Below, in pieces: positions 1 through 64,000 of a stretch of 64,000 bases of DNA. A model generated the notes under the pieces. It had not been told where the DNA came from, did no database searches, and saw only the letters and a list, made by a program, of their open reading frames with translations. Position 1 is the stretch's first letter; each line of letters starts with the position of its first letter. The position numbers were made by a program, and so were the translations under genes. The stretch comes from an uncultured bacterium (GTDB lineage Bacteria; Patescibacteriota; Minisyncoccia; Phycocordibacterales; UBA11359), in assembly GCA_903831815.1 (NCBI GenBank), contig CAIKZC010000001.1:85037-149036 (forward strand), written 5' to 3'.

Positions 1-1
1 T

Positions 2-328
2 TCTTCAACAAACGCAGCGACAATCGCTTCAACCACATCAGCGAATTCATCCAATCTAACTGTCACATTTAACGGAAAATCTTTTTCGCCGACTTCTCTA
101 ACTATCAAAAAAGGACAAACGGTAAAATTCGTAAATAACGGTTCGGAAAAAATGTGGGTAGCGTCCAACCCTTTTCCATCTAGCGCAGATTATCCAGCTT
201 TCAATGAAAAATCAGGCGCAGACGTCGGCTCGTCATGGAGTTTTACTTTTGACAAAACAGGAGTTTGGTTCTACCACAATCACTATCATCCGGCTCAAGG
301 TGCAAAAATCGTTGTGAACGCCAAGTAA
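2..328 (+). CDS. Cupredoxin-like domain protein, C-terminal fragment; the 5-prime end lies outside the window
   Basis: Open frame from the window edge to TAA at 326-328, with no start codon in the window. Translation ...GQTVKFVNNGSEKMWVASNPFP...GVWFYHNHYHPAQGAKIVVNAK resembles a cupredoxin-type beta sandwich. Confidence 0.4.
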   Translation, partial: SSTNAATIASTTSANSSNLTVTFNGKSFSPTSLTIKKGQTVKFVNNGSEKMWVASNPFPSSADYPAFNEKSGADVGSSWSFTFDKTGVWFYHNHYHPAQGAKIVVNAK

Positions 329-343
329 GAGTGCTAGCATAGG

Positions 344-2524
344 ATGATGGATCTCTCTTCATCGATCGAAAAAATACACCGCCTCGCACCGGAGCAAAAA
401 ACGGCGCTCAGTAAACTTGGTTTAGTGACTGTTCGCGATTTGCTTTTTCACTTCCCTGTTCGTTATGGTAATAGCGCCGAAGTCACCTACATCAGCAGTA
501 TTACCGAAGGTGCTGACGTCACGATATATGGTACGGTCAAGAAAATAAAAACCGGTAAAGCTTGGAAAAAGAAAACGCCGCTTTCAACTGCGACTATCGA
601 AGACAGCACCGGCAAAATAAATGCCACGTGGTTTCATCAGCCGTACATCGCCAAAATAATTCAGGATGGCATGATGGTCAAAGTTCATGGCAAAGCTAAA
701 AAATATAAGGATTCGTGGAGTTTTATCAATCCGGAAATTGAACCTGTACGTGATGTGCCGATTGCGGTCGGTGATAATCTATTTGCGGAAAATGGCGAGG
801 GAGAAATTGGTATGTCCGAGCCGGTCTATCGGGAGAGCAGTGGCATTTCATCGCGCTGGTTTCATCACATCATTCAGAAAATCATCGGCAGCGGTTTGGT
901 GGAAAAAATTCCAGATATGATTCCGACGGAAATTTTGGAGCAATATCACTTGCCTTCCCTTGCCACCGCGCTCGTGTGGATTCATTTACCCAAAACTAAA
1001 AATGACGCACTAGCGGCACGTAAACGTTTTGCTTTTCAAGAAGTTTTTCTGATCCAGATTTTGAATGAGCAAGAACGCCAGAAAAATATGGCTACTAAAG
1101 GATTAGTGATTGAGAAAAGCGCCGAGGATTTGGAAAAATTTACTCAACATTTTCCATTTACCGAAACAGCCGCACAAAAACGCGCGATTGCGCAGATTTT
1201 AAAAGATTTCACTTCCGGTTATCCGATGTCGCGATTACTCGAAGGTGATGTCGGATCCGGTAAGACAGCGGTGGCAGCCACAACGGCGTATGCGGCTGTG
1301 ACCACGAGACCGAAAGGCCAAAATTTCGGCACTTTGCAGATCGCTTATATGGCCCCGACCGAAATTTTGGCCAAACAACATTTTGATTCATTCATAAAAT
1401 ATTTCTCGCATTTTCCGCTTTCTATCGCACTCATTACCGGTAGTGGTTACAAAAAATTTCCGTCAAAAGTAGCTTCAAATTTCAATACCGGCAACGGCTC
1501 AACAAATATTTCTCGCGCACAACTTTTAAAATGGGTCGCCAACGGCGAGATTTCCATAGTCATCGGCACACATTCGCTGATTCAAAAAAGTGTGAAGTTT
1601 AAAAATCTTGCCTATGTAATCATTGATGAGCAGCATCGATTTGGTACCAAGCAACGCAAAAATTTACGACGCAAAGATGATGAAGTTGTGCCACATTTGC
1701 TTTCCATGACTGCCACCCCTATTCCCCGCACTTTGGCACTGACGATTTTTGGAAATTTGGATCTGACTTTGCTTGATGAGATGCCGGCCGGCCGAAAACC
1801 GATTATCACCAAGGTTATCACGCCGAGTGAGCGCAACGCGACGTACCAAGCTGTCCGCAAAGAATTGCAGGCCGGCCGGCAAGCTTACATCATTTGCCCA
1901 CGCATCAACGAACCTGATCCGGACAAAGAAATGTCCGTTATTGCCAAATCAGTTAAAGCCGAAGCTGAACGTTTGCAAAAATCCGTTTTTCCGGAATTCG
2001 ATATCGATATTTTGCACAGCAAAATGTCACCGGCCGCCAAAGAAAAAACCATGCAAGCTTTTGAAAAACATGAGACCGATATTCTTGTGGCCACATCCGT
2101 TGTGGAAGTCGGCGTCAACGTACCAAACGCAACCGTGATTATTATCGAAGGCGCCGAACGTTTTGGATTAGCCCAACTTCATCAACTGCGCGGTCGCGTC
2201 ATTCGCAGCAACCATCAAGCTTATTGTTATGTTTTCGCCGAAAGTGCCGGAGACAAAACGGTCGAGAGACTTCGCGCGCTTGTCACCGCCAAAAATGGTT
2301 TTGAATTGGCTGAGTTTGATTTGCAACAACGTGGCACCGGTGACTTGATGGGTCGCAAACAATGGGGCATCTCCGACTTGGCCATGGAAGCCATGAAAAA
2401 TCTCAAGATGGTTGAAGCAGCTCGAATCGAGGCACAGAAAATTGTCACTGCCGATTTAACTCTCGCCAATTATCCAACCTTGAACGCTGCGCTCACTTCT
2501 CGCGAAGTTGTCCATTTCGAGTAA
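344..2524 (+). CDS. recG: ATP-dependent DNA helicase RecG
   Basis: 726 aa. It has an N-terminal wedge/OB region, Walker A GDVGSGKT, DEQHRFG (DExH) and helicase C motifs (QLRGRV), which is the RecG architecture. Confidence 0.88.
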   Translation: MMDLSSSIEKIHRLAPEQKTALSKLGLVTVRDLLFHFPVRYGNSAEVTYISSITEGADVTIYGTVKKIKTGKAWKKKTPLSTATIEDSTGKINATWFHQPYIAKIIQDGMMVKVHGKAKKYKDSWSFINPEIEPVRDVPIAVGDNLFAENGEGEIGMSEPVYRESSGISSRWFHHIIQKIIGSGLVEKIPDMIPTEILEQYHLPSLATALVWIHLPKTKNDALAARKRFAFQEVFLIQILNEQERQKNMATKGLVIEKSAEDLEKFTQHFPFTETAAQKRAIAQILKDFTSGYPMSRLLEGDVGSGKTAVAATTAYAAVTTRPKGQNFGTLQIAYMAPTEILAKQHFDSFIKYFSHFPLSIALITGSGYKKFPSKVASNFNTGNGSTNISRAQLLKWVANGEISIVIGTHSLIQKSVKFKNLAYVIIDEQHRFGTKQRKNLRRKDDEVVPHLLSMTATPIPRTLALTIFGNLDLTLLDEMPAGRKPIITKVITPSERNATYQAVRKELQAGRQAYIICPRINEPDPDKEMSVIAKSVKAEAERLQKSVFPEFDIDILHSKMSPAAKEKTMQAFEKHETDILVATSVVEVGVNVPNATVIIIEGAERFGLAQLHQLRGRVIRSNHQAYCYVFAESAGDKTVERLRALVTAKNGFELAEFDLQQRGTGDLMGRKQWGISDLAMEAMKNLKMVEAARIEAQKIVTADLTLANYPTLNAALTSREVVHFE

Positions 2525-2573
2525 TCAAACCAGCATTGAAGTCACCGTCGTTTTAAGCTAGTATGAGTAAATT

Positions 2574-2647
2574 CCACCCTTAGCTCAGTTGGTTAGAGCA
2601 TCGAGCTTATACCTCGAGGGTCCTAGGTTCGAGTCCTAGAGGGTGGA
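2574..2647 (+). tRNA. tRNA with anticodon TAT (reads AUA), putatively tRNA-Ile(UAU); no CCA encoded
   Basis: Manual cloverleaf fold. Acceptor CCACCCT/AGGGTGG has 7 perfect pairs. D arm GCTC-AGTTGGTTA-GAGC. Anticodon stem TCGAG/CTCGA with loop CTTATAC. V loop GGGTC. T arm CTAGG-TTCGAGT-CCTAG. Discriminator A. Confidence 0.7.
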
Positions 2648-2651
2648 CAAC

Positions 2652-2680
2652 AAAAAAAACCGCGCTTGGCGGTTTTTTTG
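2652..2680. terminator. Bidirectional intrinsic terminator between the tRNA and ftsH
   Basis: aaaaaaaACCGCgcttgGCGGTttttttt: a GC stem flanked by an A-run and a T-run. Confidence 0.7.
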
Positions 2681-2688
2681 GTTTTAAT

Positions 2689-4605
2689 TTATACCTGGCT
2701 CACAAAATCCACTTTCTTTTTTGGGGTAACACCATTGGCAACAAGAATGCTTTCGAATTCGGCACGTTCGATTGTTTCTTTTTCAATCAATCGTTTCGCG
2801 ATCGCATCGAGAAGTTGTCTGTGTTTTTCGATTACACCTTCAGCTTTTTTGTAAGCTTCTTTCATAATGAGCGAAACTTCGGCGTCAATTTCACCGGAAA
2901 CTTTTTCTGAATATTCGCCATCTTCAATACCGGCACCAAACATCGTTCGACCGCCGGCACTTTCAAGTGCAAGAGCACCCAACTTGTCGGACATACCGTA
3001 CTTTGTCACCATATCTCGAGCTAATCCAGTAGAAACTTGAAGATCGTTTGACGGACCAGTCGTCACATCATCAAAAATTATTTTTTCAGTCACGAAACCA
3101 GAAAGAGCGACAGCGATATCATCCAAAAATTCTTTTTTGCTCTGCATTTTGCGATCTTCGAGTGGCAAATGCAAAGTGTAACCGGCTGCGCGTCCTCGTG
3201 AAATGATCGAGACTTTGTGGACAGGATCGGCATACGGCAAAACTGAAGCGACGAGCGCGTGTCCGGCTTCATGGAAAGCAGTTAACTCTTTTTCTCGCAC
3301 GGAAAGCAAATGACTTTTTCTCTCCGGTCCCATCATCACTTTTTCGATGGAACGCACGAGGTCAAATTGCGCAACTTTCAAACGATTTTCGCGAGCGGCC
3401 AAAATCGCCGCTTCGTTCATAAGTGAATAGAGATCGGCGCCGGAAAATCCCGGGGTTCTTTCGGCAATGACCATCAAATTTACATCCTCGGCAAATGGTT
3501 TTTTGCGAGCATGAATTTCCAAAATAGCTTCACGGTCGTGGCGGTCAGGCAGATCGATTGTGACACGTCGGTCAAAACGGCCTGGGCGGAGTAAGGCAGG
3601 ATCGAGCACATCCGGTCGGTTAGTTGCGGCCATAACAATCACTTTTTCGTTCGGCTCAAATCCATCCATCTCAACGAGAATTTGGTTCAAAGTTTGTTCA
3701 CGCTCGTCGTTACCACCACCGACACCGGTGCCGCGCACGCGCCCCACGGCGTCGATCTCGTCCACGAAAATAATCGCGGGCGCGGCGGCTTTAGCCATTT
3801 TAAATAAATCACGCACACGGCTTGCTCCAACACCAACAAACATTTCCACAAATTCCGAACCGGAAATTGAGAAGAAAGAAACACCGGCCTCCCCCGCTAC
3901 CGCACGAGCCAGCAAGGTCTTGCCAGTACCCGGCGCGCCCATCAGTATAATTCCTTTCGGTATCCGCGCGCCTATATCCAAAAACTTTTTCGGATTTTTC
4001 AAAAAGTCCACAATTTCACTCAGCTCTTCCTTAGCTTCCTTCGCTCCGGCAATATCTTTGAAAGTGACTTGCTGTTTCTTGTCGTGAGGCAATGTGATGC
4101 GCGCTTTGGATTGACCAAAAGTAAATGCTTGCATGCCCGCACCTTTAACTTGTCGCGTAATGAACCAAATAAATATGGCAATAAAAACAATCGGAATAAT
4201 AAACGGCGCAAGGTTTATGAGCCAATACATAAAACCGCTTTGGGATTGGATATTGATTTGCACTCCGGCCAATTTATCTTTCGTGACGCCATAATTAACC
4301 AACGACTCAGTCAGAGCTGTGCCAACTTCTTTTTCAGCTTGTTTCTTATCACCGTTAGTATAAACAATATTTAAAGTGTCATCGGTAACGGTAATGCTTG
4401 TAACTTTGCCGGCCGTGACATCACTGGCCAATTGCGAGATCGGAATATTCGGAACTTGATTGGTACTGCCAACAATTGAAGAATAGATAATTATTAAAAT
4501 TATAAAAATAGACAAACTGGTAATAAGGTTACGCCAAAACGACGACTTATTATCTTTTCCCTTCTTTTTGTTGCCTTTATTTTTTTGTTGTGAATTTGGA
4601 TTCAT
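2689..4605 (-). CDS. ftsH: ATP-dependent zinc metalloprotease FtsH
   Basis: 638 aa. N-terminal TM segments, AAA+ Walker A GAPGTGKT, second region of homology, and HEAGHA zinc-binding motif. Confidence 0.9.
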
Positions 4606-4707
4606 ATTATTTATATTATATCACAATGACACATCTCTCTATTAAGACAGACGCCGTAGGAAAAGCAAGTTTCTGACAAAAATATTCCTGACAAATAAAA
4701 ACGTGAA

Positions 4708-5033
4708 GCCCCCGACAAACCATAGGTTTGTCGGGGGCGCTCTGTGTCACTGTCTCAACGGATCGGCCCAGTCACGAACGATACCGCCGTAACCAGACTC
4801 ATCTTGTTCATCTTCATCTGGCCCGGACAACACCCGGGCTTCATGCTGATGAGCTCGAGACTCGTCGGAGGCATCCATCACCTGATCGGACGGATTTTGA
4901 TTTTCCGGTCCCATAGTCATGACTCCATTCTTTGACAAGACCTCTGGCAGAGCTGCCGGGAACATCCCGTAAACAGCTGACTTATCTGGCTACTATTATA
5001 CACCCCCTTGGACTATTTGTCAAGCGTCAAAAA
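4708..5033 (-). ncRNA. Orphan transcription unit: consensus sigma70 promoter, about 260 nt of GC-rich RNA (contains a 72-aa acidic ORF 4747..4965 lacking an SD), and a terminator hairpin
   Basis: Minus-strand TTGACA (5023..5018), 17-nt spacer, TATAAT (5000..4995). Terminator GCCCCCGACAAACC-tat-GGTTTGTCGGGGGC at 4708-4738. The region is far more GC-rich than its surroundings. Confidence 0.4.
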
Positions 5034-5070
5034 ACTCTCAAAAAATCCCCTATTCTGCTATGATTATGCC

Positions 5071-5517
5071 ATGGCCATATTGTTGGAAAACAAAAAAGCC
5101 CATTTCAACTACGAGATTCTCGAGCGTTTTCAAGCTGGAATTGAAGTTGTGGGACATGAAGTGAAAGCTTTGCGCCATAATCTCGGCTCTCTTGAAGGGG
5201 CCTATATAACGATACGAGGCGGCGAGGCGTATATCATGAATATGTTAATTTCGCCATATCAGGTAAATAACACCGACCCTACCTACGAGCCCCGCCGCAA
5301 TCGCCGCCTCCTCCTCACCAAAAAAGAAATAAAAAAACTTGAAGAAACCGAGCACCAAGCAGGTTTGACAATAGTGCCTATTTCGGTGTATAATAATAAA
5401 CGGTGGATTAAGATGGAAATTGCGATTGTCCGAGGCAAGAAACAATTCGACAAACGCGAGGTCATCAAAAAGCGCGAAACAGATCGCGAAATCCGCCGCG
5501 AATTTAAAGATCGTTGA
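5071..5517 (+). CDS. smpB: SsrA-binding protein SmpB (start 5071 preferred; the longer ORF starts at 5008)
   Basis: MAILLENKKAHFNYEILERFQAGIEVVGHEVKALR... matches the SmpB N-terminus. It lies immediately upstream of the tmRNA. Confidence 0.85.
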   Translation: MAILLENKKAHFNYEILERFQAGIEVVGHEVKALRHNLGSLEGAYITIRGGEAYIMNMLISPYQVNNTDPTYEPRRNRRLLLTKKEIKKLEETEHQAGLTIVPISVYNNKRWIKMEIAIVRGKKQFDKREVIKKRETDREIRREFKDR

Positions 5518-5547
5518 AAATCGAAAAGTAGATAAGCATTTTAATAC

Positions 5548-5959
5548 GGGGATGATCGGCCTAGACAACTGATTCCCTTCTTGATGTGCGCTATAAGGGT
5601 CCTTGATACCTTCCAATCACCATGGAAATCTAAGTGCTAAAACCTTAGTTGCAAGCGCAAAGTCAACCTTATCTCCATATTTTGGAGCTAAAGACTTCGC
5701 GTTCGCCTACGTTTCTTAACCTAGGCGACGTCTCTCATCCTAATGTTTGGTCAGGATGAAGGGGTGTAATAAATCCAAACTGGAACTTGCGGTTTCTCGG
5801 CGCAAGTTTAAGAACAAGAGGATCGGCGGTGCATGATTTTGTTGGTTTAACCCATGCATTGCCTAAACGCCCACCTACCGGCGGGCACTAAAATCTTCTA
5901 CATAGCGTAGAAACATCAGAAGCATCTTTTGCACGGCGGTTCGATTCCGCCCATCTCCA
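5548..5959 (+). ncRNA. ssrA: Transfer-messenger RNA (tmRNA, ssrA)
   Basis: 5-prime GGGGATG pairs with 3-prime CATCTCC, including the G3-U alanine-identity pair. tRNA-like T arm GGCGG-TTCGATT-CCGCC, discriminator A, no CCA encoded. Length 412 nt, adjacent to smpB. Candidate tag frame ...AKDFAFAYVS ends at TAA 5717-5719 (tentative). Confidence 0.85.
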
Positions 5960-6139
5960 CAGACAAAATAAAAACTGCCCGCTAGGGTGGTTTTTATTTT
6001 GTCTGTAATTGATGATTGCCGGAATCGAAAGCCGGACCGAAGCTGCGATGTGAGCGAAGCGAACCGCAGCGAGGGAGGCGGGGTCGCGCAAAAATTGCGT
6101 AGCAATTTTATGTGTGACCGATGGAGCCTGCCTCCATCA
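5960..6139 (+). repeat. Element A copy 1: AT-rich 15-bp-stem hairpin (5960-6005) plus a 115-nt GC-rich conserved core (6021-6139)
   Basis: About 90% identical to 7345-7517. Several internal hairpins (GCTGCG...CGCAGC; CGCAA-aaa-TTGCG; GATGGAG-n5-CTCCATC). The core begins with GGAATCGAA, part of an inverted copy of the tmRNA T-loop/acceptor. Confidence 0.6.
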
Positions 6140-6214
6140 CTATAAAAGAAAGCGTCACAAAAGTACGCTTTCTTTCTTTTCGACTCATATACATAATTCG
6201 TATATAATAATCAT

Positions 6215-7204
6215 ATGAATATTGAATCAGCACCACAACCCGACAATCCCCAACAAGAAGAGAAAGTTGATCAAGAGAAGAAGTTCTATGAAGCATACCT
6301 AGACTATTTACAAAAATACAAAGCAGAAGCACTAGAAGCCCTCATTGAAATACATAAATATAATCCAAAATATATTTTTCTCACCGAAACCTCAAGCATA
6401 GGGTCTGGTTACGTGATGAAGTCTGGTCTAAAAGCTGCGTACCCAGATACCGAACAGCCAGAGTTTTACAGAGTTAACCCAAGGGATATATTAAAAGTAA
6501 TGTTAATCGGGCAAACCCGATTACTTGGGCAAAATATTGAAGGAATAAGAAAAATTCACCCAACACATATTCCTCGTATAAAGAAAGATGTTAATGATTA
6601 CTTGCGTAATGCTGGAGGATATGACGAGAAATTATTTGAATCAAAGCGACAGGAACTGGAAACATTTTTCAGAAGCAGAATTAAAGATACTTCGGCAAAA
6701 ATTCTTGTTTTCGACTCAGACTGGTCTACAGGGAAAAGTCCGGGAAGTATTGTTTCCCTATTAAAAAACCCTGAACATTACGGTTTTAGTGCTGATATAA
6801 AATGTGAAAACGTGAAAATGAACTTGCCCGAAGTGCCAACTGCACATTGGAATCGATTAAAAACAGCTGATCTTGTTTATGGCGGCAAAGTTCAGTTGGA
6901 TTTAAATCTGGGACCAGAAGATATAATCGGTATTCCGGCAGTTATAGCGCCGCTATCCGGCGTAAGTAATAATATTCCAATAACAGCAAAAAACAAAGAA
7001 TTTACAGGAGCTGGAACTAGAAACTTCAGGGCAAAAATTGCTAAGCTAACAACCGACAATATAAAACAAGTTCACTCTCCCGTTCGAGGGACAGTACCTC
7101 TAAATGCACCTCTAATCACTATTAACGCTCTGGAACAATTCGGCATAAAAATCGGAAATGAGATTAGACAAGATTTAGAAAAGGAACAACAAACAACCCC
7201 ATAA
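6215..7204 (+). CDS. Hypothetical protein (329 aa) flanked by the two copies of element A
   Basis: Long ORF with a TTCGAC-16-TATATAAT promoter-like sequence upstream. No recognisable motifs. Confidence 0.45.
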   Translation: MNIESAPQPDNPQQEEKVDQEKKFYEAYLDYLQKYKAEALEALIEIHKYNPKYIFLTETSSIGSGYVMKSGLKAAYPDTEQPEFYRVNPRDILKVMLIGQTRLLGQNIEGIRKIHPTHIPRIKKDVNDYLRNAGGYDEKLFESKRQELETFFRSRIKDTSAKILVFDSDWSTGKSPGSIVSLLKNPEHYGFSADIKCENVKMNLPEVPTAHWNRLKTADLVYGGKVQLDLNLGPEDIIGIPAVIAPLSGVSNNIPITAKNKEFTGAGTRNFRAKIAKLTTDNIKQVHSPVRGTVPLNAPLITINALEQFGIKIGNEIRQDLEKEQQTTP

Positions 7205-7344
7205 CAAGCTATTCAATTCCTTCTTGTGACTTCTATGATGAAATCTGCCTAAACAAAGTTTTTTAAACCCGAGCTCCACAATCGCCTCCGCCGCTTCAAA
7301 AACCCAAGAATGTAGTTGGTTCCAACTTTGATGCACTGTGTCCA

Positions 7345-7517
7345 CAGACAAATAAAAAACTGCCTCTTAGGTAGTTTTTTATTTGTCTGAAAAAGATGGG
7401 CGGAATCGAAAGCCGGACCGAAGCTGCGATGTGAGCGAAGCGAACCGCAGCGAGGGAGGCGGGGTCGCGCAAAAATTGCGTAGCAATTTTATGCGTGACC
7501 GATGGAGCCCATCTCCA
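7345..7517 (+). repeat. Element A copy 2 (hairpin 7345-7389; GC core 7402-7517)
   Basis: Direct repeat of 5960-6139. 7393-7409 (AGATGGGCGGAATCGAA) is a 17-nt exact reverse complement of the tmRNA 3-prime end (TTCGATTCCGCCCATCT). The copy ends GCCCATCTCCA. Confidence 0.6.
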
Positions 7518-7530
7518 TACAACGCATCCA

Positions 7531-7559
7531 TTGACTATTATACACACTTATGATACTAT
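7531..7559 (+). promoter_or_regulatory. Sigma70-like promoter of cassette gene 1 (TTGACT-17-TACTAT)
   Basis: Same architecture as the promoters at 7997, 8615, 9255 and 9770. Confidence 0.55.
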
Positions 7560-7611
7560 ATTGATGGTGCATTTTCAGAAACCATGTTCATTTATCATGT
7601 AGGAGTAAACC

Positions 7612-7884
7612 ATGAAAGATCTTTTTGCTGAACTGGGCAAGAGATTGCCCAGTGGCATTAATAGTCCCGGTGAATTGGATTTGGCTTTCAGTTGTCTCGC
7701 TTCTTTGCTTCCTGAAGGACCGCTCATGCTTTCGGATCCGGCAGTCTCTATTATATGCGATGCCTTCGAGAAGTTGGGGAAAGCAAAAGAACTTGACATG
7801 GCGGCCGTGACTCAATTGGCCACCAATATCTGCATCCTTTGGGATCTAAGTCTGAAAGCCAAGGCTCAACGGGGACAAAGGTAA
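7612..7884 (+). CDS. Hypothetical small protein (90 aa), cassette 1
   Basis: AGGAGT RBS 8 nt upstream of ATG. Its own promoter and terminator. GC higher than the genome background. Confidence 0.5.
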   Translation: MKDLFAELGKRLPSGINSPGELDLAFSCLASLLPEGPLMLSDPAVSIICDAFEKLGKAKELDMAAVTQLATNICILWDLSLKAKAQRGQR

Positions 7885-7901
7885 ACGCAAACCCGCAGGA
7901 G

Positions 7902-7990
7902 AAGCCGCAAGCTTCCCTGCGGCTTTCTCCTTTCCAAATCACTCAAAACCCTCCAAATTGCGCGGTTCTTAAATCGTTCACTCAACTCCA
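7902..7990 (+). terminator. Terminator hairpin AAGCCGCAagcttcccTGCGGCTT plus a conserved 60-nt downstream module (copy 1 of 2)
   Basis: Near-identical to 8510-8598. Followed by a T-rich tract. Confidence 0.6.
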
Positions 7991-8102
7991 CAACTATTGA
8001 CGAATATTTATAATTATGCTATGATTTACATAGCATTATTTGGTTAACATCGTGTTGATCAAATAAAAAACAGTAAGTTCTATCAAAAAAGGAATCAGAT
8101 CA

Positions 8103-8477
8103 ATGACACAAGTTTATCGAGGAATCGGAAACTCCATCAGTTACCGAGCCGGACTCATGAACGAACTCGCAATGAAGATGGCTGAGCAGGACATCAGAGA
8201 CAAAGAGCTTCGAGGAGAACTTCTCAAACTCGCACCAGCGTTTTTGCACAAATGGCTCTCCGAAGATCTCGTTCTGACAAGCCTGTTCAAGTTTGGCCGG
8301 TATGACACGAAAATAGTCTTCGGCGATATGTACAACTTCAAGAATGTCGCCGACACGAGACAGAAAATCAAAATGCTCGCCGAAGCTTGGGATGGAGTGG
8401 TTCTTATACAGCTCGGCATACCGGATGGCACACCAAAGCCTCACAGGATTCCTATATGCCTCTCGGCAATCATGTAG
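8103..8477 (+). CDS. Hypothetical small protein (124 aa), cassette 2
   Basis: Promoter TTGACG(7997-8002)-17-TATGAT. RBS AAGGAA. Terminator module copy 2 downstream. Confidence 0.5.
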   Translation: MTQVYRGIGNSISYRAGLMNELAMKMAEQDIRDKELRGELLKLAPAFLHKWLSEDLVLTSLFKFGRYDTKIVFGDMYNFKNVADTRQKIKMLAEAWDGVVLIQLGIPDGTPKPHRIPICLSAIM

Positions 8478-8509
8478 GTCCGAGAATTACACGGCAACTA
8501 AGCCGCAGA

Positions 8510-8598
8510 GAAGCCGCAAGCTTCCCTGCGGCTTTTTCTTTTCCAAATCATTCAAGATCCTCCAAATTGTGCGGTTCTTAAATCGATCACTCATCTCC
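8510..8598 (+). terminator. Terminator hairpin plus conserved module (copy 2)
   Basis: AAGCCGCAagcttcccTGCGGCTTTTTC followed by ccaaatcattcaagatcctccaaattgtgcggttcttaaatcg. Confidence 0.6.
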
Positions 8599-8723
8599 AC
8601 CACAAAAATAAAATTTGACGTATCTAATCTATTATTGTAATGTCTATTTTGGATGACGACGTGTGTCGTCACGGTTCCATTTTACGGGTCATAGAGAACC
8701 CCATCCCGAAAGGATAAAATCTC

Positions 8724-9122
8724 ATGTTTCAGAAAGTAAATTTCTTCGTTGATAGTGCGCTTAAGAGAAGAATGTCTGCCAACACGGAAGATGGCCGCTG
8801 TCTCATGACAGAACCCGGAATTTGGGAGATTATGAGACTCATCCCAACACTGTTGGAATTGGGTTATGCCTGGAAACCCTACAATGGTCCACACGATCTA
8901 GGGGTACTTGAAGACCACGATAGCAAAGGGTTTTGCGAGTTCTGCGAGTACGTTAGGAATGCTCGACGTGTTGAAGCAACGATCAGGATGAACGGAAGCG
9001 GGGTAACATATTTCACCGAAGTGAGACTAATCCCCGACAAAAGGTCATCCTCGCAACACGGGTTACTAGCTTTCAGAACCTACCTCGTCGACGGCGCCAC
9101 AGAACTTATGGCTCTCGCATAA
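8724..9122 (+). CDS. Hypothetical small protein (132 aa, Cys-containing), cassette 3
   Basis: Promoter TTGACG(8615-8620)-17-TAATGT. RBS GAAAGGATAA. Terminator AAGCCGCatggttcacccaGCGGCTT at 9162-9195. Confidence 0.5.
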   Translation: MFQKVNFFVDSALKRRMSANTEDGRCLMTEPGIWEIMRLIPTLLELGYAWKPYNGPHDLGVLEDHDSKGFCEFCEYVRNARRVEATIRMNGSGVTYFTEVRLIPDKRSSSQHGLLAFRTYLVDGATELMALA

Positions 9123-9340
9123 CAGCGCCCAACAGACTCTGGTCTACACAGAAGTCAGATGAAGCCGCATGGTTCACCCAGCGGCTTCTTTTTTTAACAA
9201 AAATCAACGTATCTCGCGGCTTTTCCATTGCTTCATTTTTCAAAAAATTAATATTTGACGTCAATGTTGTTATGTGATACTATATTTTTGGCTCAACAGT
9301 TCCAAAACAACACAAACTCAAACAGAAGAAAGGCAAAGTT

Positions 9341-9676
9341 ATGAATAAAATCATCACTTGGGACAAGGTTCTCACACGGAACTTTGTCGGCGGATATGTT
9401 GAACTTGTGAATAAAGGGGTCCGATATTTCGGACCTATCAGCTCGATAATCGCTCATGAAGAAGAGATCAAGGTGTCGGTTTTGTGGCTAGCTCAAAGCG
9501 ACAAAACCATTTGGCGCAAGGTCGTCGACAGTCAGGTAATCACTTTTACGCGTGCCAATCAACCACAAGATATCGGAAGGAATCAAGTACATATCCCGAT
9601 TTCGGTCAAGGCTCAATACACCTTTCACCCAAAAGGCGGCGTACGTTTTGCCTCTTTAAGGGTCGAGGGAGTGTGA
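9341..9676 (+). CDS. Hypothetical small protein (111 aa), cassette 4
   Basis: Promoter TTGACG(9255-9260)-17-TACTAT. RBS AGAAAGG. Terminator at 9709-9741 is identical to the cassette 3 terminator. Confidence 0.5.
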   Translation: MNKIITWDKVLTRNFVGGYVELVNKGVRYFGPISSIIAHEEEIKVSVLWLAQSDKTIWRKVVDSQVITFTRANQPQDIGRNQVHIPISVKAQYTFHPKGGVRFASLRVEGV

Positions 9677-9871
9677 CTTGGATTCAACCCTCTCATGAAG
9701 CACAAGTTAGCCGCATGGTTCACCCAGCGGCTTCTTTTTTTGCCCAAAACCACACCACGAAATCACCGCTTGACAATATAAGTAGTATCTGATAGGATAT
9801 AGGAACAAAGAAGGGTTCGTGTCGAGACACATATTTGTATAATAGTTAAGTAAATAAAATCAAAAAACAAA

Positions 9872-10069
9872 ATGAAGGGAACAATCAAGAAGTTAACTCC
9901 AAAAGGTTTTGGTTTCATCTCCTCAGAAGGCATGGCGAAAGATCTTTTCTTTCACTCAAAGGGCCTTGTAGGCGTACAATTCGATGAATTGCGCGAAGGT
10001 GACGCTGTAACTTTTGATACCGAAGAGTCTCCAAAGGGACCTAACGCTGTCAACGTACAACGAGCATAA
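9872..10069 (+). CDS. cspA: Cold-shock protein, CspA family
   Basis: 65 aa. KGFGFI RNP1 motif. Promoter TTGACA(9770-9775)-17-TAGGAT with an 80-nt 5-prime UTR. Terminator AACTGCCGAGAGATCGGCAGTTTTTTT at 10081-10108. Confidence 0.9.
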   Translation: MKGTIKKLTPKGFGFISSEGMAKDLFFHSKGLVGVQFDELREGDAVTFDTEESPKGPNAVNVQRA

Positions 10070-10126
10070 TCAAACAAAAAAACTGCCGAGAGATCGGCAG
10101 TTTTTTTGTTGCTCATTTTTCCTTTT

Positions 10127-11215
10127 TTAATAAGTAACGTTGAAATAGATCGTACCTGTCTGACCCTTGGAATTGGAAACATAGATCGGATAAGATCCCG
10201 GAGTCACAAGCTGCTCATATGCTGCACAAGCATATCCGCCCGTCGTGATGTCGCAAGGACCAACGGAGGATGGAATGGTAAATCGTATCGAATCACCATT
10301 GGAAGATGAAACGTTACTCTTTCCCCCATTACCGAAATGCACCGTGTTGTCATATCGAGTAAATCCTGAACCGTATAGTGTCACCTGTCGACCAACATGT
10401 CCAGAACTTGGAGAAATGGAATTTAATTCCGGTTGATTTTGATAATAATATCCATTGTCGTAGCAATTATTATAATTGTTGTAATTATAGCTGCCACCCA
10501 ATACGGAGAAAGAAATTGGATTACTCGTGCCGCGAGATGTCATAACAGAAACGGAATATGACCCGGAATAATTATTATAATTATTCAGTTGCGGAACCGC
10601 AAAAGCCATCGCCTGGCCTTGATACGAAGGAATTCCATCTAGAGTAATTCCATCAAAAATGATGGTGTTGTTATAAAGATCAAAACCGGAACCATAGATC
10701 GTTATGGACTGACCCACATAACCGGAATTTGTCGAAAGCGAAGTTATAACCGGCGCTCCATAATAATTATTGTAGTTATTGTATCCATAATTATAGCCGC
10801 CGTTGTATCCGGCATTTCCACATGAAATATTTTGTATAGATTGACGAGTCGATACTCCAACTATTCCATCGGAAGGAAGACCATGAGCAATCTGATATTG
10901 CTTCACAGCCTGCACAGTCAAAGCTCCATAATATCCGCTCGGCGCAGCAATCGGCAAATAATTTTGCGAGATCATATAGGCTTGAAGCATCGAAACTTCT
11001 CCACCCGTGTTAGAGTCAAAGAGTCCTTTATAAAGATTGTTATTTAGATTAAGACAAGACACTGCATAATTCGCAACCGATGGAGTTATTGGCGGAATAA
11101 GATTGCTGTATGTAGGAATATAATTGCTATACTGAGCAAAAACAGAGATCGGTGATACGAGACATACTGAAAATGCTAGTGCCACAACAGTCGAAAACAT
11201 GAATATTTTTTTCAT
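10127..11215 (-). CDS. Secreted protein with a peptidoglycan-binding-like domain and two IPT/TIG-like repeats; Tyr/Asn-rich
   Basis: Signal peptide MKKIFMFSTVVALAFSVCLVSPISVFA. ...LPSDGIVGVSTRQSIQ... Repeats ...SGYVGQSITIYGSGF and ...SGHVGRQVTLYGSGF. Confidence 0.6.
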   Translation of the reverse strand: MKKIFMFSTVVALAFSVCLVSPISVFAQYSNYIPTYSNLIPPITPSVANYAVSCLNLNNNLYKGLFDSNTGGEVSMLQAYMISQNYLPIAAPSGYYGALTVQAVKQYQIAHGLPSDGIVGVSTRQSIQNISCGNAGYNGGYNYGYNNYNNYYGAPVITSLSTNSGYVGQSITIYGSGFDLYNNTIIFDGITLDGIPSYQGQAMAFAVPQLNNYNNYSGSYSVSVMTSRGTSNPISFSVLGGSYNYNNYNNCYDNGYYYQNQPELNSISPSSGHVGRQVTLYGSGFTRYDNTVHFGNGGKSNVSSSNGDSIRFTIPSSVGPCDITTGGYACAAYEQLVTPGSYPIYVSNSKGQTGTIYFNVTY

Positions 11216-11314
11216 AATAGTATTTTATTAGTTATCAACGTCACTATAACACCGAGGGAGCCACTTTTCAATAACATTGCCACAATAAACAAATAGTGCT
11301 ATAATTTCCCATTA

Positions 11315-11833
11315 ATGAATACCAGAGCCAGAATAAACCATCAGATCAGGGCCGCAGAGTTGCGTGTGATTGATTCTAATGGTGCAAATTTGGGTGTCAT
11401 CACTCTTACTGAAGCTTTGGGTAAAGCGCAGGAGCAAGGACTTGACCTTATCGAGATCTCCCCTAGCGCCGTACCTCCAATCGCCAAGATTATGGACTTT
11501 GGAAAGTATCAATACGAAGCGAACAAAAAACTTAAACAAGCTAAATCCAAGGCTAAAGTCGTTGAAATAAAGAATATTCAGGTTAAAATCGGTACAGGCG
11601 ATCACGATCTGACTCTCAAAGCTAAAAAGGCGTCGGAATGGCTAACAGAAGGAAATCGCATCAAAATAGACCTATTTCTCCCAGGACGCGCTAAATACCT
11701 CGATTTTAAGTTTCTTAAGGAAAGACTGGATAGACTACTTAAACTCATTACCATCGATTATACTGTTGCTGATAGCCCTAAAAAGAGCCTGAAAGGCATT
11801 ACCACAATCATCGAAAAGGCTAAAAAGCAGTAA
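11315..11833 (+). CDS. infC: Translation initiation factor IF-3
   Basis: 172 aa. IRAAELRVIDSNGANLGVIT...DLIEISP...PIAKIMDFGKYQY. Promoter TTGCCA(11277)-17-TATAAT(11300) lies only 9 nt from the ATG (near-leaderless). Confidence 0.85.
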   Translation: MNTRARINHQIRAAELRVIDSNGANLGVITLTEALGKAQEQGLDLIEISPSAVPPIAKIMDFGKYQYEANKKLKQAKSKAKVVEIKNIQVKIGTGDHDLTLKAKKASEWLTEGNRIKIDLFLPGRAKYLDFKFLKERLDRLLKLITIDYTVADSPKKSLKGITTIIEKAKKQ

Positions 11834-11886
11834 GACTGGACAAAAAATCAAAAACAAGTAGTATATAAGACTCAACGTTTAATATC

Positions 11887-12099
11887 ATGAAAACCAATAA
11901 ATCATACAGCAAGAGAATGAAAGTGACCCGAAACGGCAAGATCGTTTCTCGTGGAAAGGGACAAAATCACTTTAATTCAAAGGAAAGCCGACGCAGTCAG
12001 CTCAACAAGCGCCGAAGCGTGGCTATTGTTATGACGCAAAAATCAAGAAGTCGATACTTACCAGGATTCAAGGTCGCTAAAACCGCACCAGTAAAATAA
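11887..12099 (+). CDS. rpmI: 50S ribosomal protein L35
   Basis: 70 aa and basic. Sits between infC and rplT, the conserved operon position. Confidence 0.7.
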   Translation: MKTNKSYSKRMKVTRNGKIVSRGKGQNHFNSKESRRSQLNKRRSVAIVMTQKSRSRYLPGFKVAKTAPVK

Positions 12100-12105
12100 A
12101 CTAAC

Positions 12106-12450
12106 ATGGCACGAGTCAAAAAAGCTGTAAACGCATTAAAAGGACGACGAAATATCCTTAAACAAACCAAAGGATACCGTTTTGGTCGTAGCACCAAGAA
12201 AGCTCAAGCTATCGAAGCTCTTATGCACGCCGGAGCTTATGCTTTTGCTCACCGACGAGACAAGAAAGCCGACATGCGCGGTTTGTGGAATGTTAAAATT
12301 GGAACCGCCGCAAAAGCTAACGGTACTTCCTTCTCAGTTTTCATGGGTGCTCTCAAGAAAAATAAAATTGAATTAGATCGAAAGGTTCTCGCTGACATTG
12401 CGGAGAACAATCCGGAAACAATGAAGAGGATCCTCGCTGAAGTTAAATAA
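12106..12450 (+). CDS. rplT: 50S ribosomal protein L20
   Basis: MARVKKAVNALKGRRNILKQTKGYRFGRS...; terminator hairpin at 12466-12503. Confidence 0.9.
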   Translation: MARVKKAVNALKGRRNILKQTKGYRFGRSTKKAQAIEALMHAGAYAFAHRRDKKADMRGLWNVKIGTAAKANGTSFSVFMGALKKNKIELDRKVLADIAENNPETMKRILAEVK

Positions 12451-12623
12451 TTTAAATACATAAATAGAAGAGGCCCACGAACTACCGTTCGCGGGCCTTT
12501 TTGAACATCACTTCAACCTACTCGCCGGCTCAGTTGTTGGCATCGTCGTTGGGCGCGCATCCGAGAAATAAACATTCATAATCAGCGACGCGACGGCGAT
12601 CACTCCAATGTAAGTCAGCGGAA

Positions 12624-12857
12624 CTATCCACAAAGGTCTTCTCGCCATACAAACATTCCTTTCAAAAAGGGCCGGCTCGGTGGCAATGACTTAGTCACCT
12701 TCTCCACGTGCACGCGTCTTGCCGGCGCTGTTGTCGGCCGAGTTGTTGATTCGTCAACCGGTCGAACAAGCCTAATATCTGCGCTGATGGCCACCCACAG
12801 AATTATTATTATACTTACGCCGAGTAGCCAGACCCATATTCTGTTCTCTTTATTCAT
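12624..12857 (-). CDS. Hypothetical small membrane protein (start at ATG 12857 preferred)
   Basis: GGGAGG RBS 5 nt upstream of ATG. One TM helix (WVWLLGVSIIIILWV). Sits in a GC-rich patch. Confidence 0.35.
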   Translation of the reverse strand: MNKENRIWVWLLGVSIIIILWVAISADIRLVRPVDESTTRPTTAPARRVHVEKVTKSLPPSRPFLKGMFVWREDLCG

Positions 12858-12966
12858 GATCACCTCCCAATGTTCATTCTGCTTTATCCGGCAGTTACGG
12901 TTTTAGCACAAGCTAATCTGGGCAATATTATACACTTTATTGGTATTTATGTCAATGTATTTAAAA

Positions 12967-13079
12967 AGCAAGTAAAAAGAGCAGTTTTGAGGGACTAACG
13001 GAGGCCGACGGGCCGAGTTGGAAGGAAATTTCCAGCAGGAAATTTACCTGTGCCCTCAAAACTGCTCTTTTTACTTGCT
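12967..13079. repeat. Element C copy 1: 27-bp perfect-stem hairpin with a 59-nt loop containing GGAAATTTCC motifs; terminator for the MBL gene
   Basis: AGCAAGTAAAAAGAGCAGTTTTGAGGG...CCCTCAAAACTGCTCTTTTTACTTGCT. The 37-nt loop core gagggcacaggtaaatttcctgctggaaatttccttc is shared, inverted, with 58148-58253. Confidence 0.55.
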
Positions 13080-13086
13080 TCTTTTC

Positions 13087-14451
13087 TTACATATCCAAAA
13101 CTACTGTCTCCCCAACTTTCGGATACACCGCATTTACTCCCAAATAATCTCGCAATCTTTGTGTTAAGAATAATGAAGATTTTGGTTCGCCCATCGCCAC
13201 CCAAACGCATTTCAAAGTTTTGGCCGTATTGCCGACAAACTCAATCAAATGATCAGAATCTTTGTGGGAAGAATATCCTAAAATAGTTTCAATTTTAGCT
13301 TTGACCGAAATATCTTTTCCTTCAATTTGCACCGACTTGGCGCCGTCTTGCAATTCTCGCCCGAGACTTCCGGCGACTTGATAACCAACGATCAAAATCG
13401 TGCTTTGTGGATCATTCAAAAATTCCCGTTCATGGTGAATAACTCGCCCACCAGTCGACATGCCGGAACCCGCAATAATGATCTTTGATCCCGCGTGGCG
13501 CACGATACCTCTCGATTCTTCCGTGGTACGAACAAATTTGAGTCCCGGAAATTCAAAAATGTTATCGCCTTCAGATTGCTCTTGCTGAACTGCTTTATTG
13601 AAACTGGCCGAAAAAGATTTATAGACACTCGTTACTTTTATTGCCAAAGGCGAATCCAGGAAAACCGGAATCGATTGGATTTCTTTGTTCTCGATTAAAT
13701 TATTTAATTCATACAAAATAACTTGCGTGCGCTCGAGGGAAAATGCCGGTATGACAATCGTGCCACCGCGTTTGATAGTGTCGTTTATCACTCGTTTCAG
13801 TTTTTCGCGTCGTTCAGATTTTGGTTCATGATTGCGATCACCATAAACGCTTTCCATGACCATATAATCGGCATCGGTAATTGTTTCGGTATCGGGTAAA
13901 AGCGGTGTCGGTGAATTGCCGAGATCGCCGGTAAACACGATTTTCTTGCCGTTTTTTACAAACTCAAACATGGTTGAACCTAGAATGTGACCCGCATCGC
14001 GTAAAGTCACCACAAAATCTCCGATAGTCGTCGGCTCATGATATGGAATTTCTTTCCAAAGTTCCAGCGCTTTATCAATATCCTCATTGTTAAAAATCGG
14101 TTCAACTTTTTGACTCCCCGCTTCGCGACGAATCTGCACCAAAATATCCGAAAGCATGACCGCGGCTAAATGTTTGGTGGCCGGCGTGCTATAAATCGTG
14201 CCGCGAAATCCGGCTCGCACCAATTTTGGAATACGCCCAATGTGATCGGCGTGCGCATGTGTGACAAAAAGATTTTTTATTGACGAAGCATCGTACGGAA
14301 AATCATCTTTATTTATTTCTTCCGCAAATTGACTGCCTTGGACCAAACCACAATCGATCAGATTTTTCCCGGCTTCGGATTCCAATAAAAAGTTGGCACC
14401 GGTCGCCGTGCCGACACCGCTTTCAAAAGTCAGAGTTGTTTTTGTTGTCAT
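13087..14451 (-). CDS. MBL-fold metallo-hydrolase, beta-CASP RNA-metabolising family (RNase J/CPSF-like)
   Basis: 454 aa. VTHAHADHIG motif plus downstream beta-CASP-like region. Confidence 0.75.
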   Translation of the reverse strand: MTTKTTLTFESGVGTATGANFLLESEAGKNLIDCGLVQGSQFAEEINKDDFPYDASSIKNLFVTHAHADHIGRIPKLVRAGFRGTIYSTPATKHLAAVMLSDILVQIRREAGSQKVEPIFNNEDIDKALELWKEIPYHEPTTIGDFVVTLRDAGHILGSTMFEFVKNGKKIVFTGDLGNSPTPLLPDTETITDADYMVMESVYGDRNHEPKSERREKLKRVINDTIKRGGTIVIPAFSLERTQVILYELNNLIENKEIQSIPVFLDSPLAIKVTSVYKSFSASFNKAVQQEQSEGDNIFEFPGLKFVRTTEESRGIVRHAGSKIIIAGSGMSTGGRVIHHEREFLNDPQSTILIVGYQVAGSLGRELQDGAKSVQIEGKDISVKAKIETILGYSSHKDSDHLIEFVGNTAKTLKCVWVAMGEPKSSLFLTQRLRDYLGVNAVYPKVGETVVLDM

Positions 14452-14741
14452 TAAATAAGTATATCAGAGAAATAAAAAACACCTGCTTGAGGCAGACGTT
14501 CTTAATCGGATTACTTGTCAGATATCATTCCTAGTAAAAACTAGGTGGGTATCCTCAGCGGCAATTTGTCAGAAAAGTGATACCCGAAAGCATCGTTCTC
14601 ATCGAAATTACACTTGAGCAATATCGGATTCCCAGAAAATATTATTACTCTAAGATGATATCCCAAGTAATCCTGAACTAATTATACTCCACTCATTTAA
14701 AAGGGGTATATTTCCAGCCACTTTTTTCTGTGGTGCAATGA

Positions 14742-15338
14742 TTAACAGCCAAACTCTATATCATAAGTGATCTGTTCGGAGATAAGTTTATGATCAATTA
14801 TTTCTTTTTTGGTAAACCAATGTTTGATCTCGTCTTCCGCCTCTTTGACTGAACCCGATGCATGTACCAAGTTGCGGATTGCCCGTCCATCACTATCACT
14901 CATTTGATATGAATCCAAAACATAGTCACCTCTGATCGTCCCGACATCTGAAGTCAGAGGTTCGGTGCCACCGGTTAATTTTCGCACGATCTTTACCGCA
15001 TGCGCGCCTTGCCAAATCATAGCGATGACAGGACCGGCCGTCATATATTCTTTTAATTTTTCCAATAGAATTCGCGTAATTTCCAAAGGATCGGTAGATG
15101 GCGGTTTCAAACCTTTGTCCATGTATCCTTTAATTGTTTTCTCACCCGTTACCCTGCGCCACTGCGGATCCAAAGTGTAATGCTGTTCGATCATTTCGGC
15201 CGTCGGCACGAACATTTTCATTGTCACAAGTTTCAAACCGATTCTTTCATATCGCCCGATTATTTCTCCGATCAAAGTTCGCTGAATTGCATCCGGTTTA
15301 ATGATAACTAGAGTACGTTCGTCCTTGTAGTGTGCCAT
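14742..15338 (-). CDS. ndk: Nucleoside diphosphate kinase with a C-terminal extension
   Basis: ERTLVIIKPDAIQR...NLVHASGS (active-site His region). Confidence 0.8.
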   Translation of the reverse strand: MAHYKDERTLVIIKPDAIQRTLIGEIIGRYERIGLKLVTMKMFVPTAEMIEQHYTLDPQWRRVTGEKTIKGYMDKGLKPPSTDPLEITRILLEKLKEYMTAGPVIAMIWQGAHAVKIVRKLTGGTEPLTSDVGTIRGDYVLDSYQMSDSDGRAIRNLVHASGSVKEAEDEIKHWFTKKEIIDHKLISEQITYDIEFGC

Positions 15339-15420
15339 TTTAGTTTCTTTAATAATAATTAAGTGATTATAACATAAGAAAAAAGTCGCGACACGAGACT
15401 GCTTTTTAAATTATTTGTTT

Positions 15421-16188
15421 CTAACTTTTCGTCAAAATTTCCGGCGCACCGTCAGTGATCAAAATAGTGTGCTCGAAATGCGCGCTACGTGAGTTGTCTT
15501 TGGTTAAAATCGTCCAATCGTCGGCGCCGTGACGAATTTCCGAGCCACCTTCGTTGAACATCGGCTCAATAGCGATCACCATGCCCGGTTTCAAAATCGG
15601 ACCTTGCCCAGGCATTCCAAAGTTTGGCACAAAAGGATCTTCATGAACCTCATATCCAACGCCATGGCCGGCCAACTCATCTGCTACAGAATAACCGTTG
15701 CGATTCGCCACCGCTTCGACAGCGACACCAATATCGCCGATAAAAGCACCCACGTGCGCCGCCGTGATCCCCGCAAAAAGCGCTTCCTCCGTGACCGCCA
15801 AAATCTTCTTTGCTTTCGCATCTACCTTCCCCACCGGCACCGTGATGGCCGAATCAACAATCATTCCCTCATGAATCAAACCCATATCAAGCCCAACAAT
15901 GTCGCCTTCCGCCAATTCACGATTTTCACTTGGAATACCGTGCACGATTTCATTATTAATTGAAACACAAAGACTGGCCGGAAAAGCGCGCTTAGCGCCT
16001 TTGGGTTTGTAATTTAAAAACGCCGGCTTATCACCAAAATCCAAGGTCATTTTTTTTGCCAGCGCATCGAGGTCAGATGTTTTGACGCCAACTTTTGTCG
16101 CGTCTCGAAGCGCAGCCAAAACCAGAGCAAGGTGTTTGCCTCCCTCTCGCAACTTCTGTATATCCTCCGGTTTTTTTATCGTTATCAT
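15421..16188 (-). CDS. map: Methionine aminopeptidase type I (start at MITIKK preferred)
   Basis: Pita-bread fold motifs; metal ligands D...D...H...E...E. Confidence 0.85.
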   Translation of the reverse strand: MITIKKPEDIQKLREGGKHLALVLAALRDATKVGVKTSDLDALAKKMTLDFGDKPAFLNYKPKGAKRAFPASLCVSINNEIVHGIPSENRELAEGDIVGLDMGLIHEGMIVDSAITVPVGKVDAKAKKILAVTEEALFAGITAAHVGAFIGDIGVAVEAVANRNGYSVADELAGHGVGYEVHEDPFVPNFGMPGQGPILKPGMVIAIEPMFNEGGSEIRHGADDWTILTKDNSRSAHFEHTILITDGAPEILTKS

Positions 16189-16189
16189 A

Positions 16190-16777
16190 TTACGCAATCG
16201 CCGCCAAAATATCAGTTGCAACCTTTTCTATCGTTTGCTCGCCGTTTATGTCGATCACTTTGTAATAATTATTTTGTCGGAAATAATCGATTGTCGGCAT
16301 AACATTGGTGTCATACCATTCGAGACGCGAATCGATATCTTCTTTTTTGTCATCACCACGTCCGCGCGCCAACAAACGATTCTTTGACCATTCCTTAGAA
16401 ACATTTATGACAATCACAATTGGATTTTGTCGGTTATAAAACTTGAGAGCATCGTGCAAAATCGGCGCTTCATAAGCTCGTCGTGATAGACCATCCAGTA
16501 TCAAATGCTCTTTCCCACTCAAATTCCTAATGAACATATTTGTCCAGATCCAGATCGGCAAAAATGACGGCAACAAACCGCCTTCAGACATGGTTTTGGC
16601 CGTAAGATCTTGGGTCAAACCAACTTCTTTGGTGAACTCGCGTAATTTCGCGCCGGTTTCAATGTAAACAACACGATCGCCAGCGTGCAAATTTTCCAAA
16701 TGTTTTATCAGCAACTGCGCCTGCGTTCCCTTGCCACAACCGGACCGACCAAACAACATAAATGTTTTAGGATTCAT
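16190..16777 (-). CDS. adk: Adenylate kinase (start at MNPKTFML preferred)
   Basis: P-loop GRSGCGKGTQ. Conserved secY-adk-map neighbourhood. Confidence 0.85.
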   Translation of the reverse strand: MNPKTFMLFGRSGCGKGTQAQLLIKHLENLHAGDRVVYIETGAKLREFTKEVGLTQDLTAKTMSEGGLLPSFLPIWIWTNMFIRNLSGKEHLILDGLSRRAYEAPILHDALKFYNRQNPIVIVINVSKEWSKNRLLARGRGDDKKEDIDSRLEWYDTNVMPTIDYFRQNNYYKVIDINGEQTIEKVATDILAAIA

Positions 16778-16794
16778 AGGCGTATCGTAGCACA

Positions 16795-17208
16795 TTAAGA
16801 CTCAAAATCAATCTCAAATGGATACATACCCATGCCGCAAGAGCCTTGCAATTTACCGATATTTTGACTGCCAACTTCAACATCGGTCGTGCCTGTTTGC
16901 GGCAAAATTTTACTGATATTTAAACTTGGAATACGAATTGAAGACGAGCAATCAAAAGTTCCGCTCGTTTTGAAACGCAAGATTGTCGGAAGACCGGCTT
17001 TAGCCGTACTTCTTCTTGGTGAATATCCGCCTCGAGCATCAATTTCAATAATTTGTTTACCATCGACAACGGAAACATTTTGCCCAGCAGTGCCCGAGTC
17101 AACATTGCCAATTCCGATTCCGCCTGCCTGCGAATTATTGTTGGCAATCATAAGAGCGCCAAAAATAATTCCCCCAGCTACTATAATTGAAGCAACGATC
17201 ATTTTCAT
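16795..17208 (-). CDS. Membrane-anchored cupredoxin-like domain protein, copper-island accessory
   Basis: N-terminal TM helix. C-terminal beta-rich domain with CGMGM motif, similar in pattern to the fragment at 2-328. Confidence 0.45.
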   Translation of the reverse strand: MKMIVASIIVAGGIIFGALMIANNNSQAGGIGIGNVDSGTAGQNVSVVDGKQIIEIDARGGYSPRRSTAKAGLPTILRFKTSGTFDCSSSIRIPSLNISKILPQTGTTDVEVGSQNIGKLQGSCGMGMYPFEIDFES

Positions 17209-17231
17209 AAAGTATTTTGAATTATTTTTGA

Positions 17232-18269
17232 TTAAAAATTAAAAACCGGCGCGATGAGACCGATCACCACCAAAGAATTGATAAGGTTAAATATGGCGAA
17301 GGCGATCACGATAAGTCCGGCCGATTTGAAAAATATTCCGGCCTTGGAACTTTTCTGAATGCTGAATGAACTGAAGCTAATCAAGGCCAACACCGGCAAA
17401 GTGCCGAGAGCAAAAGAGAGCATAGTGAGCCCACCGGTAACGAAACTTCCGGTTGATAAAGTGAATATTTGCATTGATTGAGTAAATCCGCACGGTAAAA
17501 AGAACGTCGCAACACCGACAAGGAGCGGAGTGAAAGTATGATTAAATTTTGAAACACCGATAGCATGTTTCGAAAGGAATTTTGGCATACCAGGCTGCAA
17601 TTTTTTGACCCAAGGAAAAACGTCTAGTAAATTTATACCGAGAATGAGCATTACAATTCCGATAATGAGACCGATAATAAAAGTTCCGGAAGTATTGAGA
17701 GTAAAAGCTGAACCTAAAATACCGATAAGTCCACCGAGAACAAAGAATGAAACAATGCGTCCGGCGTGGAACATGACTTGCGGTTTCACTTTACTTCCCT
17801 CCCTGGCAAATGTAGCTGACATGGACAAGAGCAGACCGCCGACAACAGCCATACAAGTTGAAAGTGAGGCGATAATTCCGATAACAAAAGCCGTGCTGTA
17901 AGTGACTTTTCCGGCACCAACTAAATTTATGAGACCAATCTTTTGCAGAATTATAAAGAGAACAATGAAACCAATTGCAATCGGCAAAGCAAATTTAAAA
18001 TCTGACCATTTTTCGGACCAATTTTTTGTTTGCGTTTGTTTTTCGACTGACAAACTATACCCGTGTTTGATGAGGACTTGTGATAAGTCTGTGGCGATTT
18101 GATTGGGCGTTCTTGTCCCAAAATCGCCGGTCACCTCAACGCTCTGATTCTTGAGACTTGAAACCGCATTCACAACTCCTGAAACTTCCTTGAGTTCGCT
18201 TTCCGTCATCAGCTCACACGATTTGCAATGCATTCCATTTACGTGAAATTTGTATGTTTGATTTGTCAT
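17232..18269 (-). CDS. HMA-domain fused to a multi-TM DsbD/CcdA-like (or TauE-like) membrane protein
   Basis: N-terminal GMHCKSCE heavy-metal-associated motif, then 8 or more TM helices with an FLPCGF motif. Confidence 0.55.
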   Translation of the reverse strand: MTNQTYKFHVNGMHCKSCELMTESELKEVSGVVNAVSSLKNQSVEVTGDFGTRTPNQIATDLSQVLIKHGYSLSVEKQTQTKNWSEKWSDFKFALPIAIGFIVLFIILQKIGLINLVGAGKVTYSTAFVIGIIASLSTCMAVVGGLLLSMSATFAREGSKVKPQVMFHAGRIVSFFVLGGLIGILGSAFTLNTSGTFIIGLIIGIVMLILGINLLDVFPWVKKLQPGMPKFLSKHAIGVSKFNHTFTPLLVGVATFFLPCGFTQSMQIFTLSTGSFVTGGLTMLSFALGTLPVLALISFSSFSIQKSSKAGIFFKSAGLIVIAFAIFNLINSLVVIGLIAPVFNF

Positions 18270-18270
18270 T

Positions 18271-20535
18271 TTAGATTTTTTTTGTTTTTAAACGAAGCGA
18301 ATTCCCTACTACCGACACACTTGAAAACGCCATAGCCATGCCCGCAAAAACAGGGCTAAGTAGCAATCCAAAAATCGGATAAAATAATCCGCCAGCTAAA
18401 GGAATGCCAATAATATTGTAGAAGAAAGCCCAAAATAGATTTTGTTTGATACCTCGCATGGTGATCTTGGAAAGATTTATTGCTTTAACTAAGCGAGAAA
18501 TATCTCCATGAAGAAGAGTGATGCCGGCGCTCTCAATAGCCACGTCGGTGCCGGTCGCCATGGCAATACCAACGTCCGCTTGAGCGAGAGCCGGCGCATC
18601 ATTAACCCCATCACCCGCCATGGCCACAATTTTACCCTGTGCTTGCAATTCTTTTATTTTATTTAATTTATCTTCCGGCATAACTTCCGAAACCACTTCA
18701 TCAATGCCGACTTGGTGAGCGATATAATTTGCCGTATTTTTACTATCGCCAGTCAGCATGACAATTTTAATTCCCAATTTGTGAAGTTGCCTGACCGCTT
18801 CGATCGCTTCAGGTTTTACAGCATCAGCCACCATAAATATTCCTAGAACTTTTTGCGCTGTTGCCAAAATAATTGGGGTTTTGCCTTGCAATGTTTCCCC
18901 GTGAATCAATCCAGAATCAAGAGTCAATTTTAAATCTTCAATAAGTTTTGAATTTCCAACAAAATATTCAATACCATCAACAATACCTTTCAAACCTTTG
19001 CCTTTTATGGCCTCAAAATTATTGGTCGATAATAGATCAATATTTTTTTCTTTCGCATAAGAAACAATGGCATGTGCGATCGGATGCTCCGATCTATTTT
19101 CCAATGTTGCTAAAATTGCGATCAATTCATCATCACTAATACCACTAATTTCGCCTTCGCTTTTCTCTCCGGAAAGATTTTTAATTGAAATTAATTCCGG
19201 TTTACCTTTAGTAATCGTGCCGGTTTTATCCATCACCACCACATTTACTTTGTGAAGTTTTTCCAATGTCCCCGCATCCTTCACCAAAATACCTTCACGT
19301 GCACCCTTGCCAACGCCGACAATAATTGCAGTTGGAGTTGCAAGACCGAGTGCACATGGACAAGCGATGACAAGAACCCCCACAAATGAAACCAGGCCGA
19401 AAGAAAGAGCTTGTGAAAAACCAAGATAATGCGAACCGAGCAATATCCACAAACTGAGCGAAACAAAAGCCAAAATAAGGACGATTGGCACAAAAATTCC
19501 GGATATTTTATCAGCCAACGCTTGGATTGGTGCGCGACTACCCTGCGCGTCTTCCACCATTTTGATAATGCGTGCAAGAAGTGTTTCCGAGCCGATGCCG
19601 GTCGCTTTGAACGTAAATGTGCCACTCGTGTTTATCGTACCCGACACCACTTTGTCTCCCGCCTTCTTGCCCACCGGCATCGACTCTCCCGTCACCATCG
19701 ATTCATCTACATAAGAAGTACCTTCAGCGATCACGCCGTCAACCGGAATTTTCCCCGCCGGCTTTACCACGACCATATCTCCATGCACAACTTGGTCGAT
19801 TGGTATTTCAATTTCTTTACCAGAACGCACCACCAATGCCGTTTTAGATTGTAAATTAAGAAGTTTCTCTATAGCGTCTCCGGTTTTCAACTTTGACCGT
19901 GTTTCCAAATATTTTCCGAGAGCAATAAAAGCAATGACCACAATCGTCACATCGTAATATGTCTGACTTACATTAATATAAGCCGCCAATTGTTTCGCAA
20001 ATATCGTAATTGCCAAACTGTAAATAAATGCGGCCAACGTACCAATACCGATTAAAGTGTCCATATTGGCTTTGCCAAATCGCAAAAAGCGATACACGCC
20101 AAGCAAGTAAGGCTTCCCCACCATAAACAGCGCATAAGTCGCCATGATCGGCAAAATAATACTAAAAATAGTTTGGAACGTTTGCGACATTTCCGGAATA
20201 ATTTTCCAACCCACCAAAATATCCCACCCCATGAAAAAAATACTGATGACTGCCAGAGGTATTACAGAAAATATTTTATTCCTCATGCTTCGTAATTCTT
20301 CCAACTTTTCTTTTTTAGTTTGACCAAATTCCAACGAATACCCTAACGGTTCTATTTTTTTAGAAAGTGATTCAGCACTCGTTTTTGTTTTATCAAAAGA
20401 AACCTTGGCCGTTTCGGTGCCATAGTTTACTTGCACAGATTCAACACCAGCAGTTTTTTTGAAAGTTTTTTCAATAATGCTCGCGCATGAAGCACAATGC
20501 ATTCCTTTAATTCTATAAGTTTGCAAAGTATTCAT
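18271..20535 (-). CDS. copA: Copper-translocating P1B-type ATPase
   Basis: N-terminal HMA GMHCASCA; CPC motif IACPCALG; DKTGTIT phosphorylation site; GDGVNDAPAL. Confidence 0.9.
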   Translation of the reverse strand: MNTLQTYRIKGMHCASCASIIEKTFKKTAGVESVQVNYGTETAKVSFDKTKTSAESLSKKIEPLGYSLEFGQTKKEKLEELRSMRNKIFSVIPLAVISIFFMGWDILVGWKIIPEMSQTFQTIFSIILPIMATYALFMVGKPYLLGVYRFLRFGKANMDTLIGIGTLAAFIYSLAITIFAKQLAAYINVSQTYYDVTIVVIAFIALGKYLETRSKLKTGDAIEKLLNLQSKTALVVRSGKEIEIPIDQVVHGDMVVVKPAGKIPVDGVIAEGTSYVDESMVTGESMPVGKKAGDKVVSGTINTSGTFTFKATGIGSETLLARIIKMVEDAQGSRAPIQALADKISGIFVPIVLILAFVSLSLWILLGSHYLGFSQALSFGLVSFVGVLVIACPCALGLATPTAIIVGVGKGAREGILVKDAGTLEKLHKVNVVVMDKTGTITKGKPELISIKNLSGEKSEGEISGISDDELIAILATLENRSEHPIAHAIVSYAKEKNIDLLSTNNFEAIKGKGLKGIVDGIEYFVGNSKLIEDLKLTLDSGLIHGETLQGKTPIILATAQKVLGIFMVADAVKPEAIEAVRQLHKLGIKIVMLTGDSKNTANYIAHQVGIDEVVSEVMPEDKLNKIKELQAQGKIVAMAGDGVNDAPALAQADVGIAMATGTDVAIESAGITLLHGDISRLVKAINLSKITMRGIKQNLFWAFFYNIIGIPLAGGLFYPIFGLLLSPVFAGMAMAFSSVSVVGNSLRLKTKKI

Positions 20536-20538
20536 ATT

Positions 20539-20802
20539 TTATTTTCTTTTCAATTTATACACTTTCAAAACTTCATCGACAGCCTTTACGGTGTCCCCTC
20601 TTTTGATTTGCTCAACGACACAATGCGAAAGATGCCCTTCCATGAGCATATCCTCAACATTGGAAAGCCCTTGTTTAGCCGCCGAACTTTGAGTAATAAC
20701 ATCGATGCAATACGAGCCGTTTTCGATCATCTCCCGCAAACCCCGCACCTGTCCTTCAATAATTTTTAATCTTTGCACTATCTTTTGGTTTTTCATATTC
20801 AT
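20539..20802 (-). CDS. csoR: CsoR/RcnR-family copper-sensing transcriptional repressor
   Basis: 87 aa. ...GQVRGLREMIENGSYCIDVITQ...H...C signature. Overlaps the copA start by 4 nt. Confidence 0.85.
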   Translation of the reverse strand: MNMKNQKIVQRLKIIEGQVRGLREMIENGSYCIDVITQSSAAKQGLSNVEDMLMEGHLSHCVVEQIKRGDTVKAVDEVLKVYKLKRK

Positions 20803-20840
20803 GCACTATAGTGTATACCCCCTAGGGGGTACTGTCAACA
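20803..20840 (-). promoter_or_regulatory. csoR-copA promoter with a CsoR-type operator TACCCCCTAGGGGGTA (20816-20831) in the spacer
   Basis: Minus-strand TTGACA-gtaccccctagggggta-TACACT, then 7 nt to the ATG. The GC-tract palindrome is the canonical CsoR operator type. Confidence 0.65.
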
Positions 20841-20845
20841 GAAAT

Positions 20846-20955
20846 AAAAAAGCAAAAGGCACTTGCAGGGTGCCTTGCGCAGCGCGACTGGCGCGAGCAG
20901 AGCGGACGGCCAGCAGGCCGGAACGCGTGCATCCCCAAAGTGCCTTTTGCTTTTT
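20846..20955 (+). repeat. Element B copy 1: GC-rich about 75-nt conserved core closed by a 17-bp stem
   Basis: Closing stem AAAAAGCAAAAGGCACT...AGTGCCTTTTGCTTTTT. Core ttgcagggtgccttgcgcagcGCGCgactgGCGCgagcagagcggacGGCCagcaGGCCggaacgcgtgcatcc. Confidence 0.65.
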
Positions 20956-20965
20956 TATTCCCTTT

Positions 20966-22237
20966 TTAATACTCCCTCATCGAGATCTGCGCATCCACTT
21001 TTTTAGCAATATCAAGCACCACAGAAACCACGATTAGAAGGGCTGTACCGCCAATAGCGAGGTATGTGAGGCCGGTAACGGCTCGTAGCACAAGAGGCAA
21101 AACAGCGATAAGACCGAGGAAAATAGCGCCAACCATCGTAATACGTGTCAAAACAGTGGAAATATATTCTGCGGTTGGCTGTCCTGGTCGCACGCCCGGA
21201 ATGAAGGCGCCATTTTTCTGCAGGTTAGTTGAGAGCGTATGAGGATCAAAAGTTACGGCCGTGTAAAAATAAGTGAAAGCAAAAACGAGCAAGAAGTAAA
21301 CAGCAGCGTAAAACCATGGATTATTAAACAAAGCGAGTCCCATGCCGGCATATTGCGCAATCAAAGCATTAGAAAAATGAGAAAGCGCAGAGAATATCAT
21401 TTGTGGAAAAAGTAAAAGTGAAAGAGCGAAAATGATCGGAATGACTCCGGCTTGGTTAACGCGAAGTGGTAAGTAAGTTGAAGTACCACCATAAACTTTC
21501 ATGCCTCGCACTCGTTTAGCATACGTAACAGGAATTGGACGTTCTGCTTCGGTAACAATAACCACACCAAGAATTACGAGAACTGCGGCAACTACGAAAG
21601 CAATATAAAGCGGAAGTTGTGAAGGATCGTAAGCAAATAGAAATTGACTGATGGTACTTGGAATGTTAGCGATAATACCGGCGAAAATGATTAGAGACAG
21701 ACCGTTTCCAACACCAAATTCAGTAACTAGTTCACCAATCCACATCAGCAATACTGAACCGGCAATAATGACAACGAGGTTAATTAACATTGATCCGATA
21801 CCAAGAGTAGGTAAAACACCTTGTCGTTCAAGAAGGATCAAGAAACTGAAACCTTGAACTGCGGCGAGCGGCACTGTAAGCAAACGTGAATATTGGCTGA
21901 ACTTCTTGCGACCGGCTTCCCCTTCCTCCTGATACAACGCTTTGAGACGCGGTGAAAGAATAGTCAAAAGTTGCATTATGATAGAACCGGTAATGTAGGG
22001 ACCAACTCCAAGCATCACAATGGAAAGGTGTGACAATCCTCCTCCAGAAAAGACGTTAAAGAGACTTAACAATTGGTTGCTGTTAAGTAAGTTTTGCAAT
22101 TGAATAGTATCAATACCTGGTACCGGCACAGCGGCAAGTACTCGGAAAATCGCGAGGGCAATAACAGTAAAAATGATTCTTCGACGCAACGACGCATCCG
22201 CAAACATCATTTTTATTTTTTGGAAAGCGGTGTTCAT
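20966..22237 (-). CDS. secY: Preprotein translocase subunit SecY
   Basis: 423 aa with 10 TM segments and SecY N-terminal consensus. Confidence 0.9.
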   Translation of the reverse strand: MNTAFQKIKMMFADASLRRRIIFTVIALAIFRVLAAVPVPGIDTIQLQNLLNSNQLLSLFNVFSGGGLSHLSIVMLGVGPYITGSIIMQLLTILSPRLKALYQEEGEAGRKKFSQYSRLLTVPLAAVQGFSFLILLERQGVLPTLGIGSMLINLVVIIAGSVLLMWIGELVTEFGVGNGLSLIIFAGIIANIPSTISQFLFAYDPSQLPLYIAFVVAAVLVILGVVIVTEAERPIPVTYAKRVRGMKVYGGTSTYLPLRVNQAGVIPIIFALSLLLFPQMIFSALSHFSNALIAQYAGMGLALFNNPWFYAAVYFLLVFAFTYFYTAVTFDPHTLSTNLQKNGAFIPGVRPGQPTAEYISTVLTRITMVGAIFLGLIAVLPLVLRAVTGLTYLAIGGTALLIVVSVVLDIAKKVDAQISMREY

Positions 22238-22249
22238 TGTTGTTTTAAA

Positions 22250-22870
22250 TTATTTTGTTGAAGGCTTCTTGGTTTCTTTGGCAACATTAGCGGGGGCTTT
22301 TTCTTTCTTAACATCCTTTTTCACTTCCTTCTTCTCTTTTTTTGCCTCAGATTTTACTTCTGGTTTCTTTTCTGTTTTGACAGATGGAGTTGTGGCGACT
22401 TTCTTGGCTGGATTCACGCTAACTTTAGTCCAAAGTTTAATTGTACCACCAGCTTTTTCGATAGCAGCTTTTGCAGTTTCAGAAACTAAAACGTTTGAAA
22501 ATGTTAATTTTTTAGAAATTTCACCACCGAGAACTTTAATTGGCGCAACGGAAGATTCACGATATCGGATCAAATTAGCGAGTCGGAGTGTTGAAGGATT
22601 GACAGTATCCCCTGCTTTGAAAGCAGCCTCGATAGCAGTCAAATTAACAGCCATTGGTTTCTCCACAATTCCACGGTTGCTGTTTTTGCCACGACCGCGA
22701 AGTTTTGGGATACGCTTGATCATATCTCGAGCTTCCGGACGAATCTTGTGACCTGAACGAGCCTTTTGACCTTTGGTACCACGACCGGAAGTCTTGCCAC
22801 GTGTGCCTCCACGACCGACAGAAATGCTGCGTTTATTTTTGTGTATTCGTCTAAAAAGTATTGTATCCAT
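22250..22870 (-). CDS. rplO: 50S ribosomal protein L15 with a Lys-rich C-terminal extension
   Basis: GRGGTRGKTSGRGTKGQKARSGH... Confidence 0.85.
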   Translation of the reverse strand: MDTILFRRIHKNKRSISVGRGGTRGKTSGRGTKGQKARSGHKIRPEARDMIKRIPKLRGRGKNSNRGIVEKPMAVNLTAIEAAFKAGDTVNPSTLRLANLIRYRESSVAPIKVLGGEISKKLTFSNVLVSETAKAAIEKAGGTIKLWTKVSVNPAKKVATTPSVKTEKKPEVKSEAKKEKKEVKKDVKKEKAPANVAKETKKPSTK

Positions 22871-22876
22871 GATGGT

Positions 22877-23614
22877 TTATTTAGTCTTTGGGGCTACTTT
22901 TACTGGCGCGACTGGAGCAGCTTTCACTTCACTAGCTGGAGTAACTTTTATTTTTGAAGGCTTCAAAGTGGCGAGAGCCATGATTGTGGCGCGAGCAATG
23001 TTAAGTTTGTTCTTGCTTGGAGAAACAATTTTGGCTGAAACATCGGAAATACCGGCAAGTTCAAAAATATCTCGAATCGCAGAACCGGCGATCAAACCTC
23101 TGCCCTCTGCAGGACGGATCACGACACGAGCACTTGAATATTTCAAACCAACTTCGTGAGCAATTGAATTTCCTTTAACCAAATTGACTTTGATAACATT
23201 CTTGCGTGCATTTTTCAAAGCTTTGTCGATAGCAAGTGCGGTATCAAGACCTTTTCCAGTACCAACACCAACTGAACCTTTGTGATTTCCGATAATGATA
23301 GCGACAGAGAAACTGAATCGTCGTCCGCCGGTAACCACACGCACGACACGTCGAATATTTAAAATACGTTGATCGAATTCTGATTTAACTTTTTCTGGAC
23401 GAGGACTTCGGCGACCGGTATTTTTCTTGAATCCGCCTGAGCCACCATCACGTCCGCCACCAAAACCGCTTGGCATACGAGGACTATTTCCCGTACCACG
23501 AGATACTGGAGCAGTCGAAGCTGGAGCTGAAGTTGCAGGAGCAGCAGGAGTTGAAACTGGTGCTACTGGAGCAGCTGGTGCAGGTGTATTTGTTTTTGGT
23601 GTAGTATTTTCCAT
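22877..23614 (-). CDS. rpsE: 30S ribosomal protein S5 with an Ala/Pro-rich N-terminal extension
   Basis: ...RVVRVVTGGRRFSFSVAIIIGNHKGSVGVGTGK... Followed directly by rplO, with no L30 gene between. Confidence 0.85.
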   Translation of the reverse strand: MENTTPKTNTPAPAAPVAPVSTPAAPATSAPASTAPVSRGTGNSPRMPSGFGGGRDGGSGGFKKNTGRRSPRPEKVKSEFDQRILNIRRVVRVVTGGRRFSFSVAIIIGNHKGSVGVGTGKGLDTALAIDKALKNARKNVIKVNLVKGNSIAHEVGLKYSSARVVIRPAEGRGLIAGSAIRDIFELAGISDVSAKIVSPSKNKLNIARATIMALATLKPSKIKVTPASEVKAAPVAPVKVAPKTK

Positions 23615-23620
23615 AATGTA

Positions 23621-23971
23621 TTAAAACTTTAGTCCGCCTTCTCGAGCAGAATCGGCAAATAATTTGATCTTGCCGGTGTACTTGAAACCACCTCGGTCAA
23701 AACAAATTTTGGTAATCTTTTTAGCCACCGCAGCCTTGGCAATCATTTGACCGAGTGATTTTGATTTCTCAGTCATATTTTTTCCTTCAGCTTTCGCAGA
23801 ACTCAAGCCTACAATTGTCTCGCCTGTTGTATCATCAATAATCTGCGCAAACATATGGCGATTTGATTTGTAAATAGAAAGACGAGGCATTTCTTTGGTA
23901 CCAGAAACTCGAGCTCGGATGCGAGCGTGTCGGCGTTGTCTTGAATCTGCTTTGACGTTTAATTTTTTCAT
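23621..23971 (-). CDS. rplR: 50S ribosomal protein L18
   Basis: RLSIYKSNRHMFAQIID...GGFKYTGKIKLFADSAREGGLKF. Confidence 0.85.
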   Translation of the reverse strand: MKKLNVKADSRQRRHARIRARVSGTKEMPRLSIYKSNRHMFAQIIDDTTGETIVGLSSAKAEGKNMTEKSKSLGQMIAKAAVAKKITKICFDRGGFKYTGKIKLFADSAREGGLKF

Positions 23972-23974
23972 ATA

Positions 23975-24508
23975 TTATGCAGTTTTCTTGCCTTCCTTTC
24001 GGCGGATTACTTCTCCTTCATATCGAATTCCCTTGCCTTTGAAAGGTTCCGGCTTTCGGAAGTTTCGAACATAAGCGACGAATTGTCCAACAGCATCTTT
24101 GTCGATACTTGTAGCAACCAAAACTCCTTTTTCAATCACAACTTTAACTTCTGCGGGAATTTTTACGGCGACTGGATGTGAAAAGCCGAGGTTCAAATGT
24201 AATGTGTCCCCTTTTACTTCCCATTTGTATCCAACACCTTCAACCAAAAGTCTTTTGACAAAAGGCGTGTTAACTCCTTCGATCATATTTGAAATGTGAG
24301 AAGTGATTGTGCCCCAAAGTACGGCAGCTTCTGGAGTTTCTGATTTGAGAGTGACTACAACTTGTTTGTCGGCAACTTTTACATCAAGAGAAGGTGCAAT
24401 GGTACGAGTCAAAGTTCCAGCTGGGCCTTTCACAGTCAAAACATTACCGGAAATTGTAACTTCGGTTTTCTCTGGAATTGTAACTGGTTTTTTTCCGATT
24501 CGTGACAT
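23975..24508 (-). CDS. rplF: 50S ribosomal protein L6
   Basis: MSRIGKKPVTIPEKTEVTISGNVLTVKGPAG... Confidence 0.88.
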   Translation of the reverse strand: MSRIGKKPVTIPEKTEVTISGNVLTVKGPAGTLTRTIAPSLDVKVADKQVVVTLKSETPEAAVLWGTITSHISNMIEGVNTPFVKRLLVEGVGYKWEVKGDTLHLNLGFSHPVAVKIPAEVKVVIEKGVLVATSIDKDAVGQFVAYVRNFRKPEPFKGKGIRYEGEVIRRKEGKKTA

Positions 24509-24517
24509 ATATATGAA

Positions 24518-24910
24518 TTACCAAATTTTAAATAGAGCTTCGCCGCCGATCTTGGCTTTGCGAGCTTCTTTGTCGGTCATAATACCTTTTGAAGTTGAAA
24601 GAATGAGTGAACCAAAACCGTTTCGGACAGAAGCAATTTCCGTAGCGCCTTTGTAAATTCTTCGTGAAGATTTTGAAACACGTTGAACGTCGTTGACGCG
24701 AGGCTTGGTACCATCGTAAGCAATTCCGATTTCGAGAGTTGATTCGATCCCCTTCCCTTTAACTTCGACAGAAGAAATGAATTTGTGATTTTTTAAAACT
24801 TCAGCAATAGCGTGCTTAAGTTTTGAGTATGACAAAGAAATGGTTTCTTTGCGGACAGGACCGGCATTCTTGATACGAATTATTAAATCTGAAATTGGGT
24901 CTGTTACCAT
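24518..24910 (-). CDS. rpsH: 30S ribosomal protein S8
   Basis: DPISDLIIRIKNAG... Confidence 0.88.
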   Translation of the reverse strand: MVTDPISDLIIRIKNAGPVRKETISLSYSKLKHAIAEVLKNHKFISSVEVKGKGIESTLEIGIAYDGTKPRVNDVQRVSKSSRRIYKGATEIASVRNGFGSLILSTSKGIMTDKEARKAKIGGEALFKIW

Positions 24911-25089
24911 GATGATTTTGTAATACCTGGAATAATTCCTTCGTTAGCTAATTCTCGGAAACAGATACGGCATAGTCCAAAATCGCGCATGAAACCGTTT
25001 TTACGTGAACAACGGAAACAACGTCGAACGACCCTTGATTTAAATTTAGGGGCTCGAGCGGCTCGTGCTTTAACTGATGTTTTAGCCAT
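24904..25089 (-). CDS. rpsZ: 30S ribosomal protein S14 type Z (zinc-binding)
   Basis: 61 aa with CxxC...CxxC. Confidence 0.85.
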   Translation of the reverse strand: MAKTSVKARAARAPKFKSRVVRRCFRCSRKNGFMRDFGLCRICFRELANEGIIPGITKSSW

Positions 25090-25149
25090 AAAAAAAGCCT
25101 GAAAAAAGCTTGGGTTTCATCCTAACAAGAAGCAGGTTTAAAGTCAACA

Positions 25150-25262
25150 GAAAGCGCTGCCAAGAGCACCCTTTACAGGGTACGCGTAATTTTCTGCTGA
25201 AAATTCGCTCCGACTCGGCGCCAGTCGCGCCTCGTAGCCCCTGTAAAGGGCGCTCTTGTCCG
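25150..25262 (-). repeat. Element B copy 4, inverted orientation and diverged
   Basis: Closing stem GAGCACCCTTTACAGGG...CCCTGTAAAGGGCGCTC. Reverse complement carries GGCGCgactgGCGCC and ATTTTCagcaGAAAAT hairpins with the same loops (gactg, agca) as copies 1-3 but different stems, and ACGCGT is shared. Confidence 0.55.
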
Positions 25263-25297
25263 CTCAATCAATAGACCTTAAAATCCAGGTAAAAGAA

Positions 25298-25335
25298 AAG
25301 CCCGGGCGGTGTGGGACACCGCCCGGGCGACTATT
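25298..25335 (-). terminator. Intrinsic terminator of dapB
   Basis: GCCCGGGCGGTGTgggaCACCGCCCGGGC followed by a T-run on the minus strand. Confidence 0.6.
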
Positions 25336-25361
25336 TCACGACTTCAAACACTGACCGGTAA

Positions 25362-26222
25362 TCAGCCCGCCTTGAGGACATCGAGCATATCGAAGGCTTG
25401 ACCACGGATACCAAGCTCGATCTTCTTGGACAAGAACCTCAATGCTTTTAGCGCACCTGCAACATAAGGAGCGCGCCCATTGATGTTGTGGAACAAGCCA
25501 ACTCTCACACTTCCATCAGGCGCGCAGAGAGTATACTCGTGCCAACCGTGACCGCCAAGATATTCCGGCGGAACGCCCAGCAAATGTTGCTGTACGACTG
25601 GATCACGAATCATCCCGATATCTTCCACTGTGAACGGAGCTCCAAGACGAGCAAAAGAATCCATAAAGGAAATGGCTGTACCACTCGGATCTTTTTTGCC
25701 TTTCTGATGGCTTTCAACCACGGCCGCCTCGAAACCGGCAAAAACGCCGGGAAACATCTTGGCCGCCATCTGAAAAGTCGCGTGAAGTGCCACGACCTCG
25801 GCTGCCATATTAGGAGCAATGACAGCACAGGTCCGCGAACACTCAACTGCCCGTCGCAACTGAATTCGATCTCCTCCAGTCGTCCCCATGATGAATGGGA
25901 TCCAGTTTTCACAGAAGAACTCTACGTTGCCGTTGACCGCGTCTGGCTGGGAAAAATCGGCGACCACAACCGTACTTTTTTGTTCCGTCCGCATATAACT
26001 AATATCGGCTAGTGCAAGTTTCCGGTTTTCGGGGCGCACCAAGGAAATGCCAGACGCCGCGTCTTGATCTTCGGTTATCTCCGGACCAGTGAAGGCGAAA
26101 TTCGCCAATTCAAAATCATCCGGACACCGAAGAATCGCTTCGCGAAGCAAACGAGACATCTTGCCGGGAAAACCGCTGAGGATAACCACCGTCGGCTTCT
26201 TGGTCGTACTCGTACCACTCAT
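25362..26222 (-). CDS. dapB: 4-hydroxy-tetrahydrodipicolinate reductase (start at MSGTST preferred; the ORF extends to 26273)
   Basis: VVILSGFPGKMSR (NAD(P) binding); ESHQKGKKDPSGTA (DapB E-HH-K-D-PSGTA signature); GTTG. GC about 55%, against about 38% for the flanks. Confidence 0.8.
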   Translation of the reverse strand: MSGTSTTKKPTVVILSGFPGKMSRLLREAILRCPDDFELANFAFTGPEITEDQDAASGISLVRPENRKLALADISYMRTEQKSTVVVADFSQPDAVNGNVEFFCENWIPFIMGTTGGDRIQLRRAVECSRTCAVIAPNMAAEVVALHATFQMAAKMFPGVFAGFEAAVVESHQKGKKDPSGTAISFMDSFARLGAPFTVEDIGMIRDPVVQQHLLGVPPEYLGGHGWHEYTLCAPDGSVRVGLFHNINGRAPYVAGALKALRFLSKKIELGIRGQAFDMLDVLKAG

Positions 26223-26372
26223 ATCGCACCTCTTCCTGTAAAAGTTCTGTGAAAGGACATTGAAACTAAACAATTTCTAGCAGAGAAATGCGACGAAGTC
26301 AATACTCGTCGTTTTGTATAAAAAAAGAAAGGACCCTTGCGCTTCGCGCAAGGGTCCATGAAATCTCTGCTA

Positions 26373-27665
26373 TCAAGTCTGCAACATCTCATGGCTAGCT
26401 TCACGAAGCGTTCGCCACAAGTCTTCCGTCGTTTCGGCCCGACGGATCTGTTCGACCATACCATCCTCATGACGCAGAAGCTCCTGCGGAGCGGTGCGTC
26501 CATTGTAATTGGACCTCATCGCAATACTATGTGCTCCGGCTTCATGAACGACGATAATGTCACCAAGCTCGATGAATGGCAGAAGTCGCCGAGTGGCAAA
26601 CCGATCGGTGTTTTCACACGCTGGTCCAACAACATTCACTCGGTACAGCTGACCTCCCTTCACTCTTCCGGATGGATCCAAAACATCAATATGATGATAC
26701 GCACCATAAATGAATGGTCGTGGAATCGAAGCCATCGGACAGGCGTCGACGCCGATATGCGTCTCATAAGTATCCTTGCGATTGATGACCTTGGTCACCA
26801 AGGCGCCGTGAGGACCGGCCATGAATCGCCCGTTCTCCATAAATAAAGACGGGGCCCATCCATGAGCAGTATTGAAATCCATCAGAAGTCGTCTGGTTGC
26901 CGACGTCAATCTCTGGGTATCGAGCGGCTGCTGACTGGGTCTGTAATTCACTCCCCAACCACCACCGACGTTTATGTACCTGCAGCGCTTACCAGTAGCC
27001 TTCTCCAACACTTCGCAACGCTCAAGAAGCATCTTGGTTGTCGCGGCGTGGTATCGCCAGTTGCGCTGATTGGAGCAAATCATCGAGTGGATGCCGGAAG
27101 TTGTGGCACCCGCATTGAACGCTCTCTTGTATGCCGGAACGAATTGCTTGTCAGTCACACCATATTTGGCTTCCTGAGGTTTGCCAATAATGGAGGTACC
27201 TTTTCGTGCCCGACCGGGGTTGAAGCGGAAACAGATGTGGTCGGGGAAATTTTTCCCCATGGACTTACAAATACGCTTTACGGGTTCGACCATGGAAATA
27301 TCATCCAGATTCAGAATGACACCCATGTCGAGTGCTGTCTTAAATTCCTCGGTCGAGGTGTTGTTGGAAGTGAACATAACATCACAACCGGTTGCACCAA
27401 CGGAAGCTGCAAGCTGCAACTCGTGAACAGAACTGCAGTCAAAGCCGAAACCCATACTCCGCATTACTTTCATAATCGAATCGTTGGGCAAAGCCTTGAC
27501 AGCAAAGAATTCCTTGAAGTTAAAGCCCTCAAAGGCTGTATTCAGACAGAGACCGGTTGATTTGATTCCCGCCTCATCATAGATGAAAGCCGGTGAACCA
27601 AACTTGGCGATGATTGTCGGAACATGCGGATAAAGACGACGCTTGAATGACTGCGACAGTGGCAT
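26373..27665 (-). CDS. lysA: Fold-type III PLP-dependent decarboxylase, probable diaminopimelate decarboxylase (ORF extends to 27710)
   Basis: FAVKALPN (PLP-Lys region); ...GPACENTDRF... Flanked by GC-rich terminators (GGACCCTTGCGCttcgCGCAAGGGTCC at 26328-26356). Confidence 0.6.
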   Translation of the reverse strand: MPLSQSFKRRLYPHVPTIIAKFGSPAFIYDEAGIKSTGLCLNTAFEGFNFKEFFAVKALPNDSIMKVMRSMGFGFDCSSVHELQLAASVGATGCDVMFTSNNTSTEEFKTALDMGVILNLDDISMVEPVKRICKSMGKNFPDHICFRFNPGRARKGTSIIGKPQEAKYGVTDKQFVPAYKRAFNAGATTSGIHSMICSNQRNWRYHAATTKMLLERCEVLEKATGKRCRYINVGGGWGVNYRPSQQPLDTQRLTSATRRLLMDFNTAHGWAPSLFMENGRFMAGPHGALVTKVINRKDTYETHIGVDACPMASIPRPFIYGAYHHIDVLDPSGRVKGGQLYRVNVVGPACENTDRFATRRLLPFIELGDIIVVHEAGAHSIAMRSNYNGRTAPQELLRHEDGMVEQIRRAETTEDLWRTLREASHEMLQT

Positions 27666-27857
27666 GAATGCCTCCTTATGATTCTCTGAAAAAGACCTTT
27701 GACAGAACATCTGCCAATTTAATCTGTCCGAATACTACATTTTGAATTAAGGTGTGTCAATAAATAAAAATGCAAAGAAAAACCCGCCGTTTCCTCGGAG
27801 GAAACGGCGGGACTATTCATGAAAGAACCGATCACAAAACGAACGTAGGCCCAGCGA

Positions 27858-29072
27858 TTAGTACGCGACGCTGGCCTTATCGAACGCCTCAGCGATCCCG
27901 TTCGCGTTCGCGAGCACATCGTTAACGACGGCATAGCGAATATATGGATTGAACGGCACACCAAGCACACCAGTGTTCTCAAGCATAAGCCGATTGAAGT
28001 GCTCGGCATCTGTAATCACCTGGCCGAACGCCATCTTCGGCGTCTGCCAGAGAGTGAAGAAACCAGCCTGCGGGGTGACCGCGAGCTTCATTCCTCGCGG
28101 ACGCAAGATGCTGATCAAGGCACGGATGCGCTGATGATACAGCACCTGGGTCGCCTTGACCTCATCCATCCCATTTTCGAGTTGCTCGAGAATACCGATG
28201 GCGGCGAACGCGGCGAACCCGCTGTCTGCATCACCCTTGATGCGGGCGATGTCGTCAATGAAATCCGCGCTACCCACCATGGCACCAATTCGCCAACCAG
28301 TGAAGTTGCCGGCCTTGGAGGCCGAGAATGCTTCCGCCCAGGAAAGACCTGGGAATTGGCATGCGATTTGAGCAAGAGTCGGGTGACCAGATTCGTGAGT
28401 CACCAATGTGTAGGCCGCATCATTGACAAGCCTGATATCACGCTGTTGGCAATAACCGCACACGTGCCTGACCCAATCCTCATCCATCGCCCTCCCCGAA
28501 GGGTTGTGTGGAAAATTCATCATGACCAGACAGCGACCAACCTCCCGCTCCGTCGTGATTTGATCGAGCGTAAAAAGGAAACCGTTGTCTGGGCTCAACT
28601 TCAGAGCAACATGAGAAATATCGGAACCATACACCTCAGACCAATACGCCGGGGTAGGATAGCCGGGGTCGGTGCATGTGAACACTGTGAGATAAGGTGT
28701 GTCACGCGCCACCGCCCCACACGCGAGCGGAATGAGACCGAGCATCGGCTTGATGCCCGGAATCGGCAAATACCCCAAACCCTCAACATCGTCGAGGCAG
28801 TCGCCAACGTGGCAACGCACAAAACGCTTCGCGAAATCAGGAATCGGCAAACAGCCGTTGTCCTGGTATTCATGCATGTTCTGATCGCGCGACATCACCG
28901 CTTTCGCCGTGGCCTTGCAGGCCAGTTCGAGAGCCGGGCCACTTGGCTGACCGATCGAGAGATTGATGACCTTGACACCTTTCTCTTCGGCCGCTCTCCT
29001 TATGGCCTTGTTACGTTGAAACACGTTGCCCGGCGCAGCCGGCAACCACGATGTGAGAGTTGACTTCGCCAC
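27858..29072 (-). CDS. Class I/II aminotransferase, probable LL-diaminopimelate aminotransferase (DapL-like)
   Basis: PLP-Lys motif SASKAGNFTGWRIG; N-terminal NLSIGQP; adjacent to dapB and lysA. Terminator CCCGCCGTTTCCtcggAGGAAACGGCGGG at 27783-27812. Confidence 0.55.
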   Translation of the reverse strand: MAKSTLTSWLPAAPGNVFQRNKAIRRAAEEKGVKVINLSIGQPSGPALELACKATAKAVMSRDQNMHEYQDNGCLPIPDFAKRFVRCHVGDCLDDVEGLGYLPIPGIKPMLGLIPLACGAVARDTPYLTVFTCTDPGYPTPAYWSEVYGSDISHVALKLSPDNGFLFTLDQITTEREVGRCLVMMNFPHNPSGRAMDEDWVRHVCGYCQQRDIRLVNDAAYTLVTHESGHPTLAQIACQFPGLSWAEAFSASKAGNFTGWRIGAMVGSADFIDDIARIKGDADSGFAAFAAIGILEQLENGMDEVKATQVLYHQRIRALISILRPRGMKLAVTPQAGFFTLWQTPKMAFGQVITDAEHFNRLMLENTGVLGVPFNPYIRYAVVNDVLANANGIAEAFDKASVAY

Positions 29073-29199
29073 TGTGAGATCTCCTTAATTTGCAACGAAC
29101 CTTAACAGAGAAAAAGCCCTGTCAGCTTTATGGACAAAGTGTCCTACTTCCGGTTCAGAAACTAACATTTTAAGTGCAATGAGTCAATGTCTAACAAAA

Positions 29200-29232
29200 A
29201 ACCACCTTCGGCAGGTGGTTTTTTGTTTTTTA
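29200..29232. terminator. Bidirectional terminator downstream of rplE (AAAAAACCACCTtcggcAGGTGGTTTTTT)
   Basis: Same AAAAAACCACC...GGTGG form recurs at 43986-44012 and 56165-56200, each at an island junction. Confidence 0.6.
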
Positions 29233-29241
29233 AATTTTAAA

Positions 29242-29889
29242 TTATTTAGCAGGAGCTTCAGCGGTAAGAGGTTTTGCAGCTGCGCGAACTCGTTTACGTT
29301 TGGTGACTTCTCGTTTGTCGGCAACTTTCTTGAGAGGCATGCCAATGTGTCGGAGGAGTGCAATTGATTCTTCTTTAGTCTTTGCACTTGTGACAATCGT
29401 AACTGACATTCCAAAAACGTCTTTTAATTCTTCATCAGAAGTTTCCGGAAAAATAACGTGTTCACGAATCCCAACACTAAAGTTACCCATTTCATCAACA
29501 GAACCCGGATTAATTCCGCGGAAGTCTTTAGTTCGAGGAAAAGCGATGTGAATAAGTCGAGTTAGAAAATCTTCCATTCGTTTACCGCGGAGAGTTACTT
29601 GATATCCAACTGGGTCCCCTGCTCGAAGCTTGAAAGAAGCAATAGACTTTTTAGCGCTTCGTAGAGAGGCTTTTTGACCGGTAATTTGAGCGATACGATC
29701 TTCAACTAATTGGCTTTTCTTTTTATCCTTAAATGATCCGGTGCCAACAGAAACAATCACCTTAGTCACTTTAGGTGCTTGCATGACATTTTTGTAACCA
29801 AAAACTGGTTGTAATGCTTTGAAGGCGCTCTGTTGTTTTGCGTGTACGAGTTCCATGGTATTTAAATTACTTATCAGCTCGCTTCTCAA
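29242..29889 (-). CDS. rplE: 50S ribosomal protein L5 with a basic C-terminal extension
   Basis: Ribosomal L5 N-terminal and central consensus. Confidence 0.85.
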   Translation of the reverse strand: MRSELISNLNTMELVHAKQQSAFKALQPVFGYKNVMQAPKVTKVIVSVGTGSFKDKKKSQLVEDRIAQITGQKASLRSAKKSIASFKLRAGDPVGYQVTLRGKRMEDFLTRLIHIAFPRTKDFRGINPGSVDEMGNFSVGIREHVIFPETSDEELKDVFGMSVTIVTSAKTKEESIALLRHIGMPLKKVADKREVTKRKRVRAAAKPLTAEAPAK

Positions 29890-30118
29890 CGAGTTTTACA
29901 TTTGAAGCTGACATCGGGAAAGATTTGTCGATAACTTGTCCTTTTTTACCCTCTTGTCGTGCCTTAACATGTTTCTTGTGGACATTCATGCCTTCAACCA
30001 AAACTTTACCCATTTTAGGAAAAGCCCTAAGAACCTTGCCGGTCTTCCCCGCATCGGCTCCAATCATTATTTTTACTGTATCGTTTTTTCGAATATGCAT
30101 AAATGTAATATTAGACAA
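29867..30118 (-). CDS. rplX: 50S ribosomal protein L24
   Basis: KIMIGADAGKTGKVL...KMGKVLVEGMNV (KOW motif). Confidence 0.85.
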   Translation of the reverse strand: MSNITFMHIRKNDTVKIMIGADAGKTGKVLRAFPKMGKVLVEGMNVHKKHVKARQEGKKGQVIDKSFPMSASNVKLVEKRADK

Positions 30119-30482
30119 CTTCAGGCGCTAAAGATGCAATCTTTTGGAAACCCATTTCAGCGAGCTCACGTGGAAGAGGTCCGAAAACACGTCCAGCGAG
30201 TGGATCGGTCTTACCTTTTTCCAAAATCACCACTGCGTTCTCATCAAAACGAATATATGAACCGTCTTTTCGACGAAATTGTTTTTTCTGGCGAACGACA
30301 ACGGCATTTAAAACATCTTTCTTCTTTACGGCCTTGCGAGGATCAGCTTTTTGAACAGACAAAACAACCATTTCACCGATTTCGGCGTATCGTTTCTTGC
30401 TTGATCCGAGCACTTTAAAAATACGGCCAATTTTGGCTCCGGAGTTATCTGCAATTTTAACGATTGAACGTGGTTGGATCAT
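30111..30482 (-). CDS. rplN: 50S ribosomal protein L14
   Basis: MIQPRSIVKIADNSGAK... Confidence 0.9.
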   Translation of the reverse strand: MIQPRSIVKIADNSGAKIGRIFKVLGSSKKRYAEIGEMVVLSVQKADPRKAVKKKDVLNAVVVRQKKQFRRKDGSYIRFDENAVVILEKGKTDPLAGRVFGPLPRELAEMGFQKIASLAPEVV

Positions 30483-30487
30483 AAAAT

Positions 30488-30760
30488 TTATTTAACAATT
30501 TGAAAATGTTTGTCTTTTGAAATTGGTCGACATTCAACAATGGTGACCTTGTCCCCTATCTTTTTGGTATTGCCGACATCATGCGCTTTAAACTTTTTTC
30601 GCAAGTTGATGTACTTTTGATATTTTGGATGTTTAACATATCGCTCCACCAAAACCACACAAGTGTCTTTCATTTTGTCAGATGTGACAACACCATTCAA
30701 AGTTTTTGGCATACTTATTTTTGCGACTGGTGTATTTTTTTGTGAAGCAGTTTCTTTCAT
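30488..30760 (-). CDS. rpsQ: 30S ribosomal protein S17
   Basis: KTLNGVVTSDKMKDTCVVLVER... Confidence 0.85.
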   Translation of the reverse strand: MKETASQKNTPVAKISMPKTLNGVVTSDKMKDTCVVLVERYVKHPKYQKYINLRKKFKAHDVGNTKKIGDKVTIVECRPISKDKHFQIVK

Positions 30761-30765
30761 ATGAT

Positions 30766-30963
30766 TTATTTTGAAGCGTCCATCTTATTTTGCATTGAAA
30801 TTGCGGTCAAAACTCGAGCGATGTCTTTGCGAGCAGCCTTTCCTTCTTTAACATTCTTGACCTTGCCACCGGCAAAAGCGAATCGAAAATCGTGCAAAGC
30901 CTTTCGTTTCTCAACGAGAAGTCTCTTTAATTCATCTCTGGTTTTGCCCTTAATTTCGTTCAT
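30766..30963 (-). CDS. rpmC: 50S ribosomal protein L29
   Basis: 65 aa; ...RDELKRLLVEKRKALHDFRF... Confidence 0.8.
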   Translation of the reverse strand: MNEIKGKTRDELKRLLVEKRKALHDFRFAFAGGKVKNVKEGKAARKDIARVLTAISMQNKMDASK

Positions 30964-30984
30964 GGTCTATGGTTTATACTACTT

Positions 30985-31407
30985 TTAACCGATTCGCGCA
31001 ACAATCTTGGTTTTGACTGGCATTTTGGTGCCGGCCTTTCGAAGTGCTTCGTGGGCGGTCTTTTCGTCTACACCGTCAACTTCGTACATAACTCGGCCTG
31101 GGCGAACCTCAAATTCATAGCCCTGAACATCTCCTTTTCCTTTACCCATTTTCACTTCGGCCGGTTTTTGAGTGTAAGGACGATCCGGGAAAATGCGAAC
31201 CCAAACTTTACCGGTTTTGCCGGCGAAGTGAGTAAGCGCCTTTCGGCCAGCTTCGATTTGCTGTGAAGAAACTCGGCAGTGAGTGATAGCTTTTAGACCA
31301 TAAGATCCGAAGGCTACAGTTGTGCCTCGTGTCTCAGCAGTACGTCGAGTTTCATGTCGACGACCGGTCTGCCATTTTCGAAATTTTACTTTTTTAGGGG
31401 TAAGCAT
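30985..31407 (-). CDS. rplP: 50S ribosomal protein L16
   Basis: MLTPKKVKFRKWQTGR... Confidence 0.9.
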   Translation of the reverse strand: MLTPKKVKFRKWQTGRRHETRRTAETRGTTVAFGSYGLKAITHCRVSSQQIEAGRKALTHFAGKTGKVWVRIFPDRPYTQKPAEVKMGKGKGDVQGYEFEVRPGRVMYEVDGVDEKTAHEALRKAGTKMPVKTKIVARIG

Positions 31408-31416
31408 GATAGTATT

Positions 31417-32076
31417 TTATTTCTTTTCAAAAACTTCACCGCGGTAAATCCAAACCTTGATACCGATTTGACCATAAGTCATATGGGCTTTCTCTCGAGC
31501 GAAATCAATGTCAGCGCGAAGTGTCTGTAAAGGCACTTGTCCTTTCTTTAACTCCTCTGTGCGGGCCATTTCAGCTCCACCAAGTCGGCCACCCAAGTAA
31601 ATCTTGATTCCTTTAACCTCGCGGTTAGCCATAACTTTTTCAAGCATTTGTTTAACGACACGTCGGAAAGGCAAACGTTTTTCAAGTCCTTCAGCTACCA
31701 TTTGGGCAACAATTGCAGCGTTAGCTTCTGGGTTTTTAACTTCCTCAACATCAATTTTCAATTCTTCTTTAACCACAATCTTTTGTCGTTTGATGAAAGT
31801 TTCAATATCAGCTCGAAGTTTAGTCATGCCCTCACCTGATCGGCCAATGATCATACCTGGACGAGAAGATTTGATGATGATGCGCAAAGTTTTCTGACCG
31901 CGTTCCATTTCGACAGCGGCTACGTAGTTGCCGCGAAGTTTTTTCACAATAAATTCGCGAAGCAAAACGTCACACTTCAAAAATTGCTGGTACTTGCCGT
32001 TAGGAGCAAACCATCGGCTTTTCCAACCTCGCAAGATTCCAATTCTATGTGAATATGGGTGTACGGTGTGTGACAT
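31417..32076 (-). CDS. rpsC: 30S ribosomal protein S3
   Basis: KH domain and S3 C-terminal domain; HPYSHRIGI... Confidence 0.9.
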   Translation of the reverse strand: MSHTVHPYSHRIGILRGWKSRWFAPNGKYQQFLKCDVLLREFIVKKLRGNYVAAVEMERGQKTLRIIIKSSRPGMIIGRSGEGMTKLRADIETFIKRQKIVVKEELKIDVEEVKNPEANAAIVAQMVAEGLEKRLPFRRVVKQMLEKVMANREVKGIKIYLGGRLGGAEMARTEELKKGQVPLQTLRADIDFAREKAHMTYGQIGIKVWIYRGEVFEKK

Positions 32077-32077
32077 G

Positions 32078-32545
32078 TTATTTTTTTGCGGCTTTAGCCG
32101 GTGCTTTGGTAACTTTTGGCGCTTTTACAGCCTTCACTTCAGCCTTATTCTCAGCCATTTTAGCGACTTTGGCGTTTTTCTTAACTTTTGGAGCCTTAAC
32201 ATCCAAAGTAATGGTAACAGTAGAAGTATGTTTGTGAATAGGAAAACCACGTCCGCGGGCCATAGGCATCATGCGTTTTAGAATTGGTCCTTTATCAACA
32301 GTAATCCCCTTTACGATTAGATTGGTCTCGTCAACGCTCAAACTTTTGGCATTTGCGATGGCAGATTTCAAAAGTTTAAGAATTGGGTCAGCTGCGTCTT
32401 TAGGGGTAAACATCAAGGTAGAAACCGCAGTCATAATTGGCTTACCTTTAATAAGATTCGCAACACGGCGAACTTTTCGAGGAGATTGTCGATAATTTGT
32501 AAGGGTAGCGGTAACCATAATATTATGCGGCTTTCTTTTCTTCAA
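32078..32545 (-). CDS. rplV: 50S ribosomal protein L22 with an Ala/Lys-rich C-terminal tail
   Basis: ...[22 protein letters not shown]... Confidence 0.85.
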
Positions 32546-32870
32546 CCGAGGCTTTAGCGGCCTGAGCTGCGGCCATCTCGGACTCTTTCTTCTTCATTTC
32601 AAGCTCCTTCTGCATACGACCTCCGTGTCTTAAGAAGACTTTAGTAGGAGAAAATTCACCAAGTCGGTGACCTACCATTTCTTCTGATACAAGGACATCG
32701 ATATGTTTCTTGCCATTGTACACACCAAAGGTAAAACCAACCATTTCTGGAGAGATTTGACTGCGTCGGTACCATGTCTTAATAACGCCAGTTTCAATTG
32801 GGCGTTTTCCCGCAATCTTCTTGAGAAGCTTGGGTTCGACGAATGGTCCTTTCTTTAGTGATCGTGCCAT
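32523..32870 (-). CDS. rpsS: 30S ribosomal protein S19
   Basis: [18 protein letters not shown]... Confidence 0.9.
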
Positions 32871-33008
32871 GGTGAAAATAAAAAGCCCCTAAGGCCTTGA
32901 TGTAGAATACTATACAAAAGGAGAAAATAAGTCAATACGGCAAACAATATAAAAGCTACAGGCAAAGACTTTGCCTTTCGCCTTATATAAGCTGAGATAA
33001 AATCTTTT

Positions 33009-35552
33009 TTATAGAGGAGAAATTCCGAAGCCGGCGCCGAGGTAGTTGACGATATTTCGAGCTTCAAGTTCCGGGCGCCACGTAGCTTGCGATTGCAATC
33101 TCTCGGCGCCGATAAGTGAACTTAAAGTAGCTGATCCACCAATTGAAGCGCTGTAACTTTCGACGGTGCGAGAAACATCAGGGAAAGTAACCGCTTGTGA
33201 CACCGCACCAGTTTCTTTAGAAAGAGTCAGCCAATTGGTAAATGATTTTGGTGCATCCTGAATCATGAACCAATTTGATGCTGCGGCATTAGTGTAATAT
33301 GTGTTGTTGCTGAATGTTGCTCTAGCGGTTGACAATACTCCTTCAGAAGATACGGATGGAGATTGATAAAGCTTATCCTGGAATTTATTTCCAATAACTT
33401 GAATGTTTGTGAGTGGTCCGGCACTCAGCCCCACGAAACCTTGATTCCAATTGTAGAGAACGTTGTTTGAAATGGTGACATTCTGACTGGCCACAATACT
33501 TTCCAATCTGATACCGAAACTTGTTCCATTATTTGGTTTGTTTAGAAGCAAGTTGTTTGTAATGAGACCGCCATTGATACTTCCTAGATCAATTCCATAA
33601 CTTTGATCGGCTCCACCCAGCACTCTTCCTGTTTCAGTTAGCACATTATTCCGAATTGTGGCATCAATTGCACCATACTGAACCGAGGCTCCTTCTCCGG
33701 TTTTTGCGCCAACCGACATACTATTGCCGTTTGCGGCGAGAAGATTATTTTCGATCAGAACATGATTGGTTAGATTAGCGCCATTTTCGCTTCGCACCAA
33801 TATACCCTCACTTGAGGCATTAGAAATAATGTTATTTCTAATCGTGAGGTTCGTCATGTCATCCAGATACATATTGTGACTACGATCATCAGGCACTTGG
33901 AAACCGGTTTTCCAACCATTATGATCGATCACGTTAAATTCAATCAACATACCGTCAGCCGTTGAAGCAAAAATACCTTGCGATTTTGGTCCTCCAGCAT
34001 TGTAAGCATCAAGAATTCTGGAGCCGCGAATTGTGACGTGACTTGGACCTTTAGATGCATTTAGAGATGTGTCAGGTTCAGCTACAAAGTTATCAATAAA
34101 TCCTTCAATCGTACAATTTTCAACTAAGAAATTATTGCCCGAACCGTAAATGAAGATTCCTGTACCGTTTCCTTGACCTACGAGATGAAGTCCGACCATC
34201 GCAACGTTACTGGTGTTAAGTCCGTAAAAGTTTATGCCATTGTTATCCGCCGTTTCCGAAATAATCGGCTGTGCTCCGGTGCCGTAACTTGAAATTAACA
34301 TTTGCGCTGTAGCCAGTCCGGATTTTCGCCAACTGAAACTTTCATTTGTCCATGTGTCCCCTGCTTTGAGAAGCAACCAGTCCGGATAACCGTCACGAAT
34401 TAAAGAATATCCTTTGGCCAGTGTTTTTACCGGATGAGCTGAATCAAGGCCGGTATTGCTATCATTTCCTCCCGAACTACTGACATAGATTTTCTGAGTA
34501 TTGGCAGCGGCAGTGAAAGTTGTCCAGGTTACAGCGCCAGTTGAAGTTGGTGGCGGAACAACTGGTGGCGGAACAACCGGAGGAGCATACGTGCAAGATT
34601 GAGAGGTGACAGGTGTTCCTGTGCAACCAGCTGGAGCTGAAGTATATGTTCTGGTCTGTGTGTTATTTGACTGACAATCACTCCAAGCACCGTAAGTGTA
34701 TGTGCAAGCCTGTACCGGCGGAACATAAGTACAAGATTGTGACGTCACCGGAGTGCCCGTGCAACCCGTTGGAGTTGACGAAGCGACCGTACGAGTTTGA
34801 GTACTGTTTGATGCACAAGTTCCCCATGCACTGTAAGTATAAGTACAAGCTGAAGGAGGAGTAGTTGTCGAAGATTGATAATCAAAAACCACATCAACCC
34901 AATAATTTCGATTATTCCAAGTACTGGTCGGGAAAGTGTTTATATTGTAAACATAAACTCCGTTAGGTCCATTTTTTGTATTACTTGCCAGAGCGCGAAT
35001 AACTCCATTTTTATGAACAGTGCTGAAATAATTAGAATTTACGGCATAGAAACCGTTTGATGTAGAATACGAAGCGATATAAGGAGTATTGGCGGCAATT
35101 GCTATAGGCGTAGAGAAATTGGCGCTTTGCCATCCGGAAGCAGTTTCATTGATAAAAGTTACTGATCCAAGGAGAGCTCCTGTTGTTGTCCAAAGATGAC
35201 CGACGTGAGTGCCGGTATCACCCGGAATTTTATAAAATTGAATTTGTCTGATGTTTCCCGGGACATCGGTGCGAATTCTGACACCCAACTCAACCGGTTT
35301 ACCTGAACCAGTCTCGGAAGGTTTAACCGTATTGTCCCAAAGCTCAGCGGTACTTATCACAGGAGCAGGCGCGCTCTGTGTATTTGTGACCAAAGTCTCC
35401 GTTTGAGGAGTAACTCCATAGAACAAAGCGGCTGTCTGTTCTTGTAAGGCCGGAATTCCGGTATACAGTACATATGCAGCTATAGATATTACGAGCAAAA
35501 CGAAAACCCAGAGAAGAAGACGTTTCATATATTTATTTAAAAAAACGAGCAT
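33009..35552 (-). CDS. Large cell-surface protein: N-terminal TM anchor, two tandem Cys-rich 47-aa repeats, PPVVPPP linker, and right-handed parallel beta-helix (pectin-lyase-fold) repeats
   Basis: 847 aa. Repeated (I/V)xNN(L/V/I) beta-helix rungs (IRNNIISNA, IENNLLAANG, IRNNVLTETG, ITNNLLLNK, ISNNVLYNW). Two 141-nt tandem DNA repeats at about 34570-34850. Confidence 0.65.
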   Translation of the reverse strand: MLVFLNKYMKRLLLWVFVLLVISIAAYVLYTGIPALQEQTAALFYGVTPQTETLVTNTQSAPAPVISTAELWDNTVKPSETGSGKPVELGVRIRTDVPGNIRQIQFYKIPGDTGTHVGHLWTTTGALLGSVTFINETASGWQSANFSTPIAIAANTPYIASYSTSNGFYAVNSNYFSTVHKNGVIRALASNTKNGPNGVYVYNINTFPTSTWNNRNYWVDVVFDYQSSTTTPPSACTYTYSAWGTCASNSTQTRTVASSTPTGCTGTPVTSQSCTYVPPVQACTYTYGAWSDCQSNNTQTRTYTSAPAGCTGTPVTSQSCTYAPPVVPPPVVPPPTSTGAVTWTTFTAAANTQKIYVSSSGGNDSNTGLDSAHPVKTLAKGYSLIRDGYPDWLLLKAGDTWTNESFSWRKSGLATAQMLISSYGTGAQPIISETADNNGINFYGLNTSNVAMVGLHLVGQGNGTGIFIYGSGNNFLVENCTIEGFIDNFVAEPDTSLNASKGPSHVTIRGSRILDAYNAGGPKSQGIFASTADGMLIEFNVIDHNGWKTGFQVPDDRSHNMYLDDMTNLTIRNNIISNASSEGILVRSENGANLTNHVLIENNLLAANGNSMSVGAKTGEGASVQYGAIDATIRNNVLTETGRVLGGADQSYGIDLGSINGGLITNNLLLNKPNNGTSFGIRLESIVASQNVTISNNVLYNWNQGFVGLSAGPLTNIQVIGNKFQDKLYQSPSVSSEGVLSTARATFSNNTYYTNAAASNWFMIQDAPKSFTNWLTLSKETGAVSQAVTFPDVSRTVESYSASIGGSATLSSLIGAERLQSQATWRPELEARNIVNYLGAGFGISPL

Positions 35553-35700
35553 TAAACACTATTAATACTTTAATTGTATACTTGTCAAATATTTAGGCTA
35601 CGCAAGTTATCCACAGGGGGGATAAAATGTTTTATTTAAAAAAACTCCGCATAATCGTCTTTTGGACTTTTACACGGAGACCTTTCCTTCCAGCGAACGA

Positions 35701-36315
35701 TCATGTTCTGACAACGGTGCCCAAAAATTCATCCAGCTCAGCTTGTTCTTCAGGACCGATTTTTGACCCCTCATCGATCATGAGCAACAAATTCCCCTCT
35801 TGGAACGCGATTCTCCTCTGCGGTTTCTGTTCGATAGAACCGATGAGAATGATCTTTACGTTCGGCACAGGCGCATCATAACGACGGCAATGAGAAAGAC
35901 AGAAAGTTGTCGAAAGTAGGATACCCCCAAGCTCCTCCAATTGAGGCTCTGCAAGTTGTACCCACCGGTTTTCGTCACGCTCTTGCTGTTCGGGTCTCGC
36001 GAATTCGAGCCTGACCACGTAACCAAAACCCATCCCACGATGCTTCTCGGGATAGACGTGCGCCAAAACAAAACCTGCCTGCTCCATCTCACGCAAGATC
36101 CCCGAAGCAGTGACCCGCCTCTGCATTCCCCATATCTGCTGAGGTGCAGGATAGAGGATGACCTTCTCCGATCGTGGAACCGGTATGCCGTTTACGATGG
36201 CATACTGAAAAGTCTTCAGGGCGCCAACTGTTTCTTCCCCGCCCATAAAATAGACGGAGACGGCGCCAATATCGGCCAAACTCACACCATTGAGACACAT
36301 CATGACTAACCTCAT
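35701..36315 (-). CDS. Hypothetical protein (204 aa) in a GC-rich patch
   Basis: Continuous ORF spanning a region with GC well above background. No confident motif. Confidence 0.4.
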   Translation of the reverse strand: MRLVMMCLNGVSLADIGAVSVYFMGGEETVGALKTFQYAIVNGIPVPRSEKVILYPAPQQIWGMQRRVTASGILREMEQAGFVLAHVYPEKHRGMGFGYVVRLEFARPEQQERDENRWVQLAEPQLEELGGILLSTTFCLSHCRRYDAPVPNVKIILIGSIEQKPQRRIAFQEGNLLLMIDEGSKIGPEEQAELDEFLGTVVRT

Positions 36316-36390
36316 ATGAAAAGACCTTAATTAGAACTCTTTCGAGAAATTATCACTAAATATCAAATTCGTCAAACGGAAACACAAAAC

Positions 36391-37038
36391 CTATTCATGA
36401 AATCCAATTTTTTCTTTTTTCGGTTCTTCCGGTTCCTCCAGTACCGGTTTCTTCAGCCGTTCTAATGATTCCACGGATTCCGCCAGTTTCTCTATAACAC
36501 CAAACACGATTTGAAAATTTTCGCCATATTTTTTCTCCAAATCATCCAGGCGATGAGCGAGTTCGCTATTCAGAGACAAAATCTGGCGCAATTTCACAAA
36601 AGTTTTAATGATGGCAATGCTCATGGCCACTGCCCGCGGGCTATTAAGCACCGTAGCGGCCATAAGCGCACCGTGTTCGGTAAAGGCGTAGGGTAAGAAA
36701 CGACGTTTGCTAAAATTTGCGGTTCCAAATTGGAACCGCAAATTTTGACCCTTTTTCAAGGTCGCAATTTGCGACCTTGAAACCTGATCTTCGTTCAAGG
36801 TTCCAATTTGGAACCTTGAACGAAGATACTCTGCTTCACTTTTTGTAAGCTGAAACATAAATTCTGCAGGAAAACGATCAATATTACGTTGTACCGCCTT
36901 ATTTAAATTCTTTGTCTTTACTCCATACAAACTCGCCAAATCACTGTCCAAAATCACCTTTTGATTACGAATAATTAAAATTATCTGCTCCACCCTCTCC
37001 TCCGGCGCAAGACCCACGCCATTGATATTTTTGTTCAT
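36391..37038 (-). CDS. ORF6N-domain (KilA-N-like) protein, paralog 1, with an in-frame roughly 120-nt palindromic expansion
   Basis: ...IRNQKVILDSDLASLYGVKTKNLNKAVQRNIDRFPAEFMFQLT...RFLPYAFTEHGALMAA... is the ORF6N signature. It carries an extra segment QIGTLNEDQVSRSQIATLKKGQNLRFQFGTANFSK relative to paralog 2 (55468-55974). Confidence 0.75.
   Translation of the reverse strand: MNKNINGVGLAPEERVEQIILIIRNQKVILDSDLASLYGVKTKNLNKAVQRNIDRFPAEFMFQLTKSEAEYLRSRFQIGTLNEDQVSRSQIATLKKGQNLRFQFGTANFSKRRFLPYAFTEHGALMAATVLNSPRAVAMSIAIIKTFVKLRQILSLNSELAHRLDDLEKKYGENFQIVFGVIEKLAESVESLERLKKPVLEEPEEPKKEKIGFHE
36710..36827. repeat. Three consecutive long palindromes (35, 29 and 41 nt) inside the ORF6N paralog-1 CDS
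   Basis: aaaatttgcGGTTCCaaattGGAACCgcaaatttt; tttcaaGGTCGCAAtttGCGACCttgaaa; atcttcgttcaaGGTTCCAAtttGGAACCttgaacgaagat. Confidence 0.8.
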
Positions 37039-37085
37039 GCCAAAAGCCTAACAAATGGAGATAAAATATTAATAAAATCCAGCTA

Positions 37086-37384
37086 TTGACAAAATCTTGG
37101 CTTATGCTAAGATACAAGAGGAAAATTTCAGAAAGTCTCTTGGCACTAACTGACCCGTTCTTGGAACTGATCATTCTAAAGGGCGCACTCAGAAGGCCGG
37201 TGATAGTCATGCACCTTAGCTGAAACTCTTCGTGAGATTCGAGGTTTCAGTGACAAAAGAGCGGAATCCTCACTAAGGGAAGCGTATGCACATGTCGCGA
37301 CCCCTGATTTTTTTAAAAATGTGCCGGTCATTGGACCGAGAACGAACAAACCCCTCAGCTACGCTTGATGAGGGGTATTTTCTT
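37086..37384 (+). ncRNA. Candidate small RNA: orphan promoter (TTGACA-16-TAAGAT) to an intrinsic terminator, with no ORF
   Basis: -35 at 37086-37091 and -10 at 37108-37113. Terminator CCCCTCAgctacgcttgaTGAGGGGtattttctt at 37351-37384. No ORF over 30 aa on this strand. Convergent with the downstream gene. Confidence 0.4.
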
Positions 37385-37405
37385 GGCCAAAAAACTAAAA
37401 ACTAC

Positions 37406-38029
37406 TTAAACACTGAGTATTTCAAACCTCTCACCCTCGACAAAAACGGCTTGGTCGTCGTTTAGGAAAATGAGCGGAGTTTTGTTTTCCGCGAGGTGCT
37501 CCATAACTTTCTTATTATCCGCTACAATATCGGGATTATTGGTATGCGGCAAGATCATGAAGTTGACCAATCCCAAAGCTCTATAATCGGATATCAAGTT
37601 GAGGTATTCCGTTTCCCCACCATCGTACTGCGCCAAGGTCACATCTTTTGCCGCTATCATGGAACCCGCGCTCGTGCCGGTGTATATAATTTCACCCTTC
37701 CGCACAGCGTCAACCACCACCCCTGCGAGACCGCTCTTCTGCAACACCGACAAAAGAAGCAACACACTGCCCCCGCAAAAATGAATAACCTCTGACCTCC
37801 CCAAAAGCTCCCTCATCTCCTCTTTTGTCGTCTTCCTCAAATCAACATCAACAATTTCACAACCCAAAGACGTAAACGCTTCCCTGTCGCTCCGCACCCA
37901 CCACGGCTCTTCAACCTCATCCGCCGCGTTCCTAATAAACATCACCTGGCAGCCCTTCCCCACCTTCGGTGCTTTCATCGCGAGAATCGAAATCGTATTT
38001 TGCAAACTTGAGGCGAGGAAGAGGGTCAT
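37406..38029 (-). CDS. Peptidase S51 family (dipeptidase E-like)
   Basis: GTSAGS nucleophile motif; IHFCGG; 207 aa. Confidence 0.7.
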   Translation of the reverse strand: MTLFLASSLQNTISILAMKAPKVGKGCQVMFIRNAADEVEEPWWVRSDREAFTSLGCEIVDVDLRKTTKEEMRELLGRSEVIHFCGGSVLLLLSVLQKSGLAGVVVDAVRKGEIIYTGTSAGSMIAAKDVTLAQYDGGETEYLNLISDYRALGLVNFMILPHTNNPDIVADNKKVMEHLAENKTPLIFLNDDQAVFVEGERFEILSV

Positions 38030-38034
38030 GGTTA

Positions 38035-38574
38035 TTATTTTATACCTCCAAAATTATACTTCCATCCCGGCTGCCATTTGAAGTGAGTCGATGTTAATTG
38101 CTCAAGCGTTACACCATTGATTAAATTTTCCAAACCAAACTGTGTTGCTCTATGACCGATTATCATAACTCGCTTGCCATCATAATTTTTAAACAAGTCT
38201 TCTAAAAAAGATTTCATTCGTACAGTTGTTTGAGTATAACTTTCACCATTAGGAAAAGGCGTTGAAATTCTTTGTGGTTTTTCCTTATCAACAATCTCGC
38301 TGGGTTTTTGAGTAAAATCACCATAGTTACATTCTCGTAACCGAGCGTCTTTTACAATCGGCCATTTATTACCAAAACCAATTTCTGCACTATTGTATGC
38401 ACGTTGAAGATCAGAGCAAAAGATTGCATCAAAATGATCATTTTTATATCGCTCTCCCATTTCTTTTGATTGTTGAATACCTAAAGGAGACAAAGCCACG
38501 TCATTGTGTCCGGACGCTAAATGAGCTTCGTTATCAAATGTAGTTCCGTGTGCTTCAAATATTATTTCAATCAT
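38035..38574 (-). CDS. Histidine phosphatase family protein (phosphoglycerate-mutase-like)
   Basis: N-terminal EAHGTT catalytic His motif, a variant of RHG; 179 aa. Confidence 0.65.
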   Translation of the reverse strand: MIEIIFEAHGTTFDNEAHLASGHNDVALSPLGIQQSKEMGERYKNDHFDAIFCSDLQRAYNSAEIGFGNKWPIVKDARLRECNYGDFTQKPSEIVDKEKPQRISTPFPNGESYTQTTVRMKSFLEDLFKNYDGKRVMIIGHRATQFGLENLINGVTLEQLTSTHFKWQPGWKYNFGGIK

Positions 38575-38668
38575 AAAATTATTCTAATATTTTTGATTTA
38601 TCACCAACTGTAATTGTACCAAAAAGAAAGGCCGGCGGAAAACTAATCTTTACTTTTTTAATATTATA

Positions 38669-39883
38669 TTGTATTTTAGTAAGATGTTATTCGAAGAACT
38701 GATAAAAAAACATCTGGCCGGAATAGATCTCGACCTTAGAAAAAAACCTGATGGATATTCTCGTTACATGGATCAAAAGGTCACACCGGATGTTTTAACT
38801 TTTATCGCCGACTGCATTGTAAATTTTTTAGGCGGAAAAAAATCTGACACAATTTTCACAACTAAAGATATTTGGGATTTTCAATATTTCCAGAAAAACA
38901 TCGTTGCTATATTTGGTAAACCATCTCCTACAAACGAAAGTGCAAATGCAGAATACGATAAGTTTATTGCTCAACCACTTAAAACTTTAGCATTTGCAAA
39001 GATATTGGAAGAAAAGAAAGTGGGGGTACGAAATACATACCAAGTCATTCAGCCAGAATTGTTGGAGTACATTTCACAAAACGAACGAAATGCTTGGGTA
39101 TTCCTTGTTGTGTATGTTGAAAAAGTTCTAACTGATAGCGGTTTTATTAAAGAGTTAAATTCTTTTAAGACTAAGTCACTTTCTGGAACGGTGACTCAAG
39201 AAGATTTTGAACTCCTCAAAGCAAAATTTGAATCTTTCATGCTTGGATATACAAACATAACAACTGATGTTGAAATTAGACGTATTTTTCCTAAAGTCTT
39301 AAATCCTTACGCAGCTTACAACATGATTAACGGCTCAGAAGATGGGCATATGACAGAAAGTAGATTCGTTTATTCTGACTTAATGTATAACCGATCAAAT
39401 TTTCGAGATTTAGGAAAAGACAAAGCCCTGACAAGAAGTGAGGCTGAAGAAATTTTTATTGGTAAACCAGAATTTTCTGATTACAGAACACAAAAAGCAA
39501 AAAATATTGTAAGAAGAAATCATTCAACCAGCGAGATTCGTGACAAATTGGCTGTCGGAGATGCTACTCAGGTTCACCACATATTCCCCGAACATCAGTT
39601 TCCTAAAATCTCGGCTTTTGTTGAAAATTTAATCCTGTTAACACCACAACAACACAACACAAGAGCTCATCCGAATAACCACACTCAATCTATTGATCGA
39701 GATTATCAACGTGAGTGTATTTTGTCTAAAATTACTTCAATTGAATCTTCAATCAGACAAGGGAAAGACATTTATTCAAAAGAGTCGTTGATCCATGTTC
39801 TAAACACAGGGCTCTCGTTGGACATGTCAACAAACACAACATTCAACGAATTAAGGGAAGTTGTAAAAAAAACGTACGCTTAA
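38669..39883 (+). CDS. Putative HNH-motif (beta-beta-alpha-Me) nuclease, candidate restriction endonuclease
   Basis: C-terminal ...VHHIFPEHQFPKISAFVENLILLTPQQHNTRAH (H-H...N...H). Convergent and overlapping with the MTase stop. AT-rich island. Confidence 0.45.
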   Translation: MYFSKMLFEELIKKHLAGIDLDLRKKPDGYSRYMDQKVTPDVLTFIADCIVNFLGGKKSDTIFTTKDIWDFQYFQKNIVAIFGKPSPTNESANAEYDKFIAQPLKTLAFAKILEEKKVGVRNTYQVIQPELLEYISQNERNAWVFLVVYVEKVLTDSGFIKELNSFKTKSLSGTVTQEDFELLKAKFESFMLGYTNITTDVEIRRIFPKVLNPYAAYNMINGSEDGHMTESRFVYSDLMYNRSNFRDLGKDKALTRSEAEEIFIGKPEFSDYRTQKAKNIVRRNHSTSEIRDKLAVGDATQVHHIFPEHQFPKISAFVENLILLTPQQHNTRAHPNNHTQSIDRDYQRECILSKITSIESSIRQGKDIYSKESLIHVLNTGLSLDMSTNTTFNELREVVKKTYA

Positions 39884-42405
39884 TTTTTCACTTGTACTCC
39901 AAAAAAGAATACCGAGTTGTTATCAATATTTAATGACCTTGTACCATGGTTTCGGGCTACTCGATAGAACTCAGTAAATTCTTCGGTTCCAAAATAAGCT
40001 AGATCTTTTTCGGTTATTTTAACGTCAGTTCCTTTTTGAGTAAGAATCGCCACAGATCCATCTACAAGCGTGTTTTCAGGTAAGAATGATGCTCTGGGAG
40101 CATATGTTAGATTCGGTACCAAAACACTTTTATCTTTATTCCAAAATTTTGATATTGATAAACCCTCTAACGAATCGACGTAGGAATCATAATTTGGAAT
40201 ATTTATTATTTCATTTCGCCCAATATTTCTTGATTTCAATATTCGTATTTTCCCTTTGTTTTTTGTTATCTTTTTAGTAATTTGTCGATCTCTATAGGAG
40301 GTAAATATATTGAATCTAAGTTTTCTTGCAACAAAGTCAAAGAAACTATTTCTATACACCAGCCAATACGGAAAATCTTTTGAACATATATATGACTGAT
40401 CCTTGTAACCAATTTCATTTTTTACATAAGATTCAATAAGAGTTCGTGTACCTTTGTTTCTAGTATTAACAATTAAACTTATCGTCTCAATCTTTACCCC
40501 CTTGAATCCTTTCTCGCCATAATCTGTAATTTTTTCTACAGCAAAGGACGATACAAGTTCTCTTGTTTTGTTGAATTCTGGTGCAGACAGAAAGCTTTTA
40601 GGAATAATCAGACCGACCGTATCTCCCAACTGAATTGCTTTTTCAAGAAAATATGAGAAAAGGTTATTTGTTTCTGTATTGTATTTGTCTTTTTTATAAA
40701 CACTCAGAAGTTGTTTATTTTCTGATATATCTCCAAATGGAGGGTTCCCGACAACAATATCATAGTGCTTAGATTGTTTAAATAGATTAGTTTCACCATA
40801 CAGTAGAAAGTCGGCGTTTATCAAATTGATTTTTACATTTTTAGGTATATCAATTTTTTTAAGTAAAATCCTTAGAATCTCAATTGCGTTTTTATCTATA
40901 TCAATAACGTCGATTTCTACATCACTAACTATTTTGTATTTTTCAATAAGTAATGGAAGAAAATTTCCAGCCCCAACAGATGGCTCTAATATAGAGACTT
41001 TTTCAAATTTAGATGCATCTGGTAAATCTTTTATAATAGTGAAACAAATATCTTGTCTTGTGTAATAAGCGGCATGTTGAAAGCGTTGAGCATTTGAATG
41101 TTCAACCATCTTTGCCAATTCAGGGTAATTTAGATCTTTTATGTTTTCTTTAAGAAATATTTTTAGATTTTCTTCTATGTAAAGTCTCTTCTCCTTAATA
41201 AGTTTTTTTATTTGGGTTTCATTCTTCTCTATATTCTTGAATTTTAAATTTATATTTTTAGCTATTCCATTGAATATGACAGTAGGTACCGCTTCACCAA
41301 GAGATTGTCTAATATTAATCTCTTCTTTTTTAAGGATCTTCCTTTTCTCTTCGTCAGACAGTTTATTTAGGTCGTTTAGTGAGATAGACACCCAATTAAA
41401 AGAATTCGGAACAGACATCATTCGCATTAATTCTCTAATACTGAAAACTCTATTGTCTTTCGGATGAATTGTAGCTTGACTGGCTAATATATCGTTTCTT
41501 GTATGAACACAGGGGGCAACCTTATCCCAATAACATCGAGAATACTTGTCTCCATTTTTATTTTCATTACTTACAATTTTTCCATTTACAATTTGATGGG
41601 GTCGTCTCTTAGGATCAACGTTATCAAACGCGGATTGACCTTCCTTAGTATTCTCTATCCAAGGAAGCATGTGTTCAGAATATGGTCGAAAATTGTGGTA
41701 AATATCTTTTTTATCAATCTCACCCATTTTCCTCAGAGGAGCAAGGTCTCCAATCGCGCCTCGCAAAGTGCTGCCATTTTTTAAGGGAGGCATTAAATCT
41801 AACGGTGTGACTTCATGAATATCTTTTCTTACGCCAATTACTAGTGTTCTTGTTCTACTAGATGGGTTACCGTAATCTTTGAAATTAATTATTTGATAGT
41901 GAATGTTATATTTGCCACCCAAGTTCAATTCTATTGCCTCACGAATTTTTTTCTGATTTTTATCAGTATCAGTACAAAGGCTAGAAAGAAAGGCTCGTAC
42001 ATTTTCAAAAATAAATACCTTTGGTCTAATTTTATCCACAAGTTTGATTGATTCAACAACAAGTGAATTTCGTGCCAACTCATCTCCTTTCTTATGGTTT
42101 GCAACCGACATCCCCTGACATGGAGGTGTTGCTAACAGAACGTCGATTTCTTTTAATCCTTGCTTTGATTTCCAAAGATCAATCTCTGAAAAGATTTTGT
42201 TTTGCGTACTTTTTTTTGTAATATCATCATTTATATATCCACTAGAATATGTGCATGTGTTATTATGTTTTTGAACATCTAAACGTCTGCTAATCAGTTC
42301 GACAGTTGCAACACAATCAAAACCCTCTTTCGAGAAGCCGTAGCATCCAACGCCAGCACTACTAAATAGGCTTATGTATGTTAATTTTTTACGCTGATTA
42401 TTCAT
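39880..42405 (-). CDS. Fused DNA methyltransferase: N-terminal C5-cytosine MTase plus C-terminal amino-MTase (NPPF, N6-adenine/N4-cytosine type)
   Basis: m5C motifs I LFSSAGVGCYGF, IV PPCQGMS, VI FIFENV. C-terminal motif I EPSVGAGNF and motif IV VVGNPPFG. 841 aa, GC about 30%. Confidence 0.8.
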   Translation of the reverse strand: MNNQRKKLTYISLFSSAGVGCYGFSKEGFDCVATVELISRRLDVQKHNNTCTYSSGYINDDITKKSTQNKIFSEIDLWKSKQGLKEIDVLLATPPCQGMSVANHKKGDELARNSLVVESIKLVDKIRPKVFIFENVRAFLSSLCTDTDKNQKKIREAIELNLGGKYNIHYQIINFKDYGNPSSRTRTLVIGVRKDIHEVTPLDLMPPLKNGSTLRGAIGDLAPLRKMGEIDKKDIYHNFRPYSEHMLPWIENTKEGQSAFDNVDPKRRPHQIVNGKIVSNENKNGDKYSRCYWDKVAPCVHTRNDILASQATIHPKDNRVFSIRELMRMMSVPNSFNWVSISLNDLNKLSDEEKRKILKKEEINIRQSLGEAVPTVIFNGIAKNINLKFKNIEKNETQIKKLIKEKRLYIEENLKIFLKENIKDLNYPELAKMVEHSNAQRFQHAAYYTRQDICFTIIKDLPDASKFEKVSILEPSVGAGNFLPLLIEKYKIVSDVEIDVIDIDKNAIEILRILLKKIDIPKNVKINLINADFLLYGETNLFKQSKHYDIVVGNPPFGDISENKQLLSVYKKDKYNTETNNLFSYFLEKAIQLGDTVGLIIPKSFLSAPEFNKTRELVSSFAVEKITDYGEKGFKGVKIETISLIVNTRNKGTRTLIESYVKNEIGYKDQSYICSKDFPYWLVYRNSFFDFVARKLRFNIFTSYRDRQITKKITKNKGKIRILKSRNIGRNEIINIPNYDSYVDSLEGLSISKFWNKDKSVLVPNLTYAPRASFLPENTLVDGSVAILTQKGTDVKITEKDLAYFGTEEFTEFYRVARNHGTRSLNIDNNSVFFFGVQVKN

Positions 42406-42557
42406 CCCTTACATTATAACTTTTATAAGTTTTTCTGGGAAGGGCTATTTTCAATATTAACTAATGATAAGGTCTTTTGGAAAAATATTTTTTAATCAAC
42501 ATGGCTAAAGAAATATTTATACAATCAACAACATTTTTTATTTTCTTTGTAAATTCA

Positions 42558-43244
42558 TTAAAATGGCTTTGGATACGACTTCATTGGTCCAATAATTTCA
42601 TAAAACTTCTTTAAGTTAACGATAACAGATCCATTATTTGAAAAAATTTTCTTTTTGTGTAATACAGATAAGTCGATGTCGTCTTGGGAAAAATTATCAT
42701 TTGCGACTACATAAAAAAGTTTACCAGAAAAGTTTTTATACTTATCAATTTTTATATTTATATTGTTTTGTAAATTAAGCATTGTATCAGTATTAAAAAT
42801 ATCAACACCAAAATTACCGTCTGGAGAATAAACATAAAAATCTACCCTATTTCTTGAATCATCAAAAATTTTCTCAGTATGTACGAAGACCTCACCAAAT
42901 TTATTTTTTAAAATTCTCTCTAAAGCCAACTCACTGGCACGCCCCCTTTTATTAACACGGAGAGCTATCTCACTCCTAAATTTACCTTTTCCAAAATGAA
43001 CATCTTCATAACCTAAAACCGAGCGCAATTGTTGCAAACCTCCAAATCTTCTTTCAATCATTTTCCGATTCGGCAAGAATTCAAATGAATCTAATTCTAT
43101 AGAACCTGGATACCTTCCGTTTAGTTCTTTAAAATATTCAAATCCGTCTTTAAGATTTTCAAGACTCCATTTCTCTCCAACAACATTTTTAATATTCTTT
43201 TTTAAATTTTTATATTTTTCCATTAGATTTAAATACGTAGCCAA
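42558..43244 (-). CDS. Hypothetical protein (228 aa) in the R-M island; possible nuclease partner
   Basis: Co-directional with the MTase. Weak PD-(D/E)xK-like pattern (VDFYVY...GVDIFNTD). Speculative. Confidence 0.4.
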   Translation of the reverse strand: MATYLNLMEKYKNLKKNIKNVVGEKWSLENLKDGFEYFKELNGRYPGSIELDSFEFLPNRKMIERRFGGLQQLRSVLGYEDVHFGKGKFRSEIALRVNKRGRASELALERILKNKFGEVFVHTEKIFDDSRNRVDFYVYSPDGNFGVDIFNTDTMLNLQNNINIKIDKYKNFSGKLFYVVANDNFSQDDIDLSVLHKKKIFSNNGSVIVNLKKFYEIIGPMKSYPKPF

Positions 43245-43270
43245 GCAATACTATATTTGAACTATTTTAA

Positions 43271-43780
43271 TTAGTAAAAACAGTTAAATATAGGAGTTTT
43301 TGTTAGTAGTGAACTTAAAATTGCTGTTGCTACAGCTGAACCGATACCAACAAGAATAGCTAACCAAAAATTCCTTTGTTCTTTGCGCTGTTCGTTTGTT
43401 TTATACCCATTATTTCTAAAAGCCAAAAGACCGGACTGCATTTCAACCTGCCAACTCATTGCATAATCTTTTGTTCCAAGCTTATTAAGATAAAATATTG
43501 GACCAAAAATAGCTTCATCCTCTTTTCCAAGATTAAATTTAGTAAATCCATTGAAAATATTCACACTCTCACTTCTACGGTTTCTGGTTATTGAAATAAG
43601 TTTTTCTCTTTCTAAAAAATCTAAGGTATAGAAAATACCATCAAGTTCCTTTAGTAATTCCAACAAATTTGGTTTCAAATGTTCAAAATTATTGAATCCT
43701 TTTTTCTCAGTTAAAAGCTGACCAAGAAACGGTTCTCTTCTCGTTAGAATTAAATCTACAAGTTTCGTATGAATTTCCAT
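43271..43780 (-). CDS. Hypothetical protein (169 aa) with a C-terminal TM helix
   Basis: ORF with C-terminal hydrophobic segment LAILVGIGSAVATAILSSLL. Confidence 0.4.
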   Translation of the reverse strand: MEIHTKLVDLILTRREPFLGQLLTEKKGFNNFEHLKPNLLELLKELDGIFYTLDFLEREKLISITRNRRSESVNIFNGFTKFNLGKEDEAIFGPIFYLNKLGTKDYAMSWQVEMQSGLLAFRNNGYKTNEQRKEQRNFWLAILVGIGSAVATAILSSLLTKTPIFNCFY

Positions 43781-43864
43781 GTGTTTTAAATTATTTTAAC
43801 TCTACTACTTTTACAGTGAACTACAAGTATCTAATGGGATATGATTTTGATTTTACACAAGCGC

Positions 43865-43966
43865 GAAAGACCGTGCCTTGCAGGGTGCCTCGCACAGGCC
43901 GACTGGGCCGAGCGGAGCGGACGGCCAGCAGGCCGGAACGCGTGCATCCCTAAAGGCATGGTCTGT
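43865..43966 (+). repeat. Element B copy 2
   Basis: Closing stem AGACCGTGCC...GGCATGGTCT. The core has GGCCgactgGGCC where copy 1 has GCGCgactgGCGC, a compensatory change. Followed by the terminator AAAAAACCACCtttcGGTGG at 43986-44012. Confidence 0.65.
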
Positions 43967-44011
43967 AGCGCTTTTGTGACAACAAAAAACCACCTTTCGG
44001 TGGCTCTTTGT

Positions 44012-44863
44012 TTACTTCCCACTCTTTGCCTTCCCCACTCTCCTTCTCGTCACAATCAAATGATTTGAATATCTCTTTGCTCGTCGTGACTTCTGTCCCT
44101 TGCCCGTTGGCTTGCCGTAAACAGACTTTGCGCGTCGAGTTCCTCGTCCCTGTCGTCCTTCACCTCCTCCGTATGGATGGTCAACTGGGTTTTGAGCAGT
44201 ACCTCGAACGGTTGGGCGAATACCTAACCATCGACTTCGTCCTGCTTTACCAATATTGATCAATCGGTTTTCCTCGTTGGAAACAACACCGATAGTTGCG
44301 AAACAGGTATCGATAACTCGTCGTACTTCAGTTGAAGGCAACTTTAGGTGCACATATCCGGCATCGTGAGCAATAACTTCAACGAAGTTACCGGCAGACT
44401 TTGCAAGTCGTGCGCCACCATTAGCATTTACTTCAACGTTGTAAACGAAAGTACCGACTGGAATGTTCTTGAGCATCATTGAATTTCCAACTTTGATCTC
44501 GGCTTTTGGCGAAACAATGAACTCACTGCCAACTTTCATACCTTGTGGAAGTACAACGTATCGTTTCTCGCCATCTTTGTATTGAGCGAGAGCGATGAAG
44601 GCTGTACGGTTTGGATCGTATTCAACAGTCATGAGAGTGGCAGGAATATCTCGTTTGTTATATGTAAAATCAACTTCTCGATAGAGTCGTTTGTGTCCTG
44701 ATCCCTTATGACGTGTGGTGATAATACCTCGGTTGTTGCGTCCTACAGCACGTTTGAAGCCATGAGTAAGTGATTTCTCAGGGTCGTTCGTAGTCACGAT
44801 CTTGTTAAATTCGATCGTGGTCATCGCTCGTCGAGGGATACTGGTTGGTTTATATGATTTCAT
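44012..44863 (-). CDS. rplB: 50S ribosomal protein L2
   Basis: ...GRNNRGIITTRHKGSGHKRLYR... Confidence 0.9.
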   Translation of the reverse strand: MKSYKPTSIPRRAMTTIEFNKIVTTNDPEKSLTHGFKRAVGRNNRGIITTRHKGSGHKRLYREVDFTYNKRDIPATLMTVEYDPNRTAFIALAQYKDGEKRYVVLPQGMKVGSEFIVSPKAEIKVGNSMMLKNIPVGTFVYNVEVNANGGARLAKSAGNFVEVIAHDAGYVHLKLPSTEVRRVIDTCFATIGVVSNEENRLINIGKAGRSRWLGIRPTVRGTAQNPVDHPYGGGEGRQGRGTRRAKSVYGKPTGKGQKSRRAKRYSNHLIVTRRRVGKAKSGK

Positions 44864-44869
44864 GGTCGT

Positions 44870-45316
44870 TTATATAATTTCAATCTTATCCCCTTTCTTG
44901 AGATAGACGTAAGCTTTTTTAACACCCGACTTTTCACCCCACTTGCCTCGAACGAAAACGCTCTTAGCAGGAAGACTGACAACTCGCACTTTCTCCGGAG
45001 TCACTTTGTACATAACTGAAACCGCCTTGGCGATCTTTGTTTTTGTCGCGTCTTTGGAAACTTCAAAAACGTAAACACCAATCTCGGCTGCAGCAGTTGC
45101 CTTCTCGGTCACTCGTGGTCGGACGATAACGGAAGCTAGGTCATGCGAGAAATCAACACCGGCAGTTGGAAGAACTACTCCACCCTTTCGTGAAGCGACA
45201 GTTTTAGGTGTTTTCACCTTTTCTGAAGCCACAACTTTCACATCTGCCTTTGCGCTCTTGGCAATAGACTTGGCAGCGACAGTATCTTTTGCTTTTTTTG
45301 CTGAAAAGAAGGCCAT
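44870..45316 (-). CDS. rplW: 50S ribosomal protein L23 with an N-terminal Ala/Lys-rich extension
   Basis: L23 core ...VIVRPRVTEKATAAAE... Confidence 0.8.
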   Translation of the reverse strand: MAFFSAKKAKDTVAAKSIAKSAKADVKVVASEKVKTPKTVASRKGGVVLPTAGVDFSHDLASVIVRPRVTEKATAAAEIGVYVFEVSKDATKTKIAKAVSVMYKVTPEKVRVVSLPAKSVFVRGKWGEKSGVKKAYVYLKKGDKIEII

Positions 45317-45319
45317 GGA

Positions 45320-45979
45320 TTATTTCTTAGGAGTTAAGGCCATCAACGAATCGGCCGGGCTGGTAATAACCACGTACTTATATTGTGCAAGAACCAACGG
45401 ATTGATATTTCGCAATTCCTCAACGGTAACGCTACCAATGTTGTTGAAACTCTTCTCCACATTTTTATTCTTGGCTGGAAGAGCGAGATACAACGCATTA
45501 ACTTTCTTGGTCGCAAGCTTTTCATACCCCTTGATCCCCGCTAGCGAAACCAAAACTTTTTTGGCTTCAACTGTCTTTGGAGCATCAAAAGACATTTTCT
45601 CGACGAACAAGACTTCACCGTTCTTGAACTTCTTTGAAAGCATCATGTTTACTGCCTTTGCCTTCATTTTTTTGTTCACTTTGCGATCGGTATTCTTGTC
45701 ATTTCGAGGTCCGAGTGATACACCTCCCTTCACCCAGATAGGTGAACGTGAAGATCCGTGACGCGCCTTACCAAGACCTTTTTGTTGCCATGGTTTCTTG
45801 CCTCCTCCGCTTACTTCTGATCGATTTTTTGTATGTTGAGTGTGACCACGAGCAGACATTCTCAAAGAATTGATGACTTGGTTGACCACGTCACTATTCC
45901 AAGAAACGCCAAATATTTCTTCTGGAAGTTTGAAACTGCCAGCTGACTTACCATCTTGTTTGTAAATTGTTGTTTCCAT
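45320..45979 (-). CDS. rplD: 50S ribosomal protein L4
   Basis: L4 consensus; 219 aa. Confidence 0.85.
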   Translation of the reverse strand: METTIYKQDGKSAGSFKLPEEIFGVSWNSDVVNQVINSLRMSARGHTQHTKNRSEVSGGGKKPWQQKGLGKARHGSSRSPIWVKGGVSLGPRNDKNTDRKVNKKMKAKAVNMMLSKKFKNGEVLFVEKMSFDAPKTVEAKKVLVSLAGIKGYEKLATKKVNALYLALPAKNKNVEKSFNNIGSVTVEELRNINPLVLAQYKYVVITSPADSLMALTPKK

Positions 45980-45984
45980 AAAGA

Positions 45985-46599
45985 TTATTTAGTACTCGTT
46001 ATCTCCACTAGAGTGCCGCGTCGACCAGGAATCGCGCCACTGATAAAAATTTCATTTTTTGCTGAGTCAATCTGAACCACTTTGAGGTTTTTGACCGTAA
46101 CTCTGTCCCCGCCCATGCGTCCACCCATTCTCTTACCTTTTCGTGGACCTGTTCGAAGACCGCCTCCGATAGAACCCGGCTCTCGTTCAGAGTGTTTCTG
46201 ACCGTGTGATCGTGGACCACCGTGGAAACCATGGCGTTTGACCACACCTTGGAAACCTTTTCCTTTTGAAACACCGGAAACAGTTACAACGTCGCCTTCA
46301 GCGAAAGCGGACACGTCGATCTTGTCACCGATTTTCATTTCAGTCGCATTTTCGAGAGGAAATTCTCGCAAAAAACGGAAGTTGCCGAGACCTTTCAAAT
46401 GGCCGCGCACAGCTTTAGAAATATTTTTTTCGTTGCGAGTACCAAAACCAACCTGCACGGCTTGGTAGCCGTCAGTTTCGTTCGTTTTGAGCTGTGTCAC
46501 AGTGACCGGACCGGCTGAAATAACCGTTACAGGATGCACCGCGCCATCAGTGTCAAATATTTGGCTCATCGCCACCTTTGTTCCCAGAATTAATTTCAT
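45985..46599 (-). CDS. rplC: 50S ribosomal protein L3
   Basis: MKLILGTKVAMSQIFD... Confidence 0.9.
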   Translation of the reverse strand: MKLILGTKVAMSQIFDTDGAVHPVTVISAGPVTVTQLKTNETDGYQAVQVGFGTRNEKNISKAVRGHLKGLGNFRFLREFPLENATEMKIGDKIDVSAFAEGDVVTVSGVSKGKGFQGVVKRHGFHGGPRSHGQKHSEREPGSIGGGLRTGPRKGKRMGGRMGGDRVTVKNLKVVQIDSAKNEIFISGAIPGRRGTLVEITSTK

Positions 46600-46619
46600 G
46601 GCAGTAGATTAACAGAATA

Positions 46620-46988
46620 TTAGACGCTCTTTACATCAATACTAACTCCTGATGGTAGAGATAAACTGCTCAAAGCTTCGACGACTTTAGCTGTTGGGTT
46701 GATAATATCGATGATTCTCTTGTGAATTCTCATTTCAAATTGTTCTCGTGCATTTTTGAAAATGAAAGTAGAACGATTCACAGTGTATTTTTTGATTTCC
46801 GTAGGAAGTGGAATTGGTCCTTGAACTTCTACGTCATATCGCATCGCGGTATCCATGATTTGCTTTACCGAAACATCCAAGAGTTTGTATTCGTAAGCTT
46901 GAACACGAAGTCGCAATTTTGATACAGCATCTTTTTTAGAAGCTGACGCTACTTTTGTCGTTTTCTTGGGTGTTGATGTTGCAGTCAT
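46620..46988 (-). CDS. rpsJ: 30S ribosomal protein S10 with an N-terminal extension
   Basis: ...LRLRVQAYEYKLLDVSVKQIMD... Confidence 0.85.
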   Translation of the reverse strand: MTATSTPKKTTKVASASKKDAVSKLRLRVQAYEYKLLDVSVKQIMDTAMRYDVEVQGPIPLPTEIKKYTVNRSTFIFKNAREQFEMRIHKRIIDIINPTAKVVEALSSLSLPSGVSIDVKSV

Positions 46989-47006
46989 GGTGTTTGGATT
47001 AGAGTA

Positions 47007-48209
47007 TTAGGCGATGATCTTGGTTACAACACCGGCACCAACAGTCTTACCTCCCTCTCGGATGGCAAAACGCATGTTAGCTTCGAGAGCAACTGGAGCA
47101 ACAAGTTTAACCTTGAAACTTACGTTGTCTCCTGGCATAACCATTTCAGTTCCTTCATTCAAGATAACATCACCAGTTACGTCTGTAGTTCGGATGTAGA
47201 ATTGTGGCTTGTATCCAGCAAAGAATGGAGTATGTCGTCCACCTTCCTCTTTCTTCAAAATCAAAGCTTCTGCTTCGAATTCTGTATGAGGAGTGGTTGT
47301 ACCTGGCTTGCAGAGCACCTGACCTCGAGTTACGTCTTCTTTCTTAAGACCTCGGAGGAGTACGCCGGCATTGTCGCCTGCCATACCTTTATCAAGTTGC
47401 TTGTTGAAAGCTTCGATACCGGTAACGGTTGATTTCTGAGTTGGTTTAAGTCCAACAATTTCAACATCATCACCAATATTGATAACACCTCGTTCGATAC
47501 GACCGGTTACAACTGTACCTCGACCTTCAATTGAGAAGATGTCTTCGATTGGCATCAAGAATGGTTTATCGATATCTCGAACAGGCATTGGAATGTAAGT
47601 ATCCAAAGCGTTTAGAAGATTTTCGATTCCGGCGATTCCTTCTGGAGTACCAGCAAGAGCTTGAGTAGCTGAACCGCGGATAATTGGAGCGGTTTTGCCA
47701 TCAAATCCATATTTGGTCAAAAGTTCACGAACTTCTTCCTCGATAAGATCCAAAAGATCTTTATCAGGCACCAAGTCAACTTTGTTTAGGAAAACAACGA
47801 TCTTAGGTACACCGACTTGTTTAGCCAAGAGAATGTGCTCTCGAGTTTGAGGCATAGGACCGTCAACTGCGGAAACAACAAGAATAGCACCGTCCATTTG
47901 AGCGGCACCAGTAATCATGTTCTTTACATAGTCAGCGTGACCTGGGCAGTCAACGTGAGCATAGTGACGAGTCGCGGTTGAATACTCAACGTGCGAAATC
48001 GCGATAGTAACGATTTTGGTAGGATCACGTCGGCCGTCCTTTTCAGAAGCCTTAGCAACTTGATCATACGCAATAGCTTTAGCAAGACCCTTACCTGCCT
48101 GAACAGCTGTAATAGCTGCAGTCAAAGTAGTCTTACCGTGGTCAACGTGACCGATGGTGCCAACGTTTACGTGTGGCTTTGATCGATCAAAAACAGCTGC
48201 ATCTGCCAT
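47007..48209 (-). CDS. tuf: Elongation factor Tu
   Basis: [22 protein letters not shown]. Confidence 0.95.
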
Positions 48210-48592
48210 ATATTTATTGGTGAGTTGGTTCGCTATTAAGCAGGATGCACGAGATGTTTACCCTGTCCGATAGCTAACGCTCAAATTTACTTCTAGTTAA
48301 TAATGATGCTTTCAATTACTGCAAAAACCGGCCAATGGCCAGCGCCGTAAAATGAAAACAGCGCATAAAATGCGTATTTGATATAGTAGCAGATACGAAA
48401 TAATAGTCAATGGGAGCAGGTTTCGGCTGTACCCTAATAGTGCACAGGTTACGCACTTCCAGCTTAAATTTGCTTTTATGCTATTGACTTCCCTATTTTA
48501 CACTGTATTATCCAAGCAGAAATCTCGACCGTCAATGTGATGGTTGTGATTGCACACAAATAACTCTTTGTAATGAATGGAAGGAGCCAGCT

Positions 48593-49054
48593 ATGGCAAG
48601 TCACAAGGAAATCGCGGCGATTAAGAGCTACATCGTTAACGCCCCGAAATCAAAGTTTGATACCGATGCTGCCGCCGTCGCCTTGGGCATGCAGATTATG
48701 TTTTACCTGATCGCCCAATCTGAAGAGTTTGAGACGAGCGTTCGTATCAACCTCCAAGGAAATACCAAGACCAAGGAACGATTAGACGGGGCTTGCAATT
48801 TTATGACTCGCGTCGGCAAATTCAACCACGGCCTCAACGCAATGCTGCGGGCCGCCGGCACCAATCGTCGCTTTGAAGGAATTTCTGTTGAACGGGGTCA
48901 GTACATATTCTCTTTCAAGCCATTTGATGTTTCCCCTTTCGAGGTGGACAACATCCCCCGCGTCAACTTCGATGAACTTACAACGATCGTCCTCCCCACA
49001 ACTGGGCTCAATCCTGTGACAGAACAGGAGCGAGTCACGGTTGCTCAGGTTTGA
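48593..49054 (+). CDS. Hypothetical protein (153 aa), an opposite-strand insertion between fusA and tuf
   Basis: Consensus-like promoter TTGACT-16-TATTAT at about 48486-48514. RBS AAGGAG. Terminator CCCACCGaaactctCGGTGGGcttttttt at 49088-49125. GC above background. Confidence 0.5.
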   Translation: MASHKEIAAIKSYIVNAPKSKFDTDAAAVALGMQIMFYLIAQSEEFETSVRINLQGNTKTKERLDGACNFMTRVGKFNHGLNAMLRAAGTNRRFEGISVERGQYIFSFKPFDVSPFEVDNIPRVNFDELTTIVLPTTGLNPVTEQERVTVAQV

Positions 49055-49147
49055 GAATGCATCGAGCTCAAACTGCCGCGCACCAAAACGCAAAACCCAC
49101 CGAAACTCTCGGTGGGCTTTTTTTATTTGCTTTTTTTGTTTTACTTT

Positions 49148-51292
49148 CTACTTTCTACTTTCGACAATCGTTTTCTCTACGTTTGCAGGCACCACTTCAT
49201 AGTGATCAAATTCCATGTTTGCATTTCCTCGTCCTTCAGTCATCGAACGTAATTGTGTCGTATACCCAAACATTTCAGATAGAGGCACTTTTGATTTTAC
49301 CACTTTGATATTGGCTGGACGATCTTCGAACCCTTCTATTGTACCTCGTTTTGAGTTAAGAGAGCCAACGATATCACCGAGGAATTTCTCCGGAACAGTA
49401 ACATCAACTTTCATTATAGGTTCAAGAATAACCGGTTTTGCGCGTTTTGCGGCTTCTTGGAAGGCCATAGAACCGGCGATTTTGTAAGCGATTTCGGAAG
49501 AGTCGACGTCATGATATGAACCGAACGTGAGTTCGCAAGAAATGTTGACCATTTTAAAGCCAGCTACGACACCGCGTTCCATTGCTTCTTTCACACCTTT
49601 TTCAACAGCTGGAATAAATTCAATTGGAATGACACCTCCTTTAATTGAATCAATAAATTCAAAGCCATCGGAAATTTTGACGTTCTTTGGCACTTTAGCT
49701 GTTGGATCACGCTTCTCAAGTGGCTTGATGGTAATTTTTACGTGACCATATTGTCCCTTTCCTCCTGACTGCTTGATGTATTTGTGTTCAGCTTCTGCTT
49801 CGGCCATAATTGTTTCTTTGTAGGCAACTTGTGGCTTACCGACATTAGCTTCAACGCCGAATTCTCGTTTCATACGATCAACCATGATTTCAAGGTGAAG
49901 TTCACCCATACCGGAAATAATAGTTTCGCCGGTTTCCTGATCGGAATTTATTTTGAAGGTTGGATCTTCATCGGAAAGTTTCTTCATAGCCATACCCATT
50001 TTCTCCTGGTCGGCTTTGGTCTTTGGTTCGATACGCAAAGATACGACTGGATCCACGAATTTAATTGGGTCGAGAATGATTGGATTGTTTTCGTCGCAGA
50101 AAGTGTGCGAAGTTCGCGCGCTTTTCACGCCGACAGCTGCCGCAATTTCTCCGGCATAAACTTTTTTAACTTCTTCACGTTTGTCAGCTTGCAATCGCAC
50201 GATACGACCGAGCCTCTCTCGATCCCCCGTCGTTGAATTGTAAATATATGTGCCAGCTTCGATCGTTCCTGAATAAACACGGAAGAAAGTTAATTGACCA
50301 ACGAACGGATCATTCTGAAGTTTGAAAGCAAGAGCGGCAAAAGGTTCCTCATCGGAAGCATGACGATAAATTGTCTCACCTGTATCAGGATTGATGCCGT
50401 GAACCGGTGGAATATCGAGAGGAGATGGAAGATAATCGACAACGGCGTCCAAAATGAGTTGCACGCCTTTGTTTTTGAGAGCCGAGCCGGTGAAGACAGG
50501 CACGAGCTTGACGGACAATGTTCCTTTGCGAATACATTTTTTAAGTTCGTCGATGCTCGGCTCTTTGCCATCCAAGTATGCAGCCAAAATCGTATCATCA
50601 AATTCCACAACTTTTTCCACGAGTTCAGCGCGATACTTTTTAGCATCAGCTAGCATATTCTCAGGAATTTCAGCAACACGAATCGTCCCACCCATTTCGC
50701 CTTCGAAATAGTAGGCTTTCATGGTTAGCAAATCGACAATGCCTTCAAAATGTTCTTCCAAACCGATTGGCAATTGAAAACGCACGGCATTTTTGGTCAA
50801 ACGATCCAAAATAGATTGATATGATCGTTCAAAACTTGCGCCCATACGATCGAGTTTGTTAATAAAACAAATTCGAGGCACGTTTCCATCATCGGCATAT
50901 CGCCAGTTAGTTTCAGATTGAGGTTCAACGCCTGCAACACCGTCAAAAACGACAACAGCACCGTCGAGCACGCGAAGAGATCGTTTTACTTCTGCGGTAA
51001 AGTCAATGTGCCCCGGAGTGTCAATAATATTGAAGCGAACTTTCTTGGAGATATCCTTACCCATGTAACTTGGATTCCAGAAACAAGTAATAGCGGCGGC
51101 GGTAATAGTGATACCTCGCTCTCTTTCCTGCTCCATCCAGTCGGTGGTTGTGTTACCGTCGTGCACCTCACCAATTTTGTGAGATTCACCCGTGTAATAC
51201 AAAACACGCTCTGATGTCGTGGTTTTACCGGCATCGATATGGGCAATAATACCGAAATTTCTGACCTTCTCTAATGGATAATCGCGTTGCAT
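49148..51292 (-). CDS. fusA: Elongation factor G
   Basis: AHIDAGKTTT, DTPGHIDF, full five-domain length (714 aa). Confidence 0.95.
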   Translation of the reverse strand: MQRDYPLEKVRNFGIIAHIDAGKTTTSERVLYYTGESHKIGEVHDGNTTTDWMEQERERGITITAAAITCFWNPSYMGKDISKKVRFNIIDTPGHIDFTAEVKRSLRVLDGAVVVFDGVAGVEPQSETNWRYADDGNVPRICFINKLDRMGASFERSYQSILDRLTKNAVRFQLPIGLEEHFEGIVDLLTMKAYYFEGEMGGTIRVAEIPENMLADAKKYRAELVEKVVEFDDTILAAYLDGKEPSIDELKKCIRKGTLSVKLVPVFTGSALKNKGVQLILDAVVDYLPSPLDIPPVHGINPDTGETIYRHASDEEPFAALAFKLQNDPFVGQLTFFRVYSGTIEAGTYIYNSTTGDRERLGRIVRLQADKREEVKKVYAGEIAAAVGVKSARTSHTFCDENNPIILDPIKFVDPVVSLRIEPKTKADQEKMGMAMKKLSDEDPTFKINSDQETGETIISGMGELHLEIMVDRMKREFGVEANVGKPQVAYKETIMAEAEAEHKYIKQSGGKGQYGHVKITIKPLEKRDPTAKVPKNVKISDGFEFIDSIKGGVIPIEFIPAVEKGVKEAMERGVVAGFKMVNISCELTFGSYHDVDSSEIAYKIAGSMAFQEAAKRAKPVILEPIMKVDVTVPEKFLGDIVGSLNSKRGTIEGFEDRPANIKVVKSKVPLSEMFGYTTQLRSMTEGRGNANMEFDHYEVVPANVEKTIVESRK

Positions 51293-51721
51293 ATAATAAT
51301 AATTAATAAGCTAAAGCTTTTTTTGACGTCACTCGGACGGATATGAGAATAAGACTCTCATATCCGTCCTCATTAGTCAAAATAAAAAAGGGCGTTGACC
51401 CTACTAATAAGTACCCGTGATTGTAGCGTAAAAGGTTGAAAGTGTAAAGAAAACGGATCCCCGAATCAATTACCTGCTATAATAATCCCAGATTGGTTAT
51501 ATTGAACGGTTACGGCTTTTCAAGACCTTTTGGACTCATGCATATTGAGAGCGCGGACGGTTACGGCTTTCCACGGAGGATATGCATGGTAGTCAACAAA
51601 AAAGAAAATACTTGGTGCGACGTGTTGGTTGATTTTTGATCACATATAAAATACAGTCCGGTCTCTTCCATTTTTTTTGGACTAGATGGACAGTGGAATA
51701 GATGACACGTCGCACAACACC

Positions 51722-51846
51722 GACTCTAACGGCAACCCGAACGTTTTCAATCTCGAACACAACGATGATGGTTTGTGGCTGAACAACAATTGGGCGAAAC
51801 CCGACAATGAGTGGAATCCGAACAACAAGTTCGCGTTCCGTCTCCG
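51722..51846 (+). repeat. DGR template repeat (TR), 125 nt
   Basis: Aligns with VR 53314-53438 (minus strand) with about 27 mismatches, all at TR adenines, plus one synonymous G/A. Followed by hairpin CCGCGAttttacaagTCGCGG at 51862-51882. Confidence 0.85.
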
Positions 51847-51868
51847 AAACTGTTTTCTTTCCGCGATT

Positions 51869-52216
51869 TTACAAGTCGCGGTTTTTCTTTTCTGGATTTA
51901 CCAGACTTTTCTTCCAACCACCAAGCATTTTGCCAACATCTTCAAGTTTCAGGGCAACATCTTCATATTGTTTGTCAGAAATGAGCTTACCCTCCCACGC
52001 AACCGAAATCAGAAACTTCAAGGTATCCAGAATCAAAATACATTTTGAAATCTTTTCCAATTTCTTTTCTTTTTCTGTAAAATAAGCAATATAAGCCCAA
52101 TCGAGCAAATCAAGAAATTTATTTTCAATTCGAGAGCCAATAGTATAACGAGACCCTTTAGCAATATGAGGAACAATGTTAACCCAAACCAAATACCCCT
52201 CTTTGATTCTATTCAA
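51869..52216 (-). CDS. avd: DGR accessory variability determinant (Avd, four-helix-bundle family)
   Basis: 115 aa. C-terminal ...LKLEDVGKMLGGWKKSL and N-terminal YLVWVNIVPHIAKGSRYTIG match the bAvd/four-helix-bundle family pattern. On the strand opposite to the RT, overlapping the RT ORF 5-prime end. Confidence 0.65.
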   Translation of the reverse strand: MNRIKEGYLVWVNIVPHIAKGSRYTIGSRIENKFLDLLDWAYIAYFTEKEKKLEKISKCILILDTLKFLISVAWEGKLISDKQYEDVALKLEDVGKMLGGWKKSLVNPEKKNRDL

Positions 52217-53285
52217 AATCGAGGCGTTATCGAGAGAGAGAGAGAGAGAGAGTAAACTGCGGTTTGGTCATATCTATGATGATATCATTTCTATTAAAAA
52301 CTTGCTCATAGCATGGCGCGAATTTTTGCGCAACAAACGCGACCGAAAAGATGTCGAAAGATTTTCACTTCATTTAATGGATAACGTGTTAGCGCTTCAC
52401 CGTGAACTTATAAACAAAACTTACCATCACGGACACTATAAAGCTTTCAAAATCAATGATCCAAAACCCCGTGACATTCACAAAGCGAGTGTTCGGGATC
52501 GACTTTTACACCACGCAATTTACCGAATTTTATATCCATATTTTGATCCTAAATTTATTTTTGATTCGTACTCCTGTCGAAATGTTAAAGGCACGCATCG
52601 TGCCGTAAATCGTTTTCGTAAATATGCTCGCAAAGTTTCAAAAAACCACACCCGAACTGTTTGGATTTTAAAATGTGATATCAGAAAATTTTTTGCCAAT
52701 ATTGATCACAAAATTTTACTAGATATTTTAAAACGACGCATGAGTAATAAAGACACTGTTTGGTTACTAAATGAAGTTATTAAAAGTTTTAACACTAAAA
52801 ATAAATCGGATGTTGGTTTGCCGCTAGGCAATCTTACCAGCCAACTTCTTGTGAATATATACATGAATGAATTTGATCATTTTATCAAACGAAATTTGAA
52901 AATTGCTTATTATGCCAGATATGCAGATGATTTTATTGTTTTGCACGAAAACAAAGAATATCTCAAGGGTATTCTGCCAACAATATCAGAATTTCTAGAA
53001 ACACACCTAAAATTATCACTCCATCCAAACAAAGTTTCCATAAAAACAATTTCTTCTGGAGTCGATTTTTTAGGCTGGGTCAGTTTTCCACACCACAGAG
53101 TTTTACGCAACTCTACAAAAAAGAGGATGTTCAGAAACTTAAATCGAGATCCGAAAAAAGAATCTTTGGCCTCTTATCAAGGACTCTTAAGTCGCGGCGA
53201 TACACATAAATTGAAACAAATGATATCAGAAAAATATTTCGAAAAGAATCAAAGAAACCAAGAGCCAAAGGTTCAGAAAAATTAA
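52176..53285 (+). CDS. DGR reverse transcriptase; true start uncertain (may lie downstream of the (GA)10 tract)
   Basis: RT motifs: LKCDIRKFFANIDHKIL (motif 2), GLPLGNLTSQLLVNIYMNEFD (motif 4/B), YARYADDFIV (YxDD catalytic), LHPNK...GWV. Confidence 0.85.
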   Translation: MLTQTKYPSLILFKIEALSRERERESKLRFGHIYDDIISIKNLLIAWREFLRNKRDRKDVERFSLHLMDNVLALHRELINKTYHHGHYKAFKINDPKPRDIHKASVRDRLLHHAIYRILYPYFDPKFIFDSYSCRNVKGTHRAVNRFRKYARKVSKNHTRTVWILKCDIRKFFANIDHKILLDILKRRMSNKDTVWLLNEVIKSFNTKNKSDVGLPLGNLTSQLLVNIYMNEFDHFIKRNLKIAYYARYADDFIVLHENKEYLKGILPTISEFLETHLKLSLHPNKVSIKTISSGVDFLGWVSFPHHRVLRNSTKKRMFRNLNRDPKKESLASYQGLLSRGDTHKLKQMISEKYFEKNQRNQEPKVQKN

Positions 53286-53297
53286 GAGTAAAAGACT

Positions 53298-55142
53298 CTA
53301 AGTTTTAGACTTGCGGAGACGGAACGCGAACTCGTAGCCCGGATCCCACCCAAAGCCGGGCATCGCCCAAGCGCTGTACAGCCATAAACCAACACCGCGG
53401 CGTTCGAGATTGAAAACGCACGGGCTGCCGTCAGAGTCGGAGATTTGTTTCATACCAACAACAAACCAGTCACCTAAAGGCTGATTTTTATATTGCAGAC
53501 GATAATTAGGTCCTGTATCGGCGGGACACAATTCCAACCCAAGGGCTTGTGCTCGTTCATAAATTTGATCAGTTGTGGCGTTTGTTTTGAAACCAAGATC
53601 AGCAACCGTTAAACGAATCAGTGTGGCAGTTTCAATATTTTTGCCAGTCACAAATTCACGACTTTTGAGCATAAATTCGACATTATCAGAAATTTTTATG
53701 CCATCTTTTTTCAATTCACTTAATAAGTGTTCACCAGTTTTGCCTCCTATCTCAACACTTTCTCGGCTAATTTTCTTTTCCGGAAAGGAAGTGTAAACGT
53801 GTTCAAGATTGTCTGGTAGTTTTTGGAAAATACCGGGTTCGAGTTGTCCGACATATACCTTGGTGTTTTCATTTATTTGACTTGGAACGTGTGCAATCTG
53901 TTCTTTTGTGCACTCAAAGATAACCAACACGTCTTCTTCAACATTTCTATTGGTTCGTAATTCGACAATACGTGGGTCACGTTCGTAACCAAAACCTTCA
54001 ATCGGTGTGTTAATTTCGTAGAGAAAAATCAAATCATCTTTGGTAAAGGCTTCGCCTTTTTCGTGTTTTTGATCCAAAGCAGTAAGCTTTTTCATGTCCT
54101 CACTTTTTTTGCGATACGCATCGGCTTCCGTGCCAAATTCTGCAAGCTTAGTATCCAATACCTCCTGAAAAATTGGTTCAACATCTTGATGGGGTAGAAG
54201 CCCGCGGATTTGACCGATTTGGTTGCCAGTCATTTGGATTGCGAGGCGTGGCTGAGTGGGATTGCCGTCATTGTCGTAAGTATAATAAACATAAAAATCT
54301 CCTTGCTTGTTGTAGCTGTGCGCAGTTGCCTTGCCTTCAATACACCAACCAGCTCCACCTGTCTTCCCTTCCACAGATTGCCATAGTCTATCAGCATCAT
54401 TAGAATTGTTAGCTTCATATTTTATCCACGTTCCTTGTATTTCTTCCTTATTTTCGATTTTGGAAGCCAGAGAGCCGGCAATAAAATCGGCATATAGAGC
54501 TGGAAATTTCTTGGAAAAATTTTCTCGTATTTCCAGGTCTTTCAGATTTTTGTTGTCATTTTTAACTTTTTCGTAAATATCAAGTATTTTTGCCAACGCA
54601 GCTCGGTTGATATCAGGGAAACGACCCACGGTTGATTCGGTACGAGACTTGAACTTACCTAGTTCTTTGTCGAATTGCGAAAGCTTAATTACCTGATTCC
54701 AAACGTAGTATTTAAACCAAGCAGGGTAAGCAACGTCTTCTTTAGTGAGATAATCCATCCATGTATCGAGAGAGTGCTTCTGATCTTCAATTGCTACATC
54801 CATCATCTGCTCGCGCACGTTTTCAGGAATTACTTCTACAGGTTGCCCACGTTCTCGTGCGATACGTTGCTGAAGTTCAAAATAGCTTTCGGGGAAATTA
54901 TCACGCTTGATTAGCAACGCGTCATATATTTTGTCGCGAAACATTTCAATGTTACGTTCACGTTTTTCTGTATCCGGATTGAGAAAAATATTTTCCAGTC
55001 TATCCATATATGCTTCTATTCTTGCGGTTGGATCATTAGGAACACTTTCACCGGTTCGTTGTTCCTGACGTTCTACTGCACGTTGCACCTCAGGTGAGGT
55101 TTGCAATTCTGGGTTTTTGATATGAAGCGGAAATTTTTCCAT
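53298..55142 (-). CDS. DGR target protein (614 aa) with the variable repeat in its C-terminal 40 aa
   Basis: C-terminus ...SPCVFNLERRGVGLWLYSAWAMPGFGWDPGYEFAFRLRKS is the diversified counterpart of TR-encoded ...NVFNLEHNDDGLWLNNNWAKPDNEWNPNNKFAFRLRN (Asn AAC codons in TR). VR 53314-53438. Confidence 0.8.
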   Translation of the reverse strand: MEKFPLHIKNPELQTSPEVQRAVERQEQRTGESVPNDPTARIEAYMDRLENIFLNPDTEKRERNIEMFRDKIYDALLIKRDNFPESYFELQQRIARERGQPVEVIPENVREQMMDVAIEDQKHSLDTWMDYLTKEDVAYPAWFKYYVWNQVIKLSQFDKELGKFKSRTESTVGRFPDINRAALAKILDIYEKVKNDNKNLKDLEIRENFSKKFPALYADFIAGSLASKIENKEEIQGTWIKYEANNSNDADRLWQSVEGKTGGAGWCIEGKATAHSYNKQGDFYVYYTYDNDGNPTQPRLAIQMTGNQIGQIRGLLPHQDVEPIFQEVLDTKLAEFGTEADAYRKKSEDMKKLTALDQKHEKGEAFTKDDLIFLYEINTPIEGFGYERDPRIVELRTNRNVEEDVLVIFECTKEQIAHVPSQINENTKVYVGQLEPGIFQKLPDNLEHVYTSFPEKKISRESVEIGGKTGEHLLSELKKDGIKISDNVEFMLKSREFVTGKNIETATLIRLTVADLGFKTNATTDQIYERAQALGLELCPADTGPNYRLQYKNQPLGDWFVVGMKQISDSDGSPCVFNLERRGVGLWLYSAWAMPGFGWDPGYEFAFRLRKSKT

Positions 55143-55143
55143 A

Positions 55144-55365
55144 TTATTTTATTTTCTTAGCAAGCTCACGCAAGTCACCATAAAGAACTTTTCCTTCTCC
55201 TAACTCGCTTTCGGCTTGGAGAACAGCATTAACCGCCTCGTCCTCAGCAAAATGATCGAGAGCTTTGTGTACAACTTCAACTTTGTTATTTGCATTTCCA
55301 GCTTTTATATAGGCCGCAATAAAGGCTTCTTGTTTTGCGGTAATTGATATTGATAACGTAGTCAT
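55144..55365 (-). CDS. Ribbon-helix-helix (ParD/CopG-like) small protein, translationally coupled (TAAtATG) to the DGR target
   Basis: 73 aa. TLSISITAKQEAFIAAYIKAGNANNKVEVVHKALDHF aligns with ParD-family antitoxin ...[33 protein letters not shown]. Confidence 0.5.
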   Translation of the reverse strand: MTTLSISITAKQEAFIAAYIKAGNANNKVEVVHKALDHFAEDEAVNAVLQAESELGEGKVLYGDLRELAKKIK

Positions 55366-55414
55366 ATATTTTTATAGTATTGCCACATTATACTATAATA
55401 CGCCGTAAATAATA

Positions 55415-55445
55415 CAGGAAATCTTGAGGTCGCAATTTGCGACCT
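55415..55445. promoter_or_regulatory. 30-nt perfect palindrome ATCTTGAGGTCGCAATTTGCGACCTCAAGAT between ORF6N-2 and the RHH gene (terminator and/or operator)
   Basis: Core GGTCGCAATTTGCGACC is identical to the core of the 36752-36780 palindrome. TATAAT at about 55388 (minus strand) lies downstream of it. Confidence 0.5.
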
Positions 55446-55467
55446 CAAGATTTACTAACAAGCTATT

Positions 55468-55974
55468 TTACCCATGAAAACCAATTCTCGGTTTTTCCTT
55501 CTCTTTTGGTTGAATTGGAGGTTCCATAAGTTGTTTTATAGCTCGAAAAACAACTTGAAAATGTTGATCGTATTTTTTCTCCAACTCATCCAATCGACGA
55601 ACCAAGTCTTTGTTAACAGAAAGAATTTGGCGCAATTTTATAAAAGTCCTTACTATTGCCACACTCATAACAATAGCTTGTGGACTGTTTAATACGTTAG
55701 CCGCCATCAATGCACCATGCTCAGTAAATGCATATGGCAAGTAACGACGCCCGCCATAACTTGAGGTCACAAATTGTGACCTCAAGTTTTGCACTTCTTC
55801 CAAACTCAACTGAAACATAAAATCTTCAGGAAAACGATCAGGATTCCTTTTAACTGCCTGATTTAAAACCTTTGTCTCCACACCATACAAATTTGCCAAA
55901 TCCCTGTCCAAAATCACCTTTTGATTACGAATAATTAAAATTGCCTGTTCTACCCTCTCCAGTTTTTTATTCAT
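55468..55974 (-). CDS. ORF6N-domain (KilA-N-like) protein, paralog 2
   Basis: ...IRNQKVILDRDLANLYGVETKVLNQAVKRNPDRFPEDFMFQLS...LRSQFVTSSYGGRRYLPYAFTEHGALMAANVL. The LRSQFVTSS motif is encoded by the 27-nt perfect palindrome CTTGAGGTCACAAATTGTGACCTCAAG (55769-55795). Confidence 0.8.
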   Translation of the reverse strand: MNKKLERVEQAILIIRNQKVILDRDLANLYGVETKVLNQAVKRNPDRFPEDFMFQLSLEEVQNLRSQFVTSSYGGRRYLPYAFTEHGALMAANVLNSPQAIVMSVAIVRTFIKLRQILSVNKDLVRRLDELEKKYDQHFQVVFRAIKQLMEPPIQPKEKEKPRIGFHG

Positions 55975-56048
55975 CCCAAAACCGTAGCATTTTGGAGATA
56001 AAATATTTATAAAATCTATTTGATATTTTTTATATTTTATTTAATGCG

Positions 56049-56149
56049 GAAGACTATGCCTTGAAGGGTGCCTTGCGCAGCGCGACTGGCGCGAGCGGAG
56101 CGGACGGCCAGTAGGCCGGAACGCGTGCATCCCAAAAGACATAGTCTGC
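56049..56149 (+). repeat. Element B copy 3
   Basis: Closing stem AGACTATGCC...GACATAGTCT. Core near-identical to copy 1, with GGCCagtaGGCC. Followed by terminator AAAAAACCACCgagcGGTGGTTTTTT at 56165-56200. A TTGATA-17-AATGCG promoter-like sequence sits upstream at about 56009-56040. Confidence 0.65.
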
Positions 56150-56221
56150 AGCATTTACATACAAAACAAAAAACCACCGAGCGGTGGTTTTTTGTTTTGT
56201 ATTTATGTTTTTGCTTTCAGA

Positions 56222-56692
56222 CTACCACGCAAAGTGAGCAAACGCCTTGTTGGCTTCGGCCATCTTGTGCACGTTCTCGCGTTTCTTGACTGCTTCCCCT
56301 TCTCCCTTGGCTGCAGCAATAAGTTCGTCAGCGAGTTTCAAATGCATTGGTTGTCCTTTCTTGCTTCGAGCGGCGTCAATGATCCATTTCATCGAGAGAG
56401 CTTGTCGTCTTTCAGGTCGAACTTCGCGAGGCACTTGGTAGTTAGCTCCACCAACTCGACGAGATCGCACTTCCATAATAGGACCGGTATTCTTCATGGC
56501 TGTATCAAAAACTTCAATAGGATTTTCAACTTTAGCTTTTTCCTTAATTACATCAAAAGCGCCGTAAACTATTTCACGAGCCGTTTGTTTCTTGCCGCAA
56601 ACCATGACACGGTTGATAAATTTCTCAACTTTCTCAGAACTGAATTTAATGTCAGGCTTTACGATATTTCGATTTTTTACTTTACGTCGCAT
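56222..56692 (-). CDS. rpsG: 30S ribosomal protein S7
   Basis: 156 aa; S7 consensus ...KFINRVMVCGKKQTAREIVYGAFD... Confidence 0.9.
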   Translation of the reverse strand: MRRKVKNRNIVKPDIKFSSEKVEKFINRVMVCGKKQTAREIVYGAFDVIKEKAKVENPIEVFDTAMKNTGPIMEVRSRRVGGANYQVPREVRPERRQALSMKWIIDAARSKKGQPMHLKLADELIAAAKGEGEAVKKRENVHKMAEANKAFAHFAW

Positions 56693-56717
56693 TTTGGTTT
56701 ATGAAAAAATATTAAAA

Positions 56718-57134
56718 TTATTTAGCTGCTTTTGGACGCTTTGCTCCGTACTGGCTTCGTGATTGTCGGCGAGTTTCAACACCGGCGGCATCGAACTTTC
56801 CTCGAACAACTTTGTATCTCAAACCGACGTCTTTGGTACGACCACCTGAAAGTAAAACGACAGCGTGCTCTTGCAAGTTGTGTCCAATACCCGGAATGTA
56901 AGCGGTAACCTCTAGACCATTTGAAAGTCGAACACGAGCAATTTTTCGAACAGCTGAGTTAGGTTTCTTTGGAGTCTTGGTGGTAACTTTAGTGCAAACA
57001 CCACGCTTTAAAGGTGAAGGGTAAAATTTTGGTCGGTTTTGAATCGAGTTGAAAGAGCGGAGGAGGGCCACCGACTTTGGTTTTCGTTTCGTGTTCTTGC
57101 GACCACGTTTTATGAGTTGATTTATTGTTGACAT
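56718..57134 (-). CDS. rpsL: 30S ribosomal protein S12
   Basis: [12 protein letters not shown]...; PKKPNSA region. Confidence 0.9.
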
Positions 57135-57221
57135 TGAAACACTGCGTTTTTAAACGAAGTAGAGACTACATTACTATATTGCCTTAAAAAACGCAAGCTT
57201 TGTAGCTTTGCTCTGGCAACC

Positions 57222-57842
57222 TTACACAAGAGGCAAACCGGTGATCCAAGAAAAGACGATGGATATAATTGGAAAAATGTAATTCCAGAGCACCAAAATA
57301 AAGAACAATATAAGGAACGTTGAATATTGTCCCATAATACGGCGTACGCGCAAAGCGTTTTCCGGCAGGAGAGCGAAAAGAACTTTTGAGCCATCAAGCG
57401 GCGGTATCGGCATGAGGTTGAAAATAGCCAACATTATATTGATGAAAACAATCATTTCCACGATAAAAATGGCCGTTGTTGGAATAAATGGAAAACTGAA
57501 ACGCAAAAAAAGACCGAAAACTAAAGCAATGACAATGTTAATTGCCGGACCTGCCCCGGCCACAATCGCTTCTCCCCACTTACGGTTTCGCAAATTATAT
57601 GGATTAAAAGGCACCGGCTTAGCCCAACCAAACAATACTGGTGAGTGAAAAACAAAAAGTAGCAGCGGCAAGATGATAGTACCGAACGGATCAATGTGTC
57701 TAATAGGGTTCAAAGTCAGGCGATTTTCGTATTTGGCCGTGGTATCGCCCTGAAAAAGAGCGGCATATCCGTGCGCAACTTCATGAATGATAGCCGAAAA
57801 CAGCAGAACGATCAGTTGGAAAATAATGTCGATTGTTTGCAT
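57222..57842 (-). CDS. Site-2 protease family (peptidase M50) membrane metalloprotease
   Basis: HEVAHGYAA (HExxH) inside a TM helix; NPIRHIDPFG; 206 aa. Confidence 0.75.
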   Translation of the reverse strand: MQTIDIIFQLIVLLFSAIIHEVAHGYAALFQGDTTAKYENRLTLNPIRHIDPFGTIILPLLLFVFHSPVLFGWAKPVPFNPYNLRNRKWGEAIVAGAGPAINIVIALVFGLFLRFSFPFIPTTAIFIVEMIVFINIMLAIFNLMPIPPLDGSKVLFALLPENALRVRRIMGQYSTFLILFFILVLWNYIFPIISIVFSWITGLPLV

Positions 57843-57885
57843 AAAGCTTTGCTCTATGATAGCATAGTCGAACTAGATAAAAAAT

Positions 57886-58128
57886 ATGGCCAAAGTCTGC
57901 GCAATTACAAAACGAAGTTCACTCCTTGCTGGCGGGTACTCAAACCGTACGCGTGCTACCCAATACAACCCTACCGGAATGATTCGCAAGTATGTCAACC
58001 TCAAGAAAAAGAAAATTTACGTTCCTGAGCTCAAAAAATTCATTACTTTGACTCTTTCAACTCGTGCCATTAAAACTATCAACAAAAACGGCGCCTATGC
58101 TGTCTTGAAGAAAGCTGGGATTATTTAA
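57886..58128 (+). CDS. rpmB: 50S ribosomal protein L28
   Basis: MAKVCAITKRSSLLAGGYSNRTRATQ... Confidence 0.85.
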   Translation: MAKVCAITKRSSLLAGGYSNRTRATQYNPTGMIRKYVNLKKKKIYVPELKKFITLTLSTRAIKTINKNGAYAVLKKAGII

Positions 58129-58147
58129 AAGAAAAAGCACTCGCATA

Positions 58148-58253
58148 GCAGTAAAAAGATGCCTCGAGGGCACAGGTAAATTTCCTGCTGGAAATTTCCT
58201 TCACACTCGCGCCGTCGCGCTCCGTGAGTTCCTCTCGGTCACCTTTTTACTGC
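58148..58253. repeat. Element C copy 2: hairpin GCAGTAAAAAG...CTTTTTACTGC with a loop carrying GGTAAATTTCCTGCTGGAAATTTCC; bidirectional terminator between rpmB and the NUDIX gene
   Basis: Loop core is the reverse complement of the copy-1 core at 13021-13060. Stems differ but both contain GTAAAAAG. Confidence 0.55.
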
Positions 58254-58723
58254 TATAAAACACCTATACTCTGTTTAATAATTTGAGAACCGTCTTGATT
58301 GAAGGTAAATGTGGCTTTTAGTTTTTCGCCTTTTATAACTTTCGGCAACCAGTGTACGTCGTTGATCCACATATTTTTAAATGGTAATTCTGAGTATGAA
58401 TACCACTGCGGTTTCATTTCTTCGCTTTCAGTTGGTTCGCCTTGCCACTTCTCGGTAAAGAAAATATGAACCTGCTGATCAAACTCTTTTTTATTTTCAA
58501 AAAAGAAATCTATAGTGGCGACATTTTGTAAATCTTCCTCATTTATTTTTACAGAAATCTCCTCGCCAGTTTCGCGAATCGCCGCTTGCTGTATCGTTTC
58601 GTCATCGTGCAACTTACCACCGACGCCATTCCATTTACCTATACCAAAGCCTCGCTTCTTCATAGCGAGTAAAATTTTCTGTTCCGTCGGTTTATTAAGA
58701 AAAACGAGAGTGCATTGTCGCAT
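58253..58723 (-). CDS. NUDIX hydrolase
   Basis: Nudix box GGKLHDDETIQQAAIRETGEEISV (Gx5Ex7REUxEExGU). Confidence 0.8.
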   Translation of the reverse strand: MRQCTLVFLNKPTEQKILLAMKKRGFGIGKWNGVGGKLHDDETIQQAAIRETGEEISVKINEEDLQNVATIDFFFENKKEFDQQVHIFFTEKWQGEPTESEEMKPQWYSYSELPFKNMWINDVHWLPKVIKGEKLKATFTFNQDGSQIIKQSIGVL

Positions 58724-58836
58724 GTATTAATGATACCTCTATGTTTTACAAAAACAAGAAGTAAAATTATAGAAAATCCGCGTAGCTCTGAAGCACACGC
58801 GGGTTATCATTCAACTAAATACGGGGCATCTGTAGG

Positions 58837-59493
58837 TTATATATCGAGTAACTTCTTGCGAACGAGAAGGAAACAGGCATCAACCATCCAATACTGATGT
58901 GTATAAGACAGACCTAAATTCCGTCTATGCCCTTTCTCATCAAATAACATTGGACAACGACCACGTTTTGGTTCCGTCGAACCCAACGCAACAACAACTA
59001 AACCTCGAGGACACTGCTGAGTTAAAGCGCTATAGGCAAGTAAATGGGAAAGACCGCCAGGTTGCCACGAATTCACGGGATCAATCTCAGTGATTCGCTT
59101 CAATTCCGCACTGGTTGAAATCACACATTCGGGATAATCAATGGCATATTCATAATCAACTCCAATCTCTTGTCCATCATGCCAATCTGGAAAGAGGTCA
59201 TCATCGATTATTTCTTTGTTTACATAACTACAATTGCTGAATTCATGCATGCGCTGTAAATTAAGATCGCAGAACATGAAGGTGCCGAGAACTTTCACTA
59301 TCGCGGCACCAAGTGCCGGGAGATTGCAGAAGGCACGAAATTTGGCCCGATCGATATTGCCAATAATTCCAATATCAAAGAGATCAGCCAAAAGACCGCT
59401 ATCGATAAGCTGCTGGGTCCAACCAACAGATCTTTGCTTATCAACAACAAGACGACCAATCGTAACAATCTGTCCTGCAGTCGTGGTTTCCAT
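58837..59493 (-). CDS. Hypothetical protein (218 aa)
   Basis: ORF with no confident motif. Confidence 0.4.
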   Translation of the reverse strand: METTTAGQIVTIGRLVVDKQRSVGWTQQLIDSGLLADLFDIGIIGNIDRAKFRAFCNLPALGAAIVKVLGTFMFCDLNLQRMHEFSNCSYVNKEIIDDDLFPDWHDGQEIGVDYEYAIDYPECVISTSAELKRITEIDPVNSWQPGGLSHLLAYSALTQQCPRGLVVVALGSTEPKRGRCPMLFDEKGHRRNLGLSYTHQYWMVDACFLLVRKKLLDI

Positions 59494-59631
59494 AACCAGA
59501 CTCCTTATAATAGGCTACCATCCGCCTTAGCAACAAGCCGAGGTTTCAAGCGTGCCTGTAATTGTCCAGAATTCGTAGAGATTTGAAAGTTCAGACTATC
59601 TGCTACAACATTAATCTATTTACGATAGCTG

Positions 59632-60486
59632 TCAACGTTTCCATACCATACCGTCACTTTTGAAAATTATTGTGCCAAGGTTGAATGTAATGAGCGGAAT
59701 AATATTTAGTTTTTTAAAAAGATCCAGAGTTTCTTGATGAGGGTGACCGTATTTATTATTTAACCCGGCAGAGATGACGGCGCATTTTGGGGTGACGGTG
59801 GAGATAAAAGATTCGGAGGCGGAGGTGCGCGAACCATGATGCCCGGCTTTTAAAATATCGCTTTTGGTTCGCGCACCATCGAGTAAAGTCACGTATTCCT
59901 CGGTTGCGCTTGGTGCATCGCCGGTAAACATGACTGTGCTACTACCGTAAACAAGCTGTCCGATAATAGAACTGGTATTAGTTTCAAGTTTTGCCACATC
60001 TCGATCAGGAAAAAGCACATCAAAATGTGCTCCCCCGCCAATTTCAATTGATTGTCCGCGCCGAGCGATTACTTTTTTGATATTTTTTTGCTTAATCAGA
60101 TCTTCCAAAACTTTGTAACTCGGCGAACCGCCATTTGTACCCGGCTCAATTATCAAACCAACATCATATCTTTTTAAGAGATCGATGAAACCACCATAAT
60201 GGTCAACATCAGGACTACTTATCATTAACACATCAATGTAACGGTCGTACCAGGGCATAAGTTTTGCTATTTCCGATAAAATTGCGGCATTTGGCCCACC
60301 GTCAATGATCATTTGATGATGAGTTGGCGATTCTATGAAAATACTGTCACCTTGTCCGACGTTAAGAAAAGCTGTGGTCAATATATTTGTAGGAATTTGC
60401 CGGTAAACAGCCTGCCAGACTGTTATCGAAGCGAGCAGCAAAATACCGAGAATAAGTAGCCGATAATATATTTTGAAATGAAACAT
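59632..60486 (-). CDS. ComEC/Rec2-type MBL-fold domain protein (competence DNA-internalisation nuclease domain), TM-anchored
   Basis: N-terminal TM helix; VGQGDSIFI...DGG; SSPDVDHYGG; KAGHHGSRTS, as in the ComEC C-terminal beta-lactamase-like domain. Confidence 0.7.
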   Translation of the reverse strand: MFHFKIYYRLLILGILLLASITVWQAVYRQIPTNILTTAFLNVGQGDSIFIESPTHHQMIIDGGPNAAILSEIAKLMPWYDRYIDVLMISSPDVDHYGGFIDLLKRYDVGLIIEPGTNGGSPSYKVLEDLIKQKNIKKVIARRGQSIEIGGGAHFDVLFPDRDVAKLETNTSSIIGQLVYGSSTVMFTGDAPSATEEYVTLLDGARTKSDILKAGHHGSRTSASESFISTVTPKCAVISAGLNNKYGHPHQETLDLFKKLNIIPLITFNLGTIIFKSDGMVWKR

Positions 60487-60601
60487 TCGATCATCCTATC
60501 AGAGCGAGATAAAATAAAAATAAAATCTTTTTGTCATAAAATGATTTTAAATACGGCTAAGAAAAAGCTTTAAAATTTATTAATTTAAAAAAACAACAAA
60601 C

Positions 60602-61192
60602 ATGTACCCAACTCAAACATTTAATCTTCCGGAACTAAAAGGCATTTCAAAGCGCACGGTCGAAGAACATCTGAAACTTTTCGCCAGCTATGTAAAATTT
60701 ACGAACATTATTATGGATGTTTTGAAGCAGCACTCAAATAACAACGACACGGATTTATATATTCTGACCGAACTTAAGCGTCGATTTAGTTTTGAATGGA
60801 ACGGAATGCGCAATCACGAATATTATTTCAAAAGTCTGGAATACGGCGCAAAAACACTTGCTCCAGATAGCGCCTTGCGACAAAAAATTGAAGATCAATA
60901 CGGAAGTGTTGAGGCATGGCTCACGGCATCCACTTCACTCGCTCAAACACGCGGAGTCGGTTGGGCGATGGTGTACTACGATCCGCACACTGGCCGATTA
61001 ACCCTTGCATGGGTCGATGAACACCACAATGGACAATTGGGAAGTTTGCCGTTAGTACTTGCGTTAGATATGTGGGAGCACGCATTCCTTATCGACTATT
61101 CGCCCGCAGAAAAGAAAAAATATATTACCGCTTTTTTTGGAAATTTGAATTGGAATGTGATAGAAAAAAATTATCTAACCGCTCGAGGTTAA
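60602..61192 (+). CDS. sod: Fe/Mn superoxide dismutase
   Basis: DMWEHAFLIDY signature; N-terminal helical and C-terminal alpha/beta domains; 196 aa. Confidence 0.85.
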   Translation: MYPTQTFNLPELKGISKRTVEEHLKLFASYVKFTNIIMDVLKQHSNNNDTDLYILTELKRRFSFEWNGMRNHEYYFKSLEYGAKTLAPDSALRQKIEDQYGSVEAWLTASTSLAQTRGVGWAMVYYDPHTGRLTLAWVDEHHNGQLGSLPLVLALDMWEHAFLIDYSPAEKKKYITAFFGNLNWNVIEKNYLTARG

Positions 61193-62756
61193 CCAAGGTC
61201 AAAGGACTATCTGTTGACCGTGAATTTTTCGATTGAAATTTCTGCAGTCTCCACAACCAAAATCCGAGAACAATATATATGACTGCGACGCCCCACTCAG
61301 GAATTTGGAATTGTAAAACACCAAAAGGAATATTGGAAAAAAAGTTCGCGACAAGCAAAATATATTCGAGCATCAAATTTGAAATGACGACAAGCGGTAA
61401 CGCAAGCAGACTGTGAACATATCCGACCAGAGTGGCGGCAAAACCAAAACTCATAACCACAGGTAAAGTTGGCAAAATCAGTAAATTGGTAACCACTGTT
61501 ACTAAAGAAATCTGGCCCGAAGTCGAAAGCAAAATCGGCAAAAGATATAACTCGATTATAAAAGTGCTCAGCATTATTTCGCGAATTTTAAAGGTCTCCG
61601 GTAAAAATTTTAAATGCGAACCATATTTCAAAACAACCGAAGGAGCCGAAAATATTACCGCAAAAGTTGCGATACAAGAAAGTTGAAATGAAACATCAAA
61701 CACCACCATCGGATTCCAAAGTGCCATGAAAAGAACTGTCATAAATAATGCGCGACCAACGTGGTAAGTGCGATATATAAGTGCGGCAAAAATTACCAAA
61801 AGCGCCATAATTCCGGCGCGCACGACGGTTGCACTGAAACCTGTCATGATCACAAAAGCTAATATTCCCACGGCGCCAATTATAAGACGAAGTTTTTTCG
61901 GTAAAAAAATTAAAAGTGTCATCAGACCTTGTGCAATAATCGTGACATTAAAACCGGAAAGGGCGACGATGTGAATCAGTCCGGCTTGCGTGAACATTGC
62001 CTGCTCCACCTTTGAAAGAGACGATCGCCCACTGACAAGTAGGCCGGCTAAAAGTCCGCTTTTTGGCGCCACAAAAAGTTCGTCAATTTTGCGTAGAAAA
62101 TTATTTTTTATTTTTATTAAATACTCACGAAAAATATTTTCTTGATGATGAGACACGATACTGATGTTAGGAAAAACCATTATGTAGAATATTCCCTGTC
62201 GGGCAAGATACACATCATATGCGAAATTTCCTTCATCGCTTTTGATTGGTTTTGGTTTTACGATTTTGCCAAATAATTTTATTTCATCACCATACTCGAC
62301 CGTCGAATATCTATCGGCTGTTATCAACATTTTCGTCGGCGAAGTACCGCTGGCAATATTTGGAAGTGTTTTCACAATTATTTTTGATGAGCCATCGGAC
62401 ATTTGTGGCTCTTCAATTACGGTCGCCAAAATAGAAATCTTTTTATTTAAAGTCTGCTCAGGGACATTTGAATAGTTAAATGACATCCACAATCCCACAC
62501 GCCCTGCACCAAGAGCTATGCCAATTAAAAATATAATAAATATTTTTTCGTTTTGGACACTAAGACTGAAACTTTTATCGGTTTTTTTTAATAATTTTGT
62601 TTTTTGATAACGCAACACAAAAAAAGAAACAATTCCTAAATCTACAAACCCAAGACACACAATAACTGCCGAACACCAATCGTGTGCTATAGAGGAGGTG
62701 ATGCATGTTCCAATAAGCACGCCTCCGACGAGCGAGTATAATCGTGCATTTTGCAC
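61125..62756 (-). CDS. comEC: ComEC/Rec2 family competence protein, polytopic membrane channel part
   Basis: 543 aa with more than 10 TM helices. DUF4131-like N-terminal region and competence-domain hydrophobic core. 3-prime end overlaps the sod 3-prime end by 68 nt (convergent). Confidence 0.65.
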   Translation of the reverse strand: MQNARLYSLVGGVLIGTCITSSIAHDWCSAVIVCLGFVDLGIVSFFVLRYQKTKLLKKTDKSFSLSVQNEKIFIIFLIGIALGAGRVGLWMSFNYSNVPEQTLNKKISILATVIEEPQMSDGSSKIIVKTLPNIASGTSPTKMLITADRYSTVEYGDEIKLFGKIVKPKPIKSDEGNFAYDVYLARQGIFYIMVFPNISIVSHHQENIFREYLIKIKNNFLRKIDELFVAPKSGLLAGLLVSGRSSLSKVEQAMFTQAGLIHIVALSGFNVTIIAQGLMTLLIFLPKKLRLIIGAVGILAFVIMTGFSATVVRAGIMALLVIFAALIYRTYHVGRALFMTVLFMALWNPMVVFDVSFQLSCIATFAVIFSAPSVVLKYGSHLKFLPETFKIREIMLSTFIIELYLLPILLSTSGQISLVTVVTNLLILPTLPVVMSFGFAATLVGYVHSLLALPLVVISNLMLEYILLVANFFSNIPFGVLQFQIPEWGVAVIYIVLGFWLWRLQKFQSKNSRSTDSPLTLVNLERLDNFFLSHSNSNFQKKR

Positions 62757-62880
62757 TCTTACATGTTACACAATAGAGATAAAATATTTATAAAAAAGTT
62801 CTAAAGAAATTCTAAAATCCGTGAAACAAATTCTACGGCTACTAATATGACTGTTCTAAGCAGATCACAATTTTTCGTTG

Positions 62881-63612
62881 TTATTTCGAGAACTCTTCGA
62901 TGATAGAAATTTCTTCGGATTTATTTAAAGCTTTTTTGTAGCGAACACCGGAAACCCCCTTAACACGTTTTTCACATTCTTGCCACGACTTATCCACATG
63001 GATTTTGCCGCCAACTTTACTTACATATGAGTATGCTTTTGCTGTCGAACGTTTTTTGGAAGCACTGCGCGCGAAACTTTTTTCACTATTATGCGCAATA
63101 TTTTTAATATCAATTTTATATTCTGAAATAGGGCCGTCATAAAGTTTGATAGTTTTTTTGTCCGCAAAAGCTGTCGCAATTTCATCACATCTTTCGTTGC
63201 CCGGGACACCAACATGTCCTTTTAAAACTTTCCATTGAATCTTTTCATCACCCGGCATGTCTTCCAAAAGATATGAAAGTTTTTCCCAAAGATCACGATT
63301 CAAAACTTGTTCTTTTTGCAAAGTTAACCAACCGCGAGCTTTCCATCCCGCTACCCATTTTGTAATTCCATTGACGACATAGGCCGAGTCGGTATAAACA
63401 ATGCACTTAAAATTAAGTGTCAGTAATTCATATTCTATTAAAAAATCGACAGCCGAAATAACTGCCTGCATTTCCATGCGATTATTTGTCGTGTGTGCTT
63501 CACCGCCACCAAGTTCCACCACTCGATCGTTTGCAACCACCACCGCTCCCCAACCGCCCGGACCGGGATTACCGCGCGATGAACCGTCCGTAAAAATTAA
63601 AATGTTTTCCAT
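62881..63612 (-). CDS. rnhA: Ribonuclease HI with a C-terminal basic extension
   Basis: IFTDGSSRGNPGPGGWGAVVV; D...E...D...D catalytic residues; 243 aa. Confidence 0.8.
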   Translation of the reverse strand: MENILIFTDGSSRGNPGPGGWGAVVVANDRVVELGGGEAHTTNNRMEMQAVISAVDFLIEYELLTLNFKCIVYTDSAYVVNGITKWVAGWKARGWLTLQKEQVLNRDLWEKLSYLLEDMPGDEKIQWKVLKGHVGVPGNERCDEIATAFADKKTIKLYDGPISEYKIDIKNIAHNSEKSFARSASKKRSTAKAYSYVSKVGGKIHVDKSWQECEKRVKGVSGVRYKKALNKSEEISIIEEFSK

Positions 63613-63614
63613 AT

Positions 63615-63944
63615 TTAAATTATATCAGAAATACGAAGTCGAAGTTCGGTGCGGCCGCCAAAAACGGACTTTTCGAGCGACGCGACGAGGTTAATTTTTT
63701 TGGCGGCCGCCGGAACATTCGCAAAATCTTCCGGCTTAGCGAAAAATCCGATAGCCGAAATTTTCTCGCCAGCAATATTTCTAAACACTAATTCCAAATG
63801 ATCATTTTTCTTGCCGAACTGACGCACACTTTCCACACCGACATTTTCAAAAAGAAAAATTGGCTTCTCGTTATCCAAACCAAACGGCATCATCTTTTCT
63901 AGACTCTTAAAATTATTCCAAGTTATATCATCAAGAGTAAGCAC
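63615..63944 (-). CDS. Probable C-terminal part of a RecJ-like exonuclease; the gene likely continues beyond the window end
   Basis: ...LELVFRNIAGEKISAIGFF...GGRTELRLRISDI resembles the RecJ C-terminal OB region. Upstream sequence is cut by the window edge. Confidence 0.35.
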   Translation of the reverse strand: MLTLDDITWNNFKSLEKMMPFGLDNEKPIFLFENVGVESVRQFGKKNDHLELVFRNIAGEKISAIGFFAKPEDFANVPAAAKKINLVASLEKSVFGGRTELRLRISDII

Positions 63945-64000
63945 AGCATCAATAAAAATTTGCTCCGGATCTTTTATTTTTTTCTTTTTTAAATATGCCG

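What the first reader, a model, noticed from the sequence alone, without database searches (positions are those of the whole stretch)
55142..55365. RHH/ParD-like gene translationally coupled to the DGR target
The 73-aa ribbon-helix-helix protein aligns with ParD-family antitoxins. Its stop overlaps the start of the 614-aa VR-bearing protein (TAAtATG). Either the DGR target doubles as a toxin-like partner of an antitoxin-type regulator, or the RHH protein is a dedicated transcriptional regulator of the diversified gene. Neither arrangement is a standard DGR component. A 30-nt palindrome (55415-55445) upstream could be its operator.
Basis: partly seen in the sequence, partly recalled or inferred. 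Interest (0 to 1): 0.5.

Follow-up and report, generated by a model that had tools for sequence, protein, structure and literature searches.

The report
Orphan antitoxin gene beside DGR target
The small gene is a leftover antitoxin from a toxin-antitoxin pair; its toxin gene has been displaced by a mutagenic retroelement (DGR) cassette, so its position next to the diversified gene is a one-off accident in one lineage, not a new DGR component.

Summary
The 73-aa ORF (55144-55365, minus strand) is real and belongs to a compact family of ParD-like ribbon-helix-helix antitoxins.

- **Usual partner.** In every relative with enough downstream DNA, it is followed at an ATGA overlap or TAAnATG junction by an 86-88 aa RelE/ParE/HigB-like toxin.
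- **This genome.** The toxin is absent from all 64 kb. The 614-aa DGR target starts where the toxin's start codon used to be.
- **Synteny.** Close relatives carry rpsG-ORF6N-RHH-X-fusA. X is a decayed toxin remnant (L114), a methyltransferase-like gene (L112/L113) or, here, the whole DGR cassette (target, RT, Avd, TR). A possible 9-nt toxin relic survives at the far junction.
- **Pairing not conserved.** None of 94 other target-family loci has an RHH gene abutting the target's start codon. Those targets normally carry their own leaderless-type -10 box, which is missing here.
- **Inferred mechanism.** The target is probably now transcribed from the old TA promoter. That promoter keeps one operator-like palindrome, so it may be repressed by the RHH protein. 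This step is not shown.
- **Large palindrome.** The 35-nt palindrome (55419-55453) lies outside the TA-promoter homology and looks like the terminator of the upstream ORF6N gene.
- **Toxin idea.** The reading that the target acts as a toxin partner is not supported.

The parts
55144..55365 (-). 73-aa ParD-like ribbon-helix-helix antitoxin gene, orphaned (no cognate toxin gene in the window)
   Evidence: ORF. Family-level ParD evidence. Model and fold hits. Relatives are paired with toxins. No toxin in the window.
55140..55146 (-). Junction TAA-T-ATG: RHH stop, one spacer base, then the start of the DGR target. It sits within 2 nt of where the toxin start lies in relatives.
   Evidence: L006 has the identical TAAtATG at its RHH-toxin junction. 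L014, L016 and L001 have an ATGA overlap. L114 and the window share AAAATAATA.
55366..55412 (-). Remnant TA promoter/operator region, colinear with the upstream regions of TA-intact relatives (ATTTACGnCnTATGATAgTATCATATGATAaTATCATA). A TACTAT -10-like box ends 8 nt before the ATG.
   Evidence: alignment A5.
55372..55399 (.). Operator-like symmetry: the 13-bp palindrome ATTATAgTATAAT (55387-55399) and the 9-bp inverted repeat TTATAGTAT/ATACTATAA (55372-55380 and 55390-55398). The first site is homologous to operator site 1 of relatives. Operator site 2 has decayed.
   Evidence: The exact operator TATGATAnTATCATA occurs only upstream of the RHH genes in relatives' loci. The window site has 3 mismatches.
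55419..55453 (-). 35-nt perfect hairpin (16-bp stem, 3-nt loop), 14 nt after the ORF6N stop. Probably the ORF6N terminator/insulator, not the RHH operator.
   Evidence: terminator-like. (dG -28.4 kcal/mol, z = -6.8). It lies outside the homology with TA promoters and is absent in L113/L114.
55468..55974 (-). ORF6N-domain gene, the conserved upstream neighbour of the toxin-less RHH copies (window, L113, L114)
   Evidence: PF10543, 5e-36..
53298..55142 (-). 614-aa DGR target gene, occupying the toxin's slot and lacking the family's usual leaderless -10 box
53311..53447 (-). Variable region (VR) at the 3' end of the target
   Evidence: 27 of 29 mismatches at TR adenines.
52176..53285 (+). DGR reverse transcriptase
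51869..52216 (-). Avd accessory protein gene
   Evidence: bAvd 2e-13; DivGenRetAVD 3e-16.
51713..51849 (+). Template region (TR)
51456..51464 (-). TCGGGGATC: a possible 9-nt relic of the toxin's 3' end (V-G-D-H codons), at the fusA-side junction of the DGR insertion
   Evidence: alignment with the L114 toxin remnant ...GTCGGGGATCACGATGTGTACAAGTAG. Coordinates. Short, so tentative.
51438..51452 (-). Start of the fusA promoter region, where synteny with L114 and L112 resumes. This marks the far boundary of the variable slot.

Best explanation
The 73-aa gene encodes a ParD-like ribbon-helix-helix antitoxin left over from a type II toxin-antitoxin (TA) module.

**Shown**
- In an ancestor of this clade, the module (RHH plus an 86-88 aa RelE/ParE/HigB-like toxin) sat with an ORF6N gene between rpsG and fusA.
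- The toxin has since been lost.
- In this genome the entire DGR cassette (target, RT, Avd, TR; about 51465-55142) occupies the toxin's place.
- The target's ATG lies within 2 nt of the former toxin start codon.
- The target has lost the leaderless-type extended -10 promoter that its homologues carry 6 nt upstream of their ATG.

**Inferred**
- The target is co-transcribed with RHH from the old TA promoter.
- It is translated by termination-reinitiation at TAA-T-ATG.
- Because that promoter keeps one operator-like palindrome overlapping its -10 region, the operon, and with it the DGR target, is probably repressed by RHH dimers in the way TA operons are autoregulated.

**Other conclusions**
- The target is not a toxin partner, and RHH is not a general DGR component.
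- The 35-nt hairpin upstream most likely terminates the ORF6N/str-operon transcript.
For: **RHH homologues are paired with a toxin.**
- Every RHH homologue context with enough downstream DNA carries the small toxin immediately after RHH: L003-5, L006-8, L014, L015, L016, L017 and the 36.9-kb contig that carries P0002.
- The toxins weakly match HigB-like, ParE-like, YafQ and RelE_StbE models.

**No toxin in the window.** tblastn, hmmsearch and phmmer all find none.

**Synteny**.
- L114 is ORF6N - RHH - toxin remnant - fusA. The remnant has ATG changed to ATA, internal deletions, a C-terminal LAVGDHDVYK stretch, and an HMM E-value of 5e-8.
- L112/L113 are ORF6N - RHH - 475 nt - methyltransferase-like gene - fusA.
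- Window homology with both stops at the RHH stop codon and resumes at 51452.
- TCGGGGATC at 51456-51464 matches the toxin's 3' end.

**The RHH upstream region is colinear with the TA promoters of relatives**. Their exact operator occurs only upstream of RHH genes.

**Target promoters.**
- 42 of 77 distinct target loci have TANNNT ending exactly 6 nt before the ATG, often as TGCTAAAGT.
- Only 3 of 77 have a Shine-Dalgarno-like sequence.
- The window has neither.

**The pairing is not conserved.**
- The RHH HMM finds no RHH gene abutting the target's start codon in 94 other target loci.
- Two loci (L101, L074) carry the complete RHH+toxin pair next to the target. L101 shows the intact co-oriented arrangement RHH-toxin-76 nt-target, with the target's own promoter.

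**The RHH gene looks intact.**
- Full length, with all family-invariant residues retained.
- dN/dS against other toxin-less copies is 0.15-0.20.

**The junction is reproduced** in five independent assemblies.
Against: - Co-transcription, translational coupling and repression are inferred only from spacing and homology. No expression data were available.
- The second operator site has decayed in the window, and the first differs from the relatives' consensus at three positions. A 3-mismatch match is not rare by chance (4 found, 2.9 expected).
- The other toxin-less copies (L113, L114) have lost the operator entirely, so autoregulation may not be maintained in this clade.
- dS is saturated (0.76-1.4), and the timing of toxin loss relative to the lineage splits is uncertain. 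Low dN/dS therefore does not prove selection after orphaning.
- An internal promoter for the target inside the RHH gene cannot be excluded.
- A cognate toxin could lie elsewhere in the genome, outside the window.
- The 9-nt toxin relic is short.
Confidence: 0.75

Rival explanations
1. RHH is a dedicated transcriptional regulator that evolved with the DGR target as an accessory DGR component.
For: - One-nucleotide spacing to the target.
- The target lacks its own promoter.
- Operator-like symmetry lies upstream of RHH.
Against: - None of 94 other target-family loci has an RHH gene abutting the target's start codon.
- All other sampled RHH family members sit with small toxins, or in the same rpsG-fusA slot with non-DGR cargo.
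- The family profile matches ParD antitoxins.
Confidence: 0.05
2. The DGR target acts as the toxin partner of the RHH antitoxin, forming a diversified toxin-antitoxin pair.
For: The target occupies the toxin's position with a TA-type junction.
Against: - The target family is about 70% conserved across more than 1,700 clusters, and no sampled locus has RHH abutting the target.
- It has no toxin domain in Pfam or NCBIfam and no fold match.
- A remnant of the real toxin is visible in L114.
Confidence: 0.02
3. RHH is a functionless relic on its way to decay. The target is expressed from a cryptic promoter within or after the RHH gene, and the adjacency has no regulatory consequence.
For: - Operator site 2 has decayed.
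- The sister toxin-less copies have lost the operator.
- The toxin slot is a hot spot with interchangeable cargo.
- TAAAAT and TGCTAAG-like strings occur in the 3' end of RHH.
Against: - The ORF is intact at full length with all invariant residues, including the C-terminal toxin-binding helix.
- dN/dS is 0.15-0.20 among toxin-less copies.
- The sequence is identical across five assemblies.
- No -10 box lies at the family's canonical distance from the target ATG.
Confidence: 0.15
4. RHH is retained as an antitoxin acting in trans. It would neutralise a homologous toxin encoded elsewhere in the genome or on invading elements (anti-addiction), regardless of its DGR neighbour.
For: - The C-terminal helix (LYGDLRELAKKIK) is fully conserved.
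- Orphan antitoxins with this role are established in TA biology (general knowledge, not tested here).
- The same TA family occurs in related community members from the same samples.
Against: No toxin homologue in the 64-kb window. The rest of the genome could not be examined.
Confidence: 0.15

Closest known systems
ParD antitoxins of ParDE-type type II TA modules (Caulobacter ParD1 3kxe, V. cholerae ParD2 7b22/7r5a, M. tuberculosis ParD1 8c24, P. rubra PrpA 7ycs)
   Same: - Size of about 70-80 aa.
- An N-terminal RHH followed by a C-terminal helix.
- Family profile similarity and best fold matches.
- In relatives, the gene precedes and overlaps a small RelE/ParE-superfamily toxin, and palindromic operators lie over the promoter.
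   Different: - The window copy has no toxin gene.
- The single sequence is below the Pfam and NCBIfam cut-offs.
- The partner toxins of relatives score best with HigB-like, ParE-like or RelE models, all below cut-off. The module is therefore a divergent ParD/RelE-superfamily pair, not a canonical ParDE.
Orphan (solitary) antitoxins left after toxin loss
   Same: - The antitoxin is kept intact while the toxin is deleted or decayed.
- L114 shows the decaying intermediate.
   Different: - The toxin's slot has been filled by a complete DGR cassette.
- The target gene is placed at the toxin's start codon and deprived of its own promoter.
Canonical DGR cassettes (Bordetella phage BPP-1 type: target, Avd, TR, RT)
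   Same: Target with a C-terminal VR, Avd, TR and RT, with adenine-specific TR/VR differences.
   Different: RHH is not part of any described DGR. No paper in the held library links DGR targets with antitoxins. The association is not conserved.

Membership tests
ParD-like RHH antitoxin (type II TA) | Ribbon-helix-helix fold (N-terminal strand, two helices) with a C-terminal toxin-binding extension | tested here: met
   - AF2 model: coil at 1-9, helices at 10-21, 28-55 and 64-72, pLDDT 73.
- The top 8 Foldseek PDB hits are all ParD antitoxins, with TM up to 0.84 and rmsd 1.2 A, though the E-values are not significant.
- The strand only forms in a dimer, which was not modelled.
ParD-like RHH antitoxin (type II TA) | Significant sequence match to ParD family models | tested here: inconclusive
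   - The window protein alone is below the cut-offs: Pfam 14.5 bits against 21, NCBIfam 26 against 46.2.
- At family level the feature is met. A 126-member profile hits 3kxe at 8e-6. 26 of 126 and 14 of 18 members hit ParD_antitoxin. The L101 member passes the Pfam cut-off.
ParD-like RHH antitoxin (type II TA) | Cognate toxin gene immediately downstream in the same operon | tested here: not met
   - Absent in the window.
- Present in all relatives with enough sequence.
- A remnant is present in L114.
- The window gene is therefore an orphaned member.
ParD-like RHH antitoxin (type II TA) | Palindromic operator over its own promoter (autoregulation) | tested here: inconclusive
   - Relatives have one or two TATGATAnTATCATA sites.
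- The window keeps a 13-bp palindrome at the homologous site, with symmetric G-to-T and C-to-A changes. The second site has decayed.
- DNA binding was not testable.
ParD-like RHH antitoxin (type II TA) | Neutralises its toxin by direct binding | not testable with these tools
   Needs co-expression or binding assays.
DGR accessory component | Conserved co-occurrence with DGR RT, TR or target across loci | tested here: not met
   - None of 94 target-family loci has an RHH gene abutting the target's start codon.
- Two have the complete TA pair nearby.
- RHH relatives occur in non-DGR contexts.
Intrinsic terminator (for the 55419-55453 palindrome) | Stable GC-containing hairpin just after a stop codon, followed by a U-tract | tested here: inconclusive
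   - The hairpin has a 16-bp stem, dG -28.4 kcal/mol and z = -6.8, and lies 14 nt after the ORF6N stop.
- It was picked up by the terminator scan.
- The U-tract is interrupted (UUUCCUGUAUUAUUU).

The most novel reading that the evidence does not exclude
TA modules, or their antitoxin/promoter halves, are recurrently recruited upstream of this Patescibacteria hypervariable-protein family. The window would show the end state, in which the toxin has been displaced and a ParD-like antitoxin with its operator now acts as the repressor of a DGR-diversified gene.

Support: 8 of the 11 toxin ORFs detected in 577 kb of target loci lie within about 320 nt upstream of the target ATG, and they come from at least four TA families.

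Caveat: the search seeds came from those adjacent toxins, so the count is biased. The pattern may simply reflect a shared insertion hot spot.
Probability: 0.15. Interest if true: 0.55.

Novelty: new member of a known kind. Interest (0 to 1): 0.3.

Why it matters
The result shows that RHH should not be added to the list of DGR components. The adjacency is explained by an ordinary process: a toxin was lost from a TA module in a variable slot between rpsG and fusA.

Three points are of modest interest:
- It documents gene replacement at single-nucleotide resolution. A DGR cassette lost its own promoter and captured a TA promoter and start site.
- If RHH does repress the operon, it would be an example of an orphan antitoxin re-used to control a hypermutable gene.
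- The recurrent presence of TA modules just upstream of this very conserved, uncharacterised Patescibacteria protein family may deserve a proper survey.

Tried and rejected
- **Toxin elsewhere in the window.** tblastn, hmmsearch and phmmer gave only noise, best E=0.008 over 16 aa.
- **Target as a toxin or known domain.** No Pfam or NCBIfam hit. The AF2 model has pLDDT 67.5 and no PDB fold match better than E=2.5. This was a dead end.
- **First structure job for the target.** It was redone with alignment A3.
- **Large palindrome as the RHH operator.** Rejected for three reasons:
  - It lies outside the promoter homology.
  - It is absent from L113 and L114.
  - It has terminator anatomy.
- **dN/dS as proof of function after orphaning.** The values are low (0.08-0.20), but dS is saturated and the timing of toxin loss is uncertain.
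- **ORF6N+RHH as a functional pair.** The second ORF6N paralogue (36391-37038) has no RHH next to it. TA-intact RHH relatives have other upstream neighbours.
- **Literature.** Searches for DGR plus antitoxin, and for DGR in the CPR, found no description of such a pairing.
- **Circular or tandem DGR intermediate.** I considered this because the cassette ends about 63 nt short of where the target promoter would follow in L020-type loci. I did not adopt it, because L021 shows the same gene order as an ordinary architecture.
Full report
**Observation.** The window holds an intact 73-aa ORF at 55144-55365 on the minus strand. Its stop TAA is followed by one T and then the ATG of the 614-aa ORF at 53298-55142. 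The two genes are adjacent, not overlapping.

The 614-aa gene is a genuine DGR target:
- A 137-nt inverted repeat links 51713-51849 (TR) to 53311-53447 (VR).
- 27 of the 29 TR/VR differences fall at TR adenines.
- An RT (52176-53285) and an Avd gene (51869-52216) are recognised by profile searches.

The RHH-target junction is 99.96-100% identical in five independently assembled contigs (contigs and samples). It is not an assembly artefact.

**What the 73-aa protein is.** On its own it gives only sub-threshold ParD hits: Pfam E=0.049 and NCBIfam TIGR02606 E=6.8e-6. At family level the assignment is solid.
- An exhaustive profile search finds 234 cluster representatives (E up to 0.001); the 150 best listed are small proteins, mostly about 70 aa.
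- A profile built from 126 of them hits solved ParD antitoxins: 3kxe 8e-6, 7ycs 1.8e-5, 7b22 9e-5, 8c24 9e-4.
- Of those 126 members, 31 match RHH_1 and 26 match ParD_antitoxin.
- The AF2 model has an extended N-terminus, helices at 10-21, 28-55 and 64-72, and pLDDT 73.
- Its best eight PDB fold matches are all ParD antitoxins, though the E-values are not significant for so small a protein.

**Its normal partner.** The word-index search found 18 homologue clusters. I looked up the genomic context of eight of them. Wherever enough downstream DNA exists, RHH is followed, at an ATGA overlap or a TAAnATG junction, by an 86-88 aa gene. An HMM of these proteins also recovers copies that the gene callers had missed in L005 and L017. 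The proteins match HigB-like, ParE-like, YafQ and RelE_StbE models weakly. They are therefore RelE/ParE-superfamily toxins.

Upstream of RHH, these relatives carry one or two copies of the palindrome TATGATAnTATCATA over a -10-like box. In the 114 loci fetched by then, that exact motif occurs only at those positions. The family is thus a conventional type II TA module.

**What happened in the window.** No toxin homologue exists anywhere in the 64 kb. Three close relatives explain why.
- **L114** (RHH 71% identical) reads ORF6N - RHH - toxin remnant - fusA. In the remnant the start ATG has become ATA, there are internal deletions, and the C-terminal LAVGDHDVYK stretch is still recognisable (HMM E=5e-8).
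- **L112/L113** (RHH 79% identical) read ORF6N - RHH - 475 nt - methyltransferase-like gene - fusA.
- **The window** reads rpsG - ORF6N - RHH - [target, RT, Avd, TR] - fusA.

Nucleotide homology between the window and these contigs stops at the RHH stop codon and resumes at 51452, the -35 region of the fusA promoter. Just inside that boundary, TCGGGGATC (51456-51464) matches the V-G-D-H codons at the toxin's 3' end in L114. This is a possible 9-nt relic.

The window and L114 also share AAAATAATA at the RHH stop, where the TA-intact relatives L001, L014 and L016 have AAAATGATA. That change removes the overlapping toxin ATG. The slot after RHH is therefore a variable site. In this lineage the DGR cassette replaced the toxin gene, and the target's ATG landed within 2 nt of the old toxin start.

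**Is the pairing conserved?** No. The target family is very large and conserved: more than 1,700 clusters, about 70% identical. I fetched 94 further loci, 14 from genomes and 80 from metagenomes. None has an RHH gene abutting the target's start codon. Two carry the complete RHH+toxin pair of this same family next to the target:
- L101, co-oriented: RHH, toxin, 76 nt, then the target with its own promoter. This is what the window's precursor could have looked like.
- L074, in divergent orientation.

**Consequence for expression (inferred).** In 42 of 77 distinct target loci, a TANNNT hexamer ends exactly 6 nt before the ATG. It is often the extended -10 box TGCTAAAGT. Only 3 of 77 loci have a Shine-Dalgarno-like sequence, so the family is normally expressed as a leaderless mRNA. 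The window lacks this box. The 3' end of RHH runs right up to the ATG.

The region upstream of RHH is colinear with the TA promoters of relatives. It keeps a TACTAT box 8 nt before the ATG, at the same distance as TATCAT in relatives. It also keeps a 13-bp palindrome, ATTATAgTATAAT, at the position of operator site 1, with symmetric G-to-T and C-to-A changes, and a 9-bp inverted repeat. Operator site 2 has decayed.

I therefore infer that the target is transcribed from the RHH promoter, translated by reinitiation at TAA-T-ATG, and possibly repressed by RHH. None of these steps is shown.

The RHH ORF is intact, with every family-invariant residue retained. dN/dS against the other toxin-less copies is 0.15-0.20. 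However, dS is saturated and the date of toxin loss is uncertain.

**The large palindrome.** It is a perfect 16-bp stem with a 3-nt loop at 55419-55453 (dG -28.4 kcal/mol, z = -6.8), 14 nt after the ORF6N stop codon. The terminator scan flagged it. It lies upstream of the stretch homologous to the TA promoters and is absent from L113 and L114. It is best read as the ORF6N terminator, insulating the RHH-target unit from the str operon. It is not the RHH operator.

**Comparison and verdict.** The protein works like, and is a divergent member of, the ParD-type RHH antitoxins. It fails one defining feature of a TA module, the presence of a toxin, so it is an orphan antitoxin. It is not a DGR component.
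- The regulator idea survives only in weakened form, as an accidental promoter capture in one lineage.
- I found no literature on DGR-antitoxin pairing.

Novelty: a new member of a known kind. Interest is low to moderate. The recurrent presence of TA modules just upstream of this protein family is the one pattern that might repay a proper survey.

Noticed in passing
Loci L022/L098, L028, L074, L079, L087, L101, L108 (and L086 downstream): TA modules of at least four families (ParE, YafQ/RelB, MazF/PemK, and the window's RHH/RelE-like family) lie within about 320 nt upstream of the target-family gene. They account for 8 of the 11 toxin ORFs detected in 577 kb of target loci. This holds both with and without an RT/Avd nearby. 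The search seeds came from these adjacent toxins, so the count is biased. The cause is unexplained.
   Followed up: partly
window 55143-55190 compared with L018-L111, the 45 nt upstream of each target ATG: The target family is normally leaderless. In 42 of 77 loci TANNNT ends exactly 6 nt before the ATG, often as TTTTTGCTAAAGT, and only 3 of 77 have a Shine-Dalgarno-like sequence.
   Followed up: yes
window 51453-55974; L112, L113, L114: The rpsG-fusA intergenic site of this clade holds an ORF6N-RHH island. A variable slot follows it, carrying different cargo in close relatives: a toxin remnant only, a methyltransferase-like gene, or the DGR cassette.
   Followed up: yes
window 53298-55142 and homologues P0019-P0138: The 613-aa target family is unusually conserved, at about 70% identity over more than 1,700 clusters across Patescibacteria. 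It has no Pfam or NCBIfam domain and no fold match. Only 41 of 94 loci show an RT or Avd in the fetched flanks, so many copies may not be DGR-linked.
   Followed up: partly
window 36391-37038 (-): A second, longer ORF6N-domain paralogue (215 aa), about 70% identical in DNA to the one beside RHH, with no RHH next to it. This repeat probably explains why short-read contigs break at ORF6N.
   Followed up: partly
window 51713-53285: DGR architecture: TR and RT lie on the plus strand, with avd between them on the minus strand. The 5' end of avd overlaps the RT start by 41 nt (52176-52216). The same TR / avd (opposite strand) / RT order recurs in L020, L021 and L028.
   Followed up: no
window 53311-53447; L009-L011: L009 and L011 span the VR and are 100% identical to the window. 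L010 spans it too and has a single mismatch somewhere in its 2,846 nt. The consensus sequences therefore show little or no ongoing diversification.
   Followed up: no
window 56159-56202: A 20-bp-stem hairpin flanked by A- and T-runs, terminator-like on both strands, lies between rpsG and the ORF6N gene.
   Followed up: no
window 33009-35552 (-): An 847-aa secreted-looking protein with tandem Cys-containing repeats (CTYTY.AW..C.SN.TQTRT...GCTG) followed by a beta-helix-like region. Seen in the ORF list.
   Followed up: no
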